The notes under the pieces were generated by a model. That model had not been told where the DNA came from. It ran no database searches and worked only from the letters and a program-made list of their open reading frames with translations. The position numbers and the translations under genes are program-made. From an uncultured Planctomycetota bacterium (GTDB taxonomy: Bacteria > Planctomycetota > Planctomycetia > Isosphaerales > Isosphaeraceae), in assembly GCA_963823665.1 (NCBI GenBank), contig CAWGMQ010000004.1, positions 2,368,001-2,432,000 of the forward strand: a stretch of 64,000 bases of DNA, given 5' to 3'. Position 1 is the stretch's first letter. Every line of letters begins with the position of its first letter. This document shows, in pieces, positions 1-64,000 of the stretch.

Positions 1-2
1 CC

Positions 3-485
3 TGCGCTGCTGCCACACTTGGGCTCTGGATCTCGCTTCAGCTCCGCTCGACCTGGCGAGCGCAGTTCCTGACCATGGCATGCTTGCTGCTTATCAACGT
101 CCTCGGCCAAGGTATGCTGAATATGCTCTCACGGTTCGGATATGCTCCCCAGCTCTGGCCAGGATTCACGCCTTACGAGATCGCGAAACTGGTCCTCGAT
201 CCTGAGTTCCTGGAGCACTTATCCAGCGTGCGCTGGCCCAATTACTGGTCCATTTCATCGATGAATGACAGCCTCTTCTGGCCAATCTCCTTCAGCGTTC
301 TGAGCGTGTTTGCCTATTCTGCATTGTCTGCCCTGCTTATCTGGCACACGCTTCACCAATTCGAGATCGTTGCCGGCCGGGCTCGCCGCACACCACCACC
401 ACCTCCCAGTCCTCCCACACTTCCTGATCCGCAAAACGCCCTCAGGATCACCAAACAACGTGAAGTAATCGATGGCGTTGCTTGA
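3..485 (+). CDS. C-terminal part of a membrane protein, probably a planctomycete ABC-2-type permease subunit (5' end outside window)
   Basis: Frame is open from the window edge (CAAATLGLWISLQLRSTWRAQFLTMACLLLINVLGQ...). Several hydrophobic segments and a C-terminal ...FEIVAGRARR, as in this family. Confidence 0.55.
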   Translation, partial: CAAATLGLWISLQLRSTWRAQFLTMACLLLINVLGQGMLNMLSRFGYAPQLWPGFTPYEIAKLVLDPEFLEHLSSVRWPNYWSISSMNDSLFWPISFSVLSVFAYSALSALLIWHTLHQFEIVAGRARRTPPPPPSPPTLPDPQNALRITKQREVIDGVA

Positions 486-621
486 TGAGATGGGCGCACA
501 CGGTACGCCCAATTTTACGCCCAATTGATTCCCCAGAGCCTCCAAACTTTCGTGCTCTCCGCGGTCGATCTAAGTAAGGCAAAGTATTGAGAAAGCCTAC
601 TCGTTAATCGAGTGGCCTGCG

Positions 622-650
622 TTGACGTGAAAACGGGGTTGGGCTATGGT
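622..650 (+). promoter_or_regulatory. Putative sigma70 promoter for the kdsD-kdsC operon
   Basis: TTGACG (622-627), 17-bp spacer, TATGGT (645-650), about 60 nt upstream of the kdsD start. Confidence 0.5.
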
Positions 651-712
651 TCGTCCACCAGGTCAGCATTGCTGGTTACAGGGTGGCGCCGAGGGGGGCA
701 GGGAGGCCCACG

Positions 713-1735
713 ATGGCCATGATAACGGATGCGTCACTGGCCTCGGAAATCGAGGTCGAGGGGTTAGCCTTCGCGCGCGAGGTGCTCCGAATTGAGGCTG
801 AGGCCATCGAGCGTGTTCGTGATCGCCTTGACGACACACTGGCCCGTGCCGCTGACTTGATTTATCGCTCGTCCGGCAGCGTGATTGTCACAGGCATGGG
901 AAAGGCGGGCTTGGTTGGCCAGAAGTTGGCGGCCACGCTGGCGTCGACCGGCACCCGCGCTTTTCCGCTCCATCCTGCGGAAGCAGTTCATGGTGATCTG
1001 GGACGGATCCGCTCGGATGATGTTGTGATTGCGCTTTCTCAGAGTGGCGAGACCGAGGAAGTCTTGCGACTGATTCCTGCTCTGCGCCGGCTGGGAGCGA
1101 CTTTGGTTGCCATCACGGAGAGAGCAGGGAGCTCGCTCGGTCGAGCTGCTGATTTGTGCATCACGCTGGGACCGATCGAGGAAGCTTGCCCGCTTGGTCT
1201 GGCGCCTTCGGCCAGTACCACTGTCTTGATGGCCGTTGGCGATGCGCTCGCGCTGCTGGTGAGCCAGATGCGCGATTTCACAGCCACGGATTTCGCCCGC
1301 TATCATCCTGCCGGCAGCCTGGGCCGGAAGCTCACTCGAGTCGAGGATGCGATGCGCACAGGCTCGGAACTTCGCCGGGCACACCTCGATGAAACCGTGC
1401 GGTCGGTCTTTATTCGGCTCGCCGGACCACGGCGGCGCTCGGGCGCCATCCTGATTACAAACGACGACTCTGTGCTGCTGGGGATTTTCACCGATAGTGA
1501 CCTGGCACGGCTATTCGAGAGACGGCGCGAGACCGATCTTGATTGGCCCATCGGCACGGTCATGACCGCCAATCCTTATACAATCCACGTCGGGGCGACG
1601 TTGGCCGAGGCGATCGAGTTGATGAAGTCACACAAGATCAGCGAGCTTCCCATTGTTGACCGCAGCCATCACTTGGTTGGCCTGATCGATGTAACAGACT
1701 TGATCGGGCTGGTTCCCGACGACCTTGGGGAGTAA
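713..1735 (+). CDS. kdsD: Arabinose-5-phosphate isomerase, KpsF/GutQ family (SIS plus 2 CBS domains)
   Basis: VIVTGMGKAG, ATLASTGT, LHPAEAVHGDLG, SQSGETEE, EACPLGLAPSASTT, HPAGSLG and C-terminal CBS pair. GGGAGG RBS at 701 favours ATG 713. Confidence 0.95.
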   Translation: MAMITDASLASEIEVEGLAFAREVLRIEAEAIERVRDRLDDTLARAADLIYRSSGSVIVTGMGKAGLVGQKLAATLASTGTRAFPLHPAEAVHGDLGRIRSDDVVIALSQSGETEEVLRLIPALRRLGATLVAITERAGSSLGRAADLCITLGPIEEACPLGLAPSASTTVLMAVGDALALLVSQMRDFTATDFARYHPAGSLGRKLTRVEDAMRTGSELRRAHLDETVRSVFIRLAGPRRRSGAILITNDDSVLLGIFTDSDLARLFERRRETDLDWPIGTVMTANPYTIHVGATLAEAIELMKSHKISELPIVDRSHHLVGLIDVTDLIGLVPDDLGE

Positions 1736-1741
1736 CGGGTG

Positions 1742-2305
1742 ATGGCTCTCAGTTCGCCAGCCGAACTTGCCAAGCGGTGCCAGGCAATCGAGTTGCTCGT
1801 CACCGATGTGGATGGTGTCATGACGGACGGTAGGATCGTGCTGGATGACCACGGGGTGGAGACCAAACATTTCCACGTTCGGGATGGCTTGGCTTTCTCC
1901 TTGTGGCACAAAGCTGGCAAACAATCGGCAATACTCTCCGGCCGAAAAGCGCCTTCAGTCAGCCTTCGCGCTGCGGATCTCAAGATTGCCCATGTTTTTC
2001 TAGGGATTGAACAGAAGGACGGGCCGCTTCGTACCCTCATCACACAACTCGAACTCTCACCTCGCCAGGTCTGCTACGTCGGGGACGATCTCCCCGATTT
2101 ACTTGCATTTTCTGCCGTTGGCTTGGCGGCATGTCCTATCGATGCGGCTGCCGAAGTCAAGGCTGCGGCTCATGTGGTCACCCAAGCTTCTGGAGGATAT
2201 GGCACAATCCGCGAAATCGTTGAGCTCATCCTGAAATCTCAAGGAAGATGGTCAAACCTGATCGGTGCGGTCGGTACCGCACCAGACTTGCCAGGTCCGA
2301 TCTGA
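1742..2305 (+). CDS. kdsC: KDO 8-phosphate phosphatase (HAD family)
   Basis: LLVTDVDGVMTDG, KHFHVRDG, YVGDDLPDL, GGYGTIRE motifs. Directly downstream of kdsD. Confidence 0.93.
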   Translation: MALSSPAELAKRCQAIELLVTDVDGVMTDGRIVLDDHGVETKHFHVRDGLAFSLWHKAGKQSAILSGRKAPSVSLRAADLKIAHVFLGIEQKDGPLRTLITQLELSPRQVCYVGDDLPDLLAFSAVGLAACPIDAAAEVKAAAHVVTQASGGYGTIREIVELILKSQGRWSNLIGAVGTAPDLPGPI

Positions 2306-2427
2306 AATATGCACGTCGGGGTTAATTCTTCTGGCCCCGTCCTCTGGGTGAATCAAGCGTCGACCCGTTCACGAGACGCACTGTAGTCTCTCGAATTCAC
2401 GTTACCGAGTGGAATTGGATCTCTTTC

Positions 2428-5400
2428 GTGCTCAAGAAGACCTTCAAGGCCGTGACCGTCTTTTGCCTCCTCGTGGGGTGCTACTTCGGCTACGTCCAGG
2501 TTTTCGCAATCGTCGTACACCAGATGATGAACGTGCGCCGCACCAAGGTGCCCGACGTCTGGATCCACCATGATTCCGACTCGAAGCACGCATCCATCCG
2601 GCTTGCGAAAGCGGTGATGCCACCTGGTAATTGGAGCACACGTGACGATTTGAACTTCCGCTATTACAGCGCCGAGCGAGGCTACTATATGTACGCGCAA
2701 GAAATGGAGCAAATCCAGGAAGAAAACGGCGTACAGTACCATGGCAAACGACTTCGGCTCAAGCCTTTCCTCGCGATTATCACATCGCGCGACGGCAGGA
2801 AAATCCAGACGATCACGAGCGATCGAGCAATCATTGACCTGAACCAGCCTTTGGGCTTCAACGCCGGTGCCGATGGTGAGGTCCTCAAGGTCAAACATGT
2901 TCTCCTTGAGCCCAACGTTGTCATTCATGACAACAAAGGCACGCCGAATGACGGCACAGACGACATGACGATCGATCAACTCACCACGCTTGAATATGAT
3001 GAGCCCACGCAGCGCATCACGTCGGAGTCGCATGTCGTCATCCGAGACGCAGAAATGATCACGAGCGGCGACGGTCTTCTCGTCCAGCTTTACAAGGCGA
3101 CTGGCCCGGCCTCCGGCGACTCATCGGGATTTGATGGGGTCAAGTACCTGGAACTATTTAGAAACGTTCACGTTATCATGAAGGATATAGGCAAGTCTGG
3201 CATGATGCCCGGCACAAGCACACCGAAGCACCCGCCTACAAAAGCCGCCGCCGCCGAGGCCAAGCTCGAGCTCGCTAAAGGGGCAGATCCAAAGGTGCAG
3301 ACGCCGCCTCAACAGCAACCCACTCCGCTTGACTTAACGTGCGATTCCAAGATGCAGGTTTCGCCGGCAAAGACTCGCGTACCGGTCTTGATCGGCCCCC
3401 CTGCGCCGCCCATCCCCACGATTGTCACATTTGACCGAAATGTCGTTGTGGTACGTGGCCGGGTTGACGAACAACCCGGTCAGCTCACGTGTGACAATTT
3501 GAAGTTGATGCTGGTTCCCTCAGAAGCACCACCACCGCCGCCAAACTCGGGAACATCCCAGCCTGTAGGCGCACAGGAGAGCGACATCGCTCCTCCCGAC
3601 AAACCCGCCGCCGCCGAGAAGTCCGGCCTGTTCGGCGGGCTCACGCTCAAGCGTGCTCATGCTACCGGCCACGCCGTCTGGGTCTACTTGCCGGCTGACG
3701 GAGTAAAGCTCCGGTGTAATGAGCTCATCTACCTGCGCCAGGCGCCTGAGAAGCCAGACACGACCTACTTCCGCGGTGATCTCACTCGTCCACTCGAGCT
3801 TGAAAAAACGGATCTGGTTCAGGACGTTAAATCGCCCGATTACGGCAAGGTCAAGTCGATCACGCACATTCGAACAATTGATGCAACAACGCTCGACAAA
3901 GGTTTTGGATTCGATTCGGCCGACATTGTTGCCAATGGCCCGGGCCGCCTCGACACCCAGCCCGGACGCGGCCAGCCCATCGACCGAACCGCCATCTGGC
4001 AAGATAAGTTTACAGTTCAAAATGAAGTCGCGCCCGACGGCACAATCAAGCAAAAAATCATTCTTCTTACTGGCAATCGTCCGGTTTTCATGAGTAACTC
4101 GCAGGGGGCATCCTCAATCGACTCGGCCCAGTCAATCAAAGTTTGGCTTTTGCCGAACGATTCAACCTCCGGCGGCGGTGGCTTTGACATCAAACGTCTA
4201 CTCGCGATGCGTGATGTGCATCTGCTCGCGCCGGCAAAGACGATGGTTGGCCGGGAATGGGTCGACGCCCGTTTTATCCATTCACAACCGGTTCCCGCCT
4301 CCTCCAATAACACTTCGAATACGGCAGCCAATACTACGGCAGCCAATACTGAAGATGTTACATCGGGCACAGGCACGGACCGCGCTCCCGCGGAGAACCA
4401 GGTTGCAGCAAAAGACGAGGAACCCAAGAAACCGTCGGAACCGCTCATGACTGGTTCGGCTGATCGGATCTGGGTTGAGATTGAGATGACGCCGAAGCCG
4501 GCTGCTACTCAGGCTGGTGCTACAGAAACGGCCCAAGCCGAGACCACCTCGAAGCCCAGCGGACCTGACGGAGCTCTGGGCGATAAGCAATCGGAAATCC
4601 GAAAAGCCTGGTTGTGGGGTTCCGTTGCGATTCACCAGGACCCCGCCGAAGGGAAAACCAAAGGCCAGGATGCCTCCGGAGAAGCGATCAACCTTGAGAA
4701 CCCCGCCAAGAACAAGGCAATTACTCGTGTCTATCAGCGCGACCCTTATGAAACGAAACCGCGCCCCGGCCCGCTCCCTCCTGCAAGAGTGGAAAACGAC
4801 GAGAAGACCATTCTGGCCACAGGTGGTGCGGGCGTCATTGTCATGAATCAGGCAACCGACCAGGCCTGGGTCGAAGGACCGGGAGTACTCACACAGCTCG
4901 CGACACGGACGTCTGCCTCGCCCACTGCGCCGCCTGATCCCAACGCCAGCCCCAAGACAACTGACGCCCCGTCTTCCCGTACCACCACCGGTGCTCGTCC
5001 CGTTAAAGAGCCGCGTGCGACTTCGTTACTGGTACAGAATGGCGCGCCACGGGCCAGCGCCCCTGAACAGTTGAAATCCGCTAGCCAGAACTCGCAGCGT
5101 TCCTCGGCAGAAACTGAAGCACACACTGATGCCCCTGACCAGGCAACCGACTCAAAGCCAAAGACTCGCGCTGGCCGTCCGATGAGCGAGAAAGTCCTCT
5201 CCATCATCCACTTCAGCGAGGGGATGGAATTCAACGGCAAGTCGGTTAACCCAGAGGGTAGCCCGGCGGGCCGTGCTGACTTCTTCGGAGTTGCCACAGC
5301 GCTCCTCGAGGATGCTTTGCTCCGAGGTGAAGAGGGAATCATTGCCTATACCGACCGGCCTGTTCCGTTTGCACAACTTGGCGCACTCAGCAAACCAAAA

Positions 5401-6489
5401 CCCAAAGATGCCGAACAAGCCGACGACGAAGGTGGTGGTGACAAAGCAGCCGATGAAGGGCCGCAGCTCGCGATCATCGAATGCTACCGCAATGCCATCG
5501 GCATCAGCCGGAAAGTCGACCCTGATCGTCCGGAAGTCCTGCAAAAGCAACGAATCGAGGCGAGTGAGCTTCTGGTTTACAATCGGCGCACCGGGAATTT
5601 CCATGTCCCGGGAAAGGGGAAAGTATATCTCTACGATCGAAGCGATAATTCCCGAGCGCAGGGGATGAATCTGGATGATGGCAACTCTCCGAGTGCGAAG
5701 CCGGTTGGCACAGCACGCACTGTTACACCCGCGTCGAGCCGAAGCTCGACCACGACAACTCGCTCAACCACGCCGCCGTCAGGCAAAAGCCGCAGTTCAA
5801 TTCAGCCACAGCCTGCCGACGCACCAGCCGATGCCAAGGCTGGCGAGCTACCGCCGTTGGTTTTGACTCAGATTCACTTCGAGAAGGGAATGAGGGGTCG
5901 TTTTGGTTCCACCAGCGAGCGCGCCCCGACTGAGGTTCAATGGTATGAGTTCTTTGGAAACATCCAGCTCGCTCGTGCCAAAGCCGCAAGCCCCCAATCG
6001 ATGTTCGATTTCGACAAGCTCCCCGCAGACTGTATGTTCCTGACATCACAAATCCTTCGTGTTCGCACGGAGCCTCCACCAGTTGGTTCTCCCCCATCCA
6101 CTCCTGCTCGTGACTATGTAAAGGCCTGGGAGAAAGCCTATGTCCAGAGCAGCGATAAGAGCCTGCAAGCCGATGTGATCACGTACGATTCGGAGAAAGA
6201 CCTGGTCTATGCATATGGCGAAGGTGGGCGTGGAGTGATTTATGCACAACAGCTTTCCACTGGCCAGCCGGACACTCAGGGACTGGCCAAGGCTGTCAGT
6301 CTCAACCCCAAGACCGGTGTGGCTCGCTTTGCCGAGAATTCTACCATCCAGTTTGTCGATCAAAACTCGGGCTCACGACCTCAGATCGCCCCGATTGTCG
6401 ACCCCGACTTCAAGAAGAAAAAACCTCCCAAGAAGGGCTTCCGAATTCCCAGCAGCAGTGTTGAACGCCGCGGATTCACTGGGGCATAG
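2428..6489 (+). CDS. Large membrane-anchored periplasmic protein, LptC/LptA(OstA)-like beta-jellyroll repeats with low-complexity linkers
   Basis: N-terminal TM anchor. LptC-like TTLEYDEPTQRITSESHVVIRDAEMITSGDGL, and OstA-like LTCDNLKL and LQADVITYDSEKDLVYAYG. Occupies the lptC-lptA position after kdsD-kdsC. Confidence 0.6.
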   Translation: MLKKTFKAVTVFCLLVGCYFGYVQVFAIVVHQMMNVRRTKVPDVWIHHDSDSKHASIRLAKAVMPPGNWSTRDDLNFRYYSAERGYYMYAQEMEQIQEENGVQYHGKRLRLKPFLAIITSRDGRKIQTITSDRAIIDLNQPLGFNAGADGEVLKVKHVLLEPNVVIHDNKGTPNDGTDDMTIDQLTTLEYDEPTQRITSESHVVIRDAEMITSGDGLLVQLYKATGPASGDSSGFDGVKYLELFRNVHVIMKDIGKSGMMPGTSTPKHPPTKAAAAEAKLELAKGADPKVQTPPQQQPTPLDLTCDSKMQVSPAKTRVPVLIGPPAPPIPTIVTFDRNVVVVRGRVDEQPGQLTCDNLKLMLVPSEAPPPPPNSGTSQPVGAQESDIAPPDKPAAAEKSGLFGGLTLKRAHATGHAVWVYLPADGVKLRCNELIYLRQAPEKPDTTYFRGDLTRPLELEKTDLVQDVKSPDYGKVKSITHIRTIDATTLDKGFGFDSADIVANGPGRLDTQPGRGQPIDRTAIWQDKFTVQNEVAPDGTIKQKIILLTGNRPVFMSNSQGASSIDSAQSIKVWLLPNDSTSGGGGFDIKRLLAMRDVHLLAPAKTMVGREWVDARFIHSQPVPASSNNTSNTAANTTAANTEDVTSGTGTDRAPAENQVAAKDEEPKKPSEPLMTGSADRIWVEIEMTPKPAATQAGATETAQAETTSKPSGPDGALGDKQSEIRKAWLWGSVAIHQDPAEGKTKGQDASGEAINLENPAKNKAITRVYQRDPYETKPRPGPLPPARVENDEKTILATGGAGVIVMNQATDQAWVEGPGVLTQLATRTSASPTAPPDPNASPKTTDAPSSRTTTGARPVKEPRATSLLVQNGAPRASAPEQLKSASQNSQRSSAETEAHTDAPDQATDSKPKTRAGRPMSEKVLSIIHFSEGMEFNGKSVNPEGSPAGRADFFGVATALLEDALLRGEEGIIAYTDRPVPFAQLGALSKPKPKDAEQADDEGGGDKAADEGPQLAIIECYRNAIGISRKVDPDRPEVLQKQRIEASELLVYNRRTGNFHVPGKGKVYLYDRSDNSRAQGMNLDDGNSPSAKPVGTARTVTPASSRSSTTTTRSTTPPSGKSRSSIQPQPADAPADAKAGELPPLVLTQIHFEKGMRGRFGSTSERAPTEVQWYEFFGNIQLARAKAASPQSMFDFDKLPADCMFLTSQILRVRTEPPPVGSPPSTPARDYVKAWEKAYVQSSDKSLQADVITYDSEKDLVYAYGEGGRGVIYAQQLSTGQPDTQGLAKAVSLNPKTGVARFAENSTIQFVDQNSGSRPQIAPIVDPDFKKKKPPKKGFRIPSSSVERRGFTGA

Positions 6490-7147
6490 ACGCCAGCCCC
6501 AGTTTATTGAGCGCTGCCTCAAGCTGGGTATTGAGCTCCGTGCCCTGCCCGACTCCGCGCCACACGATCTTGCCACTTGAGTCAATCAGATTGCTGCGAT
6601 AGATCCGTCCAGAAGGCGTCAGGTTGAGCACAACATCCTGGCCTGACTCGCGCTTGTCTTCTGTAACCCGGTGGTGATAACACCGCACCAACGGAACCTG
6701 GTCCCCGAAGAAAGACTCCATACGAGCATTTACCAACCGCCAGGAGCCCCAAGTTGTCCCCGAGATATCCGGCTTTGGAAATGGCCCTAGCGGTTGGGCC
6801 AATCCATCGGAAATATTGTTGTTCCGCTCGTATGAATAGCTGACACGAAACTTCGGGTCTTTGTGCGCTTTGTCGCTACCTATAGTGCCCGTACCGGAAT
6901 CAGCAGGGTCACGCAGCGCCGTGGGATCGGGCAGGAACTCGGGAACAAGATCCGAAAGGTGGTCGGGCCACTGTTGATGCTTCCTTTCGTAACTTAGCAA
7001 AGCTCGGTGGATCGTTTTCAATCGACTGGTGCAAGTGGCAATCGGATCCTGAGCAGCGACTTCCGGTTCTGCCATTCCATGACCAGCAGCAACGATCGCC
7101 ATCAACCAAAAACCAGGGTTGATTCGGGAGTGCTTATGATCGGGCAT
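6476..7147 (-). CDS. Hypothetical exported protein (pilin/DUF1559-like helix at the N-terminus, thioredoxin-like C-terminal tail)
   Basis: Hydrophobic N-terminus, CTSRLKTIHRALLSY...WPDHLSDLVPEFL, and ends LIDSSGKIVWRGVG. Confidence 0.5.
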   Translation of the reverse strand: MPDHKHSRINPGFWLMAIVAAGHGMAEPEVAAQDPIATCTSRLKTIHRALLSYERKHQQWPDHLSDLVPEFLPDPTALRDPADSGTGTIGSDKAHKDPKFRVSYSYERNNNISDGLAQPLGPFPKPDISGTTWGSWRLVNARMESFFGDQVPLVRCYHHRVTEDKRESGQDVVLNLTPSGRIYRSNLIDSSGKIVWRGVGQGTELNTQLEAALNKLGLASMPQ

Positions 7148-7282
7148 GCCGAAACCTCACGCTGGTGTTGATTCGACTAATCCGACGGTCGTCCAGTTGA
7201 TTCTCGATACCGTTCAAGGCGTATTCCCGACTAAACCGGTGCGCGTGTATCCTGGGAATTCACGAAGAGAGGATTCGACCCG

Positions 7283-7753
7283 ATGCCCGACGAATCAGTG
7301 GTGCTTCTGATCGATGAAGTTCGTGGAAAGACACTTCGCCTACTCCATGCCGTCAGCGAGGAGGATGCCCGCTGGGCACCGCCTGGATTACAGAACACGA
7401 TTCTGTGGCACGCAGGGCATGCGTATCTGCTGCTTGAATGGCTGACGATGAAGGCGCTCGGGCGCACACCGCACCTTCCGAAGGGATGGTACCAGCTTTT
7501 TAGCTGGGACAGTCGTCCTGCAAGCATTCCGGCCGATGGCTGGCCGACGCTTGCCGAAGTCGTCACTCGTCTCGGCGAGCAGCACGAGCGGATGATTTCT
7601 CTGGTCAAAGGTTTCAGCATAGGGGCACTCGCTGAACCGGCGGCGGACCATCCCGACGTTTCAGTCCGCTTTGCAATTCTCCATGCCCTGCATGACGAGG
7701 CTTGCCACTGCGGCGAGATTCACTTACTGCGAAAGCTACTGCTGCGGATGTGA
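7283..7753 (+). CDS. DinB family protein
   Basis: NTILWHAGH and HALHDEACHCGEI His motifs, 156 aa four-helix size. Confidence 0.85.
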   Translation: MPDESVVLLIDEVRGKTLRLLHAVSEEDARWAPPGLQNTILWHAGHAYLLLEWLTMKALGRTPHLPKGWYQLFSWDSRPASIPADGWPTLAEVVTRLGEQHERMISLVKGFSIGALAEPAADHPDVSVRFAILHALHDEACHCGEIHLLRKLLLRM

Positions 7754-8734
7754 GAATTGACCGTTCAAGATCCTGGTCAATTGCTCGATGGGGATATTCC
7801 CGCCACTCAGAATCAAGCCGACGTTTTTAGCGGCAAGCTCATTTCGCCGTGCGAATGCGGCTGCAACTGTGGCGGCCCCTGCACCTTCCGCGACCTGCCG
7901 AGCCGTCTCGACCAAGATGCGAATACCCGAACCAATTTGTTCGTCGCTGACGAGCATCAGTTCGTCAACCAGTCGAGGGAAGAGAGCCAAGGGCATGGCG
8001 AATGGCTCTCGGGTTGCAAGGCCTTCAGCAAATGTTGTGACGCTTTCGGTCACGATGCGGCGACCTTCCCGCCATGAGCGATAAACCGCTGGTGCTCCTT
8101 CCGCCTGCACGCCAATCACTTTGATCGCCGGGTTCACAGCTCGTGCCACCACGCCTGCGCCCATCACGCCACTCCCACCTCCAACCGGCACGAAAATGAC
8201 GTCAAGATCAGGAGCTGATTCAAGCAGTTCGAGTGCTGCTGTTCCAACGCCGGCAACCAGGAGCGGTTCATCTGAAGAGTGTACGAATCGTGAGCGATGA
8301 CACTCGGCATAGTCTTCCGCTGCAATCCGCGCCGCATCGAAATCGCGCCCGGTTTGAATGACTTTTGCCCCGAGTGCCTGTGTTGCGGAAACTTTGAGCG
8401 GATTGGCGTTTTCCGGCATGAAGATCACTGCCCGGCAGTCAAAGAGCCGTGCGCCGTAAGCTACGGACTGACCATGGTTACCCGTTGAGGCTGTCACGAC
8501 TCCATATGAACGTTCCTCTCGCGCAAGCGCTGCGACAAGGTTTATGCCACCGCGTACCTTGAATGCGCCGGTAGGATTAAGGTTTTCGCATTTGAGCACG
8601 ACGCGGCAGCCAAGCAGTGAGGCAAGATCAGGTGGCTCAATGGCTGGTGTTGGCCGCAAATAGGGCGCAATCGCACCTCGTGCCTTGAATACATCCGCCA
8701 GCGTCGGCATCGTCCAAGTCGTCGCAGTTTCCAC
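7736..8734 (-). CDS. Threonine/serine dehydratase (PLP-dependent, fold type II)
   Basis: LKCENLNPTGAFKVRG, ASTGNHGQ, VPVGGGSG, LSGGN. Start uncertain (GTG 8734 or ATG 8710). The ORF extension to 8791 runs through a REP element. Confidence 0.9.
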   Translation of the reverse strand: METATTWTMPTLADVFKARGAIAPYLRPTPAIEPPDLASLLGCRVVLKCENLNPTGAFKVRGGINLVAALAREERSYGVVTASTGNHGQSVAYGARLFDCRAVIFMPENANPLKVSATQALGAKVIQTGRDFDAARIAAEDYAECHRSRFVHSSDEPLLVAGVGTAALELLESAPDLDVIFVPVGGGSGVMGAGVVARAVNPAIKVIGVQAEGAPAVYRSWREGRRIVTESVTTFAEGLATREPFAMPLALFPRLVDELMLVSDEQIGSGIRILVETARQVAEGAGAATVAAAFARRNELAAKNVGLILSGGNIPIEQLTRILNGQFSHPQQ

Positions 8735-8764
8735 CGGAGTAATACTCTGAAGCTGTCTGCGCAC

Positions 8765-8787
8765 GTAGGTCAGGCTTTCAGCCTGAC
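8765..8787 (+). repeat. GTAG-type REP-like palindrome
   Basis: GTAGGTCAGGCTTTCAGCCTGAC: GTAG followed by a GTCAGGC/GCCTGAC stem. A second copy lies at 17311-17333. Confidence 0.7.
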
Positions 8788-8841
8788 GCATTCTCTGTCA
8801 TAGCCTAGCTTTGACGCTGCGCTCGGAACAAGCCGAGGTTC

Positions 8842-9732
8842 TCACGCATGTGCGGCTGGCCGTCGTTTTCGCCAAGTGCGAGCTCGCAGCAGACCTGCTC
8901 CGACCATGGCTGACCAGAGCAGCACGGATAATGGTTCGGGTATGCTAGCGGTACCGATCTGTGTACCGCCGCTGCCGCTGTTATCAGTACCTGTATTGCC
9001 GGTGGAGGTGTCCGGAGCTTGCAAGGTGATCTTGATGTCACTACTCGAAGGAACGAGCTGCGGCGGCGAGTTCGGGTTGGTAACGTCCAGCGAAAACTTG
9101 AGAATGCCGCCGTTGGCCAGTGATGCCAACCCCCCCTGGCCAATGGACTGGCCGTAGAAGGAGAGACCGAGCGCTTGCAGCGGATTCCCATTCGAGTCCA
9201 AGAGCGGATTCCCATTCTGGTCCTTACTGGCAAGATAATCATAAACTCCGCTGGCGTAGAAGCCCTGTGAGCCCGAGGGAATAACGTTGAGTGGCCCCGA
9301 TGGCGAAGACGATGGAGGAGTAACAACGCCGCCGGCTGGGTCAACCAGTGCCACAACCTGCGGAGGTGCGATAACAGGTGTGAATGTCAGGCTTTCGCCC
9401 CCGTTTGCTGTCGCGTTCTGGCTCAGCGTAACCTGCGCCCCGCCGGATCCGATCGAAGTAACGGTAGTGCCGGTCGGTATACCGGTACCGCTGACCTGGT
9501 ATCCCACACCGACCCCGGTTGTGCTGGGTACACTGACTGTAGGCGAGCCAGTGCTCAGCGTTCCGTTCAGTGTCACGGGTGGGGTCCCTGGAGGAGGGCC
9601 GGATGGTGCAGGCAAGCCATCGGTGCTTGTCAACGTATATGTCGCAAGGCCGTCAGCCCGCGATGAAACTGGTTGTAATGCGAGGCCAAAGGCCAAAGCG
9701 GCCACCAGGAGAGTTGGACACCGACGCATCAC
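8842..9732 (-). CDS. PEP-CTERM sorting domain-containing surface protein
   Basis: Signal peptide, Ser/Thr/Gly/Pro-rich body, C-terminal IPEP + TM helix + RARTWRKRR. GGAGGAG RBS. Confidence 0.88.
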   Translation of the reverse strand: MMRRCPTLLVAALAFGLALQPVSSRADGLATYTLTSTDGLPAPSGPPPGTPPVTLNGTLSTGSPTVSVPSTTGVGVGYQVSGTGIPTGTTVTSIGSGGAQVTLSQNATANGGESLTFTPVIAPPQVVALVDPAGGVVTPPSSSPSGPLNVIPSGSQGFYASGVYDYLASKDQNGNPLLDSNGNPLQALGLSFYGQSIGQGGLASLANGGILKFSLDVTNPNSPPQLVPSSSDIKITLQAPDTSTGNTGTDNSGSGGTQIGTASIPEPLSVLLWSAMVGAGLLRARTWRKRRPAAHA

Positions 9733-10159
9733 GGTAAGTCTCCTCCATGAACTCTCTGCGAGGAACCCTATGGTCCCCTGAAGCCATTCAAATCTCGAGC
9801 AGACCTGACCAGCTCACGCCCGTGACCTGGTACGAGTTGGTCCGTCGGTCACAAAGTGTCGCTTTGCCACCTCGACGTACTACTCAAGCTGCGGAAGAAC
9901 GGCATTCAGAAGTGGTAAGTGCCTGGGGAGCGACCTTCCTGAAACTTGAGGGCCGCATTGTGCAAGGGTTTCAAAAACCGGTCAAGGGAGAATGGAATTG
10001 TTTTTTGCCCATACCGTCGCTCGGACCTGACGAATCCTGCAACGACACCCGGACCTGTGCAGAAACCCAAGTCCACGGTAGGCTTTAGCAAGGCAGCGAT
10101 CGAAGATCCCGCAGCGAATAAACGCGAGACGTCCAACGTCTTATAATCCGGGTGTAAGT

Positions 10160-10750
10160 ATGCTCGAGGTTGTTACCGGCGTGCAAACGCCCGACGAAAC
10201 TCTGGTGCGGCTTGCTCGCGGCGGGGATAACCCAGCGTGTGAGGAGTTGTTCCGGCGCTACCGAAGCGATGCCTACCGCTACGCTTACCGGCAGCTCGGC
10301 CACGAGGAAGATGCACTGGATGTTGTTCAGGAATCAATGCTTAAGGCGTTTTCGGGCTTGGCTGATTTTGATGGTCGCAGTGCTTTCCGAACCTGGCTGC
10401 TACGAATCGTGATCAACACCGCTTTTGATTGGGGGAGAAGGCGCAAGCGACGGCCTAGCACGGGAGGTGGTCATGATGGTGACCTCATGCATCTGGAAGC
10501 GGCAACTGATGACGATCCATCTCGCCGTTTGCATCAGCAAGACCTACGCGTCGCTCTCGATCGTGCTCTCAGTCGCCTGAGCAACACAATCCGTTGTACG
10601 TTTGTCTTATTTGCTGAATTAGGCTTGAGTTACAGAGAGATTGCCGAAACACAAGAACTTCCGATCGGCACTGTCATGAGCCGCATTCATGCGGCTCGTG
10701 AAAAGCTCCAAGCCGAGCTCGATTGGAATGAGCTCTCCGGTCTTGGATGA
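10160..10750 (+). CDS. ECF-family RNA polymerase sigma factor
   Basis: Region 2 DALDVVQESMLKAF...FDGRSAFRTWLLRIVIN and region 4 LSYREIAETQELPIGTVMSRIHAAR. Confidence 0.95.
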   Translation: MLEVVTGVQTPDETLVRLARGGDNPACEELFRRYRSDAYRYAYRQLGHEEDALDVVQESMLKAFSGLADFDGRSAFRTWLLRIVINTAFDWGRRRKRRPSTGGGHDGDLMHLEAATDDDPSRRLHQQDLRVALDRALSRLSNTIRCTFVLFAELGLSYREIAETQELPIGTVMSRIHAAREKLQAELDWNELSGLG

Positions 10751-10772
10751 AATTGAGGAAGGGTTTCTAAAG

Positions 10773-11495
10773 ATGCGTTGCGTGGATGTAATTCGAGAGC
10801 TGGCTACACCAACCGACAAGCGAGATGCCGTCGGTTTGGCTGACCACTTGCGCCGATGTTCATCCTGTGCGAACTGGGCCAGGCACGCGGAGCAGCTCGA
10901 TCGCCTCTGGGATCTAACCCGTCCGGCCGAGCCTTCGCCCGAGGTCTGGGATAGCCTGTGGTCGCAAGTTGCTCACTCGCTTGATAACCCAACAGCACAA
11001 GAAGTTGCATCGCCGTCACCGTCACGGTCGGTTTCCTGGGATCACTCGACCGATTCTTCGATGCTCGAGCTGGCGGGGAAACCTGTCCGGCATTCTGCCA
11101 CCTCGGCGTCGCGCTTCCGATTCTGGCAATCGATTGGCTGGGCTGGGCCTGCACGGGCTGCTGCCGTACTTTTGGTTGCTGGTTTGAGCTTGTGGCTCTT
11201 TGTGCCATCAAGGCAACAGGTTGCCACATTGAAGCCGGCCGCCTTGAGTCGAACTGTGCCGGAGGCCGTGGTCACTGTTTCCTTGCCCAGTGTTGATATC
11301 GAAGCAGGTCACATGGTTGTGATTCTTGCGGATCCGAACAGCCCATCGGTCGTTGATCGCACTCCAAAGGCGATCATTGCTGGCATTAGTCTCGAATACG
11401 TTGATTGGTATGGCGACGAGAGATCTTTTGACTGGTCTCAGGTATTCAACGAAGTTGAATACCTTGCCACGCCGAAGGTTGCCATGAAGGAGTGA
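10773..11495 (+). CDS. Putative zinc-binding anti-sigma factor
   Basis: N-terminal C...HLRRCSSC (HxxxCxxC) and one TM helix, directly after the ECF gene. ATG 10773 follows GAGGAAGG. Confidence 0.75.
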   Translation: MRCVDVIRELATPTDKRDAVGLADHLRRCSSCANWARHAEQLDRLWDLTRPAEPSPEVWDSLWSQVAHSLDNPTAQEVASPSPSRSVSWDHSTDSSMLELAGKPVRHSATSASRFRFWQSIGWAGPARAAAVLLVAGLSLWLFVPSRQQVATLKPAALSRTVPEAVVTVSLPSVDIEAGHMVVILADPNSPSVVDRTPKAIIAGISLEYVDWYGDERSFDWSQVFNEVEYLATPKVAMKE

Positions 11496-11499
11496 TGCC

Positions 11500-12015
11500 G
11501 TGGCCGAATCAAGACAACACTCGCGCCGCTTTGGACTTGGGCTTCTGCTGGCTGTAGTCGCCACGGGCGGACTGGCCGTTTTGCTATCGAGTCTGCACGT
11601 GACGCGTGCTGGTTTTGATGATGACGATCGCGACGCCATCATTGCGCGACAGGTCACCGTGTTTGGAGTGCTCGCGACGCCCGGCGCCAAGACGATTGAT
11701 TCCAGGCTCTCGAACATTCAGCGTCAGTTGGGGAAGTTACTTCCGGACAACGGATTCAAGCTTCTCGACGCTCGTAGTGAGCGCATCGTCAATGGAGAAT
11801 CGATCACCTGCAGCCTCGGCAATGGCTACACACTGACGACATTATTGGTCACGCCTCTTGATGAGAACGGCAAAGTTGAGCTGCGCTGCGAGTTGTTTCA
11901 CGACGAAGTCCGTGAGTTCTCGACGCTGGTCAAGGCGCCCGTCAATCAACTCTTCTTCTGTCAGCGTCCGCTCAAGAACGGCTCGCAGTTCCTGATCGGT
12001 GTGGGAGCACGCTGA
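11500..12015 (+). CDS. Hypothetical membrane-anchored/exported protein, third gene of the ECF operon
   Basis: Starts 4 nt after the anti-sigma stop. N-terminal hydrophobic helix and globular remainder. Confidence 0.7.
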   Translation: MAESRQHSRRFGLGLLLAVVATGGLAVLLSSLHVTRAGFDDDDRDAIIARQVTVFGVLATPGAKTIDSRLSNIQRQLGKLLPDNGFKLLDARSERIVNGESITCSLGNGYTLTTLLVTPLDENGKVELRCELFHDEVREFSTLVKAPVNQLFFCQRPLKNGSQFLIGVGAR

Positions 12016-12023
12016 GAGCCGGA

Positions 12024-12167
12024 AAGACAATCGACCGCCTGTCGGCGGTCGTCCGGCCTTTAAGGGCCGTTCGTCCCGTCGAGGGGCGGTCGCTGGCAGC
12101 GTTTCCAGCGACTGTCTTCAACCGGGCTGCCCGAAGATATCGGGCCGTCCTTGTGTTGGGACAGTTG
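12024..12167 (+). ncRNA. Candidate structured RNA element (unassigned)
   Basis: Intergenic run of six abutting hairpins in two multibranch junctions. G-U pairs favour the + strand (see findings). Confidence 0.4.
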
Positions 12168-12458
12168 CAAGAGAGGGTGCGCTGCGTCTTTCTGATCGTG
12201 AAGCCAAACAGGCCGTCCCTGGCCCTTGGCCCGCAAGCCGCCAGTCCGTCCCTGGACGCGACCGCCGTTTTCAGGCCATTACCGTGTCGTCCCTGACAGG
12301 TTCGGTTTTCCAACCGACATGGATTGTATCGGCCGTGCCGGGCATCCATCTGCAACGTTTTTGTCGCTCAAGCACTGGTCCACCCAATACAGGAATGCGC
12401 TCCTTGGAAAAACAAGCTCCCGGCGTTACAATTGTCACCCAAAAGGAGATCACTTTCG

Positions 12459-13583
12459 ATGCCTGACGTAGAGACCTCGAGCCATTGCAGTGCCATCACC
12501 CTCATGAGCAAAGGCCTGACGCCGGGCAAGCTCCGTGGTTTGCAACGAATCAGCAACCCCAACGGTACGCTCACGATGGTCGCCCTCGACCAGAACAGCT
12601 CAATGATCGAAATGGCAACCAAGGCTCTGAAAGCCAAAGGCCACGATCGCGAGCCGACGTACGGCGAAATCGTCGAGGCAAAGGTTGACCTCGCGAAGAA
12701 CCTGGCACCCTCAGCCTCGGGTGTGCTGATCGATGCCTACTACGGAGCTTGGTCCTGCATCGCGGCTGGTGCAGTTGGCCCTCAGACTGGGATGCTCGTC
12801 CGAGTAGAGATGTCCGGCAGCCCCAAGAATAAAGTGGGAGCTCCGCTCGGCCTGATTGAACCGGGCTGGAGTGTTGAGAAGATCAAGCTCATGGGGGCCG
12901 ACGCCGTCAAGCTTCTGGCTCAGTACGAGCCTACCGAGCCTCACTCCGCCGAGCACCAGTTTGAGTTGATCGAACACGTCTACGCCGAATGCAAAAAGCA
13001 CGATATCCTGATGCTGCTCGAGACCGTGGCGTTTCCGTTCGGAGGGGAAAAGAAAACAGATCCCAGTTTCATCAGCCGGAAAGCTGCGACCGTCATCGAC
13101 TCAGCCCGCCAGCTCAGCCGTTTCTGCGACATTTACAAGGCCGAGTTCCCAGGAACACTAGGTGCTGACTCGGACAAACAGCTCCGCGACAACCTCCAAG
13201 CATTGAATGCATGCAGTGAACGACCCTGGGTGCTGCTATCCGCGGGTGTCGACTATCCGGACTACTACAAACAGGTTCAGATGGCTCTGGAAGCCGGTGC
13301 CTCCGGTGTTCTCGGTGGGCGAGCTTTCTGGAAAGAGTATTTTCTGCAGGACGGCGCACAAGCACGTAGCCAATTTGCCGCGACGACCGCACTCAAACGA
13401 GTCGCCGACGTCAACACGCTCGTCCGCGAACGAGCCACTCCCTGGTCTGCCCGTTACGGCTTCACGAAGGAGTTGCTGAGCTCGATCAGGGCCACAGAAG
13501 GCTGGCACGCTCGCTACGGCTCGTCCTTGGGCTCATCCGATAGTGCCGCACGAGGAAAACGCGCTGCGGGCGACGTTTATTGA
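12459..13583 (+). CDS. Class I aldolase, tagatose-1,6-bisphosphate aldolase (LacD/DeoC-like) family
   Basis: LTPGKLRGLQRIS, MVALDQ, WSVEKIKLMGADAVKLL, DIYKAEFPG, PWVLLSAGV, GASGVLGGRAFWKE. AAGGAG RBS before ATG 12459. Confidence 0.88.
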   Translation: MPDVETSSHCSAITLMSKGLTPGKLRGLQRISNPNGTLTMVALDQNSSMIEMATKALKAKGHDREPTYGEIVEAKVDLAKNLAPSASGVLIDAYYGAWSCIAAGAVGPQTGMLVRVEMSGSPKNKVGAPLGLIEPGWSVEKIKLMGADAVKLLAQYEPTEPHSAEHQFELIEHVYAECKKHDILMLLETVAFPFGGEKKTDPSFISRKAATVIDSARQLSRFCDIYKAEFPGTLGADSDKQLRDNLQALNACSERPWVLLSAGVDYPDYYKQVQMALEAGASGVLGGRAFWKEYFLQDGAQARSQFAATTALKRVADVNTLVRERATPWSARYGFTKELLSSIRATEGWHARYGSSLGSSDSAARGKRAAGDVY

Positions 13584-14968
13584 GCGGACCCTTGCCGGAC
13601 TGGCACATACGAAAGCCCCCCTTTGGGAAAGATCCGGATCCGCACCGGCGCACCCGTTTTCCTTGTCCGATTGTTCTCAATCGAGGCGCCGGCTGCTTCC
13701 CATAGCGTCTCAAGATCGGCGAAGAGCTGAACCGGACCTAGCCGTGAGCCGATACGCTCCTGTAATTGGGGTGCGTAAACCAGCACGGTCCGGTCGACGA
13801 CCAGTTCGCGCGCCCAACGCAACATGAACGCCGCTGGAGATCCGAATCCATCAGCAATGCGCTGCGCCATCGGCAAGAGCCTCTCAATGGCCCAGCCCCC
13901 TGCTCTGCCAGTTGCAGCGATACCACGAAGTGCGTTAATGGGAAATGAGCGATCGATCTCGTTGGGGTCTGTCCAGAATAGCCCCAGAAGCACTCCCTCC
14001 GGAAGACACGCGGCGCGATGATGAAGCAACGCCTTGAAACTCTGCATCGGGTCACCCGGCCAGGGGTTGTTTCCCGCGATAACCAAATCTGCCGGTGCCG
14101 ATTCAGGTGCCTGAAGGCGGCGTCGAGCTTCGACCGCTAACATGTCCTGTACGTGCTCTGGATGCCCTGCTGCAATTCGAAAAATTTGCCCCTTGCTGCC
14201 AGCTAGATGACTGATTGACCAGCACGGCCCCAGTCGGGCCGCGGCCGTGTGAATCGCCTGACGCATGGCGTTCTCTGCTGCGAAGCCCCCGAGCAATCGC
14301 GCCGGATCTACGTGCCGTTCGATTCCCTGACGATGCAGCGCGCCCAGTGTCGACCGGTGGCTCGTGCCGGGGAAAATCAGCTTGTAACCACCTCCAAAGC
14401 CGGCCTGAAGATGGGGTAGTACAGACCCAATCATGATCCGTAGATTCGCTCGAGCCACAGGGCAGAACACCCGTACCGGAATTCCATCCGGTGTTTGGCC
14501 CAAGTCGTCGTACGCGGAGATGTCGTCGACAGGCGGGCTAAAACAGCGGTAGCGGGTCGAGACCTCCCTGCCAACGCGTCTCTCCATTGCCTCCGTACTG
14601 ACCGGCGCGTGCCGGCCAACTCCCACGCTGATTGTCACGTCTGGAGGCTGAACACCCAGTGCGTGCAACCTTGCGAGCACGATCGTGAGTGCTTGGCGCA
14701 CCGGCGTCCATCGTGATGGATCATCCACCACGATCGCCACAGATGAGCCTGGTGTCACCAACTCGTCAAGCCGGGCTATTCCCACCGGTGAGTCAATCGC
14801 CTTTGAGAGCGCCGATTCATAGTCCGACAGTGGCGAGCTCAAATCAGGCCACACTACATCAACATCTACCGCCGCGAATGACCCCGAAGATGGCAGGAGA
14901 AGCTCGAGTGATCCAGTCGGCCCCCAGGGTACGCGGATCGGTGGAAGCGTGCCTTCTGGCTCGTTCAG
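13577..14968 (-). CDS. Lactate racemase (LarA/DUF2088) domain protein
   Basis: DDPSRWTP, VGVGRH, PHLQAGFGGGYKLIFPG. Frame is open upstream of 14854 through IRVPWG...LELLLP to a CTG at 14968 preceded by AGGAG, so the start is uncertain. Confidence 0.82.
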   Translation of the reverse strand: MNEPEGTLPPIRVPWGPTGSLELLLPSSGSFAAVDVDVVWPDLSSPLSDYESALSKAIDSPVGIARLDELVTPGSSVAIVVDDPSRWTPVRQALTIVLARLHALGVQPPDVTISVGVGRHAPVSTEAMERRVGREVSTRYRCFSPPVDDISAYDDLGQTPDGIPVRVFCPVARANLRIMIGSVLPHLQAGFGGGYKLIFPGTSHRSTLGALHRQGIERHVDPARLLGGFAAENAMRQAIHTAAARLGPCWSISHLAGSKGQIFRIAAGHPEHVQDMLAVEARRRLQAPESAPADLVIAGNNPWPGDPMQSFKALLHHRAACLPEGVLLGLFWTDPNEIDRSFPINALRGIAATGRAGGWAIERLLPMAQRIADGFGSPAAFMLRWARELVVDRTVLVYAPQLQERIGSRLGPVQLFADLETLWEAAGASIENNRTRKTGAPVRIRIFPKGGLSYVPVRQGSAQ

Positions 14969-15579
14969 GGCATTAGCTCCTGCACGGCGATCGAGGCAAG
15001 GTCCTTTGAGTCGAGGACGAAGGGGACGAGCTCTCCGAGCTTGTAATCTTGCCGAGTGCGGTATGAAGGCGCCGCATCAGGTCCGCTCGGATCGGTGTAC
15101 ACTTCAACCTGGCGGTCGATCAGATTGACGATCCAGTAGACTGGCACGTCGCCAGCAGCATAGATCCGGCCCTTGTATACACGGTCAGGCTGCAGGGAAG
15201 AATCGGCCACCTCGATGACAAGAGCCATATCCGCAGGACTAGGATGTCGAGAAAGATAATCTCGTTCCAATCCGCGGACCACAGCAATGTTGGGCTCAGG
15301 CTCGCTGCCAGTTGTTGTGATCGCGGACTGGCCACGACGGAACCATCCGCTCGGAAGCTGTGGGCTCAGACTGCGATTCATGATGAAGGAAATCAGCGCG
15401 TCGTGAGTCGGAGTTCTTGCCATCTTCGGTACGATCCATCCTTCAAGTAGCTCAACGTCATCATCCTCACCCAATACACCGGTCTCGATCAATCGGTGGT
15501 ATTCGTCGACCGTGAATCGGCGCACCGGAAGCGGCGGTGGAATCGCCGACAACGGCGGCGTGCTTGTCATCACCGTCAT
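14965..15579 (-). CDS. Uma2 family (PD-(D/E)xK) endonuclease
   Basis: RRFTVDEYHRL, VELLEGWIV, SEPEPNIAVV, LVIEVADSSL, YAAGDVPVYWIVNL. The usual EPD Asp appears as Asn. Confidence 0.92.
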   Translation of the reverse strand: MTVMTSTPPLSAIPPPLPVRRFTVDEYHRLIETGVLGEDDDVELLEGWIVPKMARTPTHDALISFIMNRSLSPQLPSGWFRRGQSAITTTGSEPEPNIAVVRGLERDYLSRHPSPADMALVIEVADSSLQPDRVYKGRIYAAGDVPVYWIVNLIDRQVEVYTDPSGPDAAPSYRTRQDYKLGELVPFVLDSKDLASIAVQELMP

Positions 15580-15599
15580 GATAGGCCACTCCCGTTCGT

Positions 15600-16310
15600 T
15601 CAAGCCTTGGGAATCTCAAACCAATCACCGGGCTGTAGCACAATCGGCTGCGCCGCAGTTTCGTTTTTCACCCGGGCTGCCCACGCCTCGGCGTCCTGCG
15701 CAATCGGCGGAAATGTGTCGTAGTGGATAGGCAAGACAAACCGCGGCTTGAGCATCTTCACAGCTCGCACGGCGTCGTCGGGCCCCATCGTATAGTAGTC
15801 GCCAATTGGCAGAATGGCGAGGTCGAGCCCTTCGTCGCCGATAAGTGTCATGTCTCCAAAAAGAGCGGTATCGGCGGCATCGTAGATCTTTGTGCCGCCA
15901 GGGCAGGTCACCACGAAGCCGCATGGATTGCCGCCATAGGTGCCATCAGGCAACACAGATCCGTGAAAGGCCAGTGTCAGCTTGACCCGCACAGCCTTGT
16001 CAAAGAGAAAGCTGCCGCCATGCTGAAGCCCGTGCACCTTATCACCGCTCAATCCCTGTGCAGGTTGCTGCAGCCATTCGCCGATCTCGTAATTGGAAGC
16101 AACTGTCGCCCCGGTGCGTTTGGCGATTGCCACGGCATCTCCAACGTGGTCACCGTGTCCATGCGAGATCAGGATCAAGTCAGCATCTAGCTGATCCGCT
16201 TTGAGCGGGGCTTTAGGATTTCCTGTCAAGAAGGGGTCGATCAGAACCGTTCGACCGTCACATTGAAACATGAGGGCTGCGTGCCCAAGCCATTGTACAC
16301 GAGTAGCCAT
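15600..16310 (-). CDS. Metal-dependent hydrolase, metallo-beta-lactamase fold (UPF0173-like)
   Basis: WLGHAA, LIDPFLTGNP, SHGHGDHVGD, LPIGDYYTMGP, PIHYDTFP. Confidence 0.92.
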   Translation of the reverse strand: MATRVQWLGHAALMFQCDGRTVLIDPFLTGNPKAPLKADQLDADLILISHGHGDHVGDAVAIAKRTGATVASNYEIGEWLQQPAQGLSGDKVHGLQHGGSFLFDKAVRVKLTLAFHGSVLPDGTYGGNPCGFVVTCPGGTKIYDAADTALFGDMTLIGDEGLDLAILPIGDYYTMGPDDAVRAVKMLKPRFVLPIHYDTFPPIAQDAEAWAARVKNETAAQPIVLQPGDWFEIPKA

Positions 16311-16446
16311 GGTCGTCTTTCGTCTCAAAAGACTCGTGGCACGGAACGGTTGTCATTCGCTGCAAGCAGTTTGAATCATCCGGCACATGCCTGTGCCTTG
16401 GCAATGCGAAAGTTGTTGAAAACAGTGGGGGACATACAGATCCAGC

Positions 16447-17295
16447 TTAATGACGCGTTCTCAGATCAAGGAGGTACAGCCCCCACAACACCAGGAGGCC
16501 GAAACCGGCTACGGCCGCAAATCCTCGATTCATACAGACCGTGAGCAAAGCGCAGGGCACAAGCCACGCCAGAACCGGTCGAATAGGCCGAAGCCGCAGA
16601 CTCTGAAACAAGATCATTACAAGGATTCGTCGTCCGTCTCGAAACGCACGGAGCTTGCTTTCTGTACCACTGATCCTTGTGTAATAAGGAATGCCAATTT
16701 CGACGACGCGAAGCCGGCGTGCGATGGCCTCGCTGGCAAGCTCGGCCTCGATCTCGAAGCCAGTTGAGCGAAGCTGAACAGCTTCGCGAAACCGACGATT
16801 GAACGTGCGATACCCAGAAAGCAGATCGGTGGTGCCCCTGCCGATAAACGTTCGAAAAGCGACACGAATGAGTAAGTTCCCGATTCCTCGAATTGGGCTC
16901 ATCGCGCCCGTACCAGGTACGGGCCGGCGAGCGCCAACGGCCATATCCGCAGCATCCACTTGGAGCGGGCCAACTAACAGTGAAACGGATTCAGCCGGAT
17001 AAGTACCATCGCCGTCGGTCAGTACGACGATGTCGAAATCGCCAAGTGCGCGAAATGCGGCGCGGACAACGTGCCCCTTACCCTGTTCTGCGACGTCGAT
17101 GACACGAACTCCCACGCCACGGGCGATTTCGCCGGTGCCGTCGGTTGAGTTATTGTTGAAAACGACGATCTCCGCTTGCGGAAGCACCGATCGATAACGC
17201 TCGATAACGCTCGCAATTGCTGCGGCTTCGTTGAAACACGGAATGGCGACGGCAATTCGGAAAGAAGAGAGCTCAGCCTCGACAGGGTTCGTCAC
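16447..17295 (-). CDS. Glycosyltransferase family 2
   Basis: IPCFNEA, NNNSTDGT, QGKG, TDGDGTY, DLLSGYR, GFEIEAEL, SKLRAFRDG. Start estimated at GTG 17295, downstream of the REP copy. Confidence 0.9.
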   Translation of the reverse strand: MTNPVEAELSSFRIAVAIPCFNEAAAIASVIERYRSVLPQAEIVVFNNNSTDGTGEIARGVGVRVIDVAEQGKGHVVRAAFRALGDFDIVVLTDGDGTYPAESVSLLVGPLQVDAADMAVGARRPVPGTGAMSPIRGIGNLLIRVAFRTFIGRGTTDLLSGYRTFNRRFREAVQLRSTGFEIEAELASEAIARRLRVVEIGIPYYTRISGTESKLRAFRDGRRILVMILFQSLRLRPIRPVLAWLVPCALLTVCMNRGFAAVAGFGLLVLWGLYLLDLRTRH

Positions 17296-17310
17296 AGCGT
17301 TGATCTTTTG

Positions 17311-17333
17311 ATAGATCAGGCTTTCAGCCTGAG
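17311..17333 (+). repeat. Second, degenerate REP-like palindrome
   Basis: ATAGATCAGGCTTTCAGCCTGAG shares a 17-nt core with the copy at 8765. Confidence 0.6.
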
Positions 17334-17371
17334 GTTCTCTTCCAAAACCCACCCGCAGTAAGCAATTGTTC

Positions 17372-20300
17372 CTACTGCCCCGCCGCCGGTCCATGCTGAC
17401 TTCCAGCTTTACTCTGCGGTGACACGGCCCCGGAGTCAAATCCGACTGGCTTCTCCGTGACGAACGTGGTCACTGCAACCTTCTGTGCATTCGCTGGACC
17501 CTTCCGTAGGCGCAATAACAGCTTGCTCGATCCTCGAGGCAGATCGATGAGCGCAACGCGTGGCTCGCCGCGATGTTGCTCTTCCGGAGAGAAGACCACC
17601 GATTTGCCGTTGAACCACGCCGAGACGTCCAGCGGCGTATCGATCACCAACCTGGCCGGTTGTGCTTCGGGTGAATCAACGGGAACAATCGCATAGATGC
17701 CCTGCGTCGCATCGGAGTTGCCTACAAGTGCCAAGTCAGCCTGCCCCTCGGCATTGGTACCAAGCCTGCGCCACGAGAGCTGATGGCCCCGACCGTCATC
17801 AATCGGCGTATGTGGATCGAGTGCGGAACCGGGATTAAAGAGACTCGTACCGTTTGGCTCATCGAGCGGGCCGACTACCTGATACTGGCCGACGATGCTC
17901 ACCGGCTGGCGCAAAGTTGTCAGGTAAGATAGCAGGTCAACCAGCTCCTGTGTGGACATCGTCTGCGCCAGACCCTCGGGCATGAGTGATACGTCGCTTG
18001 TCCGCCGGTCTTCGACCGAGCGCGGGTCCACAGAAATACGCTGTCCGTCAGCCGTCTTGATCGCCAGCTTGTCCGCACTGTCGTCCAGCACGAGCCCCGT
18101 AATTACCCGGCCATCGTTAAGCGCCGCCACCACCGATCGATAGCTGTAGCCGATCGAGTCACTCGGGCTCAAGATCGAGCGGATCAGCTCATCGCGACCG
18201 TACTTGATGCCGATCGTCGAGAGATCAGGGCCAACCCACTGCCCCCGGCCCTGGACGCGGTGGCAGCCTGCACACGAGGTTGCCCCAGCCTTGAAGAAAA
18301 CGTCCCTGCCCTTCTCCGGATTCCCGTGACGGCGAATCAACTCGCCGATCGATGGCAAGCTCTGCCCTTCTGCCGTCTTGGGCAGCGGTAGAATACTTGC
18401 AGCCTGGTCGCGAACCCCTCGGTTGGAATCTGTGTGAACCAATGTTGTCGCGTCGTTCTTCAGGTCCGCCGGAAGCTTGCCGGCACTTGCCAACTCAAGA
18501 ACCTGGCGGCCGCCATCGCGAAGCCGTGCCAGGCTCCGTAATGCCTCTCGGCGCAGACCAAGTGGAAGATCGGATCCGGTTAGAAGCGCGATCAGCGGCT
18601 GTCCATCCTTCTTGATCCTGGCGATCGTGCGCACCGCTGCCTCTGCGACCGCATTTGAGCTTGGTTTACCCCGCACCGATTGGATCAATCGTTCCAGGAC
18701 CTCTTGCGACGAGTCCGGAAACGAGCCCAGCCCCTCCACCGCCGCGACTCGGCTCTCTTCAGGCGTCTTGGCATCTTCGGCCAAGCTCCTGAGGCTCTGG
18801 TAATAGCGGTGATCATGAGTCGCTACGGCCAGCGCGACGCCTATTCCGTTTGTGACTGGATCTTTAAGGGTTTGCTCGATAACCTTCACGATTTCCGCGT
18901 GCCCGCTCGCACTGTTCCATTCGCCCCCGATCCGGCGAGCCAAGAGCCCAAGCAGCGCACGCTGGTGTATGAGATCACTTGTTCGTGTGATGATCTTCGC
19001 GACCAGATCGGCCGTCTGTGGATCGTTCATTCGCTCCAAGATGTCATTTGTGGCCTGCTGTAACTCGACTGCGCAAACCCGGCAGAATTCGCTCGATAAG
19101 TGGTAACACCTCGCGCCGATGAATCCGCCATGCCAAACCAAGGTACTTGCTCACTGGCGAAACTGCCCGATCCGGTGTTCCCGCTGCGATGAATGCCTCG
19201 TTTCGATCCACGGGGAAATAAGGCGGAAGCGCGACGTCGCCGTTCGTGCCTGTTTTTTCGAGGTCGAGTGAGCCATACAGACTGCCGTCAAAAAGAGTCG
19301 ACACAAAGTTACTTTCACGCTTCTCGAGCGCCAGCCCCAAGGCCTCGAGATACCACCGGTCTTGACCGTCCCAAGCCGCGGTCAGCCTGTGCAGTGAATC
19401 GCCAACTTGATTCGTCGGTAGGTTGCGAAATGCCAGGATCAATTCGCGCCGCACCCCTGCGTCGGGATCGTCGGCCATCGCCTTCAATGCATCAAGATGT
19501 GCGACGGCAGGGGGCGATTGTTTGGCGTCGGGCTTCGTGTACTGGACTCTGCCGTTCTCACGGCAATCGCGGCCGAGCATCCGAACGGCCATTTCTCGAA
19601 GGCGAGGATTTTCGTCTTTCAATAGCTTGAGCGAGGAGTGATCGGTCGCGCCAGCGCCAGTGGCGATCCCATAAAGTGTCCACGCAGCTCGCGCCCGATC
19701 GATGTCCTTGTTTCCGGGCTTCGCGAGTTCCATGAGGCCTTTGAGAGCATCATGGCCTCCGATGATCTGCGGACTATCCTTGAGCTGGCCGGGCTCGAGC
19801 TTTACCCGATTAATCAAGCTCCGCCGCGCTGCATCCTGCGCCGCGATGTTCGGTGATTTAAGCGCGCTCAAGAGCCCATCGTCTGAGCCCATGTCGATTT
19901 TTATTTTCGGGGTCTTGTCGCCCTTGGGTGCCACGCGATAGATACGACCCGTTGTTTGATCACTGAAGGCATGTCCTCCCACTCCTGCGTCGTACCAGTC
20001 TGCCACGAACACCGAACCATCAGGTGCCGTGCAGGCATCAACCGGTCGGAACCACGGATCATCCCCCGACAGAAACACCTTGTACTCTGTCCGAAACGCA
20101 GCACCCTTTCGGGTTAGCGGAAACAGGTTGATCTGCCGTGTACCTGCGTCGACCTCAAACACCGCGCCTCGGTATTCCTCTGGCAGCAAATCACCTTCGT
20201 AAACCATGATGCCGCAGGGGCTTCCATTTCCGGTACCTACCAGCTTGGGAACATTGCCCGGCACTTCTTCGCCCCAGTGGCGTGAGCTTCCCGGCGTGTG

Positions 20301-21182
20301 GTAACCATAATGGCCACCGTCCATAGCCCAGATCACCCGGCAGCCACGGTTACCATCATCGTCGTTGTCGCTGGTGAAGATGTTGCCGAAAGAGTTCAGT
20401 GATGTCTCATAGTTGTTGCGCTGGCGGTCGCAGATGATCTCGAACTGCGTCCCATCTCGATTGACCCGCAACATGTTGGCGAGTTGATCGGTCCAGACAT
20501 GGCGCCCGCTCTTGTCAATCACGTCGAAATTCTGTGGCCGCTCGGAATGATCATGTTGCACCGAGCAGCAGCCGTCACCGTGGGTGAAATAAAGCTTGCC
20601 GTCCAAGCCAAGCACCATGCCGTGCACGCCATGGTCGGAGTCAATGCCCCCAAACCCGGTCAACAGTGGATAGCGTTTGTCGGCCTTGTCGTCGCCGTCG
20701 TTATCTTCGAAGATGAGAAGGTCTGGGCTATTGCCGACGTAGACACGGCAGCCCTTGTAGCTTCCATCTTGGTTGTACTGCTCCTCCACAGCGATGCCCA
20801 TCGGAACAGGGAAGATCCGGTCGGCAAAGACGGTCACCTTATCCGCCTTGCCATCGCCGTCGATGTCTTCGAGGATCTTGATCTTGTCAGCCGTTTCGTC
20901 GCGATGAAACCGCCCGTTGCGTCCCCGACTCAGTCGATAGTTCAACCCCTCGGTAACCCACACCCTGCCGCGAGAATCGACGTCGATATTCGTGGGATTG
21001 GCCAGCATCGGCTCCGATGCCCACAAGGTCGCCTCGAGCCCAGGTGCTGCCTTGAGCCGTCGCGCCGATGCGTCGGGACTGACTTGGCCCAGCAGAGTCT
21101 CGGGCTGCATTCCTATCAGCCAGGCCAGGCCCAGTGCAGCCCAGGCAATGACCGTCCGCTGCCGAAACTTGTGACACGTCAT
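17372..21182 (-). CDS. PVC-type haem-binding CxxCH protein (beta-propeller dehydrogenase-like domain, HEAT repeats, cytochrome c), split by one frameshift near 19067
   Basis: ORF 19044-21209 has LWASEPMLANP, DSRGRVWV, GLDGKLY, WFRPVD. ORF 17372-19141 has CAGCH, VGPDLS, SLMPEGL. Frames join at ...LPGLRS / ELQQAT. Confidence 0.88.
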
Positions 21183-21381
21183 CGGCGGTAACTCCAGACA
21201 CGGTTGCACGGGAAATCAAGCCGTGAGCTTCAATCCCGCACTTGTGGCAAATGACTCGATTCGTCGTCAGGAGACGGCACGCAACGGGTTTCCCCATTGT
21301 CTCGCAGTCCCGTGCGAGCGTCCAGTGTCGAAAAAACTGAATGGCGGGCTACGTTCTCGCGTCGATTCTCAGCCACCTGGT

Positions 21382-23160
21382 TCACTCTTCCAAGACTTCC
21401 CAGCGTTCGTAAGCAGCCGCGAGAGCGGCTTCAAGTTCTTCGAGATGAGACTTCGCTTGCGCGATGGCGGCTCGCTCTTGCTTGTAAAAAGCTGGATCGG
21501 CCATCGTCGCGTGCAGCTCGCGAAGCTCTGATTCGAGACTCTCAATCCGTCCTGGGAGTGCTTCCATCTCTTGCTTTTCCTTGAAACTGAGTTTCTTTCG
21601 CCGTCCGGGCATACCAGGATTTTGCACCCGCTCACTGCTTGCACTTGGTTTCTCTTCAATGGCCAATGGCTCGGGACGCTGGCACAAATAGTCGTCATAA
21701 CCGCCGTCGTATTCCCCGATCTGGCCATCTGGCTCAATCGCAAGCGTACTCGTGACCACCTCGTTGAGGAATGCGCGATCGTGGCTCACGAGTAACACCG
21801 TTCCCTGGTATGCGACAAGCAAGGACTCGAGTAGTTCGAGCGTTTCGATGTCGAGGTCGTTGGTCGGCTCGTCAAGCACCAGAAGATTCGACGGTTTGGC
21901 AAAGAGCCGCGCCAGCAGTAGCCGGCTTCGTTCGCCGCCGGAAAGAAACTTCACAAGGCTGCGCGATCGCTCGGGTGCGAACAAGAAATCCTCAAGATAA
22001 CTGATGATGTGACGAGGCTGGCCATTGATCGGGATTGTGTCGTAGTCGCTCAGGTTCTGCTGAACGGTCTTGCTCTCATCCAGAGTTGCTTTCAACTGGT
22101 CGAAGTACGCAACTTCCAGCCGTGTACCGTGCCGGATCGTTCCTGCTTGGGGTGGAAGCTCACCGAGCAGCAACCGGATCAAGGTGGTTTTGCCAGCGGC
22201 ATTCGCGCCGATCACACCTACCTTGTCACCCCGGAGGATCGTCGTCGACAAGTCCTGCACGACCCTGTGATCACCATATCCGAAACTCACGCTCCTGGCT
22301 TCGATGACCAGAGCGCCTGACCGTTCTGCTTCCTGCGCCTGGATTCGTGCAACTCCTTGCCGCTCGCGTCGTCGCCGTCGTTCGACTCGCATGGCCTCAA
22401 GCGCTCGCACTCGGCCTTCGTTGCGAGTTCGACGTGCTTCGATTCCCTTGCGGATCCAGACCTCTTCCTGAGCCAGCTTCTTGTCGAACAGCTCCTGCTG
22501 CTTTGCCTCGGCCGAGAAGAGCTCGTCGCGACGCTTCAGAAAAGTCGCGTAATTACAGGCCCAGTCATACAATCGCCCACGATCGAGCTCGACAATTCGC
22601 GTTGCCAGTTTCTCGAGAAAGACACGATCATGGGTCACGAAGACGATCGTTCCGGCGGAACGTAGCAGGAACGCTTCGAGCCAGCGGATCGATTCGATAT
22701 CAAGATGATTGGTCGGCTCATCCAGTAGCAGAATGTCAGGTTCGACGACCAGCGCTCTGGCAAGCAACACGCGCCGTTTCATTCCCGAGGAAAGGTTCTC
22801 AAAACGTCTGTCCGGGTCCAGACTCAGTCGAGAAACAACAGCCTGCACTCGATGGTCTGAATCGACTGCCTGGTAGCCCTGCTCCCGTAACCCTTCGGCT
22901 ACCTGCTCGGCAACCGTACCGGCTCGATCTCGTGGAACCTCCTGAGGCAATAGCGAAACAATCAAACCCTGCTGGCGAATGACATCGCCCTCATCGGGTT
23001 CAAGCTCGCCTTTGATCAAACGCAAGAGCGTACTCTTGCCCTCACCGTTTCGACCCATCAGGCAAAGTCGCTCACCACGCTCGATCTGTAATGATGCCTG
23101 ATCGAACAGCCGCGGTCCCCCAAAGGCCAGGCTGACTTTTCGTAGACTGAAGAGCGCCAT
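21382..23160 (-). CDS. uup: ABC-F family ATPase Uup
   Basis: Two ABC domains (GRNGEGKST, GANAAGKTT), linker EEVWIRKGIEARRTRNEGRVRAL, C-terminal KLSFKE...YERWEVLE. Confidence 0.92.
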   Translation of the reverse strand: MALFSLRKVSLAFGGPRLFDQASLQIERGERLCLMGRNGEGKSTLLRLIKGELEPDEGDVIRQQGLIVSLLPQEVPRDRAGTVAEQVAEGLREQGYQAVDSDHRVQAVVSRLSLDPDRRFENLSSGMKRRVLLARALVVEPDILLLDEPTNHLDIESIRWLEAFLLRSAGTIVFVTHDRVFLEKLATRIVELDRGRLYDWACNYATFLKRRDELFSAEAKQQELFDKKLAQEEVWIRKGIEARRTRNEGRVRALEAMRVERRRRRERQGVARIQAQEAERSGALVIEARSVSFGYGDHRVVQDLSTTILRGDKVGVIGANAAGKTTLIRLLLGELPPQAGTIRHGTRLEVAYFDQLKATLDESKTVQQNLSDYDTIPINGQPRHIISYLEDFLFAPERSRSLVKFLSGGERSRLLLARLFAKPSNLLVLDEPTNDLDIETLELLESLLVAYQGTVLLVSHDRAFLNEVVTSTLAIEPDGQIGEYDGGYDDYLCQRPEPLAIEEKPSASSERVQNPGMPGRRKKLSFKEKQEMEALPGRIESLESELRELHATMADPAFYKQERAAIAQAKSHLEELEAALAAAYERWEVLEE

Positions 23161-23208
23161 ACATTCACTCGTGGCGGTATTCCGCGTGACACGCGCATCC
23201 GCCAGTAA

Positions 23209-24276
23209 TTACATTTCTTCGCCGTAGACTTGCTTTAGCTTGGCGCCTCGGTGCTCACCGTGAATCACTCGAATGGTGCCTGATCGGGCACGCATCACGA
23301 TTGACTCGGTGGTTGCGTAATCGGCCGAGAAGCGGACACCCTGTACCAGCACGCCGTCGGTTACCCCGGTGGCGGCGAAGAATACGTCGTCTCCCTTGAC
23401 AAGATCGTCTGTACTCAGCACCCGACCAAGGTCATAACCGGCGGCAATGGCGGCATCGCGCTCCTGATCGTTTCGAGGGTGTAGCCGGCCCTGAATCACT
23501 CCACCGAGACACTTGAGCGCGGCTGCCGAAACAACTCCTTCGGGCGTCCCGCCGATTCCGTAAAGCAGATCGACTCCGGTACCTCGCCGTGCTGCGGAGA
23601 TCGCCCCGGCGACGTCACCGTCAGTGATCAAGTAAACGCGAGCTCCCAACTTACGCACTCGCTCCACAATTTCATCATGACGTGGGCGATCGAGGATCAT
23701 CATTGTCACTTCGCTCACGAGCATTCGTTTAATTCGTGCGATCTGCTTGATATTGGTCTCGACCGGCGCCGTGATATCAATGGCCGGTGCCGATTCTCTC
23801 CCAGTCGCGATTTTTTCCATGTAGACGCACGGACCGGGGTTGTACATTGCGCCCCGCTCGGCGACAGCGACGACCGAGAGAGCATTGGCCTCACCTCTCG
23901 AAACCAGGCGAGTGCCATCGATGGGGTCAACGGCGACATCGACTGCCGGCTCATCGCCGGTTCCGATCGACTCGCCGTTATATAGCATGGGTGCCTGGTC
24001 TTTTTCGCCTTCCCCGATAACGACCACCCCGTCCATGTGCACCATGTTGAAGAACAACCGCATTGCGTCAACCGCCGCTTGGTCGGCGGCGTTCTTGTCT
24101 CCCCGCCCAACCCAGCGCGCGGCCGCAAGCGCCGCAGCCTCGGTACATCGCACCAGGTCAAGCGACAAGTTGTAATCCGGCATCGGATCAATTCGCCGCC
24201 CTGCGGACCGCTCTGCTCTACTCTGCCCGAACACCGTCCCCCCAACCGGGTTCCTTTCACCCGAATCAATCGACAT
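23209..24276 (-). CDS. glpX: Class II fructose-1,6-bisphosphatase
   Basis: [55 protein letters not shown]. Start at 24276 or 24183. Confidence 0.95.
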
Positions 24277-24345
24277 AGATGGTCCCTGCATTTCGTAGTT
24301 ATTTGTTCGCTTGAAGTGCACCAAACCCGGCATCGTGGTTTTCGC

Positions 24346-25092
24346 TCAGGGCAGCTCCCTGACCCGTAACTGCCGAAATTCAACCGGTGCTCCTTCTGAC
24401 TCCAGACAAAGATAACCCGCCCGCGGCTCGCAGCCGGTTCCTCCGGAAACTTCCTCTCCGTTGACCCACAGGCGAACCTCGCCGTTTACGCACCGCACGT
24501 AGTAGTGATTCCACTGGCCGACGCCCTTGCTCATGTGCTTCGAGGGGAAACTGCGGTTACCGTCCGGTGAGACCGGTGGGAACGGCGTCATCCTGGATGT
24601 CCCGACCGGGAAGACATCGCCGTCGGTGGTGAACCAGTCCGCCTTCTTGCCAGTCTGTTTCTCATATTGGTCTTTATAACCGTGATCGAGCACTTGAACT
24701 TCAATGCCGCCGCGCGGCAGCGTACCGGGTTTGAGCCCCTCGAGCGAGGCTTCTGCGGCCCAGACGAATATTCCTGAGTTTCCGCCCGGCTGGAGATGCC
24801 GCCACTGCGCCACCAGCTCGAAGTTGGTGAGCATCTTTCGAGTGCGTGTCACGCCCACTGGCCGGCCGGTGCAGTGCACTTCGCCATCTTTCCAGCTCCA
24901 GGTTTCGGGCGCACAGTTCACGCTAACGAAATCTTCCTCGCCCAGCGACCGCCAGCCAGGTCCCGTTCCGTCCAGGTACGCTCTGGGAAGCGACTGTGCC
25001 GGTTCATCCGCCAGCGCAAGCGCGACCAGCGCAAAGATCGCGGATAGCCAACCAAGTCTGCCTAAACCACGGCGGACCGAAATGGTGTTCAT
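24346..25092 (-). CDS. DUF1080 (3-keto-disaccharide hydrolase-like) exported protein
   Basis: Signal peptide, NFELVAQW, GNSGIF, GIEVQVLD, GQWNHY, GYLCLESEG...FR. AGAGGAG RBS before ATG 25092. Confidence 0.88.
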   Translation of the reverse strand: MNTISVRRGLGRLGWLSAIFALVALALADEPAQSLPRAYLDGTGPGWRSLGEEDFVSVNCAPETWSWKDGEVHCTGRPVGVTRTRKMLTNFELVAQWRHLQPGGNSGIFVWAAEASLEGLKPGTLPRGGIEVQVLDHGYKDQYEKQTGKKADWFTTDGDVFPVGTSRMTPFPPVSPDGNRSFPSKHMSKGVGQWNHYYVRCVNGEVRLWVNGEEVSGGTGCEPRAGYLCLESEGAPVEFRQLRVRELP

Positions 25093-25347
25093 CTCGGTTT
25101 TTCTCCTCTGGTTGCACCGGGGATATTTCAGCCTGCCATCATGACGTTTGGCAAACGCTGGGACAAGGCAGCCGATGGCAACCGTACTAACCGCCGGCTG
25201 AATTCGGGCCGTCAATCTTCGAAGGTTTGTTATGATAGATAGCGCGAGCATTGAGTCGAGAGCCTGATGCCCGCTCGGCAAGTACCGAGATCATCTGGCA
25301 TGGCTTGCGCACTAAACCTTCTTGGTAAACGGATGGATGGTGAGGTC

Positions 25348-26576
25348 ATGAAAGAAGGTACGATTTCGTCATCGGCGAAAACACTCTCCGCCCATGTTAT
25401 GACCGCGCTCATCACGCTGACGCTCGTGTTTGTCATATCCGGTGGTCGCCTATCCGGTCGGCTCTTGCCTGTGCAGACGCCAGAGCCCAGGCGTGAGGGC
25501 AACGCGCCTCCTCCTCCAAGGCCTGCCTTGCAAGAGGCACTGACAACAGCCGCGCGCGCGCGGCCAATTCGCAGACTCCCCTGCCCCCTGAAGATGTACT
25601 CAAGGAGCTCGATCCGGACGAGCAGAACAATGTGCGAGTCTATGCCGCGGCGAACAAGGGCGTGGTGAATATCACCACCGAGGCAGATGGCCTGGGCTTC
25701 TTCGGCGACGAATCGTCCACTGGAACCGGCTCGGGATTCGTGCTCGACAAGCAAGGCCATATCCTCACGAACTATCACGTGGTGCAGCAGGCCAATTCGG
25801 TGCGTGTCAGGCTCTTTGACGGGACACCTTACGACGCCAAGGTTATCGGAGCCGACGCCTCCACAGACGTCGCGGTGCTCGTGATCCAGGTGGCGCCTGA
25901 GAAGCTATTTCCTCTCACCCTTGGTGATTCTTCCAAAGTCCTGGTCGGTCAAAAGATCCTGGCGCTGGGAAATCCGTTCGGCCTGGAACGCACTCTGACT
26001 GCGGGTATCATCAGCAGCCTCGATCGCTCGCTGAAGGCCAAGAACGGACGGATGATCAAGGGTATCATCCAGACCGACGCAGCGATCAATCCTGGTAATT
26101 CGGGTGGTCCACTTCTGAATTCCAAGGGACAAGTTATCGGCCTGAATACCGCGATTGTAAGTCAGGTCGGGCAGTCTGCCGGAATCAGCTTCGCTGTGCC
26201 GATCAACTCGATCGCCCGAATCCTCGACCAGTTGATCGTGAATGGCAGAGTGATCCGGGCTGACCTGGGGATCACGCGAGTTTATGCCACTGGAAACGGG
26301 CTTCTCGTCCTGGATCTAGTCGAGGGAGGTCCTGCCGACCAGGCGGGAATTCAACCAATCCGTGTGCGGGTTGAACGAATCGCCCCTGGTATCGTTCGCC
26401 AGTCACTCGACCGCGAGTCTGCTGATCTCGTCGTCGCCGTCGAACACAAACGCGTGCATACCGTCGAAGAGCTTCTGAACGAAGTGGAAAAGCACCATCC
26501 CGGCGATACGGTCCGCGTCACCGTTGTACGCGATGGCAAACCGCTTGATATCCCTGTCCGGCTTGGGCGATCCTGA
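25348..26576 (+). CDS. HtrA/DegP-like trypsin serine protease with PDZ domain, one frameshift between ~25500 and 25600
   Basis: GTGSGF, LTNYHVV, DVAVL, IQTDAAINPGNSGGPLLN and PDZ. The N-terminal TM anchor lies in another frame (ORF 25267-25668). Confidence 0.9.
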
Positions 26577-26606
26577 TGCGCATCTTTCGATGCGGCATGC
26601 AGATGA

Positions 26607-28646
26607 TCATACGTGTCGTACCAAGAATTCCTCAGGTCGATGGTGCTTGACGGTGAGTTTGATCACTGCGCCACGCGAGCTAGCGCGTGCATTTGTTTGA
26701 GCATTCGAAACGATGCCAAAAAATGTGGTCCTGGTCGAAGTGATCGCCGCTTGACTGACCACCTTGATCGAATAGCCGAGTCCGACCCGATTCAACGTCA
26801 AGCCGCCAAACGCCGCCACTCCGTTCTGTGCCTGTAGAGTGAGAATGCCACCGAGCCGGCCACCGCCGGGCCCGCTCGCTCGCGATAATTTCACACTACC
26901 CGAATACGAATTCTCTAAGTTGCCAAATTGGTCTACGACGGCCACGCTTACCCCAAATGGCTGGTTTACGCCGATTCGCGCTGTTGGCTCGGAGAGGATG
27001 GCCAGCCGATTCGCGGCCGCCGGTGTTACCATAACGGGGTTTGTGATCGCGACGCTTTGGGCATAGGCTGCCTGGAGCGTATATCCCCTGCCCGCAACCT
27101 TGAGCGTGAGTCCAGCGAAGTTCGCTATTCCGTTCTGCGCCATGACGGTGAGCGTTCCACTCAGTGCGTCTCCCGTAGGATTATTTCCGAGCGATACCGT
27201 GATGCTTCCACTCCAGCCCTGCTCAATCATGCCGGCTGCGTTTTCGAACGCGACTGAAAAACCGAGGCCAGAACCGGCCTTCACAATTGCCGGCGGTTCA
27301 GTCGACACAACGAGTTTGTTCGTGGAGCCATAGGTTCCCAGGTCGTTCACCAAGACGTTCGCCTCTGGCGAACCCAATCCCGTCACTTCGTCATAGCCCA
27401 GCGCGGCACTGAAGCCGCCGTTACTGCCACTTGTGATGTCATGGTAGTCAGCAGTTGAGATCGAGTAAATTGCCGGCAATGTCTGACTCTCGCCGTTTAA
27501 CGTCGTGTTCCCCACGGCGGCTCGTTCCTGATTGGCTATCGCGATCAAGCTTGCCCAGATAGGTGCGGAAAAACTTGTGCCCCCTACCTGCTCCCATGGA
27601 GTCTCGCTGGTGTTGTTATAGGAGTCGAAGACTGCGACGCCTGTATCGGGATTAGCGTCGGAAGAAACGTCCGGAATGCTCCTGCGCAACGTGCCTGTGA
27701 TTGCAGCCTGGTAGTCCGGCTTCGTTTCAAACGCGCTGATACCACCACCGCTATCTGACCAAGCCGTCTCGCTGCCGTAAAATCCGTTTGCGCTCAGATA
27801 GAGGCTCGTTCCTCCGACGGCGAGCACATTCGGTGAATAAGCAGGATATTCACCGGGCGAACCCTGGTCTCCCGTGGAGGCCACAAACGTGACACCCTCG
27901 TGCCCGACCGGTGTTGTAAAATCAGTGTCGTAAGAAGTCTCGCCGCTGAATTCACTCGACCCCCAACTCATTGAGACAACCGACACGCCGGAAAGCCTCG
28001 CGGCGGTCATGACTCCCTGAAACATGTCAACGCTGCTGGCTGAGGCGCATTCGATAAGCACGATATTTGCTCCGGGCGCGAGTGCGTGGACCCATTCAAC
28101 GTCGAGGGCTTCCTCAACTTCCCAGTTCCCTTGCGGATTCCCGGCCCCAGCCGGGTCAGGACCAGGCAGATTGGTCATGCTTCCGTATTCGTTGATCTTG
28201 AAGAAACTGGGTGGGTTCTGTAACCCAAACATCTGATCAAACTTAGCCAGGTCACTGCCGAGAAAGCCGGGTCGTGTACTGTCCAGGAGTGCCGGATCGT
28301 CATAGGCGTCGACGACGGCGATCGTCTGGCCTGTACCATTGCCGATGCTGTTCAACCCGTACGCCTGAATCATCTGTGCCGGCGTGTAACCTGAAGGGTC
28401 GTTTGATCCCCAGCCCGCCGACGATATTGCTGACTTCACTGTACCGAGCGCGGTCAGGTCTGGGCCGTGGGATTGAACTCGCTCAAACGCTGGCTGCATG
28501 AGCACCGGCAAGTCAGCGCCGATGCTCGCTGTTGCCATCGAAAGCTCTGTCGGGACCACTCGAGCCTCCATGCTCTCCAGTGCATGACGCACAGAATGGC
28601 GATGTCGTGGCCGTTGCGCGTGGACGGAGCACCCAAACATTTTCAT
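26607..28646 (-). CDS. S53 (sedolisin-like) peptidase with two C-terminal Ig-like repeats
   Basis: GYTPAQMIQAYG, EEALDVEW, SMSWG, STGDQG, IPDVS, GGTSFSAP, GYDEVTGLGSP. LESMEARVVP planctomycete-type N-terminal motif. Confidence 0.9.
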   Translation of the reverse strand: MKMFGCSVHAQRPRHRHSVRHALESMEARVVPTELSMATASIGADLPVLMQPAFERVQSHGPDLTALGTVKSAISSAGWGSNDPSGYTPAQMIQAYGLNSIGNGTGQTIAVVDAYDDPALLDSTRPGFLGSDLAKFDQMFGLQNPPSFFKINEYGSMTNLPGPDPAGAGNPQGNWEVEEALDVEWVHALAPGANIVLIECASASSVDMFQGVMTAARLSGVSVVSMSWGSSEFSGETSYDTDFTTPVGHEGVTFVASTGDQGSPGEYPAYSPNVLAVGGTSLYLSANGFYGSETAWSDSGGGISAFETKPDYQAAITGTLRRSIPDVSSDANPDTGVAVFDSYNNTSETPWEQVGGTSFSAPIWASLIAIANQERAAVGNTTLNGESQTLPAIYSISTADYHDITSGSNGGFSAALGYDEVTGLGSPEANVLVNDLGTYGSTNKLVVSTEPPAIVKAGSGLGFSVAFENAAGMIEQGWSGSITVSLGNNPTGDALSGTLTVMAQNGIANFAGLTLKVAGRGYTLQAAYAQSVAITNPVMVTPAAANRLAILSEPTARIGVNQPFGVSVAVVDQFGNLENSYSGSVKLSRASGPGGGRLGGILTLQAQNGVAAFGGLTLNRVGLGYSIKVVSQAAITSTRTTFFGIVSNAQTNARASSRGAVIKLTVKHHRPEEFLVRHV

Positions 28647-28946
28647 CGACTCGCAGCAGTGCCATCCGGTCTAACGACGAGCGGTTCACATCGAATACCG
28701 GCGCCAGGAGGCTCTAATCAGCTCGCTCTCTGTCATGCGTCCTTGAGAAATGTAGGCTGCAACTCGGAGTTGAATCTCACGGACCTCCGTCATGTTGATG
28801 ATTTCCGTCGGTTCCCACCTGGCCAAGCCCACCGCCATGCCGTGATTGACCGCATCAGCGTACGTTTGCACAATAGGCGAACTGATGAAACAGGAAGCCC
28901 TCGTGCCGATAACACACCGAAGTCAGAGCGTCAGGGTTACATCGAT

Positions 28947-29333
28947 ATGGATTTGTGGTATCAGGTCGCTGCGCTGTCGGTGGGCGGAGTTCTGGGTGTC
29001 AATGCCCGATACTGGCTGGGCGGCTTGATCAATCGCTGGGCAGGCTCGCAGTTCCCATGGGCAACGTTCACCATCAATATCACCGGTTCATTCGCAATCG
29101 GGCTTTGTACCGTTTTTCTGGCACGCTGGGCTCCGCATGCCCACGCGCGGCTAGTTGTCGTGGTCGGCTTCCTAGGGGGCTACACAACGTTCTCATCCTA
29201 TTCATTTGAATCGCTTGCACTCTGGGAACGGGGCGAGCGCATGCTCTGCCTGGTCTACATGTTTGGAAGCGTTGCCGGGGGTTTTGCGGGTGTTGTTCTC
29301 GGAACCGCACTTGGCCGGGGACTCGCGAAATGA
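28947..29333 (+). CDS. crcB: Fluoride efflux channel FluC
   Basis: GGVLGVNARY, FPWATFTINITGSF, GFLGGYTTFSSY. 128 aa from ATG 28947. Confidence 0.95.
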   Translation: MDLWYQVAALSVGGVLGVNARYWLGGLINRWAGSQFPWATFTINITGSFAIGLCTVFLARWAPHAHARLVVVVGFLGGYTTFSSYSFESLALWERGERMLCLVYMFGSVAGGFAGVVLGTALGRGLAK

Positions 29334-29500
29334 CACCCGACAGTGTCCATCTCCTTCGGAATTGGTTCTCGTCCAGGATGCCGAGTTTCTCCACTACTGA
29401 CATCATGACGAGAAATGATGCAGCTTCGGCTCGGTCACTGCGCGTTGACACAAGGACGGAACTGGCGATTGCTGCAATCGCACACAACCAAAGCGCGACA

Positions 29501-32173
29501 TCATTCCTTCGGCGTTTCTACTCGCAGGGCCCTGGGCTTGTGGCAGCGTGTTCTTGCGTGTGATCGCGTCGCGGCTAGGTGAGGACCTCGATGCAGCAGC
29601 CTGGCAGGTTTTTTACTCGAAGAAGCGAGCATCGGGTTACATTCTCTCCACCATCTGAGTACTGGCCGCCGCAACTTGCATGCTGCTGCGCCGACCAAGA
29701 TTGCACAGGTCACGGCGCCAAGATCGACCTGCGCAGTAGCTCTCTCTCGTGTTCTCTTTTTTACCGGATTTTCAATGCCTGGGCTCAAGGCACGCCCACT
29801 GTGAACGAGATTGTCAACGGATTGCGTGCCACTTGCATCGGGCTGATCGTTAGCCCCCTTCGCGCTTGTCCCGAGCCAGCCCTGGACACGGGCGCCCAGC
29901 CGGAACAGCCACTCTACCTGGCTGAGCACTCGTTCATCAGCGGCTGAGCGATCGGTTTCTGGCCCGGAATGAGTCTGACTGGCAGCCGATGTCGCAGCGA
30001 GCATTGGCCCTTTGACGATAGCCTGTGCGGCCACCTGACCGGGGTTTACCGGTGGCTGCTGATCTTCGAGCCAAGTGTTCAGGTCGAGCGTGGTTTCGTA
30101 ACTAATACTGGGATCGAGGCTGTTGGCGCTGTTCGCCAGCGCCGTGGATCCGCCATCGACAATGGGACCAATGGCAGGAAGGCTCTGGCTCGAGAGTACC
30201 GGCTGTCCGATCAAGCCCGTGTTGAGTGTCACCATCAAGGTACTTGGAATCGGGCCCATCGATCCTGCGAAGTTGCTCGCGGAGACCGAGGTGGAAAATG
30301 CTGCATTCGTGCCGGCACTGTTCGCAGAATTACTGCCGCCACTGGCTCCTGCACCATCAAGGGCCGTCGAGAACAAGCTCAGCGAGAGCGCAGAGGTTTG
30401 ACTGACGCCGTTATTCAAGACCTTTTCCCAGTCAAGGGCTTCGATTGTGAACAACCAGTTGAACAACGCTGTTTGAGAGCCCGCGTTGATAAATCGAAGT
30501 GAGTACGTTCCATCATCTAATCGGAGCAGATCGCTGTTCAGTGCCTGATCAGTGCTCGCATACAGAATCGTTGTCGAGTTGTTTTCCGTGATCTCGACAG
30601 CTATATCTCCGGCTGTGATCTCGGTCTGGAGCTTGTGATAGCCGGGTACGATCACGTCAAAGCTGAAAACGATTGATTGACCGGCGGCGAGATCGGTTGT
30701 TTCCTGGAATGAACCCATTCCGGTTGACCCGGTCTGGTTCGACGACAAAGGCCAGAGTACGCCCAAGTTGTTCGGGGCTGGAGGCTGTGCCGACGGCGAG
30801 ACATTCCAGCTCGCCAGAACGCTCGAGGAGCCATTGGTCGGCAGGACCGGTTGCTCCGCAAGGTCGACCAGGCCGTGCGTAGCTGGGGAAACCAGCGTGT
30901 AGCTGCCCGGTGGCAGAGGACGGTCGAAAATGAGCTTGAGAGAGGCATCGCTCACCTCGTAGCTCTCGGCAGTCAACGGCCAAGTCTGCCCCCGTGAATC
31001 CACTAGCTCGAGGGCCGATTCTTGAATGTCGGGCACGAACAGGTTGCTGAGGTCGATCGGACCGGAAAATGTAAGTGTGATTCCGGTCGGGCTGTCTTGA
31101 CCGGAGGCCGAATAATCCAACGTGGAACTCAAGAGGCGCGTCGTCTGCGTATGAGGTGATTCGACGAGGTTGAGCGCAAAGAGCCCGCCGGACTGCGTGA
31201 TGCCGTTCAAGCCAGGAGTTCCCAGCACCGGGTCGTAACCTCCGGGACTGTATGGCACGTCGCTCGCACCGGAGATTCCTACGTAATAGGTGCCGGGCTC
31301 GAGTCCGGCGAAAAGATAGGGATCGTTTGGATTGGCAGGAATGCCCGTGCCGGAATTGCGGCTGGCAATCAGCGTGCCGTCCGCTTCAAAGAGCGAAAGG
31401 TCCGTGAGCAAGCTGCTGCCAATGCTGTTTGCTGAAATCGCGAGACCAACCTGCCAGAGATTGCCCGCGGGAAGCGTGAATTTATACAAGTCCACGGCCG
31501 CGGTAGAGTTGCTCGGGTCAATCCAACCCCATGTTGTCTGGCCCGGAATGAGTGAGCTGTCTAAAGGGCTGATCGTGGCCCCTTGACCTAAAATGGTGAA
31601 CGTTCCGATCGGCTGATCTTGATTCGGATCCCAGAGCAGCGGCCCCGGCCCATACGCACCGCTGGCCGCGTAGGAGATGCTCGTGCCTCCAACCAGATCG
31701 ATCTCGTACTGACCGGCGGGAAGGGTTACATTATCATATTCGTAATCACCGTAGTTAAACTTCTGCATCGGAACGATCAATTCAGTGCCTGTGGCGTCGG
31801 AGAGCTCAGGCGGAGCGTCGCCGAGATCCCAGAGCGGAATTTTTGTACCGTCACTGTTCAGCTCCTCGATCTGAACGTCGAAACTTCCCATCAAAACCGG
31901 CACGTTCACGTTGTTGAATGTGATAACCAGCTCCTGAGGTGACTGAGTCAAGCGCTCGCCGTTAAATGGCTGCAGTGAGGCAATCGGAGACAGACCTTCG
32001 CTCAAAAGCGCGCGAAGCTCAAGCTGTTCCAGGTTCGGGCGACGTCGACCGCTGACGCCATGGCGCACGCGAGACCCTGGAGGAAGCAAGTCCTGATCCC
32101 GGTTCGAGCAGAAGCTACGTTCGGCGAAATGAAGCCGCTTGAAAGTACAAATTCGCTTGAGCATAAGGTGCAA
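29501..32173 (-). CDS. Large secreted/surface protein with PPC/DVUA0089-like and Ig-like domains
   Basis: RRRPNLEQLELRALLS motif, VDLYKFTL...LSLF...NDPYLFAGLEPGTYYVGISG, late hydrophobic segment plus basic tail. Start uncertain. Confidence 0.75.
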   Translation of the reverse strand: MHLMLKRICTFKRLHFAERSFCSNRDQDLLPPGSRVRHGVSGRRRPNLEQLELRALLSEGLSPIASLQPFNGERLTQSPQELVITFNNVNVPVLMGSFDVQIEELNSDGTKIPLWDLGDAPPELSDATGTELIVPMQKFNYGDYEYDNVTLPAGQYEIDLVGGTSISYAASGAYGPGPLLWDPNQDQPIGTFTILGQGATISPLDSSLIPGQTTWGWIDPSNSTAAVDLYKFTLPAGNLWQVGLAISANSIGSSLLTDLSLFEADGTLIASRNSGTGIPANPNDPYLFAGLEPGTYYVGISGASDVPYSPGGYDPVLGTPGLNGITQSGGLFALNLVESPHTQTTRLLSSTLDYSASGQDSPTGITLTFSGPIDLSNLFVPDIQESALELVDSRGQTWPLTAESYEVSDASLKLIFDRPLPPGSYTLVSPATHGLVDLAEQPVLPTNGSSSVLASWNVSPSAQPPAPNNLGVLWPLSSNQTGSTGMGSFQETTDLAAGQSIVFSFDVIVPGYHKLQTEITAGDIAVEITENNSTTILYASTDQALNSDLLRLDDGTYSLRFINAGSQTALFNWLFTIEALDWEKVLNNGVSQTSALSLSLFSTALDGAGASGGSNSANSAGTNAAFSTSVSASNFAGSMGPIPSTLMVTLNTGLIGQPVLSSQSLPAIGPIVDGGSTALANSANSLDPSISYETTLDLNTWLEDQQPPVNPGQVAAQAIVKGPMLAATSAASQTHSGPETDRSAADERVLSQVEWLFRLGARVQGWLGTSAKGANDQPDASGTQSVDNLVHSGRALSPGIENPVKKRTRERATAQVDLGAVTCAILVGAAACKLRRPVLRWWRECNPMLASSSKKPARLLHRGPHLAATRSHARTRCHKPRALRVETPKE

Positions 32174-32293
32174 ACCCCCTGGCGATGCTGCGGTTCCATC
32201 CAGACGTTCACGCTTCTGCCATCTCTTCTAGCCTAGCTCGGCGACTTCGCCCGGAGCCCAGCGTGATGACGAAACGAATCACGAAGATGTGAA

Positions 32294-33768
32294 TCAGAGC
32301 AGCGAGTTCAGGTCATCGATTGACTGATCGACCGCCTGCAGCACCGTGGATACCGCCCCGGTACCGCTTGACGCACTCGATACCGACGTACTGCCATTGC
32401 TTGTTTGAGCAGTGTCTGAATTGGATGTTGACGCTGTTGTTCCGGCGATGGAAATGGCGACAGCTTGGAGAGCGGTTACCGTGCTGCTTGTTTGAGTGAG
32501 CAGACCTGCCGCGACGCTTCCGACCACATCAGGCACTATTGACATGGTCTCCACCCACCCGGTCAAGGTGCCTATGACGTTCTGCAGACCAAGATCCTCT
32601 AAAAGTCCAGTGAGTGGGTCGGTGGGGGGGGCGTTATCGTTGGATGTACCACCCGCCTGAGATGGCTGCGCAGCGACTACAGTAGAAGGCGGCGCTATGG
32701 CGCTTGTGGCTGCGAACCGAAGTTGACCTCCAAGCCGTAGGCGCCGATCGGGCCGGGCCCGCTGGCGGAGAGCACCTTGATGTAATACTCCTGGCCGGGC
32801 TGCACGCTCGCGCTTACGCTGAATGTTGCACCGAGCGAACCAATTGTGCCTGCCTCGCCAATCAAGCTGAGCGACGAGTTGTATACCTGCAGCTTGGGCG
32901 AAAGTGAGCTCAATGCGCTCGACTGCGCGGAGACGCTCATGGTTCCATTCGAGGTTGACGGCACGTTGACGGAAAACCATTCACTGTCACCGTCCGTCGT
33001 GATGTCGAGCCCGGACAGACTGATCTGATTGTTGCTCAGGAATGAGTTGATGGCCGTCGCCGTCGAATACGAATTGTTGCGTTTGGCGCCGGTATTGAAC
33101 TGATCGAACTGCGGTGTGCCGTAGATCGACTGGATGCCGCTGATGTCGTCGCTCGTGAGAGCCTGTTTGATTCCATTATATGTGCCGTACATCACGGCCG
33201 TGGAAACGGTCGATTCTCCCAGCCCCAGCGCATGTCCAAACTCGTGAGCGACGACCGTCAACAGGTCGTAGTTCGAGTTGATTTGCCAGTTGACACTTGA
33301 GTTAAGCAGGATGTCGCCCGCATCGGTGCCGCCATTGGCAGGGGGTGGCACGAAGGTGATTGCAAGGACGGACGAGCCCAATGGCACTGCACCAATGCGA
33401 ATATCTCCAAAACGTGGGTCATCTTGCTGATCTCCGGAGGTCCCCACCGGCTCGCCGCCGTCCGGCACCATTGCCAGATTGACGTTCGTGACATTCTCCC
33501 ACAACGACGCGGCTGTTTCGATTTGCTGCTCCCAAGTTGAAGTGGGGAACTTTGCATCGAGCATTTGAAAAAGCGTGCTTGGGACTCCGCCCACATTGGT
33601 CCCGTCGGGCATGAAGCTGTAAGTGATGCGGCTTGAGTAGGTCCACTGGTCACCCAGGGCGGAGTACAGCAAGAGTCGCGTTTCCAGGCCTTCCAGTTCC
33701 AGGCGCATGCCACGAAGATGCTTCTTTTGATTGCGTGTTCGACGAAAGGGCACACGAAGACCAAGCAT
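32294..33768 (-). CDS. Matrixin (M10)-like metalloprotease with PPC-like domain and Ser/Thr-rich tail, one frameshift near 32700
   Basis: LEGLETRLLL, ITYSFMPDG, FGDIRIGA, HEFGHALGLGES, Met-turn AVMYG. One extra C at GCG CC ATA joins ...QPQAP to IAPPSTV.... Confidence 0.85.
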
Positions 33769-34049
33769 TTTTCCAACTCCGGTTGCTTTTCAAGAGAGAA
33801 TTAAACGTGTGAGATTTGATGGCATCCATCGAATGCAACAGGCCGACACGACAAAACCTTGCACACAACCACGGCTGATGCCCGCGCACGGTCGTGCTGA
33901 TTCAAGCGTAGTCCGGCACTTTAATCAGAAGTTGAACCACGTTGTTTTCGGCCATCATTGCTGCGATCAGGCATCGAAGCCCGAGCCAAGGTGCGTTGCA
34001 GCGCAAACCCGCGGGGAGGCCGATTGATCTGTTACATCTCGATGCGGGT

Positions 34050-34095
34050 TAAAACGACAACGGCGGCGCTTCTCGGGAAGAGAAGCGTCGCCGTT
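34050..34095 (-). terminator. Long hairpin, probable terminator of the repeat-protein gene
   Basis: AACGGCGGCGCTTCTC (34059-34074) / GAGAAGCGTCGCCGTT (34080-34095), a 16-bp stem with one imperfect pair, followed on the minus strand by GTCGTTTT. Confidence 0.55.
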
Positions 34096-34182
34096 TGGCC
34101 GTCTTCAATCGCGGGGAACTTAAGTGGATTGCACCGATATCGAGTGTTTGCGCACCGAATCCGCCAAACGCCTCGACAAGCG

Positions 34183-35145
34183 TTACTGGCCAGACGCCTT
34201 GACTGGCGCCTGTGGAGCACCCATCGGACCACTGTAGCCGCCCTTACCAGGTGCTTGTGGTGCCGGAGAGACCTTCGCCGGTGCCTGGGCAGCCGGCAGA
34301 ATCTTGGCGGGGGCCTGAGCGGTTGGCGCTACTTTGCTCGGAGCCTGAGCGGCTGGCATGATCTTGGCCGGAGCCTGGGCGGCCGGTGAGACCTTGCTCG
34401 GAGCCTGAGCGGCTGGCATGATCTTGGCCGGAGCCTGGGCGGCCGGTGAGACCTTGCTCGGGGCCTGAGCAGCCGGCATGACTTTGCCCGGAGCTTGACC
34501 CGCGGGCATGACCTTGCTGGGAGCAGCGGCAGCCGCCGGCCAGCTCTTGGCGGGCGCTTGGGGTGCCGGAGAAACCTTGCTCGGAGCCTGGCCAGCGGGC
34601 ATGGCTTTGCCCGGGGCTTGCCCCGCGGGCATGACCTTGCCCGGAGCCTGGCCGGCGGGCATGACCTTGCTGGGAGCAGCGGCAGCAGCCGGCCAGCCTT
34701 TCCCAGGAGCTTGGGGAGCTGGTGAGATCTTGCTCGGGGCTTGCGCAGCCGGCATGACCTTACCCGGAGCTTGGCCCGCGGGCATAATCTTGCCAGGAGC
34801 TTGAGCAGCCGGCATCACCTTGCCCGGCGCCTGCGCAGCCGGAGAAACTTTACTCGGCGCCGCAGCCGCGGGCCAGCCTTTCCCCGGCGCTTGAGGCGCG
34901 GGAGAAACTTTGGTAGGGGCGACGGCCGCCGGCAACGATTTACCGGGAGCCTGGGCCGTCGGCGACACTTTACTGGGGGCAACAGCCGCGGGCAAACCCT
35001 TGGCCGGTGCCTGAGCAGCCGGGGCAACCTTACCTGGGGCCTGTGCCGCCGGCAACACTTTGCCTGGTCCCTGAGCTGCCGCCATGGGCCCTTGCGGGCT
35101 CTGGCCGGTCAGACCCAAGGCAAGTACCAATACCGCACTGGTCAT
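34183..35145 (-). CDS. Secreted Pro/Ala/Gln/Lys decapeptide-repeat protein (320 aa)
   Basis: AGAGGA RBS, short hydrophobic N-terminus MTSAVLVLALGLTG, then ~28 repeats of consensus V(M/S)PAAQAP(G/S/A)K with varied third codon positions. Confidence 0.85.
   Translation of the reverse strand: MTSAVLVLALGLTGQSPQGPMAAAQGPGKVLPAAQAPGKVAPAAQAPAKGLPAAVAPSKVSPTAQAPGKSLPAAVAPTKVSPAPQAPGKGWPAAAAPSKVSPAAQAPGKVMPAAQAPGKIMPAGQAPGKVMPAAQAPSKISPAPQAPGKGWPAAAAAPSKVMPAGQAPGKVMPAGQAPGKAMPAGQAPSKVSPAPQAPAKSWPAAAAAPSKVMPAGQAPGKVMPAAQAPSKVSPAAQAPAKIMPAAQAPSKVSPAAQAPAKIMPAAQAPSKVAPTAQAPAKILPAAQAPAKVSPAPQAPGKGGYSGPMGAPQAPVKASGQ
34230..35080 (-). repeat. 30-bp-unit coding tandem repeat array
   Basis: 30-nt period with two 33-nt units. 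Exact 60-bp tandem duplication at 34341-34400 / 34401-34460. Confidence 0.9.
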
Positions 35146-35729
35146 CGCGATGTCCTCTTGTGAAGAGTGAGTTTGACGGTCCCCGTCTCGATCGAGTCGG
35201 TGTTCTGAGAATCCCCTGATGGTCTGGTGCGGTCGCTGGTTGTTGAGCGTCCTTTTCGCCAGATCCACCGTCACAGTTCGGATCATCTGCCGAACGCATA
35301 AAAGCGTTCTCCAGTGAACCTGTTCCCCAACCCGCGCTCGGGAACCGATCACGCAGGCCTCGGCACGGTGGCGGAAGCCTCAAGCCGGTCGTCTTGGCCG
35401 ACTCTCGCTCTCCACCCCCAGGGGTGGCCATTGTGGTTATCGGCAGACCTGTTGTCCTCATTCACAGAACTTGAGAAAATCGAGGAACTGCCAGGTTGAC
35501 GAACTCTAGGGGCTTTGACGAGTTTCAAGAGAGTAGGTGGTGTATCTTGGAGAATTGACATCCACCAACGGTTGCTTCGAAGCCGAACGTTGAGTGTGTC
35601 TAGGAGGTCCGCGTCGGTCAGGATGAGTCGTTGCGGTTGTCGTGAAGAGGGATACTTCTGCGACTTCCGGGACTCGAGGGCCGGTGCTCTTCGGTTCAGC
35701 ATAATTCTACACCGGTATTGGGAGGCAGC

Positions 35730-37301
35730 ATGCGTATTGGCAACTGGCTCGGGGGTTCGGTGATCATGATGCTGGCTGTCGTCCATGGTATGGCGGCAAC
35801 CGCGCGCACTGCCGAGCAAGTCACGACTGTCCCGACGGCCGTCCCGCTCGGAGGATCACTCGACGGCCAGTCCGGCGATCATTATTTCGGTATCTATGTT
35901 CCGACGCGATTCGGAGGCGAGCTCCAGGTCAAATCAACGTCGGGCAAGGTCGCCGAGCTCAAGCGCCCCAATGGCACAGCGCTTGAGAACGGTCAGGACA
36001 TCGGGTTTGACCAGCATGGCTGGTATACCTTCAAAGTGGAAGGCGCTACGAAACCCTACTCGGTGGAGAACGCGTTCGTTCAACACGCACAGAGCACGAA
36101 GAAGCCCTGGAACTTCTACTACTGGCCGACCAAGGGTGACTCGATTCACGAGCCGTGGGCTGGCGGCAACGCGCGAGTTGACACAATGAGCAGAAACGGC
36201 GATGACATGTTCGTCGCTTCGCCAGGCGGCTATATCGCCCCGGGAAATGACATCATCCTCCCGGGTGCCAATGGATTACTGGAAACTCTCCCACAGGCCG
36301 GTGACGACGCCACCTGGTTCCCGAACCTGTACGACGACTTGACCTGGGTTGGCCCGGACAAGAACAACGGCGGTCAAATCACACGGTTCATGACCCCGTC
36401 ACCCATGCTGAAATACGACCAGCTCTTCGGAACCTCGGGCCGTCAATGGGAAGCGGCGTTCAGCCAGAACAGGGATATCTCGCGCTGGCCCGGCCATTGC
36501 CTCGGAGGCGCTGTTGCGTCGATCCTCTTGAATGAGCCGACTCCGGCGCCCTGGACCGGGATGACTCGTGATGAACTCAAGGCCCTCTGGGCGGAGCTGG
36601 GCGAAAATCACTACAACCACCGGATTGGCGACTATGCCAACGAAATTCCTCCTGGCCCCCCCCGCCCTGGTTATGATGTGTGCGACTGGAAAGCCCCCAG
36701 GGTGCACGCGATGCTCGAGACCCACATTCGGGGTGAGAAGAAGGCCCTCCTCGCCAATCTCCGGGCGTTTCCACCGCGCGGAACGATCAATGAGGTATGG
36801 AACCACGGCGTTTACATGTACACCGCCAAGTACAATTCCATCGCTGGCCGCGGTCCCCGTGCCGTCAAGATCTCGCTCGAGCTTCACGCCAACTCGGGTT
36901 CTTGCATCAACGGTCAAGACGACAAAGATCGGGTGATCTACTACGAGTACAACCTGGTTTACGGCCTGGACGGCAAGATCGACGAATCCAATCCGGCCGC
37001 CGCCGACTGGATCTCGGTTCGTGGCGAAGCCCTTTTCGCCCCGCTGAATGTTCTCGAGCTGGTCGAATCACGCTGGGCCGGCCACAACCAGCAGATCACC
37101 GAAGGGAACGTCCGGTCGCTCGACCTGGCGAACGGCGGCACCAATCGTCAGCGGGTCGCGCAAGCACCGCAGTTTCGACCTGTGCTGGAGTATGAAGCCG
37201 GTCGTCCCAGAATGATCGCCGCCGATACGACGACGGAAGAAGATCGACCCCGATCGGGTGGAGGAGGCGGGTTCTTCAGAAGGATCTTCGGTGGCCGTTA
37301 A
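35730..37301 (+). CDS. Secreted protein, putative transglutaminase-elicitor (GP42-like) family enzyme
   Basis: GGAGG RBS and signal peptide. Ordered motifs PWNFYYWP, SPMLKYD, WPGHCLGGAVASILLNEP, ELKAL, EVWNHGVY, YEYNL...DGKI. Confidence 0.65.
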   Translation: MRIGNWLGGSVIMMLAVVHGMAATARTAEQVTTVPTAVPLGGSLDGQSGDHYFGIYVPTRFGGELQVKSTSGKVAELKRPNGTALENGQDIGFDQHGWYTFKVEGATKPYSVENAFVQHAQSTKKPWNFYYWPTKGDSIHEPWAGGNARVDTMSRNGDDMFVASPGGYIAPGNDIILPGANGLLETLPQAGDDATWFPNLYDDLTWVGPDKNNGGQITRFMTPSPMLKYDQLFGTSGRQWEAAFSQNRDISRWPGHCLGGAVASILLNEPTPAPWTGMTRDELKALWAELGENHYNHRIGDYANEIPPGPPRPGYDVCDWKAPRVHAMLETHIRGEKKALLANLRAFPPRGTINEVWNHGVYMYTAKYNSIAGRGPRAVKISLELHANSGSCINGQDDKDRVIYYEYNLVYGLDGKIDESNPAAADWISVRGEALFAPLNVLELVESRWAGHNQQITEGNVRSLDLANGGTNRQRVAQAPQFRPVLEYEAGRPRMIAADTTTEEDRPRSGGGGGFFRRIFGGR

Positions 37302-37303
37302 TT

Positions 37304-37404
37304 GTCAGTGGTCAGTGGTCAGTTGCTTGTCGTGCCCCTGGGTGCAATGCACGATTCAAGAGGTGCCGCATTCAAGCAACTGACCACTGCAAATTACAAC
37401 TAAC
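37304..37404 (+). repeat. Heptamer-repeat-based inverted repeat (hairpin) directly after the stop codon
   Basis: GTCAGTG GTCAGTG GTCAGTT, with a perfect 17-bp IR CAGTGGTCAGTTGCTTG (37313-37329) / CAAGCAACTGACCACTG (37373-37389). Confidence 0.75.
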
Positions 37405-37633
37405 AATTGTATCGATTCTTCCGACCGCTCAATCAAATCGATCGGGTCTCCTTTCGATTTCGTCATTTTCGTCACGGCTGTTCAAGTTTGACGGCGACGG
37501 CAGACGATTAATCAGTTCGACTCAGTCGAGCCGCCGTGCGTTGAAAGCTCCACTCCAGCGCACCAGGTGGCCGACTACTGGAAGCCGCTGCCGCGAGTTG
37601 TGACGGGTCTTCTCTGAGCGTTAGGGTGCTGCC

Positions 37634-38176
37634 ATGAGCCACGGCGATCTCGATCTCGTGATAAACGACCCGACGGTGGATGATTCCCAACGGATGCTTT
37701 TGCATTCGCTGGCCGTCATGATCGAGGTACCCGCGGTCAAGCCAAGCCCGATCGAGCGGGTCCCGCGGACGAACTCGCGGACCGCGCGAACAGTGAAACG
37801 AGCGTCTCGCCGTTCCAGGCGACGTGTTCGCCGGAAGGTATACCTGGCTGGTTGTACCCTGCTGGCTTTGGTACCGATCGTCTCGGCGTGCACACTCGGT
37901 TGGTCAAATCGGCCGGACCGCATCATCGCCTGTTCGATCCCAGAACCGCTGCAAGCGGCGAGCACGATGGATCGCGACAGTTTCTCCCAGATGGCGCCCT
38001 CCGACGGAACAGAAACTGCGACGGGGCAGGCGATGATCGCCTCGCGTAGGACCGCCATCGTCTCCGGTGAGGCAGCGGCCGTGGCACCCGTGAGTGCCGT
38101 CGAGCCTCCCGTGATTTTGCCCGGCTATTTGCTACCGGATGACAGCCGCGAGGATGTGTTGCATGAGGGAAGTTGA
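37634..38176 (+). CDS. Hypothetical single-pass membrane protein
   Basis: Arg-rich stretch, TM helix, C-terminal PVILPGYLLPDD. Overlaps the start of the next gene. Confidence 0.65.
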   Translation: MSHGDLDLVINDPTVDDSQRMLLHSLAVMIEVPAVKPSPIERVPRTNSRTARTVKRASRRSRRRVRRKVYLAGCTLLALVPIVSACTLGWSNRPDRIIACSIPEPLQAASTMDRDSFSQMAPSDGTETATGQAMIASRRTAIVSGEAAAVAPVSAVEPPVILPGYLLPDDSREDVLHEGS

Positions 38177-38932
38177 CGAGGCACTGGCACGGGCTTACGC
38201 CAAGCGCGACGTGGCCGATCAACCCCAGGGAGTACCTCCAGCACCCATCTGCCGGCTCGCGTACTCCACCCGGAACGCAATGAGCAACCCGAATTAGAAA
38301 AGTCGGTCGAATTGCAGTGGCCTGCACTCGTCCTGGCACTCGAACGGAATTGGGGCGCACGGTTCGAGCGAATGGCGCAGCTTCTCCTCGCTGCGCAAAA
38401 ACAGCAGAGCTTGAAGGCCATTCTTTTCACGAGCTGTCATCGCGCTGAAGGGCGCACGACCCTTGTTCTAACCCTGGCGCGGGCCCTTTCTCGCCATCCG
38501 CTTCGTACGCTCATCGTGGACAGCGATTTGACCGGCCCGATGGTTGCAAGGCTGGTGGGCCTGCGACCGCATGTGGGGCTTGAAGATGTGGTTGAGGATG
38601 GCAAGGCCCTCGCGGATGCGCTGATCGACGCATCCGACGATCATCTCACAATCTTGCCCATGCGCACGGCGGTCTCGCGACCGCGCGACTTCCTTGCGAG
38701 CCCTGCCTGGACTTGCACGCTTGCCCGGCTCCGGCGTGAATTCGATCTCATTCTGCTAGACGGCGGCCCCCTCTTCACCGGATTGAGCGCAGCCCTGTTG
38801 CACCGGTCGGTCGATGCAGCGGTTCTGGTGCACCACAAAGGGATGACCGGTGAGCGTGCCGTGCTCCGCGCCCGCGAGGTCCTCGAGGCGGGAGGAATCC
38901 CCCTTCTGGGATTAGCGGAGACCTTCGTGTAA
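38163..38932 (+). CDS. CpsD/CapB (BY-kinase/MinD-like) P-loop protein, frameshift at the C-run 38244-38246
   Basis: ILFTSCHRAEGRTT, LIVDSDL, FDLILLDGGP. ATG 38163 (MREVDEALARAY...) joins the downstream frame if one C is added. Confidence 0.75.
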
Positions 38933-38945
38933 GGCGGGAGGCCCT

Positions 38946-39743
38946 GTGTACGAAGCACACTACGGCCTGAACGAGCGCCCGTTCGGTGAGACCACAAGCA
39001 CTGCGGCGTACGTTGCCGTGCCAAGCCGTGATGCGATTGTACGACGGTTGCACTACGCACTTATGCACGACGCCGGGCCAGCGATGCTTGTTGGCCCTCC
39101 CGGCTCGGGCAAAACCATCGTTGCCCGTCGAATGGCGGCTGAACTGAGCGCACTTCCGGTGCATGTCGTGTTTCCCGCGCTCTCGCCGGCGGAGCTACTC
39201 GCATACCTGGCCCATGAATTCGGCCACACAGCTCACGTGGACCCCTCTCCGCACCTGGCTCTACGTTACCTCCGTGACCGTTTTGCCGCGATGGCGAAGA
39301 ACGGAGAACGACCGCTGGTCATCGTCGATGACGCACACTTGATCCGAGACCTCGCGACCTTTGATGTCTTGCGGCTCCTGCTCAATTTCAACTCAACCGA
39401 ACGGCCTGACCTTGCGCTCCTTCTTGTCGGCGCCCCGGAACTGGTCCTTGACCTGCCGGCTGGACTGGCCGACCGCCTCGCGACGCGAACCGTAGTAGGC
39501 CCTTTTTCCGACGAAGAGTCTGCCACTTATATTGTCGGCCGACTGGGCAATATCGATGCTCGAGAGCACCTCTTCACCCGAGGTGCCCTGGCCTCGCTTC
39601 ATCAGGCTGCCGATGGTCTGCCTCGTCGTCTCAACCGTTTGGCTGACTTGGCTTTGCTGATTGCATACGCACAAGATCGCACTGGCGTCGATGATTCGGT
39701 CGTGCAGATTGCAGCCCGAGAGCTCAATCGCGAGGCGGCCTGA
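38946..39743 (+). CDS. ExeA/GspA-family AAA ATPase
   Basis: YEAHYGLNERPF, GPPGSGKT, VIVDDAH, LLLVGAPEL, GLPRRLNRLADLALL. Confidence 0.9.
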   Translation: MYEAHYGLNERPFGETTSTAAYVAVPSRDAIVRRLHYALMHDAGPAMLVGPPGSGKTIVARRMAAELSALPVHVVFPALSPAELLAYLAHEFGHTAHVDPSPHLALRYLRDRFAAMAKNGERPLVIVDDAHLIRDLATFDVLRLLLNFNSTERPDLALLLVGAPELVLDLPAGLADRLATRTVVGPFSDEESATYIVGRLGNIDAREHLFTRGALASLHQAADGLPRRLNRLADLALLIAYAQDRTGVDDSVVQIAARELNREAA

Positions 39744-39967
39744 ATCAAGCCAAGTTGTCCAGCCTCGAACCCCCCCTACCCCATCTGCCTTTCCAAATCT
39801 CCCTATCCTCTTTCGTCGCTTGCCCGCGTCGAAATCTCGGGTGAGTCCGGCAGACGAAATGGAGACCTCGCGATAGAATCCCGGCCCCGTGGATACTCAG
39901 GGCTGCCGACCGCTCTTCAATGTGCGACGGGCAGAGATGGATTGACGCCGAATCAGGGAGGACCAAA

Positions 39968-41689
39968 GTGGCGACTCCGCGAGATGATAGAAGGACGTGT
40001 CTCCGCAACATCATCCTTTCGATCGTTGCACTCGCTTCAACCGGCATACTCCGGCCTGCGCCTTTGCATGGGCAGGATCCGCCCGCTGCTCCGACTCCCA
40101 TTCCTGATGCACCCGCGGCGCAAGGGGGAGCAGCAGAACCGGCGGCGGATCAAACCGACGCCCAGGGCGGGCAAGTCATGACGCGCGGCCCGATTCACGA
40201 GGCGTTCGCCGCGCCGGTCGTCCATGATCCCAAAGCCTCGCCGCCAATCGAGAAGCAACCGCCGGCACCGATCCAGGAAGAACCACCCGACCAGAAGCCA
40301 GCCGGTCAGAATGTCCAATGGATACCCGGTTACTGGAGCTGGGACGTCTCTCGCAGTGATTTCATCTGGGTGAGCGGAATCTGGCGCGAGCCGCCGCCGA
40401 ACAGCCAATGGGTGCCCGGCTACTGGCACGATGTCGAAGGGGGCCACCAATGGGTCGCGGGAACCTGGATTCCTGCGAGCACGGCACAGTCGCAAAGCCA
40501 GCAATCGTACCTACCGCCACCACCGGCGAGCCTCGAGGCCGGAGCTAACTCGCCACCGCCGGCGGCCAACGTGAACTGGACTCCTGGTTACTGGTCCTGG
40601 CAGGCGTCGGGCTATGTCTGGCGGCCTGGATTCTGGGCCGCCGTTCAGCCGAACTGGATCTGGATGCCGGCGCACTACGTTTATACCCCGAGCGGCTATC
40701 TTTTTGTGCCGGGCTACTGGGATCTACCGGTTGCAAATCGTGGCCTGATGTTCGCACCGGTTTATTATCCTCAGCCGGTTTACGCGCAGCCGGGATTCTC
40801 ATTCACGCCGTCGATCAGCATCGTCGGATCGGCCGTGACGGCCAACCTGTTCGTGCAGGCAAGCACTAACCAGTACCTCTTCGGTAATTTTTACGCTCAG
40901 AACTTTGTGAGCGTCGGAATCACACCCTGGTTCTCTTTCTCGTTTGCAGCGGGCCGGCCCGCGTATTACGACCCGCTATTCTCGTACTACGCCGTGATCA
41001 ACGTGCGGCAGAACCCGGGCTGGGTGGCGGCTGTGCGCGAACAGTATGCCCTTCGTCTGGCGCGACCAGAGCTGAGGCCACCAAACACTTTCATCGAGCA
41101 GACGCGCATCATCGAGCGAAACGTGACCATCAACCGTAATATCACGGTTGTCGATCACCGTGAGCTGGCGATGCCGCTGAGCAAACTGGCGGCCGAACCC
41201 GGCCGGGGAATGCGACTGGTCAAGGTGGAAGAAGCCGAGCGCCAGCAAATCCGGCGACAGACGGCCGAGTTGCATCAGTTTCGCAAGCAGCGTTTGCAGC
41301 AAGAACGACAGGGAGCGAGAGAACGCGCCGCCGACGGTGGCAACCGACCCCGTCCGATGAATCTGCCGCACTCGCCGGTTGCTGCTCACCCTGCGCACGC
41401 GGATGTTGCTCATCATGTGGGAGAAGCTCATCCCGGCGGTGCACAGCAGGGTGCCGCCCGGCGATCGGATATGTTGCAGCATTCGTCGCGAGAGCCGGCA
41501 GCAGGACGAGCCGCGCATTCAGGCGAGGCCGCGGCTGAAGCACGGCGGCCGGCTCAAGGAGCAGGAAACGCCCGCAATCAGGCACGGCCGGGAACGGGTC
41601 GTCCCGCGGCTCGTGAACCAGCGCGTTCTGCTGCGGGCGAGCGAAATCGCCAGCGCGGGCGCGAGAACGAGGAAGAAAAGCCTCGTTAA
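39968..41689 (+). CDS. WXXGXW (YXWGXW) repeat-containing exported protein
   Basis: RGPIHEAFA, repeated WIPGYWSW, WVSGIW, WVPGYW, WTPGYW, WRPGFW, FVPGYW, and a low-complexity tail. AGGGAGG RBS before GTG 39968. Confidence 0.88.
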   Translation: MATPRDDRRTCLRNIILSIVALASTGILRPAPLHGQDPPAAPTPIPDAPAAQGGAAEPAADQTDAQGGQVMTRGPIHEAFAAPVVHDPKASPPIEKQPPAPIQEEPPDQKPAGQNVQWIPGYWSWDVSRSDFIWVSGIWREPPPNSQWVPGYWHDVEGGHQWVAGTWIPASTAQSQSQQSYLPPPPASLEAGANSPPPAANVNWTPGYWSWQASGYVWRPGFWAAVQPNWIWMPAHYVYTPSGYLFVPGYWDLPVANRGLMFAPVYYPQPVYAQPGFSFTPSISIVGSAVTANLFVQASTNQYLFGNFYAQNFVSVGITPWFSFSFAAGRPAYYDPLFSYYAVINVRQNPGWVAAVREQYALRLARPELRPPNTFIEQTRIIERNVTINRNITVVDHRELAMPLSKLAAEPGRGMRLVKVEEAERQQIRRQTAELHQFRKQRLQQERQGARERAADGGNRPRPMNLPHSPVAAHPAHADVAHHVGEAHPGGAQQGAARRSDMLQHSSREPAAGRAAHSGEAAAEARRPAQGAGNARNQARPGTGRPAAREPARSAAGERNRQRGRENEEEKPR

Positions 41690-41714
41690 CTGCGGTCTCT
41701 CGGCATACCTTGGT

Positions 41715-43115
41715 CTACGCCGGCCCGGGCAGCGCTAACGCCGGGTCGCCGTAGACCATGTACTTCATACCCTGGAAGAAAATGCTCGCGGGGTACCAAT
41801 CCTTGTTCGGCGCAATGGTTTCCAGGTGCTCAGCATTGTAGTAATAGTTGATGGCGCCAGCCCAGCAGTCACCGACCGTTGGCTCAGGCAGGTCGTGTAA
41901 TGTCTGGACAAACCCCTCAAGCAATGTCAGGCCACACGGCTGGCCTCCCGTGTTGCATCCGATGTAGGCAACGGCTCCGGTCATGCCGTGACGCACCAGG
42001 ACTTTACCTAGCCCTGTGTAATTATAGGCTCCCCGGGCATAAGGCGACGGAGGCGGTGGCGGGGACGTGAAAACCTCGCCAGCATCTGTTCCTGCGTGCT
42101 TCGCGCCGTGGACATCCTCGTAAGGCTCATAAGGCGGTAATGTGGCAAACCTCGCCGTCGAACAGCCGGCCGAGAGCATGACAGGCAGCCGATCACCGTT
42201 TTGCAGGTGCGACAGCGTACGAGCTCGAATGCTGTGAACCCAGCCGTTGTCTTCGCCATGCCCCACGTGGAAGACGAGTGAAGCACCCTTGTTCAAAAGC
42301 GCGGCGACATGACCTTCGTCGGACGAATTTGCCTTTGCCCCGCTACCGTAGAGCTTCAAGCTTTTCCATCCGGCCGGAAGTTCTTGGGTCCACCGGTCCA
42401 TCTGTCTGCGGGCATCGACCCAGCCAGGCACGTAGATAAACGCCGCAGTTCGAGCGGCCTCTTTCTTCATCATCAGATTGGCTCGGTCCTGCGCGATCGT
42501 CTTGTCAGCTAATAGCTCGACCTGGGCAGCGGAATCAACAGGCCAGCGACCAACGGCGAGCTCTGCCCGGTAATCGATCTGATCGAAGTTGATCGGATCG
42601 CTCTTGTTCTTCTCGCCGCGCACTTCGCCAAAGTACGACGCGTGAAACCCGTCCTTGCGTGCATTCCAGTCGTCAAAGCTGCCGTCGCGCCGGGCAACAT
42701 CTGCGTAATAGAGATCGGAAGGGTAGAAGGCGTAGTCGAAAGCCGTGGGCGTCACGCGGTCCAGGACCATATACCGCACCGGCACGATGTCGGCGTCTCC
42801 TACCAAGAGCACGTAGCGCAGACGCCGCTGCTTGTACTCGTCGTAGAGCCAGCGCTTCAGGCGCTCCGGGTCATCTGCCCCCGTGGTTTCCTTGAGGATC
42901 GCCTCGAGCGATGCCAGTTTGGTCGGGCGCTGTTCCGATCGGTAGGCGATGAATCTCGCCAGAGCCTGGTGGAACCGTTCCGGGGCAACGACGACCATTT
43001 CCCGCCGCCCGTCGGCTGGAAGGTGTGACCCTTCCACTCCGCCTGACGTGAAAGCTGCGAAAATGAGACTAAATGCGACGATACGAGGGTAAGGTCGCGG
43101 CAGTAGCCTTTGCAT
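41715..43115 (-). CDS. C25 (gingipain-like) cysteine peptidase
   Basis: Signal peptide, YVLLVGDA, SDLYYAD, AVGRWP, HVGHG, SAGCST, GAVAYIG, YGDPAL. Confidence 0.88.
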   Translation of the reverse strand: MQRLLPRPYPRIVAFSLIFAAFTSGGVEGSHLPADGRREMVVVAPERFHQALARFIAYRSEQRPTKLASLEAILKETTGADDPERLKRWLYDEYKQRRLRYVLLVGDADIVPVRYMVLDRVTPTAFDYAFYPSDLYYADVARRDGSFDDWNARKDGFHASYFGEVRGEKNKSDPINFDQIDYRAELAVGRWPVDSAAQVELLADKTIAQDRANLMMKKEAARTAAFIYVPGWVDARRQMDRWTQELPAGWKSLKLYGSGAKANSSDEGHVAALLNKGASLVFHVGHGEDNGWVHSIRARTLSHLQNGDRLPVMLSAGCSTARFATLPPYEPYEDVHGAKHAGTDAGEVFTSPPPPPSPYARGAYNYTGLGKVLVRHGMTGAVAYIGCNTGGQPCGLTLLEGFVQTLHDLPEPTVGDCWAGAINYYYNAEHLETIAPNKDWYPASIFFQGMKYMVYGDPALALPGPA

Positions 43116-43198
43116 GAACGTCTCCGGCAGAGTCCGCGATGATCAGAGCGCGATTCGCGCCGTTTACTTTGAGCGAGGCTTGCCGATTCTGCTGAGCA

Positions 43199-46096
43199 CT
43201 AGTTGCACTGCAGGCATGCCGCGCCGGTGGTCTTGAGAGAGATCGTCGCCCGGCGAGCCGCGTTTGCCGTCGGCGTAGTACCTTGCTCGTAATCCTCGAT
43301 TGCAAAGATCGCGCCCAGGTAAACGTTCTTCAGTTGGTACTTCGTGGGATCGCTTTCATAAAGGGCCCGCTGCTCTTTGTAATAAGTTGTGTCGGGCAGG
43401 AGATCCGATCCGGCGGGAGGCGTCTCCAACTTGAAGAGTGCCCCGAGAATCGGTTGTTGCTGGTCGAACTCCTGCGGATTCTTCGTGTAAAGCTCGCGAT
43501 CGAGAGGCGCATCGAAATGCGCATTCCTGGGCACGAGCGTTGTCGGCGTCGTCGGAATTCCTGAGATTTCCATGCCGATCAGAGTGCCGATTTGAGGATG
43601 CCAGTAGTCAAACCGCGTCGGATCGTGGCTCCGTCGCCTGCGCACGTAGTTATAGTAAGGTGTGTCGGGCAATAGCTTCAGCGGGCCTGTCGAGGTAACG
43701 CTCGACTTGATCGTGATATAAACAGTCGCCACGTTACTCAGCGTCGTGCCCAGTTGCGCCTGGTAGGTGAATGAATCGGAGCCCACGTAATTGAACGAAG
43801 GCGTGTACGCGAACGAGCCATTGGAGTTGAACGACAGCGCACCGTGCTGTGGGCCGGCCGTGAGCACAGCCGTGAGGGCGGCGCCTCTCGGTAAGTCATT
43901 GGTCAATACTCCGGGTGCTCCGACATTTAGCTGGACGTTCACCGTCGTTGTGTAATAGTCGTTCACTGCGACCGGCGTCTGCGTCGTCAAAACTGGCGTA
44001 ACCGTAATTGAAACGGTCGCCGCGCTGCTCGCCAGCACGCCGTTGGTACCTGTGAACTGGAAGCTGTCCGTGCCAGAATAACCGCTATTGGGAGTGTAGA
44101 CGAAGGTTGGCGCACTTCCTGAAAGTTTCCCGTGAGCAGGCTGTGCAGTGACTGTGAACGTAAGTGGCAGCGGCGGCGAATTTGGATCAGAGCCTTGCAG
44201 TGCGATCGGCGTGCTGGTGTTCTCGGCTGTAGTCACCGATTGCGCATTGGCTGCCGGCTGGCCAATCACCGTTATTGAAACCGTCGCAGCTTCACTCGAG
44301 CTCGTGCTATTGCTATCCGTGAACTGAAGCTCGTCATCGCCGAAGTATCCGGGGTCGGGTGTGTATGTCAGTTTCGGAGCCGTCCCTGAAAGCGTTCCAT
44401 GTAATGGTTGTGCAGTTACAGCAAATGAAAGCGCAAGCGGTGGTGAGTCAGGATCCGTGCCGGTCAGTGTGAACGTGACGGCGCTGTTCTCACCAGTCGT
44501 GATCGAAGTGGGCCCGGTTGCGCTTGGTTGGCCCACAACAGCAATCGATACAGTCGCTGCGCTGCTGGTTTGAACTCCATTGCTGTCGGTGAACTGAAAG
44601 CTGTCCGGCCCGATATAACTGCTGCTGGGCGTGTAAGTCAGATCGGGCGCCGTTCCGGATAGGGTGCCATGGGTGGGCTGTGCGGTGATCGTGAATCCCA
44701 GCGGAAGCGGCGGTATGTTGGGATCGGACCCCGTGACTGTAATGGCCGTTGCCGTGTCCTCCGGCACCGACACCGACTGATTATTCGCCGTGGGTGCTTG
44801 AACGACGATTGGCTGAAACGTGAACGATTGGCTTCCTTGAGCATTCACATTTCCCGCGAGATCCGCAACCTGACCGGCCACCTCCGTAACGGTGATCGGT
44901 CCAGCCAGTAGGATCCCACCGTTCTGACTGTAGGAATAGCGTTCCAGGTCGTTGCCAAGATCCTGCACCGAGTCGATCGTTACACCCGTGACCGTGATGT
45001 TTCCAATGCCAAAAGTGTTCGCATTGATCGGCGCCGTCCCGGCGTCGGTCCACTGTACGTCCACGTATCCAGGATCCTGTGTGATCGTTGAGTCAGGTGC
45101 TGGAGTCACGAGCGTCCCGACAGGCACTTGTTGATCGATCGTGATCATCTGCGTGGCAACGGAGCTTCCCGCTGCGTTTGTAGCCTGCACGCTCACCGAG
45201 TTCGGTCCCTGCGCCAACTCGACACCGGTGAACGTGAAATTTCCGTTGGCGTCAGAGGTCGTGGTGCCATTGATAAAACCGTTGCCGGTCGTTTCCAGCG
45301 ATACCGTCACATCCGGATCGGTCACGCCGATCAAGTTCACAGGATCGAAGTTGGTGATGTTCTCACCAACCGGGCCTGAGTTGGTCGCTGGGTCCAGCGT
45401 GAACGAAACCGGCGGCGGTGCTGCTCCCTGGTTCACCGTCACAGCCGTGATCCGCACCGAGCTGCTCGCCGGGGCAAACCCAATCAAGTCGAAGTACAGC
45501 GTGGCCTGCGTATTGGCCGGCACGCTCGATACGTCGACGCTGATTTCCTCGGGAAACGCGAGCGAGCTCACGGACCCTGACACCCCTGCCCCGGGCACAG
45601 TCACCTGCGGCGCATAATACACCTGGCCTGTCTGCTGGATGTTCAAGAACGCGTCCGTGTTTGCCAGTCCCGTCGCTGGTCCAACGAGCGGTTGATTGTT
45701 CGTGGAATTCAAAAGCGCTGCCTCAAAGGCATCCGGCGGGTTCCCAGGTCCATTGGCAACCAGATCGGAAGTCACGATCGCGAACTGAAGCGTCGTGGTC
45801 CCCGGCGCGATCGTGAAGCTCTGAGAAAGCTGGGTCTCGACTGTCGTACCCTCATTCAGAATTCCTTCTCCATTTGCAATCGAGGCGTTTCCCTGCGTCG
45901 TCCAACCATAATTCGGATCAGACGGGTCGCTGATCGAAAAGTTACCATTAAGCAGGCCAGAGAGTACAACGCGCTCTTCTAACTGCTCGAGCAACATTCG
46001 ACGCTTTGACCGAGCGCACAGCCTGTTGCATTTCCACGCCCATCCATGCGACGCAATCTCCACAAATATCCGACGCTCGCGCCTCTCATCATTCAC
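43199..46096 (-). CDS. Secreted Ig-like/tandem-95 (Big_9-like) repeat protein
   Basis: LEQLEERVVLS motif. Four repeats of the P(T/A/L/Q)HGxLSG...YTP...GxDSF type, and three C-terminal ~40-aa repeats. Start uncertain. Confidence 0.82.
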   Translation of the reverse strand: MNDERRERRIFVEIASHGWAWKCNRLCARSKRRMLLEQLEERVVLSGLLNGNFSISDPSDPNYGWTTQGNASIANGEGILNEGTTVETQLSQSFTIAPGTTTLQFAIVTSDLVANGPGNPPDAFEAALLNSTNNQPLVGPATGLANTDAFLNIQQTGQVYYAPQVTVPGAGVSGSVSSLAFPEEISVDVSSVPANTQATLYFDLIGFAPASSSVRITAVTVNQGAAPPPVSFTLDPATNSGPVGENITNFDPVNLIGVTDPDVTVSLETTGNGFINGTTTSDANGNFTFTGVELAQGPNSVSVQATNAAGSSVATQMITIDQQVPVGTLVTPAPDSTITQDPGYVDVQWTDAGTAPINANTFGIGNITVTGVTIDSVQDLGNDLERYSYSQNGGILLAGPITVTEVAGQVADLAGNVNAQGSQSFTFQPIVVQAPTANNQSVSVPEDTATAITVTGSDPNIPPLPLGFTITAQPTHGTLSGTAPDLTYTPSSSYIGPDSFQFTDSNGVQTSSAATVSIAVVGQPSATGPTSITTGENSAVTFTLTGTDPDSPPLALSFAVTAQPLHGTLSGTAPKLTYTPDPGYFGDDELQFTDSNSTSSSEAATVSITVIGQPAANAQSVTTAENTSTPIALQGSDPNSPPLPLTFTVTAQPAHGKLSGSAPTFVYTPNSGYSGTDSFQFTGTNGVLASSAATVSITVTPVLTTQTPVAVNDYYTTTVNVQLNVGAPGVLTNDLPRGAALTAVLTAGPQHGALSFNSNGSFAYTPSFNYVGSDSFTYQAQLGTTLSNVATVYITIKSSVTSTGPLKLLPDTPYYNYVRRRRSHDPTRFDYWHPQIGTLIGMEISGIPTTPTTLVPRNAHFDAPLDRELYTKNPQEFDQQQPILGALFKLETPPAGSDLLPDTTYYKEQRALYESDPTKYQLKNVYLGAIFAIEDYEQGTTPTANAARRATISLKTTGAACLQCN

Positions 46097-46396
46097 TCTC
46101 CCTGGGCGTGCTGCACTCGCCTCTGTACTCGGATGCCCAGATTCCTTCGTCTGTCAGTCTGGGATAACTGCGTAATTCTAACAGTTTGAATATGCCCGTG
46201 CGGCCGATTGACAATTTCGCATACCACATCAACGAGCCGGAAATGGACAATTTTCATGATAGCATCGATGCATTTCCGTAAGCGATACGGGGTCGATTCG
46301 ATTTTGGGCCGGGAGCGTGGTTTTGAATTCCAATGGTTCAACGACTTGGTTTGTGGTGCTGTGGCGGTCAGACGCACATGCCGTGTTTGCGACGCT

Positions 46397-49300
46397 TCAG
46401 GGCTTTTGCTTCATGACCGAACCGCGTTTCGCAAGGTGCACAGCCAGGTCGCCGTCAGGCCTGTTTGTAGCTTTCTTGCCGGCTGCCTTGCCGGGCGATT
46501 TGACAACAACGCGGCGCTTCGAGCCGTTGTGCTCAGAGCTCGCTCCTGCGTGGTTCACCTTCACCGTGACCGAGCGCTTATTCGCGTGCTCCGGCTTCTT
46601 GTCTTTCTTTTCCTTGGTGACGACGCTGCCGAGCGAATGAACTGCTTGATCCACCACGGTCGCCGGTGAAACGGGCGAGCTCGTGCTGGTCGCAGCTCCT
46701 GCACCTGACGAGCCCGTTGCTGGGGTAGACGGTGCCACCCCGTTGATGACGTTGATGATCTGGACATCAAGAGCCGATGGCAGCTCTTGAACGCTGGGAG
46801 CCAACGTCGCGCTCATGAGATCGTTGGCATAGATGCTCGAATTGAGCTCCTGGTCAGAATCAACCAGGGCGGCGGAAATCCCCGGCCCAACAAACGTTTG
46901 CGAGCCGTTGATCGTCTCCACATGCTGCTCGAAGCTGGGATTGTTCGGCAGGAAGCCTTCGAGATGGCCGAGTTCGTGCAGGAGCACTGTGAGCAGGTCG
47001 TAATGACCATAAGCGGCTGAGCCAGGCTGCGCTGCGTAGGCATTGTTAGCTAGCGTCTGGGAAAAGTCACTCTTGTTACCTGGCGCATCAGGATCGTCGT
47101 ACCAGCCAGCTCCGTTGGCGTTGGGCGAGAGCAGAATTACCCCGTTTGTAGCCTGCCCGGCGCTGTTCCAGTCGGTGACGTAAGTCTCACCCAGAACGCC
47201 TGAGGGGAGGGTAGCGACGACAATAGTCGGCATGAACGGCAGGGGCCTCCCCAGGGAGGTTTGCCACAATGTTAGCGCTTCTGGCAGGAGTGCGGTCAGC
47301 GCAGGGTCATCGCTCGAGATGAGCCCGCTTGGAGCGACCGGGATCACCCCGGCGGCGGGAAGACTCGCCAGGAGCTGACCGGAACGAATCGTATGCCCAT
47401 TCTGAGCAACGGTGATCGAGTTGGCGAGCGGGGGTCCCTGAAGGAAATTCGCTGTCAAACTGGCCCGGGCGCCCATGAAATTAGCCACGATGTTGTTGGC
47501 GAGAACTTTCGCGTTTCCTTGCGTTGAGCCAAATAGTGTGGCCGAGTCGCCGATCACCTGCGCCGCTTCGCCCAAGATACCCGCAGGGCTGCCGCTGAAG
47601 CCGTAGAACGTCTCCGCGAGGATAAGCGGACCGTTGAGATCGCCGACCAACGTCGAGTCGACGGAATAACTTGGAGTGCCAGGCCGCAATGGTCCTTGGG
47701 TGTCGTTCGTGTCGTAATAGAAGGTCAGTACCTCCATCGCATCCAAGCCCAACAACCCGTTGTAATAGGCATTCACACCGATCTGGACAACAAACAGGGC
47801 GAGGGCGAACAAGGGATTGGTCAGAAACACGAACGCCTTGCTGATAAACGGAGGAACTTTAGGAAGCGCGGCGCCAAGGTCTCCCGTATGGAGATACGTA
47901 TAGCCGCCACCCAAGACTCCGATCGCGCCGACTAGCAATGAAATCGCATCGAAGACGACGACGACCACGGCGTCCACGAAAAGATCATTAATGGCAGGCA
48001 GCGCGCTGGGGTTCACTGCCCCGAGGGTGTGTCGCAGTATGTTGATGGTCGGAATCTCGTCATTGATGGAGACAATGTCCATTTCCGCCTGAGCGGCCGT
48101 GGCCACAAGACCGATAGCGGTGGCGCCAAAAGCAAGTAGGGGCGATTCAAAGAGAAAAAGCCCGAAGATCCCCAGCGCAATGCTGCCCAATGCTATATCG
48201 CTTATGATGGCCGTAGGAGACGTGGGAGTGATCGACTGGCCGGAGGGATCGATCAGATTCACGGGGTTGTTTTGCGCGTACACGTAGCGGTGCAGCGACA
48301 GAGCATCACCCGTCAGGGCGGGGAGTGGGTCGGATTGAGTGAAGCGCCCCGTTGTCGGGTCATACAGCCGCGCCCGCATATAGTACTGTCCGGAGAACTG
48401 GTCGAACTGCTGTCCGGAATAGAGGAACTGCGTTGCCGCGGTGTATGGGTTGAAACCGATCGGATTGCCGAAGGCTGTGTAGGCGAAGCGATCGGTAATT
48501 GCTCCCTGCATGTTGGTCAGCAGGCGCGTCGAGCCGTGTCCATCGTAGAGGAAGAACCGTAGGCTGGAGAGGCTGGTGCCGACCTGGCCAACGATGTCAT
48601 CGCCCAGGATATAGGTCATAGTCACGGCGTGCGTTGTTCCGTCGCGCTCCTCCAGCACCTGTGCATACCCGCTGGGATTCTCTTCATCGACAACATAATC
48701 CGTGCTCGTGACGGTGGCTGGGCCACCGTTGATGATGACCGACGTGACGGTCCGCACTTTATTTCCACTGGTATCGTAGTAGTACGTCGTCGTGGTGACC
48801 TGCGTCTGCCCGGCGGCTGGCGAGCTTATCATCGTCGCCGTGAGCATCTGATTCTGGAGGTTATAGGTGTACTGTTCGACCATTTGCCCGTTGACCGACT
48901 CGGTCAGCAGGGAACCGTTTGCGTCATAGGTGTACGTGGTCACCGTGCCGTTGCTGGAGGTCTGCGCCAGTAACTCGTAATCATTGTTGTAGGTGTAGTT
49001 GACCGTGACGGTGCCGCTCGGGGTTGTGGTGACCATCGAGAGGCGGTTGCCAGCCAGGTCATAGGTGTAATCGATGGTGTAATCAAACTGTGGCTGGCCT
49101 CCCGTCAGGTCTTGCGACTTCTCCTGCGTCAACCGCCCCAGCGCATCGTAGGTATAGGTGATCTCTGTCTTGGCAAGGGTCCCATCCGCCTGCAGCGTGG
49201 TTTCAGTCGCCTGCAGCCTGTTGCCATTGGCATCATTGACGTAGTCATATTCGCTGAGCAGATCCCCGGCCGCATCCTTGGTGACTTGCTGAGTCAGGTT

Positions 49301-52300
49301 GCCGTTTGCGTCATATGAATAAGTGACTGTGTCGCCGTTCGGCAGTGTCTCACTCTGTCGCAAACCGGTGGCTGTATAGGTGTAGGTCGTCGTCAGTGGG
49401 GTCGCCAGGGTCTCTCCGTTGAGTTCGTCAGCCGTCGTTGAAGTGAGGTCTCCCATCACATCGTAGGTGTACTGGATGTCGGTAGAATCCGTGTACATTC
49501 CGAGGAGGTTGCCGGTCGCCGGGTCGTAGACGTAATGGAGCTCGGCTTCAGGGGAATCGATCTCGGTGACCTGCCCGTCGGTGTTGTAGGAATACGTGGT
49601 CAGTCCAATGCGTGGATCATTCACCGTTTGAAGCTGGCCCATGGCGGTATAGGTGAAAGTGATGCTATATGACGGCACCCCCGAATTGGCCTGCGCCACG
49701 TTCTGGTAATAGTCTGCCTCGACTTGCTCGCCCTGGCTGTTGTAGATGTACTGCGTGACCTGGCCATCGAAGTCGATGGCGCGGGTAACCTGGTTGTTAT
49801 TGTTGTAGATGTACTGATTGGTCTCCCCGTCGGGGAGGGTTTCGGAAAGTTGGTCCCCGTAAGGGTCGTAGGTGTACTTGGTCACATTACCCAGCGGGTC
49901 GGTAACCTGAAGTAAATCGCCAAGCGAGTCGTAGACGTAGGTGTAAGTGGGGCTGGTAAGAGCTCCGCCGTTGTTTGGATCGGTCACGGCGGGGAGAATT
50001 TCCTCGGTTAGCTCTCCTAGAGAGTTGTAGACGTACTGGGTCGTGTTCCCCAGAGCGTCTGTTTCTGAGACCACGTCCCCCTGTGAGTTGTAGGACTCCT
50101 TGATGGTAGAACCATCCGGGAGAATCGTTTCGGTGAGGTTTCCCAGGCTGTCGTACTGAAACCGTGTTTGCTGTCCCAGGGCGTCCGTCTGGAGAATTTC
50201 CCTGCCGTACTGGTCGTAGGCAAAAGTGGTGCGGCCGCCCAACGCGTCGATGCTGGCCGTCTCTTCGCCGAGACTGTTGTACTCGTAAGTGGTTGTACCC
50301 TCACCCGTGGTCGTTGTGGACTGCACGTGGCCTTCGGAAGTGTAGACCGTGGTTGTGGTCGAGATGACGCCGGTGTCCGAAACGACGGAACTGGAGCTGT
50401 TTCCCGCCGGAGTCGTCGTGATGTCGATCAGGAGGCCGGAAACGCGTTCGGTTTCCGCCACACGTCCCAGGGCATCGTACTCGGTGTATGTCCCATCCGG
50501 CAGGACGCCGCTCTGAGGGTTAAATGCATCTGTCCGATAGATCACACGGCCGAGCAGGTCGTAAACGGTCAGAACGACGAGGTTACCCTGTTCCGTGGTC
50601 TCGATGGGGTTGCCGTTCAAGTCATACTTGATACCTAGCGTGATCCCGTTTTGATTCACGCCGCCCGTGACTTGCCCGTCCGCATTGTACTCTGTCTGCG
50701 ATGTGACACCGTCAGGATACGTTACGCCGGTGAGCTTACCGCCCGCGTTGTAAGTATAGGTGGCGTTCAGGACTTCCTGGTTACTGGGGTTGCTCGGGTC
50801 AACCCAGAGCGTGGATGAGGAAGTCGGATTACCATCCGCGTTTACGGTTCGCGTCTGGGGCAACCCGGCGTCACCGTCCGAAGCAGTTAACACCCCCTGG
50901 GAGTTATACTGGAATACCATCGCATCGCCAGGACCCTGGACCTCCGAGGTGATCTGGCCGGTCGTGTTATAGTTAATGGTCGTGGTGGCACCGGCGAAAT
51001 CCGTCACCTGCGTTGCATTCCCCTGGGCATCGTACTCCGTTGTAGCCGTGTTACCTTCAGGATCCGTGCTGGAAGTAGCCTGTCCAGCGGCGTTGTAGGT
51101 GTACGACGTCGTGTTACCGGCCAGGTCGGTCGTCGAGAGGAGATCGCCGTTGGAATCGTAGGTATTCGTGGTGGTCTGTGACGTGCCATCGGTGTATGTG
51201 ACCGTTTGCGCCAACACCTTGTTCAGCGAGTTGTATGTATACGTCGTGATTGTGCCGACGGGATTGATCTGCTCCACGATGTTCCCGTTCGTGTCGTATG
51301 CTGTTGTTGTGGTGTCGCCCAGTGCGTCTTCGGTCGTCTCGACACGATCGGGCAAGTCGTTATTGAAGGTCACGGCGTTACCCATTGCGTTCACGATCTC
51401 GGTGATGTGGCCACTCGAGTCGTAGTCGGTCCGGACGCCTTCCCGGCCCAGAGGGTCGTACACCGACAGCAGCAGGTGATCACTGTTGTAGGTGAACCGT
51501 GTGACATTGCCTTCCTGGTCGGTGACCGATACCAGATCTCCATAGGAGTCGTACTGGTACGTGATCGATTCCCCCATCGGGTCCGTAATTGACGTGATCC
51601 GGTTCTGAGAATCCCGTGTAAACGTCAGGCTGGCGCCGTCGGAGTTGATCTCACCATTCGTAGTGAACGCCGTCGTGTTGCCGTTAGCGTCAGTAACACT
51701 CTGAAGACCATTTGCCTCGGAGATGATATACACCGTACCGTTGGCTGCGGTGTACTTCCAGCTCGTCGGATTGTAGACCTGACCGGTTGACTGATCGATG
51801 AAAGTCACCGGCCCCACCTGGGCAGGAGACACGATGACGTTGTTATTGGTCAGCGCGACTAGCGACCCGGTGGTACCCGAATTGGGAACCGGCACGAAAA
51901 AGATACTGGTGGTTGCCAGCGGTGGAGCTGCAATGGTGTAAGTCTCACCCGTGAAGCCCATCAAGAACTGTTCCGTTGTCCCATCGGGCAGGTAGATGGT
52001 CACATAATCGTTCTGTGTATTCTGGAAGCTGTACTGAATCCTCGCGGGCTCACTCCCCAGGCCCGGTGGCAACCCGATGCCCGGCAGGCCGCCGAACCCT
52101 CCAAGACCTCCGAGCCCCGCGAGGCTGCCGAGCCCTCCGAGCGGATTGACCTGGGTAGCAGGTAGCTGCGTCTCGGTCTGGATGAAACCCGCGCCCAGCA
52201 CAGACGACGTTTCCACACTCATCTGCGTCGTGGTCAGCGTCCACCCGTATCCAAAGTCGCCGCTCACGTCTTTCGTGAGACTGCTGTAAGTGCGAGTGGC

Positions 52301-55300
52301 AGTGAGATCAATACCCGGCTCGGCGACGTTCTCATCCTGGAAGCTCAAGGTGAAATTCCCGACCTTTGCCTCGCCGCTGACTTCGTACACCTCGTCCGCG
52401 GTTGTCACCTGCCCGCTCGTATCCTCGACCGTCAGCCGCACGTCGTAAAACCCGTTCTCCATGGTCGTCGGGTCGATCGTTCCCAGCGTGCCGTTGATCA
52501 CCGACTGGGTGCCGCCGCCAAACGTCGTCCACTGGTTCTGGCCTTCGACCGAGTATTGCAGGGTGTACTGCAAGAAGTCCGGCGAATTCGCGGTCCCCAT
52601 GATCGGTGTCGGCAGCGTCACCACCGGCGTGACCTGCGTTTCGTTGAAGCCTGCAACTGGGGCGGGCAGACCATTCGGCGGTGTCAGGAACACAACCGTC
52701 TGCGTGGCAGTGCCCTCGTTTCCTTCTGCGTCAAACGCGTTTGCCACGATCGTGAACACACCGGGTGCCACCGACGAAAGCGTGGTCGTCCCGGACGCGC
52801 TGAGCGCAACCTGGTTGCCGTTGATCAGGAGCACTTCGCTCGCCAGCGGCTTGCTATCGTGCGTCGAGGTCACCACCGAGATGTTCACCGTATCGCCGAT
52901 ACGTGCTGTCGTCTCGGAAACATTGAGCGTCACATCCGGTGGAATCAGGTTCGACGGAAGCGTGTTGTCAACGCGGGTGAAGGTTTCCGCGAGAGTGCTC
53001 ACGTTGCCGGCGACATCCGTCACCTGCGCTGTGAAGGTGTAAGCTGCGATCGTGGGCATGTTCACCGGATAGAACGAGAAATTGCCCGAGGAATCTGCTG
53101 TCGTCGTTGCCCCTGATTGGACCAACTCGACTGTCGCGCCCGGTACCGTCTGCCCGTCGAGACGTACGGTCGGCATCACGGTCGTGTTCGGGCCGAACGC
53201 CGGTGCTTCGAAGGCGGAATCCAGAGTGAACGACGAGATCTTTGGTAGCGTGTTGTCAACCGTGATGGTGAGCGGTGTCGAGAACGGACTGATGAGCCCC
53301 GAGACTGTTTCCGCGGTCGCCGTGAAGATGTACTGCCCGTCAGCAAGCTCCCCGGGTATGGCGAAGTTAAACGGCGCCATGCTGGTGGAAGTTTGCTGCC
53401 CGACCTGCGAGCCATTCATGTAGAGCGTCACGATTGTGCCGACGGGCGCGGACATCTGGATCGTCAGCGAGCGATCCTTAGTGATCGTGCCGCTCGTGCC
53501 GGTCAGGTCACTCGCGAGCAGTTGCACACCGGTTGGCGGCAGCGGCCGCGTGCTCTCGAGATCAAAGAACACGTGGTAGACAGTTGACTGATTCCCCAGG
53601 TTGTCCGTGGCCTCTAGCGCAATGGTGTGCGAGCCATCCGGAAGCGCCGTTCCGCCGTTTAATGTTGCCAGATCCGCCGCCGTGAGTGTGAAGCCCTCTC
53701 CGGTCAGGAAAGAGGTTGCATCCGTCATCGCACCGCCGTCGATGGAAACCTCGAAGCTCTTCACTCCGCTGGGGTCATTCACGAGTCCTGTGATCGTCGG
53801 GTCGTACGTGATGTCGTCTGTACTCGAGATACCTGTGTCATTGGCCAGCGCCGCCGTGATCACTGGCGCACTCGTGTCAGCCGCCGTTGTCGTGATGGTC
53901 TGCGTCAACTCGCTGCTGTTGCCCGCGACATCGCTCGCTACCACGATGAAAGCTTGCGAACCGGTCGCCAGCGCGATGTTGTCAAAGGTGAAACTACCGC
54001 CTGGGCTGGCCTGCGTCTGCGCAATCGCCGTGTTCGGGTCCCACTGGCGATACAGCGAGACGAAGGCGCTCGGGCTTGTTGTGCCGGTCAGGTTCACAAC
54101 CTGCAAGTTTGTCTCTGTTGTCTGGCCTGCTGGGCTCTGAGAGGCGGTATCTAGCCCCAGCGTCGGCGTTGTCGGAGGGGTGGTGCTGATGACAAGCGTT
54201 ACCGGCGCAGCCGGCGTGCTGACGTTGCCAGCGACGTCTTCCGCAGTCGCCGTCATCGCATAGGTACCGTTCGCCAGCGTCGTCGTCGCGATGAATACTG
54301 GACCGTTGTTTGCTGTCGCCTGGCCAACCTGCACGCCGTTCGCGTAGAGCGTGACAATGTCGTTTGCCGGCGCGGCTACCTCGAATGTCGGCGTCGCGTC
54401 CCGTGTGATACCATCGCTCGAGCTGATACCAGTGTCGCTCGAGGCCAGTAGCTGCGGCGTCACCTGCGCGGGCGGTGTCGTCAAGAGGATGAAGCTCACG
54501 CTCACGGGCTGAGACAGATTGCCGTTGGAATCCTTAGCCACGAGCGTGAGCGTGTGCTTGCCGTCGGCTACCGGACCGCCGTTGATCGTCGCCAGCAGCG
54601 CGGGCGTGATCGTGAATGTCGTGCCGGAAAGCGAACTCAGAACGCTGACCGCACTCGATTGATCGAGCTGTGCCTCGAACGACGTGATCGGATTCACTGC
54701 CGTGATCGTTCCCGTCACGGTGTCGTCAGATGTGATGTTGTCGAGCGCCGAAACACCGGTGTCGTCGGCCAGTTGAGCCGTGATTACCGGCGGCACCAGG
54801 CTCTGCCCCGGCAAGTTGCGCGTGATGATGTCCGTGTACTGGCTGCTCACGTCGTTCGCATTGGTTGCGACCGCGGTGAACGAATTCGGCCCGTTGGCCA
54901 GCGATACGTTGAAGAAGACGAACAGGCCGTTGGGATTAGACGTGGTGCTGACACCGGTCGGCTCGAGTGTGACCGTTACATTGGGATTGGTCTGGCCGAC
55001 CAGGGTCACCGTCGCGTCGGTTGTCGTACCGCTGCCGGGCGGCGTCTGGGAGTTGACGTCCAGATTGAAGACCGGCTGCGCCGGAGGCGTCGTGGGAACT
55101 GTCGCCGTCGTCGCATGGAACCCGTAGTCACTCGCCAGGATCACCTCGTCTGCCAGATTGACCGTGCCGTCACCGTTGATATCGGCCGCCAGGCTATAAT
55201 TCGCGCTGCTGGTACTGCTCCCCATCGCTTCCTCGAGCAGCGCGCTATCATTGCCGTCGACATTGCCGTCACCATTGATATCGCCGGCGACCGTGAGGTT

Positions 55301-55456
55301 GAGCGAATACTTGCCGGTGCTCGACGCGGTCGCGCCGGAGACGGAAACCACGTAAAGCCCGGGCTGATTGATCGGGAACAGGGCGACGAGTGTGCTCCCC
55401 TGCGTGTTCACGGAAAGCGGCTGGACGCCGGCGTATCGTGGGCATCGCTGGAACAA
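46397..55456 (-). CDS. C-terminal ~3000 aa of a giant RHS/YD-repeat protein: dockerin-like pair, Ig-like repeats, YD shell, RHS core, hydrophobic region, HExxH domain
   Basis: GDINGDGNVD/ADINGDGTVN, many YxYD repeats, FLYDGHGSTR, YSGQQFD, YYMRARLYDPTTGRFTQSDP, NPVNLIDPSG, HELGHLEG. The ORF start is a frameshift artefact. Confidence 0.92.
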   Translation of the reverse strand: MFQRCPRYAGVQPLSVNTQGSTLVALFPINQPGLYVVSVSGATASSTGKYSLNLTVAGDINGDGNVDGNDSALLEEAMGSSTSSANYSLAADINGDGTVNLADEVILASDYGFHATTATVPTTPPAQPVFNLDVNSQTPPGSGTTTDATVTLVGQTNPNVTVTLEPTGVSTTSNPNGLFVFFNVSLANGPNSFTAVATNANDVSSQYTDIITRNLPGQSLVPPVITAQLADDTGVSALDNITSDDTVTGTITAVNPITSFEAQLDQSSAVSVLSSLSGTTFTITPALLATINGGPVADGKHTLTLVAKDSNGNLSQPVSVSFILLTTPPAQVTPQLLASSDTGISSSDGITRDATPTFEVAAPANDIVTLYANGVQVGQATANNGPVFIATTTLANGTYAMTATAEDVAGNVSTPAAPVTLVISTTPPTTPTLGLDTASQSPAGQTTETNLQVVNLTGTTSPSAFVSLYRQWDPNTAIAQTQASPGGSFTFDNIALATGSQAFIVVASDVAGNSSELTQTITTTAADTSAPVITAALANDTGISSTDDITYDPTITGLVNDPSGVKSFEVSIDGGAMTDATSFLTGEGFTLTAADLATLNGGTALPDGSHTIALEATDNLGNQSTVYHVFFDLESTRPLPPTGVQLLASDLTGTSGTITKDRSLTIQMSAPVGTIVTLYMNGSQVGQQTSTSMAPFNFAIPGELADGQYIFTATAETVSGLISPFSTPLTITVDNTLPKISSFTLDSAFEAPAFGPNTTVMPTVRLDGQTVPGATVELVQSGATTTADSSGNFSFYPVNMPTIAAYTFTAQVTDVAGNVSTLAETFTRVDNTLPSNLIPPDVTLNVSETTARIGDTVNISVVTSTHDSKPLASEVLLINGNQVALSASGTTTLSSVAPGVFTIVANAFDAEGNEGTATQTVVFLTPPNGLPAPVAGFNETQVTPVVTLPTPIMGTANSPDFLQYTLQYSVEGQNQWTTFGGGTQSVINGTLGTIDPTTMENGFYDVRLTVEDTSGQVTTADEVYEVSGEAKVGNFTLSFQDENVAEPGIDLTATRTYSSLTKDVSGDFGYGWTLTTTQMSVETSSVLGAGFIQTETQLPATQVNPLGGLGSLAGLGGLGGFGGLPGIGLPPGLGSEPARIQYSFQNTQNDYVTIYLPDGTTEQFLMGFTGETYTIAAPPLATTSIFFVPVPNSGTTGSLVALTNNNVIVSPAQVGPVTFIDQSTGQVYNPTSWKYTAANGTVYIISEANGLQSVTDANGNTTAFTTNGEINSDGASLTFTRDSQNRITSITDPMGESITYQYDSYGDLVSVTDQEGNVTRFTYNSDHLLLSVYDPLGREGVRTDYDSSGHITEIVNAMGNAVTFNNDLPDRVETTEDALGDTTTTAYDTNGNIVEQINPVGTITTYTYNSLNKVLAQTVTYTDGTSQTTTNTYDSNGDLLSTTDLAGNTTSYTYNAAGQATSSTDPEGNTATTEYDAQGNATQVTDFAGATTTINYNTTGQITSEVQGPGDAMVFQYNSQGVLTASDGDAGLPQTRTVNADGNPTSSSTLWVDPSNPSNQEVLNATYTYNAGGKLTGVTYPDGVTSQTEYNADGQVTGGVNQNGITLGIKYDLNGNPIETTEQGNLVVLTVYDLLGRVIYRTDAFNPQSGVLPDGTYTEYDALGRVAETERVSGLLIDITTTPAGNSSSSVVSDTGVISTTTTVYTSEGHVQSTTTTGEGTTTYEYNSLGEETASIDALGGRTTFAYDQYGREILQTDALGQQTRFQYDSLGNLTETILPDGSTIKESYNSQGDVVSETDALGNTTQYVYNSLGELTEEILPAVTDPNNGGALTSPTYTYVYDSLGDLLQVTDPLGNVTKYTYDPYGDQLSETLPDGETNQYIYNNNNQVTRAIDFDGQVTQYIYNSQGEQVEADYYQNVAQANSGVPSYSITFTYTAMGQLQTVNDPRIGLTTYSYNTDGQVTEIDSPEAELHYVYDPATGNLLGMYTDSTDIQYTYDVMGDLTSTTADELNGETLATPLTTTYTYTATGLRQSETLPNGDTVTYSYDANGNLTQQVTKDAAGDLLSEYDYVNDANGNRLQATETTLQADGTLAKTEITYTYDALGRLTQEKSQDLTGGQPQFDYTIDYTYDLAGNRLSMVTTTPSGTVTVNYTYNNDYELLAQTSSNGTVTTYTYDANGSLLTESVNGQMVEQYTYNLQNQMLTATMISSPAAGQTQVTTTTYYYDTSGNKVRTVTSVIINGGPATVTSTDYVVDEENPSGYAQVLEERDGTTHAVTMTYILGDDIVGQVGTSLSSLRFFLYDGHGSTRLLTNMQGAITDRFAYTAFGNPIGFNPYTAATQFLYSGQQFDQFSGQYYMRARLYDPTTGRFTQSDPLPALTGDALSLHRYVYAQNNPVNLIDPSGQSITPTSPTAIISDIALGSIALGIFGLFLFESPLLAFGATAIGLVATAAQAEMDIVSINDEIPTINILRHTLGAVNPSALPAINDLFVDAVVVVVFDAISLLVGAIGVLGGGYTYLHTGDLGAALPKVPPFISKAFVFLTNPLFALALFVVQIGVNAYYNGLLGLDAMEVLTFYYDTNDTQGPLRPGTPSYSVDSTLVGDLNGPLILAETFYGFSGSPAGILGEAAQVIGDSATLFGSTQGNAKVLANNIVANFMGARASLTANFLQGPPLANSITVAQNGHTIRSGQLLASLPAAGVIPVAPSGLISSDDPALTALLPEALTLWQTSLGRPLPFMPTIVVATLPSGVLGETYVTDWNSAGQATNGVILLSPNANGAGWYDDPDAPGNKSDFSQTLANNAYAAQPGSAAYGHYDLLTVLLHELGHLEGFLPNNPSFEQHVETINGSQTFVGPGISAALVDSDQELNSSIYANDLMSATLAPSVQELPSALDVQIINVINGVAPSTPATGSSGAGAATSTSSPVSPATVVDQAVHSLGSVVTKEKKDKKPEHANKRSVTVKVNHAGASSEHNGSKRRVVVKSPGKAAGKKATNRPDGDLAVHLAKRGSVMKQKP

Positions 55457-58400
55457 GGCCGTCGCTCCCCTGCGACGATCACGCGCAAAAGCACGCTGCC
55501 GGTTGCCGTTGAGTTGAGCTCGGCCTGGTCGAAGTGGAAGCCGAAGAGATCTGTCTCGCCGGCGGCCAGCGTATTGTCGATCGTCGTGCCTGAAAATTGT
55601 GCGGCGCCTCCCAGATCACGCTGAATATAAGACGTCGTCGTGGTGCCGGGCGTATACTGCACGCTGTTGCCGTTGCTGCGCAGGGCCGCGATCAGCAGAT
55701 GAGGATCGGAGAGCGAATACCCGTACTGCTGTGAGCCTCCCGTGCTCTGATTCTGCATCAAGACGAGGTTGCCGTTTGAGTCGTACTGATAATTCAACAC
55801 CTCGCCGCCAGGTGCGACGATGCTCGTGATCAGCCCCTGGCTGTTGCGCAGAAACTGGATTGTTTGCCCGTTGGCTGCCGTGATGCCGCTGTCGCTGATG
55901 TAAAGCTGAGCACCCGAAGAGGTGATCTCGCCGATGATATTCCCGTCTTCGTCGAGCTGATATTGCGTGTTGCCGGGCGCAACCAGCGTGTAGCTCGGGC
56001 CGCTGAAAAACGGATTTCCCGGGTTGTACGGCTGACCGCTCGTCAGGTCGTAATAGTTGCTACCGGACTTTGTGAGTACGGCCTCGGTCGACTCGAGCGT
56101 GTAGCTCACACCGCTCTCAGACTGCCAGGCCGGATGGTAGAACGTCTGGCCCGCAACCTCGAAGCTCGTCGGTGCAAACGTAAATGGCACACGCTGGCCC
56201 GTCGGCAGTGTCAGGAAAATCACCGTGCCGTCGCCGAACGGATTGAAGACGCCGTAATCCTCCTGTCCCGTCGTCGCCACGTTGGTCTGGAGATTCGTCT
56301 GCCGATTTACCAGCATCCAGCCGGCGCCAAAGTCGCCGCTACCGTCACGATTGAGCGGATCGTAACTGCGCTCGAGCAGCACCGTCGTTCCGTCCAGGTC
56401 AATGCTCAAGTCGGAGTCGGTCACCACCAGGTCGCCGGGTTTGGCGGGTGTGTTGATCTCGATCTGAGCCGTGGTTGTCGAGGTCCGTCCGGTCAAGTCA
56501 GTCGCGGTGAGCTCAAGCTGATAAAAACCGTTGGCCAGCTCGGCTGGATCGAGCTGTGCCAGCGGGCCGTCGTTCACTGGCGTGGTGCCGGTGGCCAGCA
56601 CCGTGAAATCGGGATTGTTGGGCGTGGCGATCTCGAGCGTCCAGGAATCAAGGTTTGTGTCGGCAACCGTTCCCAGAATTGCGGTCGGGCTCGACAGCAC
56701 GGCATCAGGCACGGAGCTGTCGAAGGAAACTGATGGCGGGGTCGTGTCGTTCGGGTCGCGCACCTGGACGTAGGCCGTCGCCGTTCCGACCAGACCGTCC
56801 GCGTCTGTCGCCGTCGCCGTGATCAGCGACTGACCCGGGTTGCCGGCGGTGACGGTTACTTCCCCATTCGAGTTGAGCGCAAGCGGCTGGCCGTCGAGCA
56901 TGACGACCAGGTTCGTAATTGGTGCCACACTGGTGGCGATCGCATTGATGATCACCTGCTGCCCCGGGATCGCCGGGAAGCTGGGCGTGAGCACAATTTG
57001 CACGCTGGGGAGCTGAGGCTTGACCGCGGCCTCGATCAGGATGTTCTGAGTCGAGCTTGCCTCACCGTCAGAGACTTGGAGCGTGACGACGAAGGCACCC
57101 GCCTGCGAGGGCCCAGGCGTCCACCGGAACTCGCCCGTCTGTGCGTTGATTGTCGCACCACTCGGTAGGTTGATTGCCGAGTAAGTGAGAGTGGTACCGG
57201 CATCGAGGTCGGTTGCCTGGATCTGGAATGAAAGCGGCACGCCGAGCGCCGCCTGATGATCGGGGGTATCGAGCGTCGGCGGCCGGACGACGTGAGCAAT
57301 ATTGAGCGTCACGGTCATCGAAGCACTGCCACCGGTGGGGTCTGTCGCCGTGAACTGCAGGTTGTAAACGCCCGCCTGCCCGTACGCTGGCGTCCAACTG
57401 AACATTCCGGTCGACGCGTTGAACGTCGAGCCAGTGGGTGCATTGAGCAAGTCATACAGAAGCGGCGCACCGTCTACATCGGCGGCCACAACCGTGAACT
57501 GGACCTGGAATCCTTCACGGCCGTACTGCGGGATGAGCGGAATGAACTGAGGCGGGAAATCCGTGTGCGTGACCGTGATGTTCACCGTCTCCGTGCTGCT
57601 TGTGCTGCCGTCGCTGGCCGTCACCGGTACGGAATAACTGCCTGCCTGGCCCGACTCAGGCGTCCAGGTGAGCAATCCAGTGGCGGGATTGATGCTCGCA
57701 CCACTTGGTAAATCTGCGGCTGTGTACGTGAGCGGATCGCCCTCCTGCTTGGTTGCAGTCACTGAAAGGCTTAACGTTTGCCCTTCGGCAACGGTGGCAG
57801 TTGTTGTCGCAGCCGGGAAAACCGGCGCTGTATCGCTCGAGCGCACGACGATACGGATGGTGGTTGAAACCGAAGACGGCTGGGTAATCGTACCGTTACC
57901 TGCATCGGTCACTGTGAAGGTGACCTGGTGCGCACCGGTGTCGGCGGCAGTCGGCGTCCACTCAAGCGTGGCCGATCCGTAGGAAGTTCCCGACGTCAGA
58001 ACAGCCGCGGCTGGAAGCCCGCTCACCGCGTAAGTCAAGAGGTCCTGGTCGGGCTCGCTCGCAGTCAGGCTGAGTATGAAGGGTTGACCGATCACGGCGA
58101 CCTGGTCGCCAACGTAATCAAGCACCGGCACCTGCGTCGGCGAGTTGACCGTCACCTCGAACGTGTAAGTGCCGCTCAGCACCCCGGCTGGCCCCAGCCC
58201 ATCGCCGTTATCTGTCGCTACCAACCTGAGCGTGTACGTGCCGCGATTCCCCGCCGGTGGGTTGAAGTGCAGGATGCCGTTGCCGTTCCCGTTGTCCGTG
58301 AGCGTCACGAAGCTCGGCAGCGGGTAGCCGGGAACGCCGTTCTCGACGGATAGCGTCATCGGGTTGCCGTCGGGATCAACCGCCTGCACTGCCTGGTCAA

Positions 58401-61400
58401 AAGGCTGCCCGGCCGTGAGCGTGATGTCGGCAATCGGAGTCACCGCCGGAGCGTGGTTCACGATCAAGACGGTGATGGGCACTGTGATGCTAGTCGAGAG
58501 CGGGCCGCCGTTATCGTCGTTTGTCGCCGTGAACACGACGTTGTATGTGCCGTTCTGGTGGTCGGCCGGTGTCCAGCTAAAGAGTGCGCTGTTCGGGTTG
58601 AACGTCGCGCCGGGAGGCAGGCCGCTTACAGTGTAGGTCACTGTCGGCTGAGTCGTCGGATATGGTGAAAGTGTTCCATCGGGCAGTGTTATCGGCAACT
58701 CGAACGTCGGGTTGTGTGGATCGACTGCGAAGGCCGTGAACGAGATCGGCTGGCCTTCGTCCACCTGCCAGCTCTGCTAGCGGGCTGAACACGGGCGCAG
58801 CGGGTGCAGGCAGAACCGTGTAGGTTGCCGTCACCGTCGTCGAAATCCCCTGATCGCTAGTCGCCGTGAACGGTACGGTGTACGTTCCCACCTGGTCGTA
58901 GCCGATCGGCCAGTCGAATACGCCTGTGTTGGGACCGAGCGTGGCATTTCCTGGCAGGCTCGCGCTGGAATAGGTCACCGTCCCGCCGTCCGCGTCGCTC
59001 CCCTGCAAGGTAAATTGCAGATAATCACCCTCGCGCACGGTCTGGTCCGGCACGGCGGCAAGCTGCGGCGGAGGTGGCGCCGGTGCGATCAAAAGCGTGA
59101 CCGTGGCACTCACAGTATTCACGCCGTCGCTGACGTAAAATGTCACATTGTCGTATGTGCCAGCCTGGCTAAAATTTGGCTCCCAGAGCAGCGTATGCGT
59201 GGTCGGGTCGAATGACGCGCCGCCCGGAAGATTCGCGGCCCAGTAGAAGAGCGAGCGGCCGTCCGAGTCCGTTGCAGTTACCGGAAGTACAAGCGGCTGA
59301 CCTTCTTTCCCGGAAACCTCCGAAGGCAGCGGCCCGATCACGGGCGGAACGCTCCCACCCGCAACCTGAATCGAGAAGTGCTGGATGGTGTAGCTGCCGC
59401 TGGGATCATACGCGAAGAGATCGACGTTCACGGTCGCAGGAGTTGTGGGAAGGGTGTTCCAGGTGATGAGCCCCGTGACCGGATTCACGGTCATCCCGGT
59501 GGGACCATCGCCGAGCACAAAACCGGGCGTCGAGCCGTCGGGATCGTGGGCTGCTGCCTGGTACGTATACGTGTTCCCGGCCGTTACACCGGTCACCGGC
59601 GTGCTGGTGAAGACCGGCGCACTGACCGCCGGCAGTATGCCCGAGACTTCCGTGGTGTAGTCGATCGTCTGCCCGTTCGTATCGTTGATCGTCACCGTTT
59701 GACCGGTTGTGCTCTGCCCCGGCGCAAGCTGCACGCCGCCGGGCACCGAGCTATTCGAGACTGATGAGCCAGCTCCCATTCGAGCTCTGCGACGCATTCT
59801 GTGGAGTGCCTGTGAAGTTCGCCCCCGGAGTGAGGATCAGCAGCAAGGGCGCCAGCAAATTGAACTGGCTGGTGTTCGTGATCGTCACGTCGAACGACAC
59901 CGTGCCCGTATTCCGATCTGACCGCGTGCTCGTGAACGTGAGCGAGACATAGGGGGAGAGGTTGCTGACGGTCGAGAAGTGAGTCACATAGGGCGTAAGC
60001 AGTGTCAGTCCGTTCGTGCTCTGGATCGACTCGGCCGACGGTAAGCGTGTACGTGTCGGCGGTGAGTCCCGAAACGACCAGAAGCGCGGTCTTCGAGTTC
60101 GGGTTGTACTGGACTGCGTCGATGATCGCCGGGCCGGAGGTTTGGCCGACCAAGCTGTAATCGGCCGGATCGGTGACCGACGCACTGTTGGTCGAGGAGC
60201 CGGTGAACATCTCCTGATCAAAGGTCACGCCGATGAAGGCCAGCGGCAGCGCCGCGATACTGCCGCTCGGCGGATTCGTGGCCACCACGACCGGCGGCAC
60301 CACCGGCTCGAGCACGTCCACTTCGTGCGACTGGCTGATCAATAGCCGGCCGTCAGAAGTGGCCAGGACGTCAAAGCCGCGCGTGCCTCCCTGCGCCACC
60401 GCCACCTGCTGGAGCGTTGTCAGGTCGACCATCGTCAGATCGGTTGGCGTCGGCGCAACCATGCCGCCGGGTGTATTCGGTGCGTCGTCGTGGGACACGA
60501 AGAGCAGGTTCGCCAGGTCAGTCCCCTCCTGGCCGAAGGAAATCGACTGGATGTCGGAATCAAATGTGAGCATAACCTGTGCACGAGCCAGGTCGTTGAA
60601 CTCGACGACCTGCGTCGAGTTGGGCCAGGTGACAGCCCAGAGATTGCCCTGGTTGGTCAAACGCCAGGCTCGAGACGCGCAGGTTCTGGTCACGGCTAAA
60701 CTGCGTGAAGGTATCCGTCGTCGGGTCGAAGATCGAGACGCCGTTACTGGTCGCGACGTAGATCTGGTCGGACAGGGGATCAACGGCCAGTGCGAGCGTG
60801 ATGCCCTGGCCGAACTGATTGATGATCGACCCCGTAGCAGGGTCAAGCTGCAAGAGCGGCCCGCCTCCGGTCGCCGCCCAGAGATCGCCCTGGTTGTCAA
60901 ACGCCAGTGCAAAGATCTGGTAGGGCAGCGTGGCCAGGGGTGCGCCGATTTGGCCACCGTTTGCGTTGACATGGAACAGCTCGTTGCGGGACGGTCCCCC
61001 GCTGATCAGAAAGCTTCCGTCCGGCTCCTCGGCGATCGCCATCGGGCCCAAGATGCCGTCGCTCTGCTCAAATCCCGTGGCGAATGACTGGGCCTCGAAT
61101 GGCTGGAGCACCGTCATGAATTCGGAGGGATTGCTCGCCGGGGGCGCGGCCGGTACGCCTTGCTGCGCTTGCTTGAACAGGGGGTTGGTCGAGGGCTGTA
61201 CCGTGGGTGCCGGCGGAACGCCGAAGTTGGGCGGGGTCGTGTTGGGAACAGTCGGTAGTGCGCCCAGATTCACCGTGGTCGTGTTCTGCGGCACATTGGC
61301 GTTGGCCGGCGGCAGCTCGTGATTACCGGCTACGTCGGTCGCCAGCGCCAGGAACGTATAGGTATTCCCGGCCTGGCCCTGATAGATCATCGTTCCCGAT

Positions 61401-64000
61401 GCCATGGTCACCTGGCTCTGCCAGATCTGGTATGCACCGCCGTTCGCCGATACGTACAGGTCGACGTATGCGACGCCGGAGCCGCCGGCGTTGTCCGTGC
61501 TGTTCCAGGTGACCTGATAGTTGGAGCTCGAGCCGATCTGGGTGACGTTCAGCGCGGTCGTCGGTGCCACCGAGTCGAGAGTGTACGTAAGCGGCGCAGT
61601 CGTCTGCGGCGCCTCAGTGTTAAAGGTGACTGTCGCCTGTCGCGCTGATCTGTGCTCCCGTCGGGCGCTGATGCATAAGGCTCGACCGTGTACGTCACAT
61701 AGCCTGCTCCCGCTCCCTCAGCGTTGTTGGGAGGCAGCAGTCCATCCGAGGGATTGGTGACCACCAACCCGGTAACCGGGTTGATCGCCTCGATCAGCCA
61801 GGTCGCGACGCCCGTCTGCACGTCGACCCCAGCGTTCACGTACACGAGATAACCGTTGCTCGAGGTGAAGTCGAAACTCCCCTGGAACAAGCCCAGGTTG
61901 CTCGGCATCTGGATGTCGATGTCGCCAATCTGGATGTCTCCCAGCCGGAATGAGCTCGGATCGAGGTTCGGGTCGAGCTGGGTCGTGATGCGAATCTCAC
62001 CCGGTTCGGTGGTGGCCTCAGGGTCGTTCTGGAAATTGATCGTGAATGGCAGTGCCTGCCCGCTGGGGATGTACCCGTTGTCTTCCGAGGTGAACGGCCC
62101 GGTCATCGACGCCAGGCCGGCATCCTGAGCTTGATTGTCGATGTACTGGCTCAAGTCCAGTGGAATGACCGGCGTCTCTCCCTGGATTTCCTGCACCCCG
62201 TTGATCTGGAATGACGGCGGTAGATCCGACCGCTCGTCATACGGCACCCACGGCACATAGACGTTGAAGTCTTCGAATGTGGTCGGCAGTGTGGCATTCA
62301 GGTTGTATTGAGATGCGGTCGGCAAGGTTGCAATCTCATTGCCGTTGATGTTGAAACCGGCCGCCGGCGCAATCTGATCGGTGTTATTGCCGTACCAAGA
62401 GAGAAGCTCGCTGAAGAACTGCGAGACGTTGCCGCTCGAGATGATTCCGCTGCCGGCGGGCCCTGCCAGCACGCCGGTGGCCATGCGTGGCCATCAAGCT
62501 CATGATCAGCGGGTTCTGGTCCACCGGCGGCGTCGTGCCTTCGGGCAAGAGCTCGCCGGCCTCTTCGAGCCCCGCCAGGTACAGGTTTTCAAACGTCGTT
62601 TGGTTGGCGGCGAGGTTCTGGAGTGCCAGCGGGGCCGTGCTGTCGGAGAGGATCGCTGCTCGCAGCTCATCGGCAAGCTGTGTCTGCTGCGCGACGAACT
62701 CCGCCTGTGTGAGCGTCGTCGCCGATGCGTTGATGTCGAATTGGAATGGAACGAATGGAACTCTGCAAGAGCGACGGGATGCCGCCGAACTCTTCATACG
62801 CTTCGTACAGATCCGGCGAGATCTGGGTGAGCCCGCGGGCCCGTTGTTCAGAATTCCCTCTTGCGCATACGCTGGGAACGCAGCATAGATCTCGGCCTTG
62901 AGCGCGTTGAAGTCCTGGTCGTTCGCCGCTTCCATACCGGGATAAGTCGTGACGTCAAACGTGAACTGCGCAAAGCCGCCAGCGGCCTCGTTGAAAAGGT
63001 TGCCCGACATCTCGATATGGCCGTTGCTCGAAGCGGTGTCTGCCTGAGACTGGAGCGTGGCGTACGGCACCTCCGAGTCCAGGCTCGATCGGGCGGCTCA
63101 CCACCTAAATCGGTGTCGACCTCGACATACGGCAGGTCGTCGAGATTGACGTTAACCGGGTCTGCGATGTTCGGATCGCTCGGGTTTGTTGGCTCCGCGT
63201 TGCTCAACTGCGGGATGCCTACGTTGAACTCGACATAGGGCGCATTGATGTTGCCCAGATTCTGCAGCGACACGCTGTAGGTGCCGGTATCGCCCGCCAG
63301 GATAAACCGCGGCCCTCCCACGCCGATCGTCACCTCGGGCGGGAGAACGTCTGCTCGATCTCAAAGCGATAAGGCGCGATCGCCTCCTGGCCGTCGGGGT
63401 TGATGACTTGAACGTCATAGAGGCCATAAGGCGCACCGGTCAGGTCGAACTCGGCCAAGATCTCCGTGGCGTTCACGAAAGTTCGTAAGCGAGCGGCTGG
63501 TACTCGGCAAACCCCGGCATCACCAGCTTGACGATCGAATTGGGTTGGAACTGGGCACCGGTGATCGTGGTCGTCACGTAGGCGCTCGAGCCCCCCTGGT
63601 CGATGGAGACGTTCGTGATCGATAGGGGCAGTAGCTCGCGCCAGCACGGACACCGGCGTGTCGTCCGCTGGCTCCGAATTCCCTTCGATCAAGACGTAAT
63701 AGATCCCAGGGGTCGTCGACGGAATGACAGCCGTCTGGTTCGGCGACAGCCCTCCCTGGTAGGCCGCGTCGTAGTCCGACTGCGTGGGCGCTGCCCCCTG
63801 TTTCAAATAAATCTCGTTGGATGCGCCCGAGGCATTCGAGCTGATCGAGACCTGAAGCGTCGCTCCTGCGGGCACGGTCACTTGCAAAAGCCGCTGTTGC
63901 CCGTCCGACAATGTGGTCGCATAGGGCACGCCCAGAGTCAGGCTGTCGACGGCTACTGTCAGGAGGGACGCCGACGCCGTTGTCTTGCTCGACTCGGGGA
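55408..64000 (-). CDS. Upstream part of the same giant protein (putative-Ig/cadherin-like repeats, beta-propeller, short YD block), broken by many frameshifts, 5' end outside window
   Basis: Overlapping ORFs 55408-58764, 58577-59797, 59751-60221, 59692-60972, 60560-61570, 61549-62484, 62384-63070, 62848-63333 and 63330-63929 read as one continuous protein (LPxGAxxxxxTGxxxWTP repeats) when frames are switched. Confidence 0.8.

Follow-up and report, generated by a model that had tools for sequence, protein, structure and literature searches.

What reaction, if any, joins the products of two genes that lie back to back in an Isosphaeraceae genome? The question is raised by a window of 64,000 nucleotides from an uncultured member of this planctomycete family, in which a gene for a protein of Gln/Lys decapeptide repeats diverges from a gene for an enzyme resembling GP42 of Phytophthora sojae (PDB 3TW5, PF16683 TGase_elicitor). 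The presence of this back-to-back pair in most Isosphaeraceae suggests a covalent protein coat or glue welded outside the cell. We think it rather probable that the enzyme is exported and, by way of Gln-Lys isopeptides, links the repeat protein into a mesh outside the cell; the two would form a pair specific to the Isosphaeraceae. Literature searches found no earlier description of such an enzyme-repeat pair.

The proposed substrate is encoded as follows:

34183..35145, minus strand: repeat protein gene, an ORF of 320 aa, proposed Gln/Lys substrate; relatives have an orthologous ORF beside the enzyme gene

34198..35088, minus strand: repeat array, residues 20-316, with a period of 10 aa and 28 APxK, 23 of them QAPxK

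A short hydrophobic N-terminus is followed by decapeptide repeats of Ala, Pro, Gly, Lys and Gln. The preliminary description had counted about 28 repeats, each with a Lys and about 23 with a Gln, and the counts above agree with it. There are 29 Lys-terminated segments, 27 of which are regular (25 of 10 aa and two of 11 aa); Gln is missing from five of these 27. The protein contains 29 Lys and 27 Gln and not a single Arg, Asp, Glu, Asn, His, Cys or Phe. The GC content of the DNA is 67%, yet the protein uses Lys without Arg; this, together with Gln without Glu, Asn or Asp, would be expected if exactly these side chains react. A DNA pattern for tandem QAPxK matched 16 times in the 16.5-Mb genome, every time at this locus, and its reversed control had 0 matches, placing the array beyond chance. 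The protein had no match in Pfam and no usable match in the Atlas, where the homologue search returned 26 proteins.

The facing gene encodes the putative enzyme:

35730..37301, plus strand: GP42-fold cysteine enzyme, 523 aa, with an N-terminal hydrophobic helix (residues 1-29); assigned from model, structure match and profile alignment

35823..36080, plus strand: N-terminal beta-sandwich, residues 32-117, resembling PPC/collagenase collagen-binding domains (Z 4.3-4.6, rmsd about 2 Å, middling scores)

36141..36305, plus strand: inserted Asp/Gly-rich module, residues 138-192, by sequence match to a module in a 3805-aa protein

36486..36539, plus strand: catalytic helix motif W253-P270, with His256 at 36495-36497 and Cys257 at 36498-36500; Leu258 stands where GP42 has its His

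36603..36605, plus strand: Glu292, aligned to the Asp of the GP42 non-core helix (weak profile alignment; 105-sequence column)

36792..36812, plus strand: EVWNHGV, start of the core strand, with Trp357 and Asn358 conserved and His359 variable

Four motifs, PWNFYYWP (126), SPMLKYD (224-230), WPGHC...ASILLNEP (253-270) and EVWNHGV (355-361), were all located in the GP42-like order reported earlier. Both the enzyme and the repeat protein have hydrophobic N-termini that look by eye like signal peptides, from which export of the two appears likely. Direct searches with the enzyme sequence against Pfam, NCBIfam and the PDB gave nothing useful; at 14-19% identity to GP42, it lies below the PF16683 cut-off, with no match for the protein, and a PF16683 search of the genome also gave no match, the controls being equally silent. 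With the structure model (pLDDT 90.3), 3tw5 was the sole Foldseek match at E <= 0.001 (E 1.4e-5, prob 1.00). Among 48,161 chains compared by structure, GP42 3tw5 alone reached Z >= 8 (Z 18.2, rmsd 3.2, 255 aligned), the next-best chain standing at Z 6.7; the structural similarity proposed from the motifs is thus borne out, GP42 being the one clear match. Profile A2 likewise had 3tw5 as its sole PDB match (E 0.012), profile A1 gave chance rows only against the PDB, and the Atlas lead was PPC plus TGase_elicitor (0.88). At the level of sequence, the link to PF16683 is transitive, running through relatives: PF16683 was matched by five of 66 distant relatives (E 8e-6 to 4e-4; one over the cut-off), profile A1 scored 9e-41 to 6e-7 against 16 PF16683-positive proteins (21-sequence set), and pairwise blastp to a Cys-His member gave 8e-10.

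The model has the papain-like core of the GP42 fold. With His-Cys in place of the catalytic Cys-His of GP42, the enzyme is best regarded as a variant of this fold and as a putative transglutaminase. GP42, which is described as cell-wall-associated in the account of PMC9105555, shares with it both fold and motif order: in each, a Cys opens the core helix, Trp-Asn opens the core strand, and an acidic residue lies on the following helix. However, Ile-Cys-His of GP42 is His-Cys-Leu in the enzyme, the Pro of GP42 WNQP is Gly or Ala in the enzyme and its relatives, and the enzyme has in addition the PPC-like N-domain, the inserted Asp/Gly module (present in about 20 copies in one 3805-aa protein) and a dedicated repeat gene next door.

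Cys257 opens helix 257-266 of the model, falls in the alignment on the Cys that is mutated in 3tw5 and is kept in 104 of 105 sequences, and His256, directly before it, is kept in 101. The preliminary description overlooked that Cys-His of GP42 is His-Cys here. The catalytic motif of GP42 is given as Cys then His (CH) in PMC10318531; a His directly after the Cys is absent from the enzyme, where Leu258 occupies that place in the profile alignment. In the 105 sequences, this column holds Leu 61, Trp 26, Gly 3 and Asp 3 times, a replacement that counts against cross-linking and means that transglutaminase chemistry is not simply transferable from GP42. A partner residue directly before the Cys does have a precedent, since a Bacillus transglutaminase can work with Cys and a preceding Glu, as set out in PMC10318531. 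Asn358 opens strand 358-370 of the model, is aligned to the Asn of WNQP and is kept in 101/105; Trp357 and Asp319 are each kept in 102/105, and the Glu292 column (Glu 63, Asp 22 of 105) is aligned to the GP42 catalytic Asp in a weak profile alignment. In Pep-13, the Trp and the Pro are important residues; the Pro is not kept, position 360 being Ala in 50 and Gly in 48 of 105, which also counts against cross-linking. His359 of WNHG was ruled out as a canonical catalytic His, its column being variable (His 69, Gln 29 of 105). The His-Cys order occurs in 15 of 16 distinct PF16683-positive planctomycete proteins, one of which scores 4e-60; it prevails among the planctomycete family members examined and would define an active-site variant.

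Among 73 Isosphaeraceae genomes, the enzyme was present in 70 and tandem QAPxK in 58; outside the family but in the same class, each was found in 1/227, and the pair is confined to one of the 22 families in the class sample. Records of Paludisphaera, Aquisphaera, Singulisphaera, Tautonia and Tundrisphaera carry it. A divergent repeat gene stood at 62 of 80 enzyme loci scored by script, with the exceptions mostly extra enzyme copies, and all eight pattern-negative genomes read by hand (8/8) had the pairing, so that the conserved Gln/Lys-repeat neighbour looked for at the outset was indeed found. In diverged partners (PPPSKQCPP; CPQAPTK; AAAGK/AAQGP; PQK/PKK), period and sequence change, and Gln and Lys stay. 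Coincidence is unlikely to explain why a divergent pair of a transglutaminase fold and Gln/Lys repeats persists throughout the family. Partnerless extra enzyme copies do occur, which counts against cross-linking. In G380 (99% complete, 2 contigs), a QAPxK gene is present and the enzyme was not found by protein or profile search; this gene represents a second class of repeat gene, located apart from the enzyme. For His-Cys relatives in other planctomycete classes, ten regions were fetched and the six scanned contained no comparable repeat array, which shows that a His-Cys protein can do without such a neighbour. QAPxK pattern matches in G321, from another family, proved by eye to be a different repeat.

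The fold, the conserved Cys, the gene pairing and the retention of Gln and Lys are established here; export, the chemistry, the substrate relation and the location are our inferences. By analogy with GP42, Cys257 would attack a Gln side chain in the repeat protein; ammonia would leave, and a Lys of another chain would resolve the resulting thioester into an epsilon-(gamma-glutamyl)lysine bond. His256 probably stands in for the GP42 His after the Cys, and Asn358 and either Glu292 or Asp319 may assist it. An extended Ala/Pro chain with about 23 Gln and 29 Lys sites could form many bonds per molecule and give an insoluble mesh, serving as coat, cell-to-cell glue or attachment matrix. Complex prediction for enzyme residues 30-478 with repeat residues 212-261 scored 0.00, which weighs neither way. 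If true, this would be the first substrate and biological role found for a bacterial GP42-fold enzyme, within the searches made, and, with QAPxK as a natural tag of five residues, such a sequence-specific transglutaminase would also find use in ligation.

The fold and pairing would fit equally well an enzyme that acts on the repeat protein as a transamidase or deamidase and builds no self-mesh, either tethering its chain to amines or proteins of other kinds, such as envelope proteins, peptidoglycan amines and polyamines, or converting Gln to Glu for charge tuning. The changed catalytic motif could alter the second step, and the ratio of Gln to Lys departs from one in places, given the five regular units without Gln; a pure Gln acceptor would nevertheless have no need of Lys, which accompanies Gln in all partners examined and almost never gives way to Arg, and we regard this explanation as quite unlikely. 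Slightly more credit, although still small, is due to the possibility that the genes share a regulatory region and no reaction, the repeat protein being a cationic polymer like an extensin or histone tail with an affinity for polysaccharide, DNA or surfaces, and the enzyme hitting other targets or only binding. The unlinked second repeat gene that persists in G380 without the enzyme is consistent with this, as are the related His-Cys proteins, which carry varied surface domains and have no repeat neighbour, and a weak similarity of the repeat protein, well under the cut-off, to the Rv3852 family, which is rich in Ala, Lys and Pro. A charge role, however, leaves the absence of Arg and the retention of Gln unexplained, the family-wide pairing is not easily put down to chance, and Cys257 is nearly invariant.

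A precursor typically combines a signal with many near-identical units, and the repeat protein resembles this layout. The enzyme could cut it into many short peptides in the manner of a papain-like peptidase, or could close an intramolecular lactam between Gln(i) and Lys(i+4) over Ala-Pro-x and so yield a repeated, RiPP-like macrocycle. The papain-like fold is also used by peptidases and amidases, as seen at ranks 2-50 among the structure matches listed, which counts against cross-linking; most of the neighbours ranked under GP42 there are peptidases. As in papain, the Cys is followed by Trp in many distant relatives (26/105), and Gln-Lys spacing is fixed at i+4 at most loci. Across the family, however, spacing varies, with adjacent KQ and also longer spacings, and neither a processing peptidase nor a dedicated exporter adjoins the pair within the window. 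The Pro two residues ahead of each Lys would moreover suit an extended, protease-resistant chain, and we judge a peptide precursor to be quite unlikely too.

Cross-linking into a mesh has its closest bacterial parallel in B. subtilis, where the transglutaminase Tgl welds spore-coat proteins by Gln-Lys bonds, as described in PMC6490927. Like the proposed system, Tgl (with partners SafA/C30, GerQ and YeeK) performs bacterial Gln-Lys coat welding, and it can use a residue directly before its Cys, according to PMC10318531. It differs in acting on the spore inside the mother cell, and it was absent among the Foldseek and Z-score matches listed for the enzyme model. To our knowledge, none of the Tgl substrates is a decapeptide array with a signal peptide whose gene diverges from that of the enzyme. 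Pro-rich Gln/Lys repeats also characterise two transglutaminase substrates of other origin, the SPRR proteins of the cornified envelope and Hwp1 of Candida. Some partners here, being Cys-Pro-Gln-Lys repeats, resemble them in make-up; the SPRR and Hwp1 systems are, however, eukaryotic with a different transglutaminase family, and the likeness is compositional, with no homology shown. In Rhodopirellula, Gemmata and Tuwongella, Cys-rich proteins with YTV repeats are tied to the planctomycete proteinaceous wall in the account of PMC12673574; they differ in their repeat and in being Cys-rich, whereas the repeat protein in the window is Cys-free and its pair Isosphaeraceae-confined. The preliminary description had drawn attention to the proteinaceous envelope reported in the past for planctomycetes. 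A pair found in 1/22 families cannot account for the wall in general, and the wall of Isosphaera pallida is described as being without proline (PMC3072084), a poor fit with a Pro-rich repeat protein as main component.

The intergenic region, which had been put at about 580 bp and measures 584 bp, contains candidate regulatory elements:

35146..35729, no strand: region between the two divergent genes, containing conserved blocks

35356..35429 (approximate ends), minus strand: conserved long hairpin opening the leader of about 290 nt of the repeat gene; pairing in 17 sequences

35437..35464, minus strand: candidate sigma28-like promoter TGAA-N16-GCCGATAA, facing the repeat gene; conserved block, putative function

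35582..35588, plus strand: GCCGAAC, oriented towards the enzyme gene, with a GCCGAA core that is the same in all 13 aligned sequences

In E. coli, the sigma28 consensus is TAAAGTTT-n11-GCCGATAA (PMC2859248). Against the pattern applied for sigma28 (FliA/WhiG), TAAA-N15-GCCGATAA plus a cognate sigma factor, the candidate has an exact and conserved -10 element and a spacer of 16, one base longer than the E. coli consensus. Sigma28-like sites number only 7 genome-wide vs 3 for the control; one FliA/WhiG stood over the cut-off in the genome, and no flagellin was found there. A further-reaching proposal, which we hold to be possible yet doubtful, is that a non-sporulating Gram-negative family welds an isopeptide coat or intercellular glue with a reversed, His-Cys GP42-fold transglutaminase and a dedicated Gln/Lys repeat, switched on by sigma28 in a genome in which no flagellin turned up, as a counterpart of the cornified envelope that perhaps contributes to the SDS-resistant envelope described for Isosphaeraceae. 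If true, transglutaminase-built protein coats would reach beyond spores to a Gram-negative family, one that is abundant in soils and peat, and what binds an SDS-resistant protein envelope or matrix together, an old question, becomes testable in cultured strains.

In the leader hairpin, 93.8% of cells are paired, with two-sided changes in 6 of 23 pairs (17 sequences); Rfam gave three matches over 33000-38500, all far below gathering scores and none for the hairpin. GCCGAAC is possibly a second promoter element, judging by its conservation. RNA data comprised one run (share 0.05). Contigs of RNA from relatives carry no strand, start or level and are not counted as expression evidence; there are eight, one 95-99% alike, two 90-95% and five under 90%, and they overlap the leader (35137-35433), the beginning of the enzyme gene (35630-35874) and small parts of the repeat.

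The repeat protein and the enzyme are encoded divergently, with 584 bp between their genes, much as the preliminary description had them: an open reading frame of Gln/Lys repeats and, beside it, a gene whose product carries four transglutaminase-like motifs in the proposed order.

35145-34183, minus strand: repeat protein ORF, 320 residues from translation
35730-37301, plus strand: enzyme ORF, 523 residues from translation

Behind a short hydrophobic N-terminus, the repeat protein consists of 27 regular Lys-ended units of 10 or 11 residues and two irregular ones, with 28 occurrences of APxK and 23 of QAPxK. Its 320 residues include 29 Lys and 27 Gln; Arg, Asp, Glu, Asn, His, Cys and Phe are absent. 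In the 16.5-Mb genome, a DNA pattern encoding two QAPxK units in a row matched 16 times, every time at the pair locus; the reversed pattern, used as a control, gave 0 matches. The enzyme is a single copy in the window's genome. Named relatives are Isosphaeraceae, most likely also the planctomycete family to which the window belongs. Judged from their N-termini, both proteins appear to be exported.

The pair is real and conserved. The genome collection yielded 104 relatives, of which the best 80 loci were taken, not counting the window's own. A script requiring an upstream ORF on the opposite strand with PxK and Gln found a divergent repeat ORF at 62 enzyme loci, none at 13, and too little sequence at 5. 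Such an ORF is present when L068, one of the 13, is read by eye, and the partner's N-terminus is present at the short locus L016. The other 12 loci scored as partnerless comprise six from assemblies that also contain a paired locus, three Singulisphaera second copies (the better-scoring copy is partnered in each case), one from a genome with a frameshifted second copy beside repeats, and L004 and L028. A 300-genome sample of the class had the enzyme in 70 of 73 genomes of the family vs. 1 of 227 others (a weak Cys-His match), and showed tandem QAPxK in 58 of these 73 vs. 1 of the 227; the surveyed genomes are kin, so the counts cannot be treated as independent. Within the family, fourteen genomes carried the enzyme and lacked the strict pattern. 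All eight of those read show a divergent partner that starts with a hydrophobic stretch and bears another Pro/Gln/Lys repeat (one is frameshifted, another truncated at a contig end, and a third interrupted by a gap). The conserved Q/K-repeat neighbor that had been anticipated is thus borne out by 62/80 loci and 8/8 genomes read. Frameshifts occur in repeat genes and some enzyme genes of several long-contig assemblies (L002, L003, L008, L018, L021, L072, L183-L185), and many short contigs stop within the repeat; both are probably sequencing or assembly errors. One record titled Candidatus Kuenenia stuttgartiensis (L066) carries the pair, which looks to be of Isosphaeraceae type and may reflect a binning or labeling error.

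The enzyme itself matched nothing in Pfam, nor in the PDB by sequence search. Its confident structure model (pLDDT 90.3, built on 105 sequences) had the Phytophthora sojae transglutaminase GP42 (3tw5) as sole Foldseek match at E ≤ 0.001. Across 48,161 chains, 3tw5 alone reached Z ≥ 8 (Z 18.2, rmsd 3.2 Å, 255 aligned residues; next Z 6.7), making it the clear best match and confirming the structural likeness first suggested by the motifs. A profile from 35 sequences found only 3tw5 in the PDB (E 0.012). When 66 distant relatives were scanned, 5 matched PF16683 (TGase_elicitor) at E 8e-6 to 4e-4, one of them above the cut-off. Homology to GP42 is well supported by these relatives, structural matches and profile. 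The first named Atlas cluster for the enzyme was PPC + TGase_elicitor (0.88, a lead only). Two further regions of the enzyme stand out.

Enzyme residues 32-117: likeness to a PPC/collagen-binding beta-sandwich in structure comparison, with middling Z
36141-36305, enzyme residues 138-192: inserted 55-residue Asp/Gly-rich module, with about 20 further occurrences in the 3805-residue protein P0162

The inserted module has no Pfam model and is possibly a calcium-binding or adhesive repeat.

In GP42 the catalytic His directly follows the Cys and works with a strand β2 Asn or a non-core-helix Asp, according to a review of papain-like enzymes (PMC10318531). The likeness to GP42 through a catalytic Cys, as proposed earlier, stands for the Cys and fails for the His: Cys257 aligns with the GP42 Cys (conserved in 104/105 sequences), whereas the position of the GP42 His is Leu258 (column Leu 61, Trp 26). 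Asn358 is retained (101/105), and Glu292 aligns with the GP42 Asp (column Glu 63, Asp 22). Directly preceding Cys257 is His256 (101/105). A His-Cys dyad is plausible, by analogy, because a Bacillus transglutaminase can use Cys with the immediately preceding residue (PMC10318531). The His of WNHG was ruled out as catalytic residue, since its column varies with Gln. The His-Cys form is not peculiar to one gene: among 20 PF16683 planctomycete loci listed, 15 of the 16 distinct proteins with a readable motif are His-Cys and 0 are Cys-His, and one His-Cys protein scores 4e-60. A Cys-His member, L154, bridges the two forms (8e-10 pairwise with the window's enzyme, 9e-13 with 3tw5). We therefore class the enzyme as a GP42-fold His-Cys variant that stands outside the Cys-His GP42 transglutaminases. 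The planctomycete PF16683 members read (L082-L101, L199-L237), mostly His-Cys, are fused to varied surface domains (EF-hand, TPR, FG-GAP, Ig-like, dockerin).

Support for an enzyme-substrate relation is indirect and comes mainly from partner composition. Period, length and filler residues vary across loci (repeat variants include PPPSKQCPPISGPIC; CPQAPTK; AAAGK with AAQGP; PQK and PKK), and Gln and Lys are retained in every partner read, with Arg and acidic residues rare (by eye; counted only in the window's protein). Using Lys and no Arg, and Gln and no Glu or Asn, in 67% GC DNA suits the needs of a transglutaminase substrate; a merely cationic polymer would have no such need. The most likely reading, and a fairly probable one, is that both proteins are exported, that Cys257 would form a thioester with a Gln of one repeat chain, and that a Lys of another chain would then be joined to that Gln, yielding a welded mesh that could be a coat, a glue or a matrix. 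The fold, the conserved residues, the gene pairing and the composition are observed; export, chemistry, substrate relation and location are inferred from them or from analogy. Cleavage or intramolecular lactam formation is improbable; the varying Gln-Lys spacing favors links from chain to chain over a single fixed ring. Anchoring or deamidation by the same enzyme is quite unlikely. Cys-rich Pro/Gln/Lys partners resembling SPRR proteins in make-up occur at L142:1946-2332 (-), L152:2329-2683 (-) and L177:3440-3976, and in these lineages disulfides could be extra mesh links.

Co-regulation of the two genes without a shared reaction is unlikely. Unlinked repeats and lone enzymes weigh against the enzyme-substrate reading. 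A second class of QAPxK genes has a different N-terminus and lies away from the enzyme, between a TPR(-like) gene and an RNA-binding gene (L174:1381-1926 and L164:1198-1818, flanked by TPR-like and RRM-like genes, the latter by eye). One genome with such a gene (G380, 99% complete, 2 contigs) yielded no enzyme in protein and profile searches, nor was the enzyme found in another pattern-positive genome (G512, 77% complete). Extra enzyme copies without partners exist as well. In other planctomycete classes, His-Cys relatives with varied surface domains occur in 23 of 400 genomes, and a tandem-repeat scan of 6 of 10 such regions (one also ORF-read) found no comparable repeat array.

The intergenic region and leader hold several conserved elements.

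35437-35464, minus strand, facing the repeat gene: T(A/G)AA-N16-GCCGATAA, a conserved sigma28-like promoter candidate
Within 35582-35588, plus strand, facing the enzyme: conserved GCCGAA element
35146-35429, minus strand: conserved ~290-nt leader of the repeat gene, beginning with a long conserved hairpin

The E. coli sigma28 consensus, TAAAGTTT-n11-GCCGATAA (excerpt of PMC2859248), has a spacer one base shorter than the candidate. A 23-base pattern over the element had matches at 64 of 198 loci, which include many duplicate or unrelated ones, and a strict pattern was barely enriched genome-wide (7 vs. 3 in the control). One FliA/WhiG sigma exceeded the cut-off in the genome (L188:1474-2262), beside a MinD/FlhG-like gene (by eye); flagellin was not found in this 91.9% complete genome (search control positive in 4/14). 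The leader hairpin shows some covariation, with controls biased in its favor because this alignment also supplied the structure, and had no Rfam match; the leader is possibly a new cis-regulatory or stabilizing RNA.

The suggested tie to the proteinaceous envelope was rejected for planctomycetes in general. SDS-resistant proteinaceous envelopes are reported across planctomycetes (parts of PMC3422733, PMC12673574), unlike the pair, which is confined to one family. For Isosphaera pallida, the wall is described without Cys, Met, Pro or Trp (excerpt of PMC3072084), although these may simply have been missed by the assay. Isosphaeraceae proteomic tables could bear on the location of the products. 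An enzyme-welded coat would not be new in kind, since transglutaminase-welded coats are known from Bacillus spores (PMC6490927, in part). In mainly open-access literature, partly in excerpt, on transglutaminases, GP42/elicitors in bacteria and Planctomycetes, planctomycete wall proteomics and such repeats, we found neither the pair nor a His-Cys GP42 variant described.

On the same strand as the repeat gene and downstream of it (26607-33768, minus) lie three genes with planctomycete "LE.LE.R" type N-termini, encoding a matrixin-like M10 peptidase, a large Ig/PPC protein and a subtilase-like protein (by eye, no Pfam match); none was seen beside the pair in the relatives examined. Downstream of the enzyme (37634-43115) are genes for a CpsD/ParA-like ATPase, an ExeA-like AAA ATPase (by eye), a WXXGXW-repeat protein and a C25 peptidase. 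In two genomes (L142:336-1673, L152:1089-2204), a MerR-type regulator, possibly with a B12-binding domain (by eye), lies just past the repeat gene.
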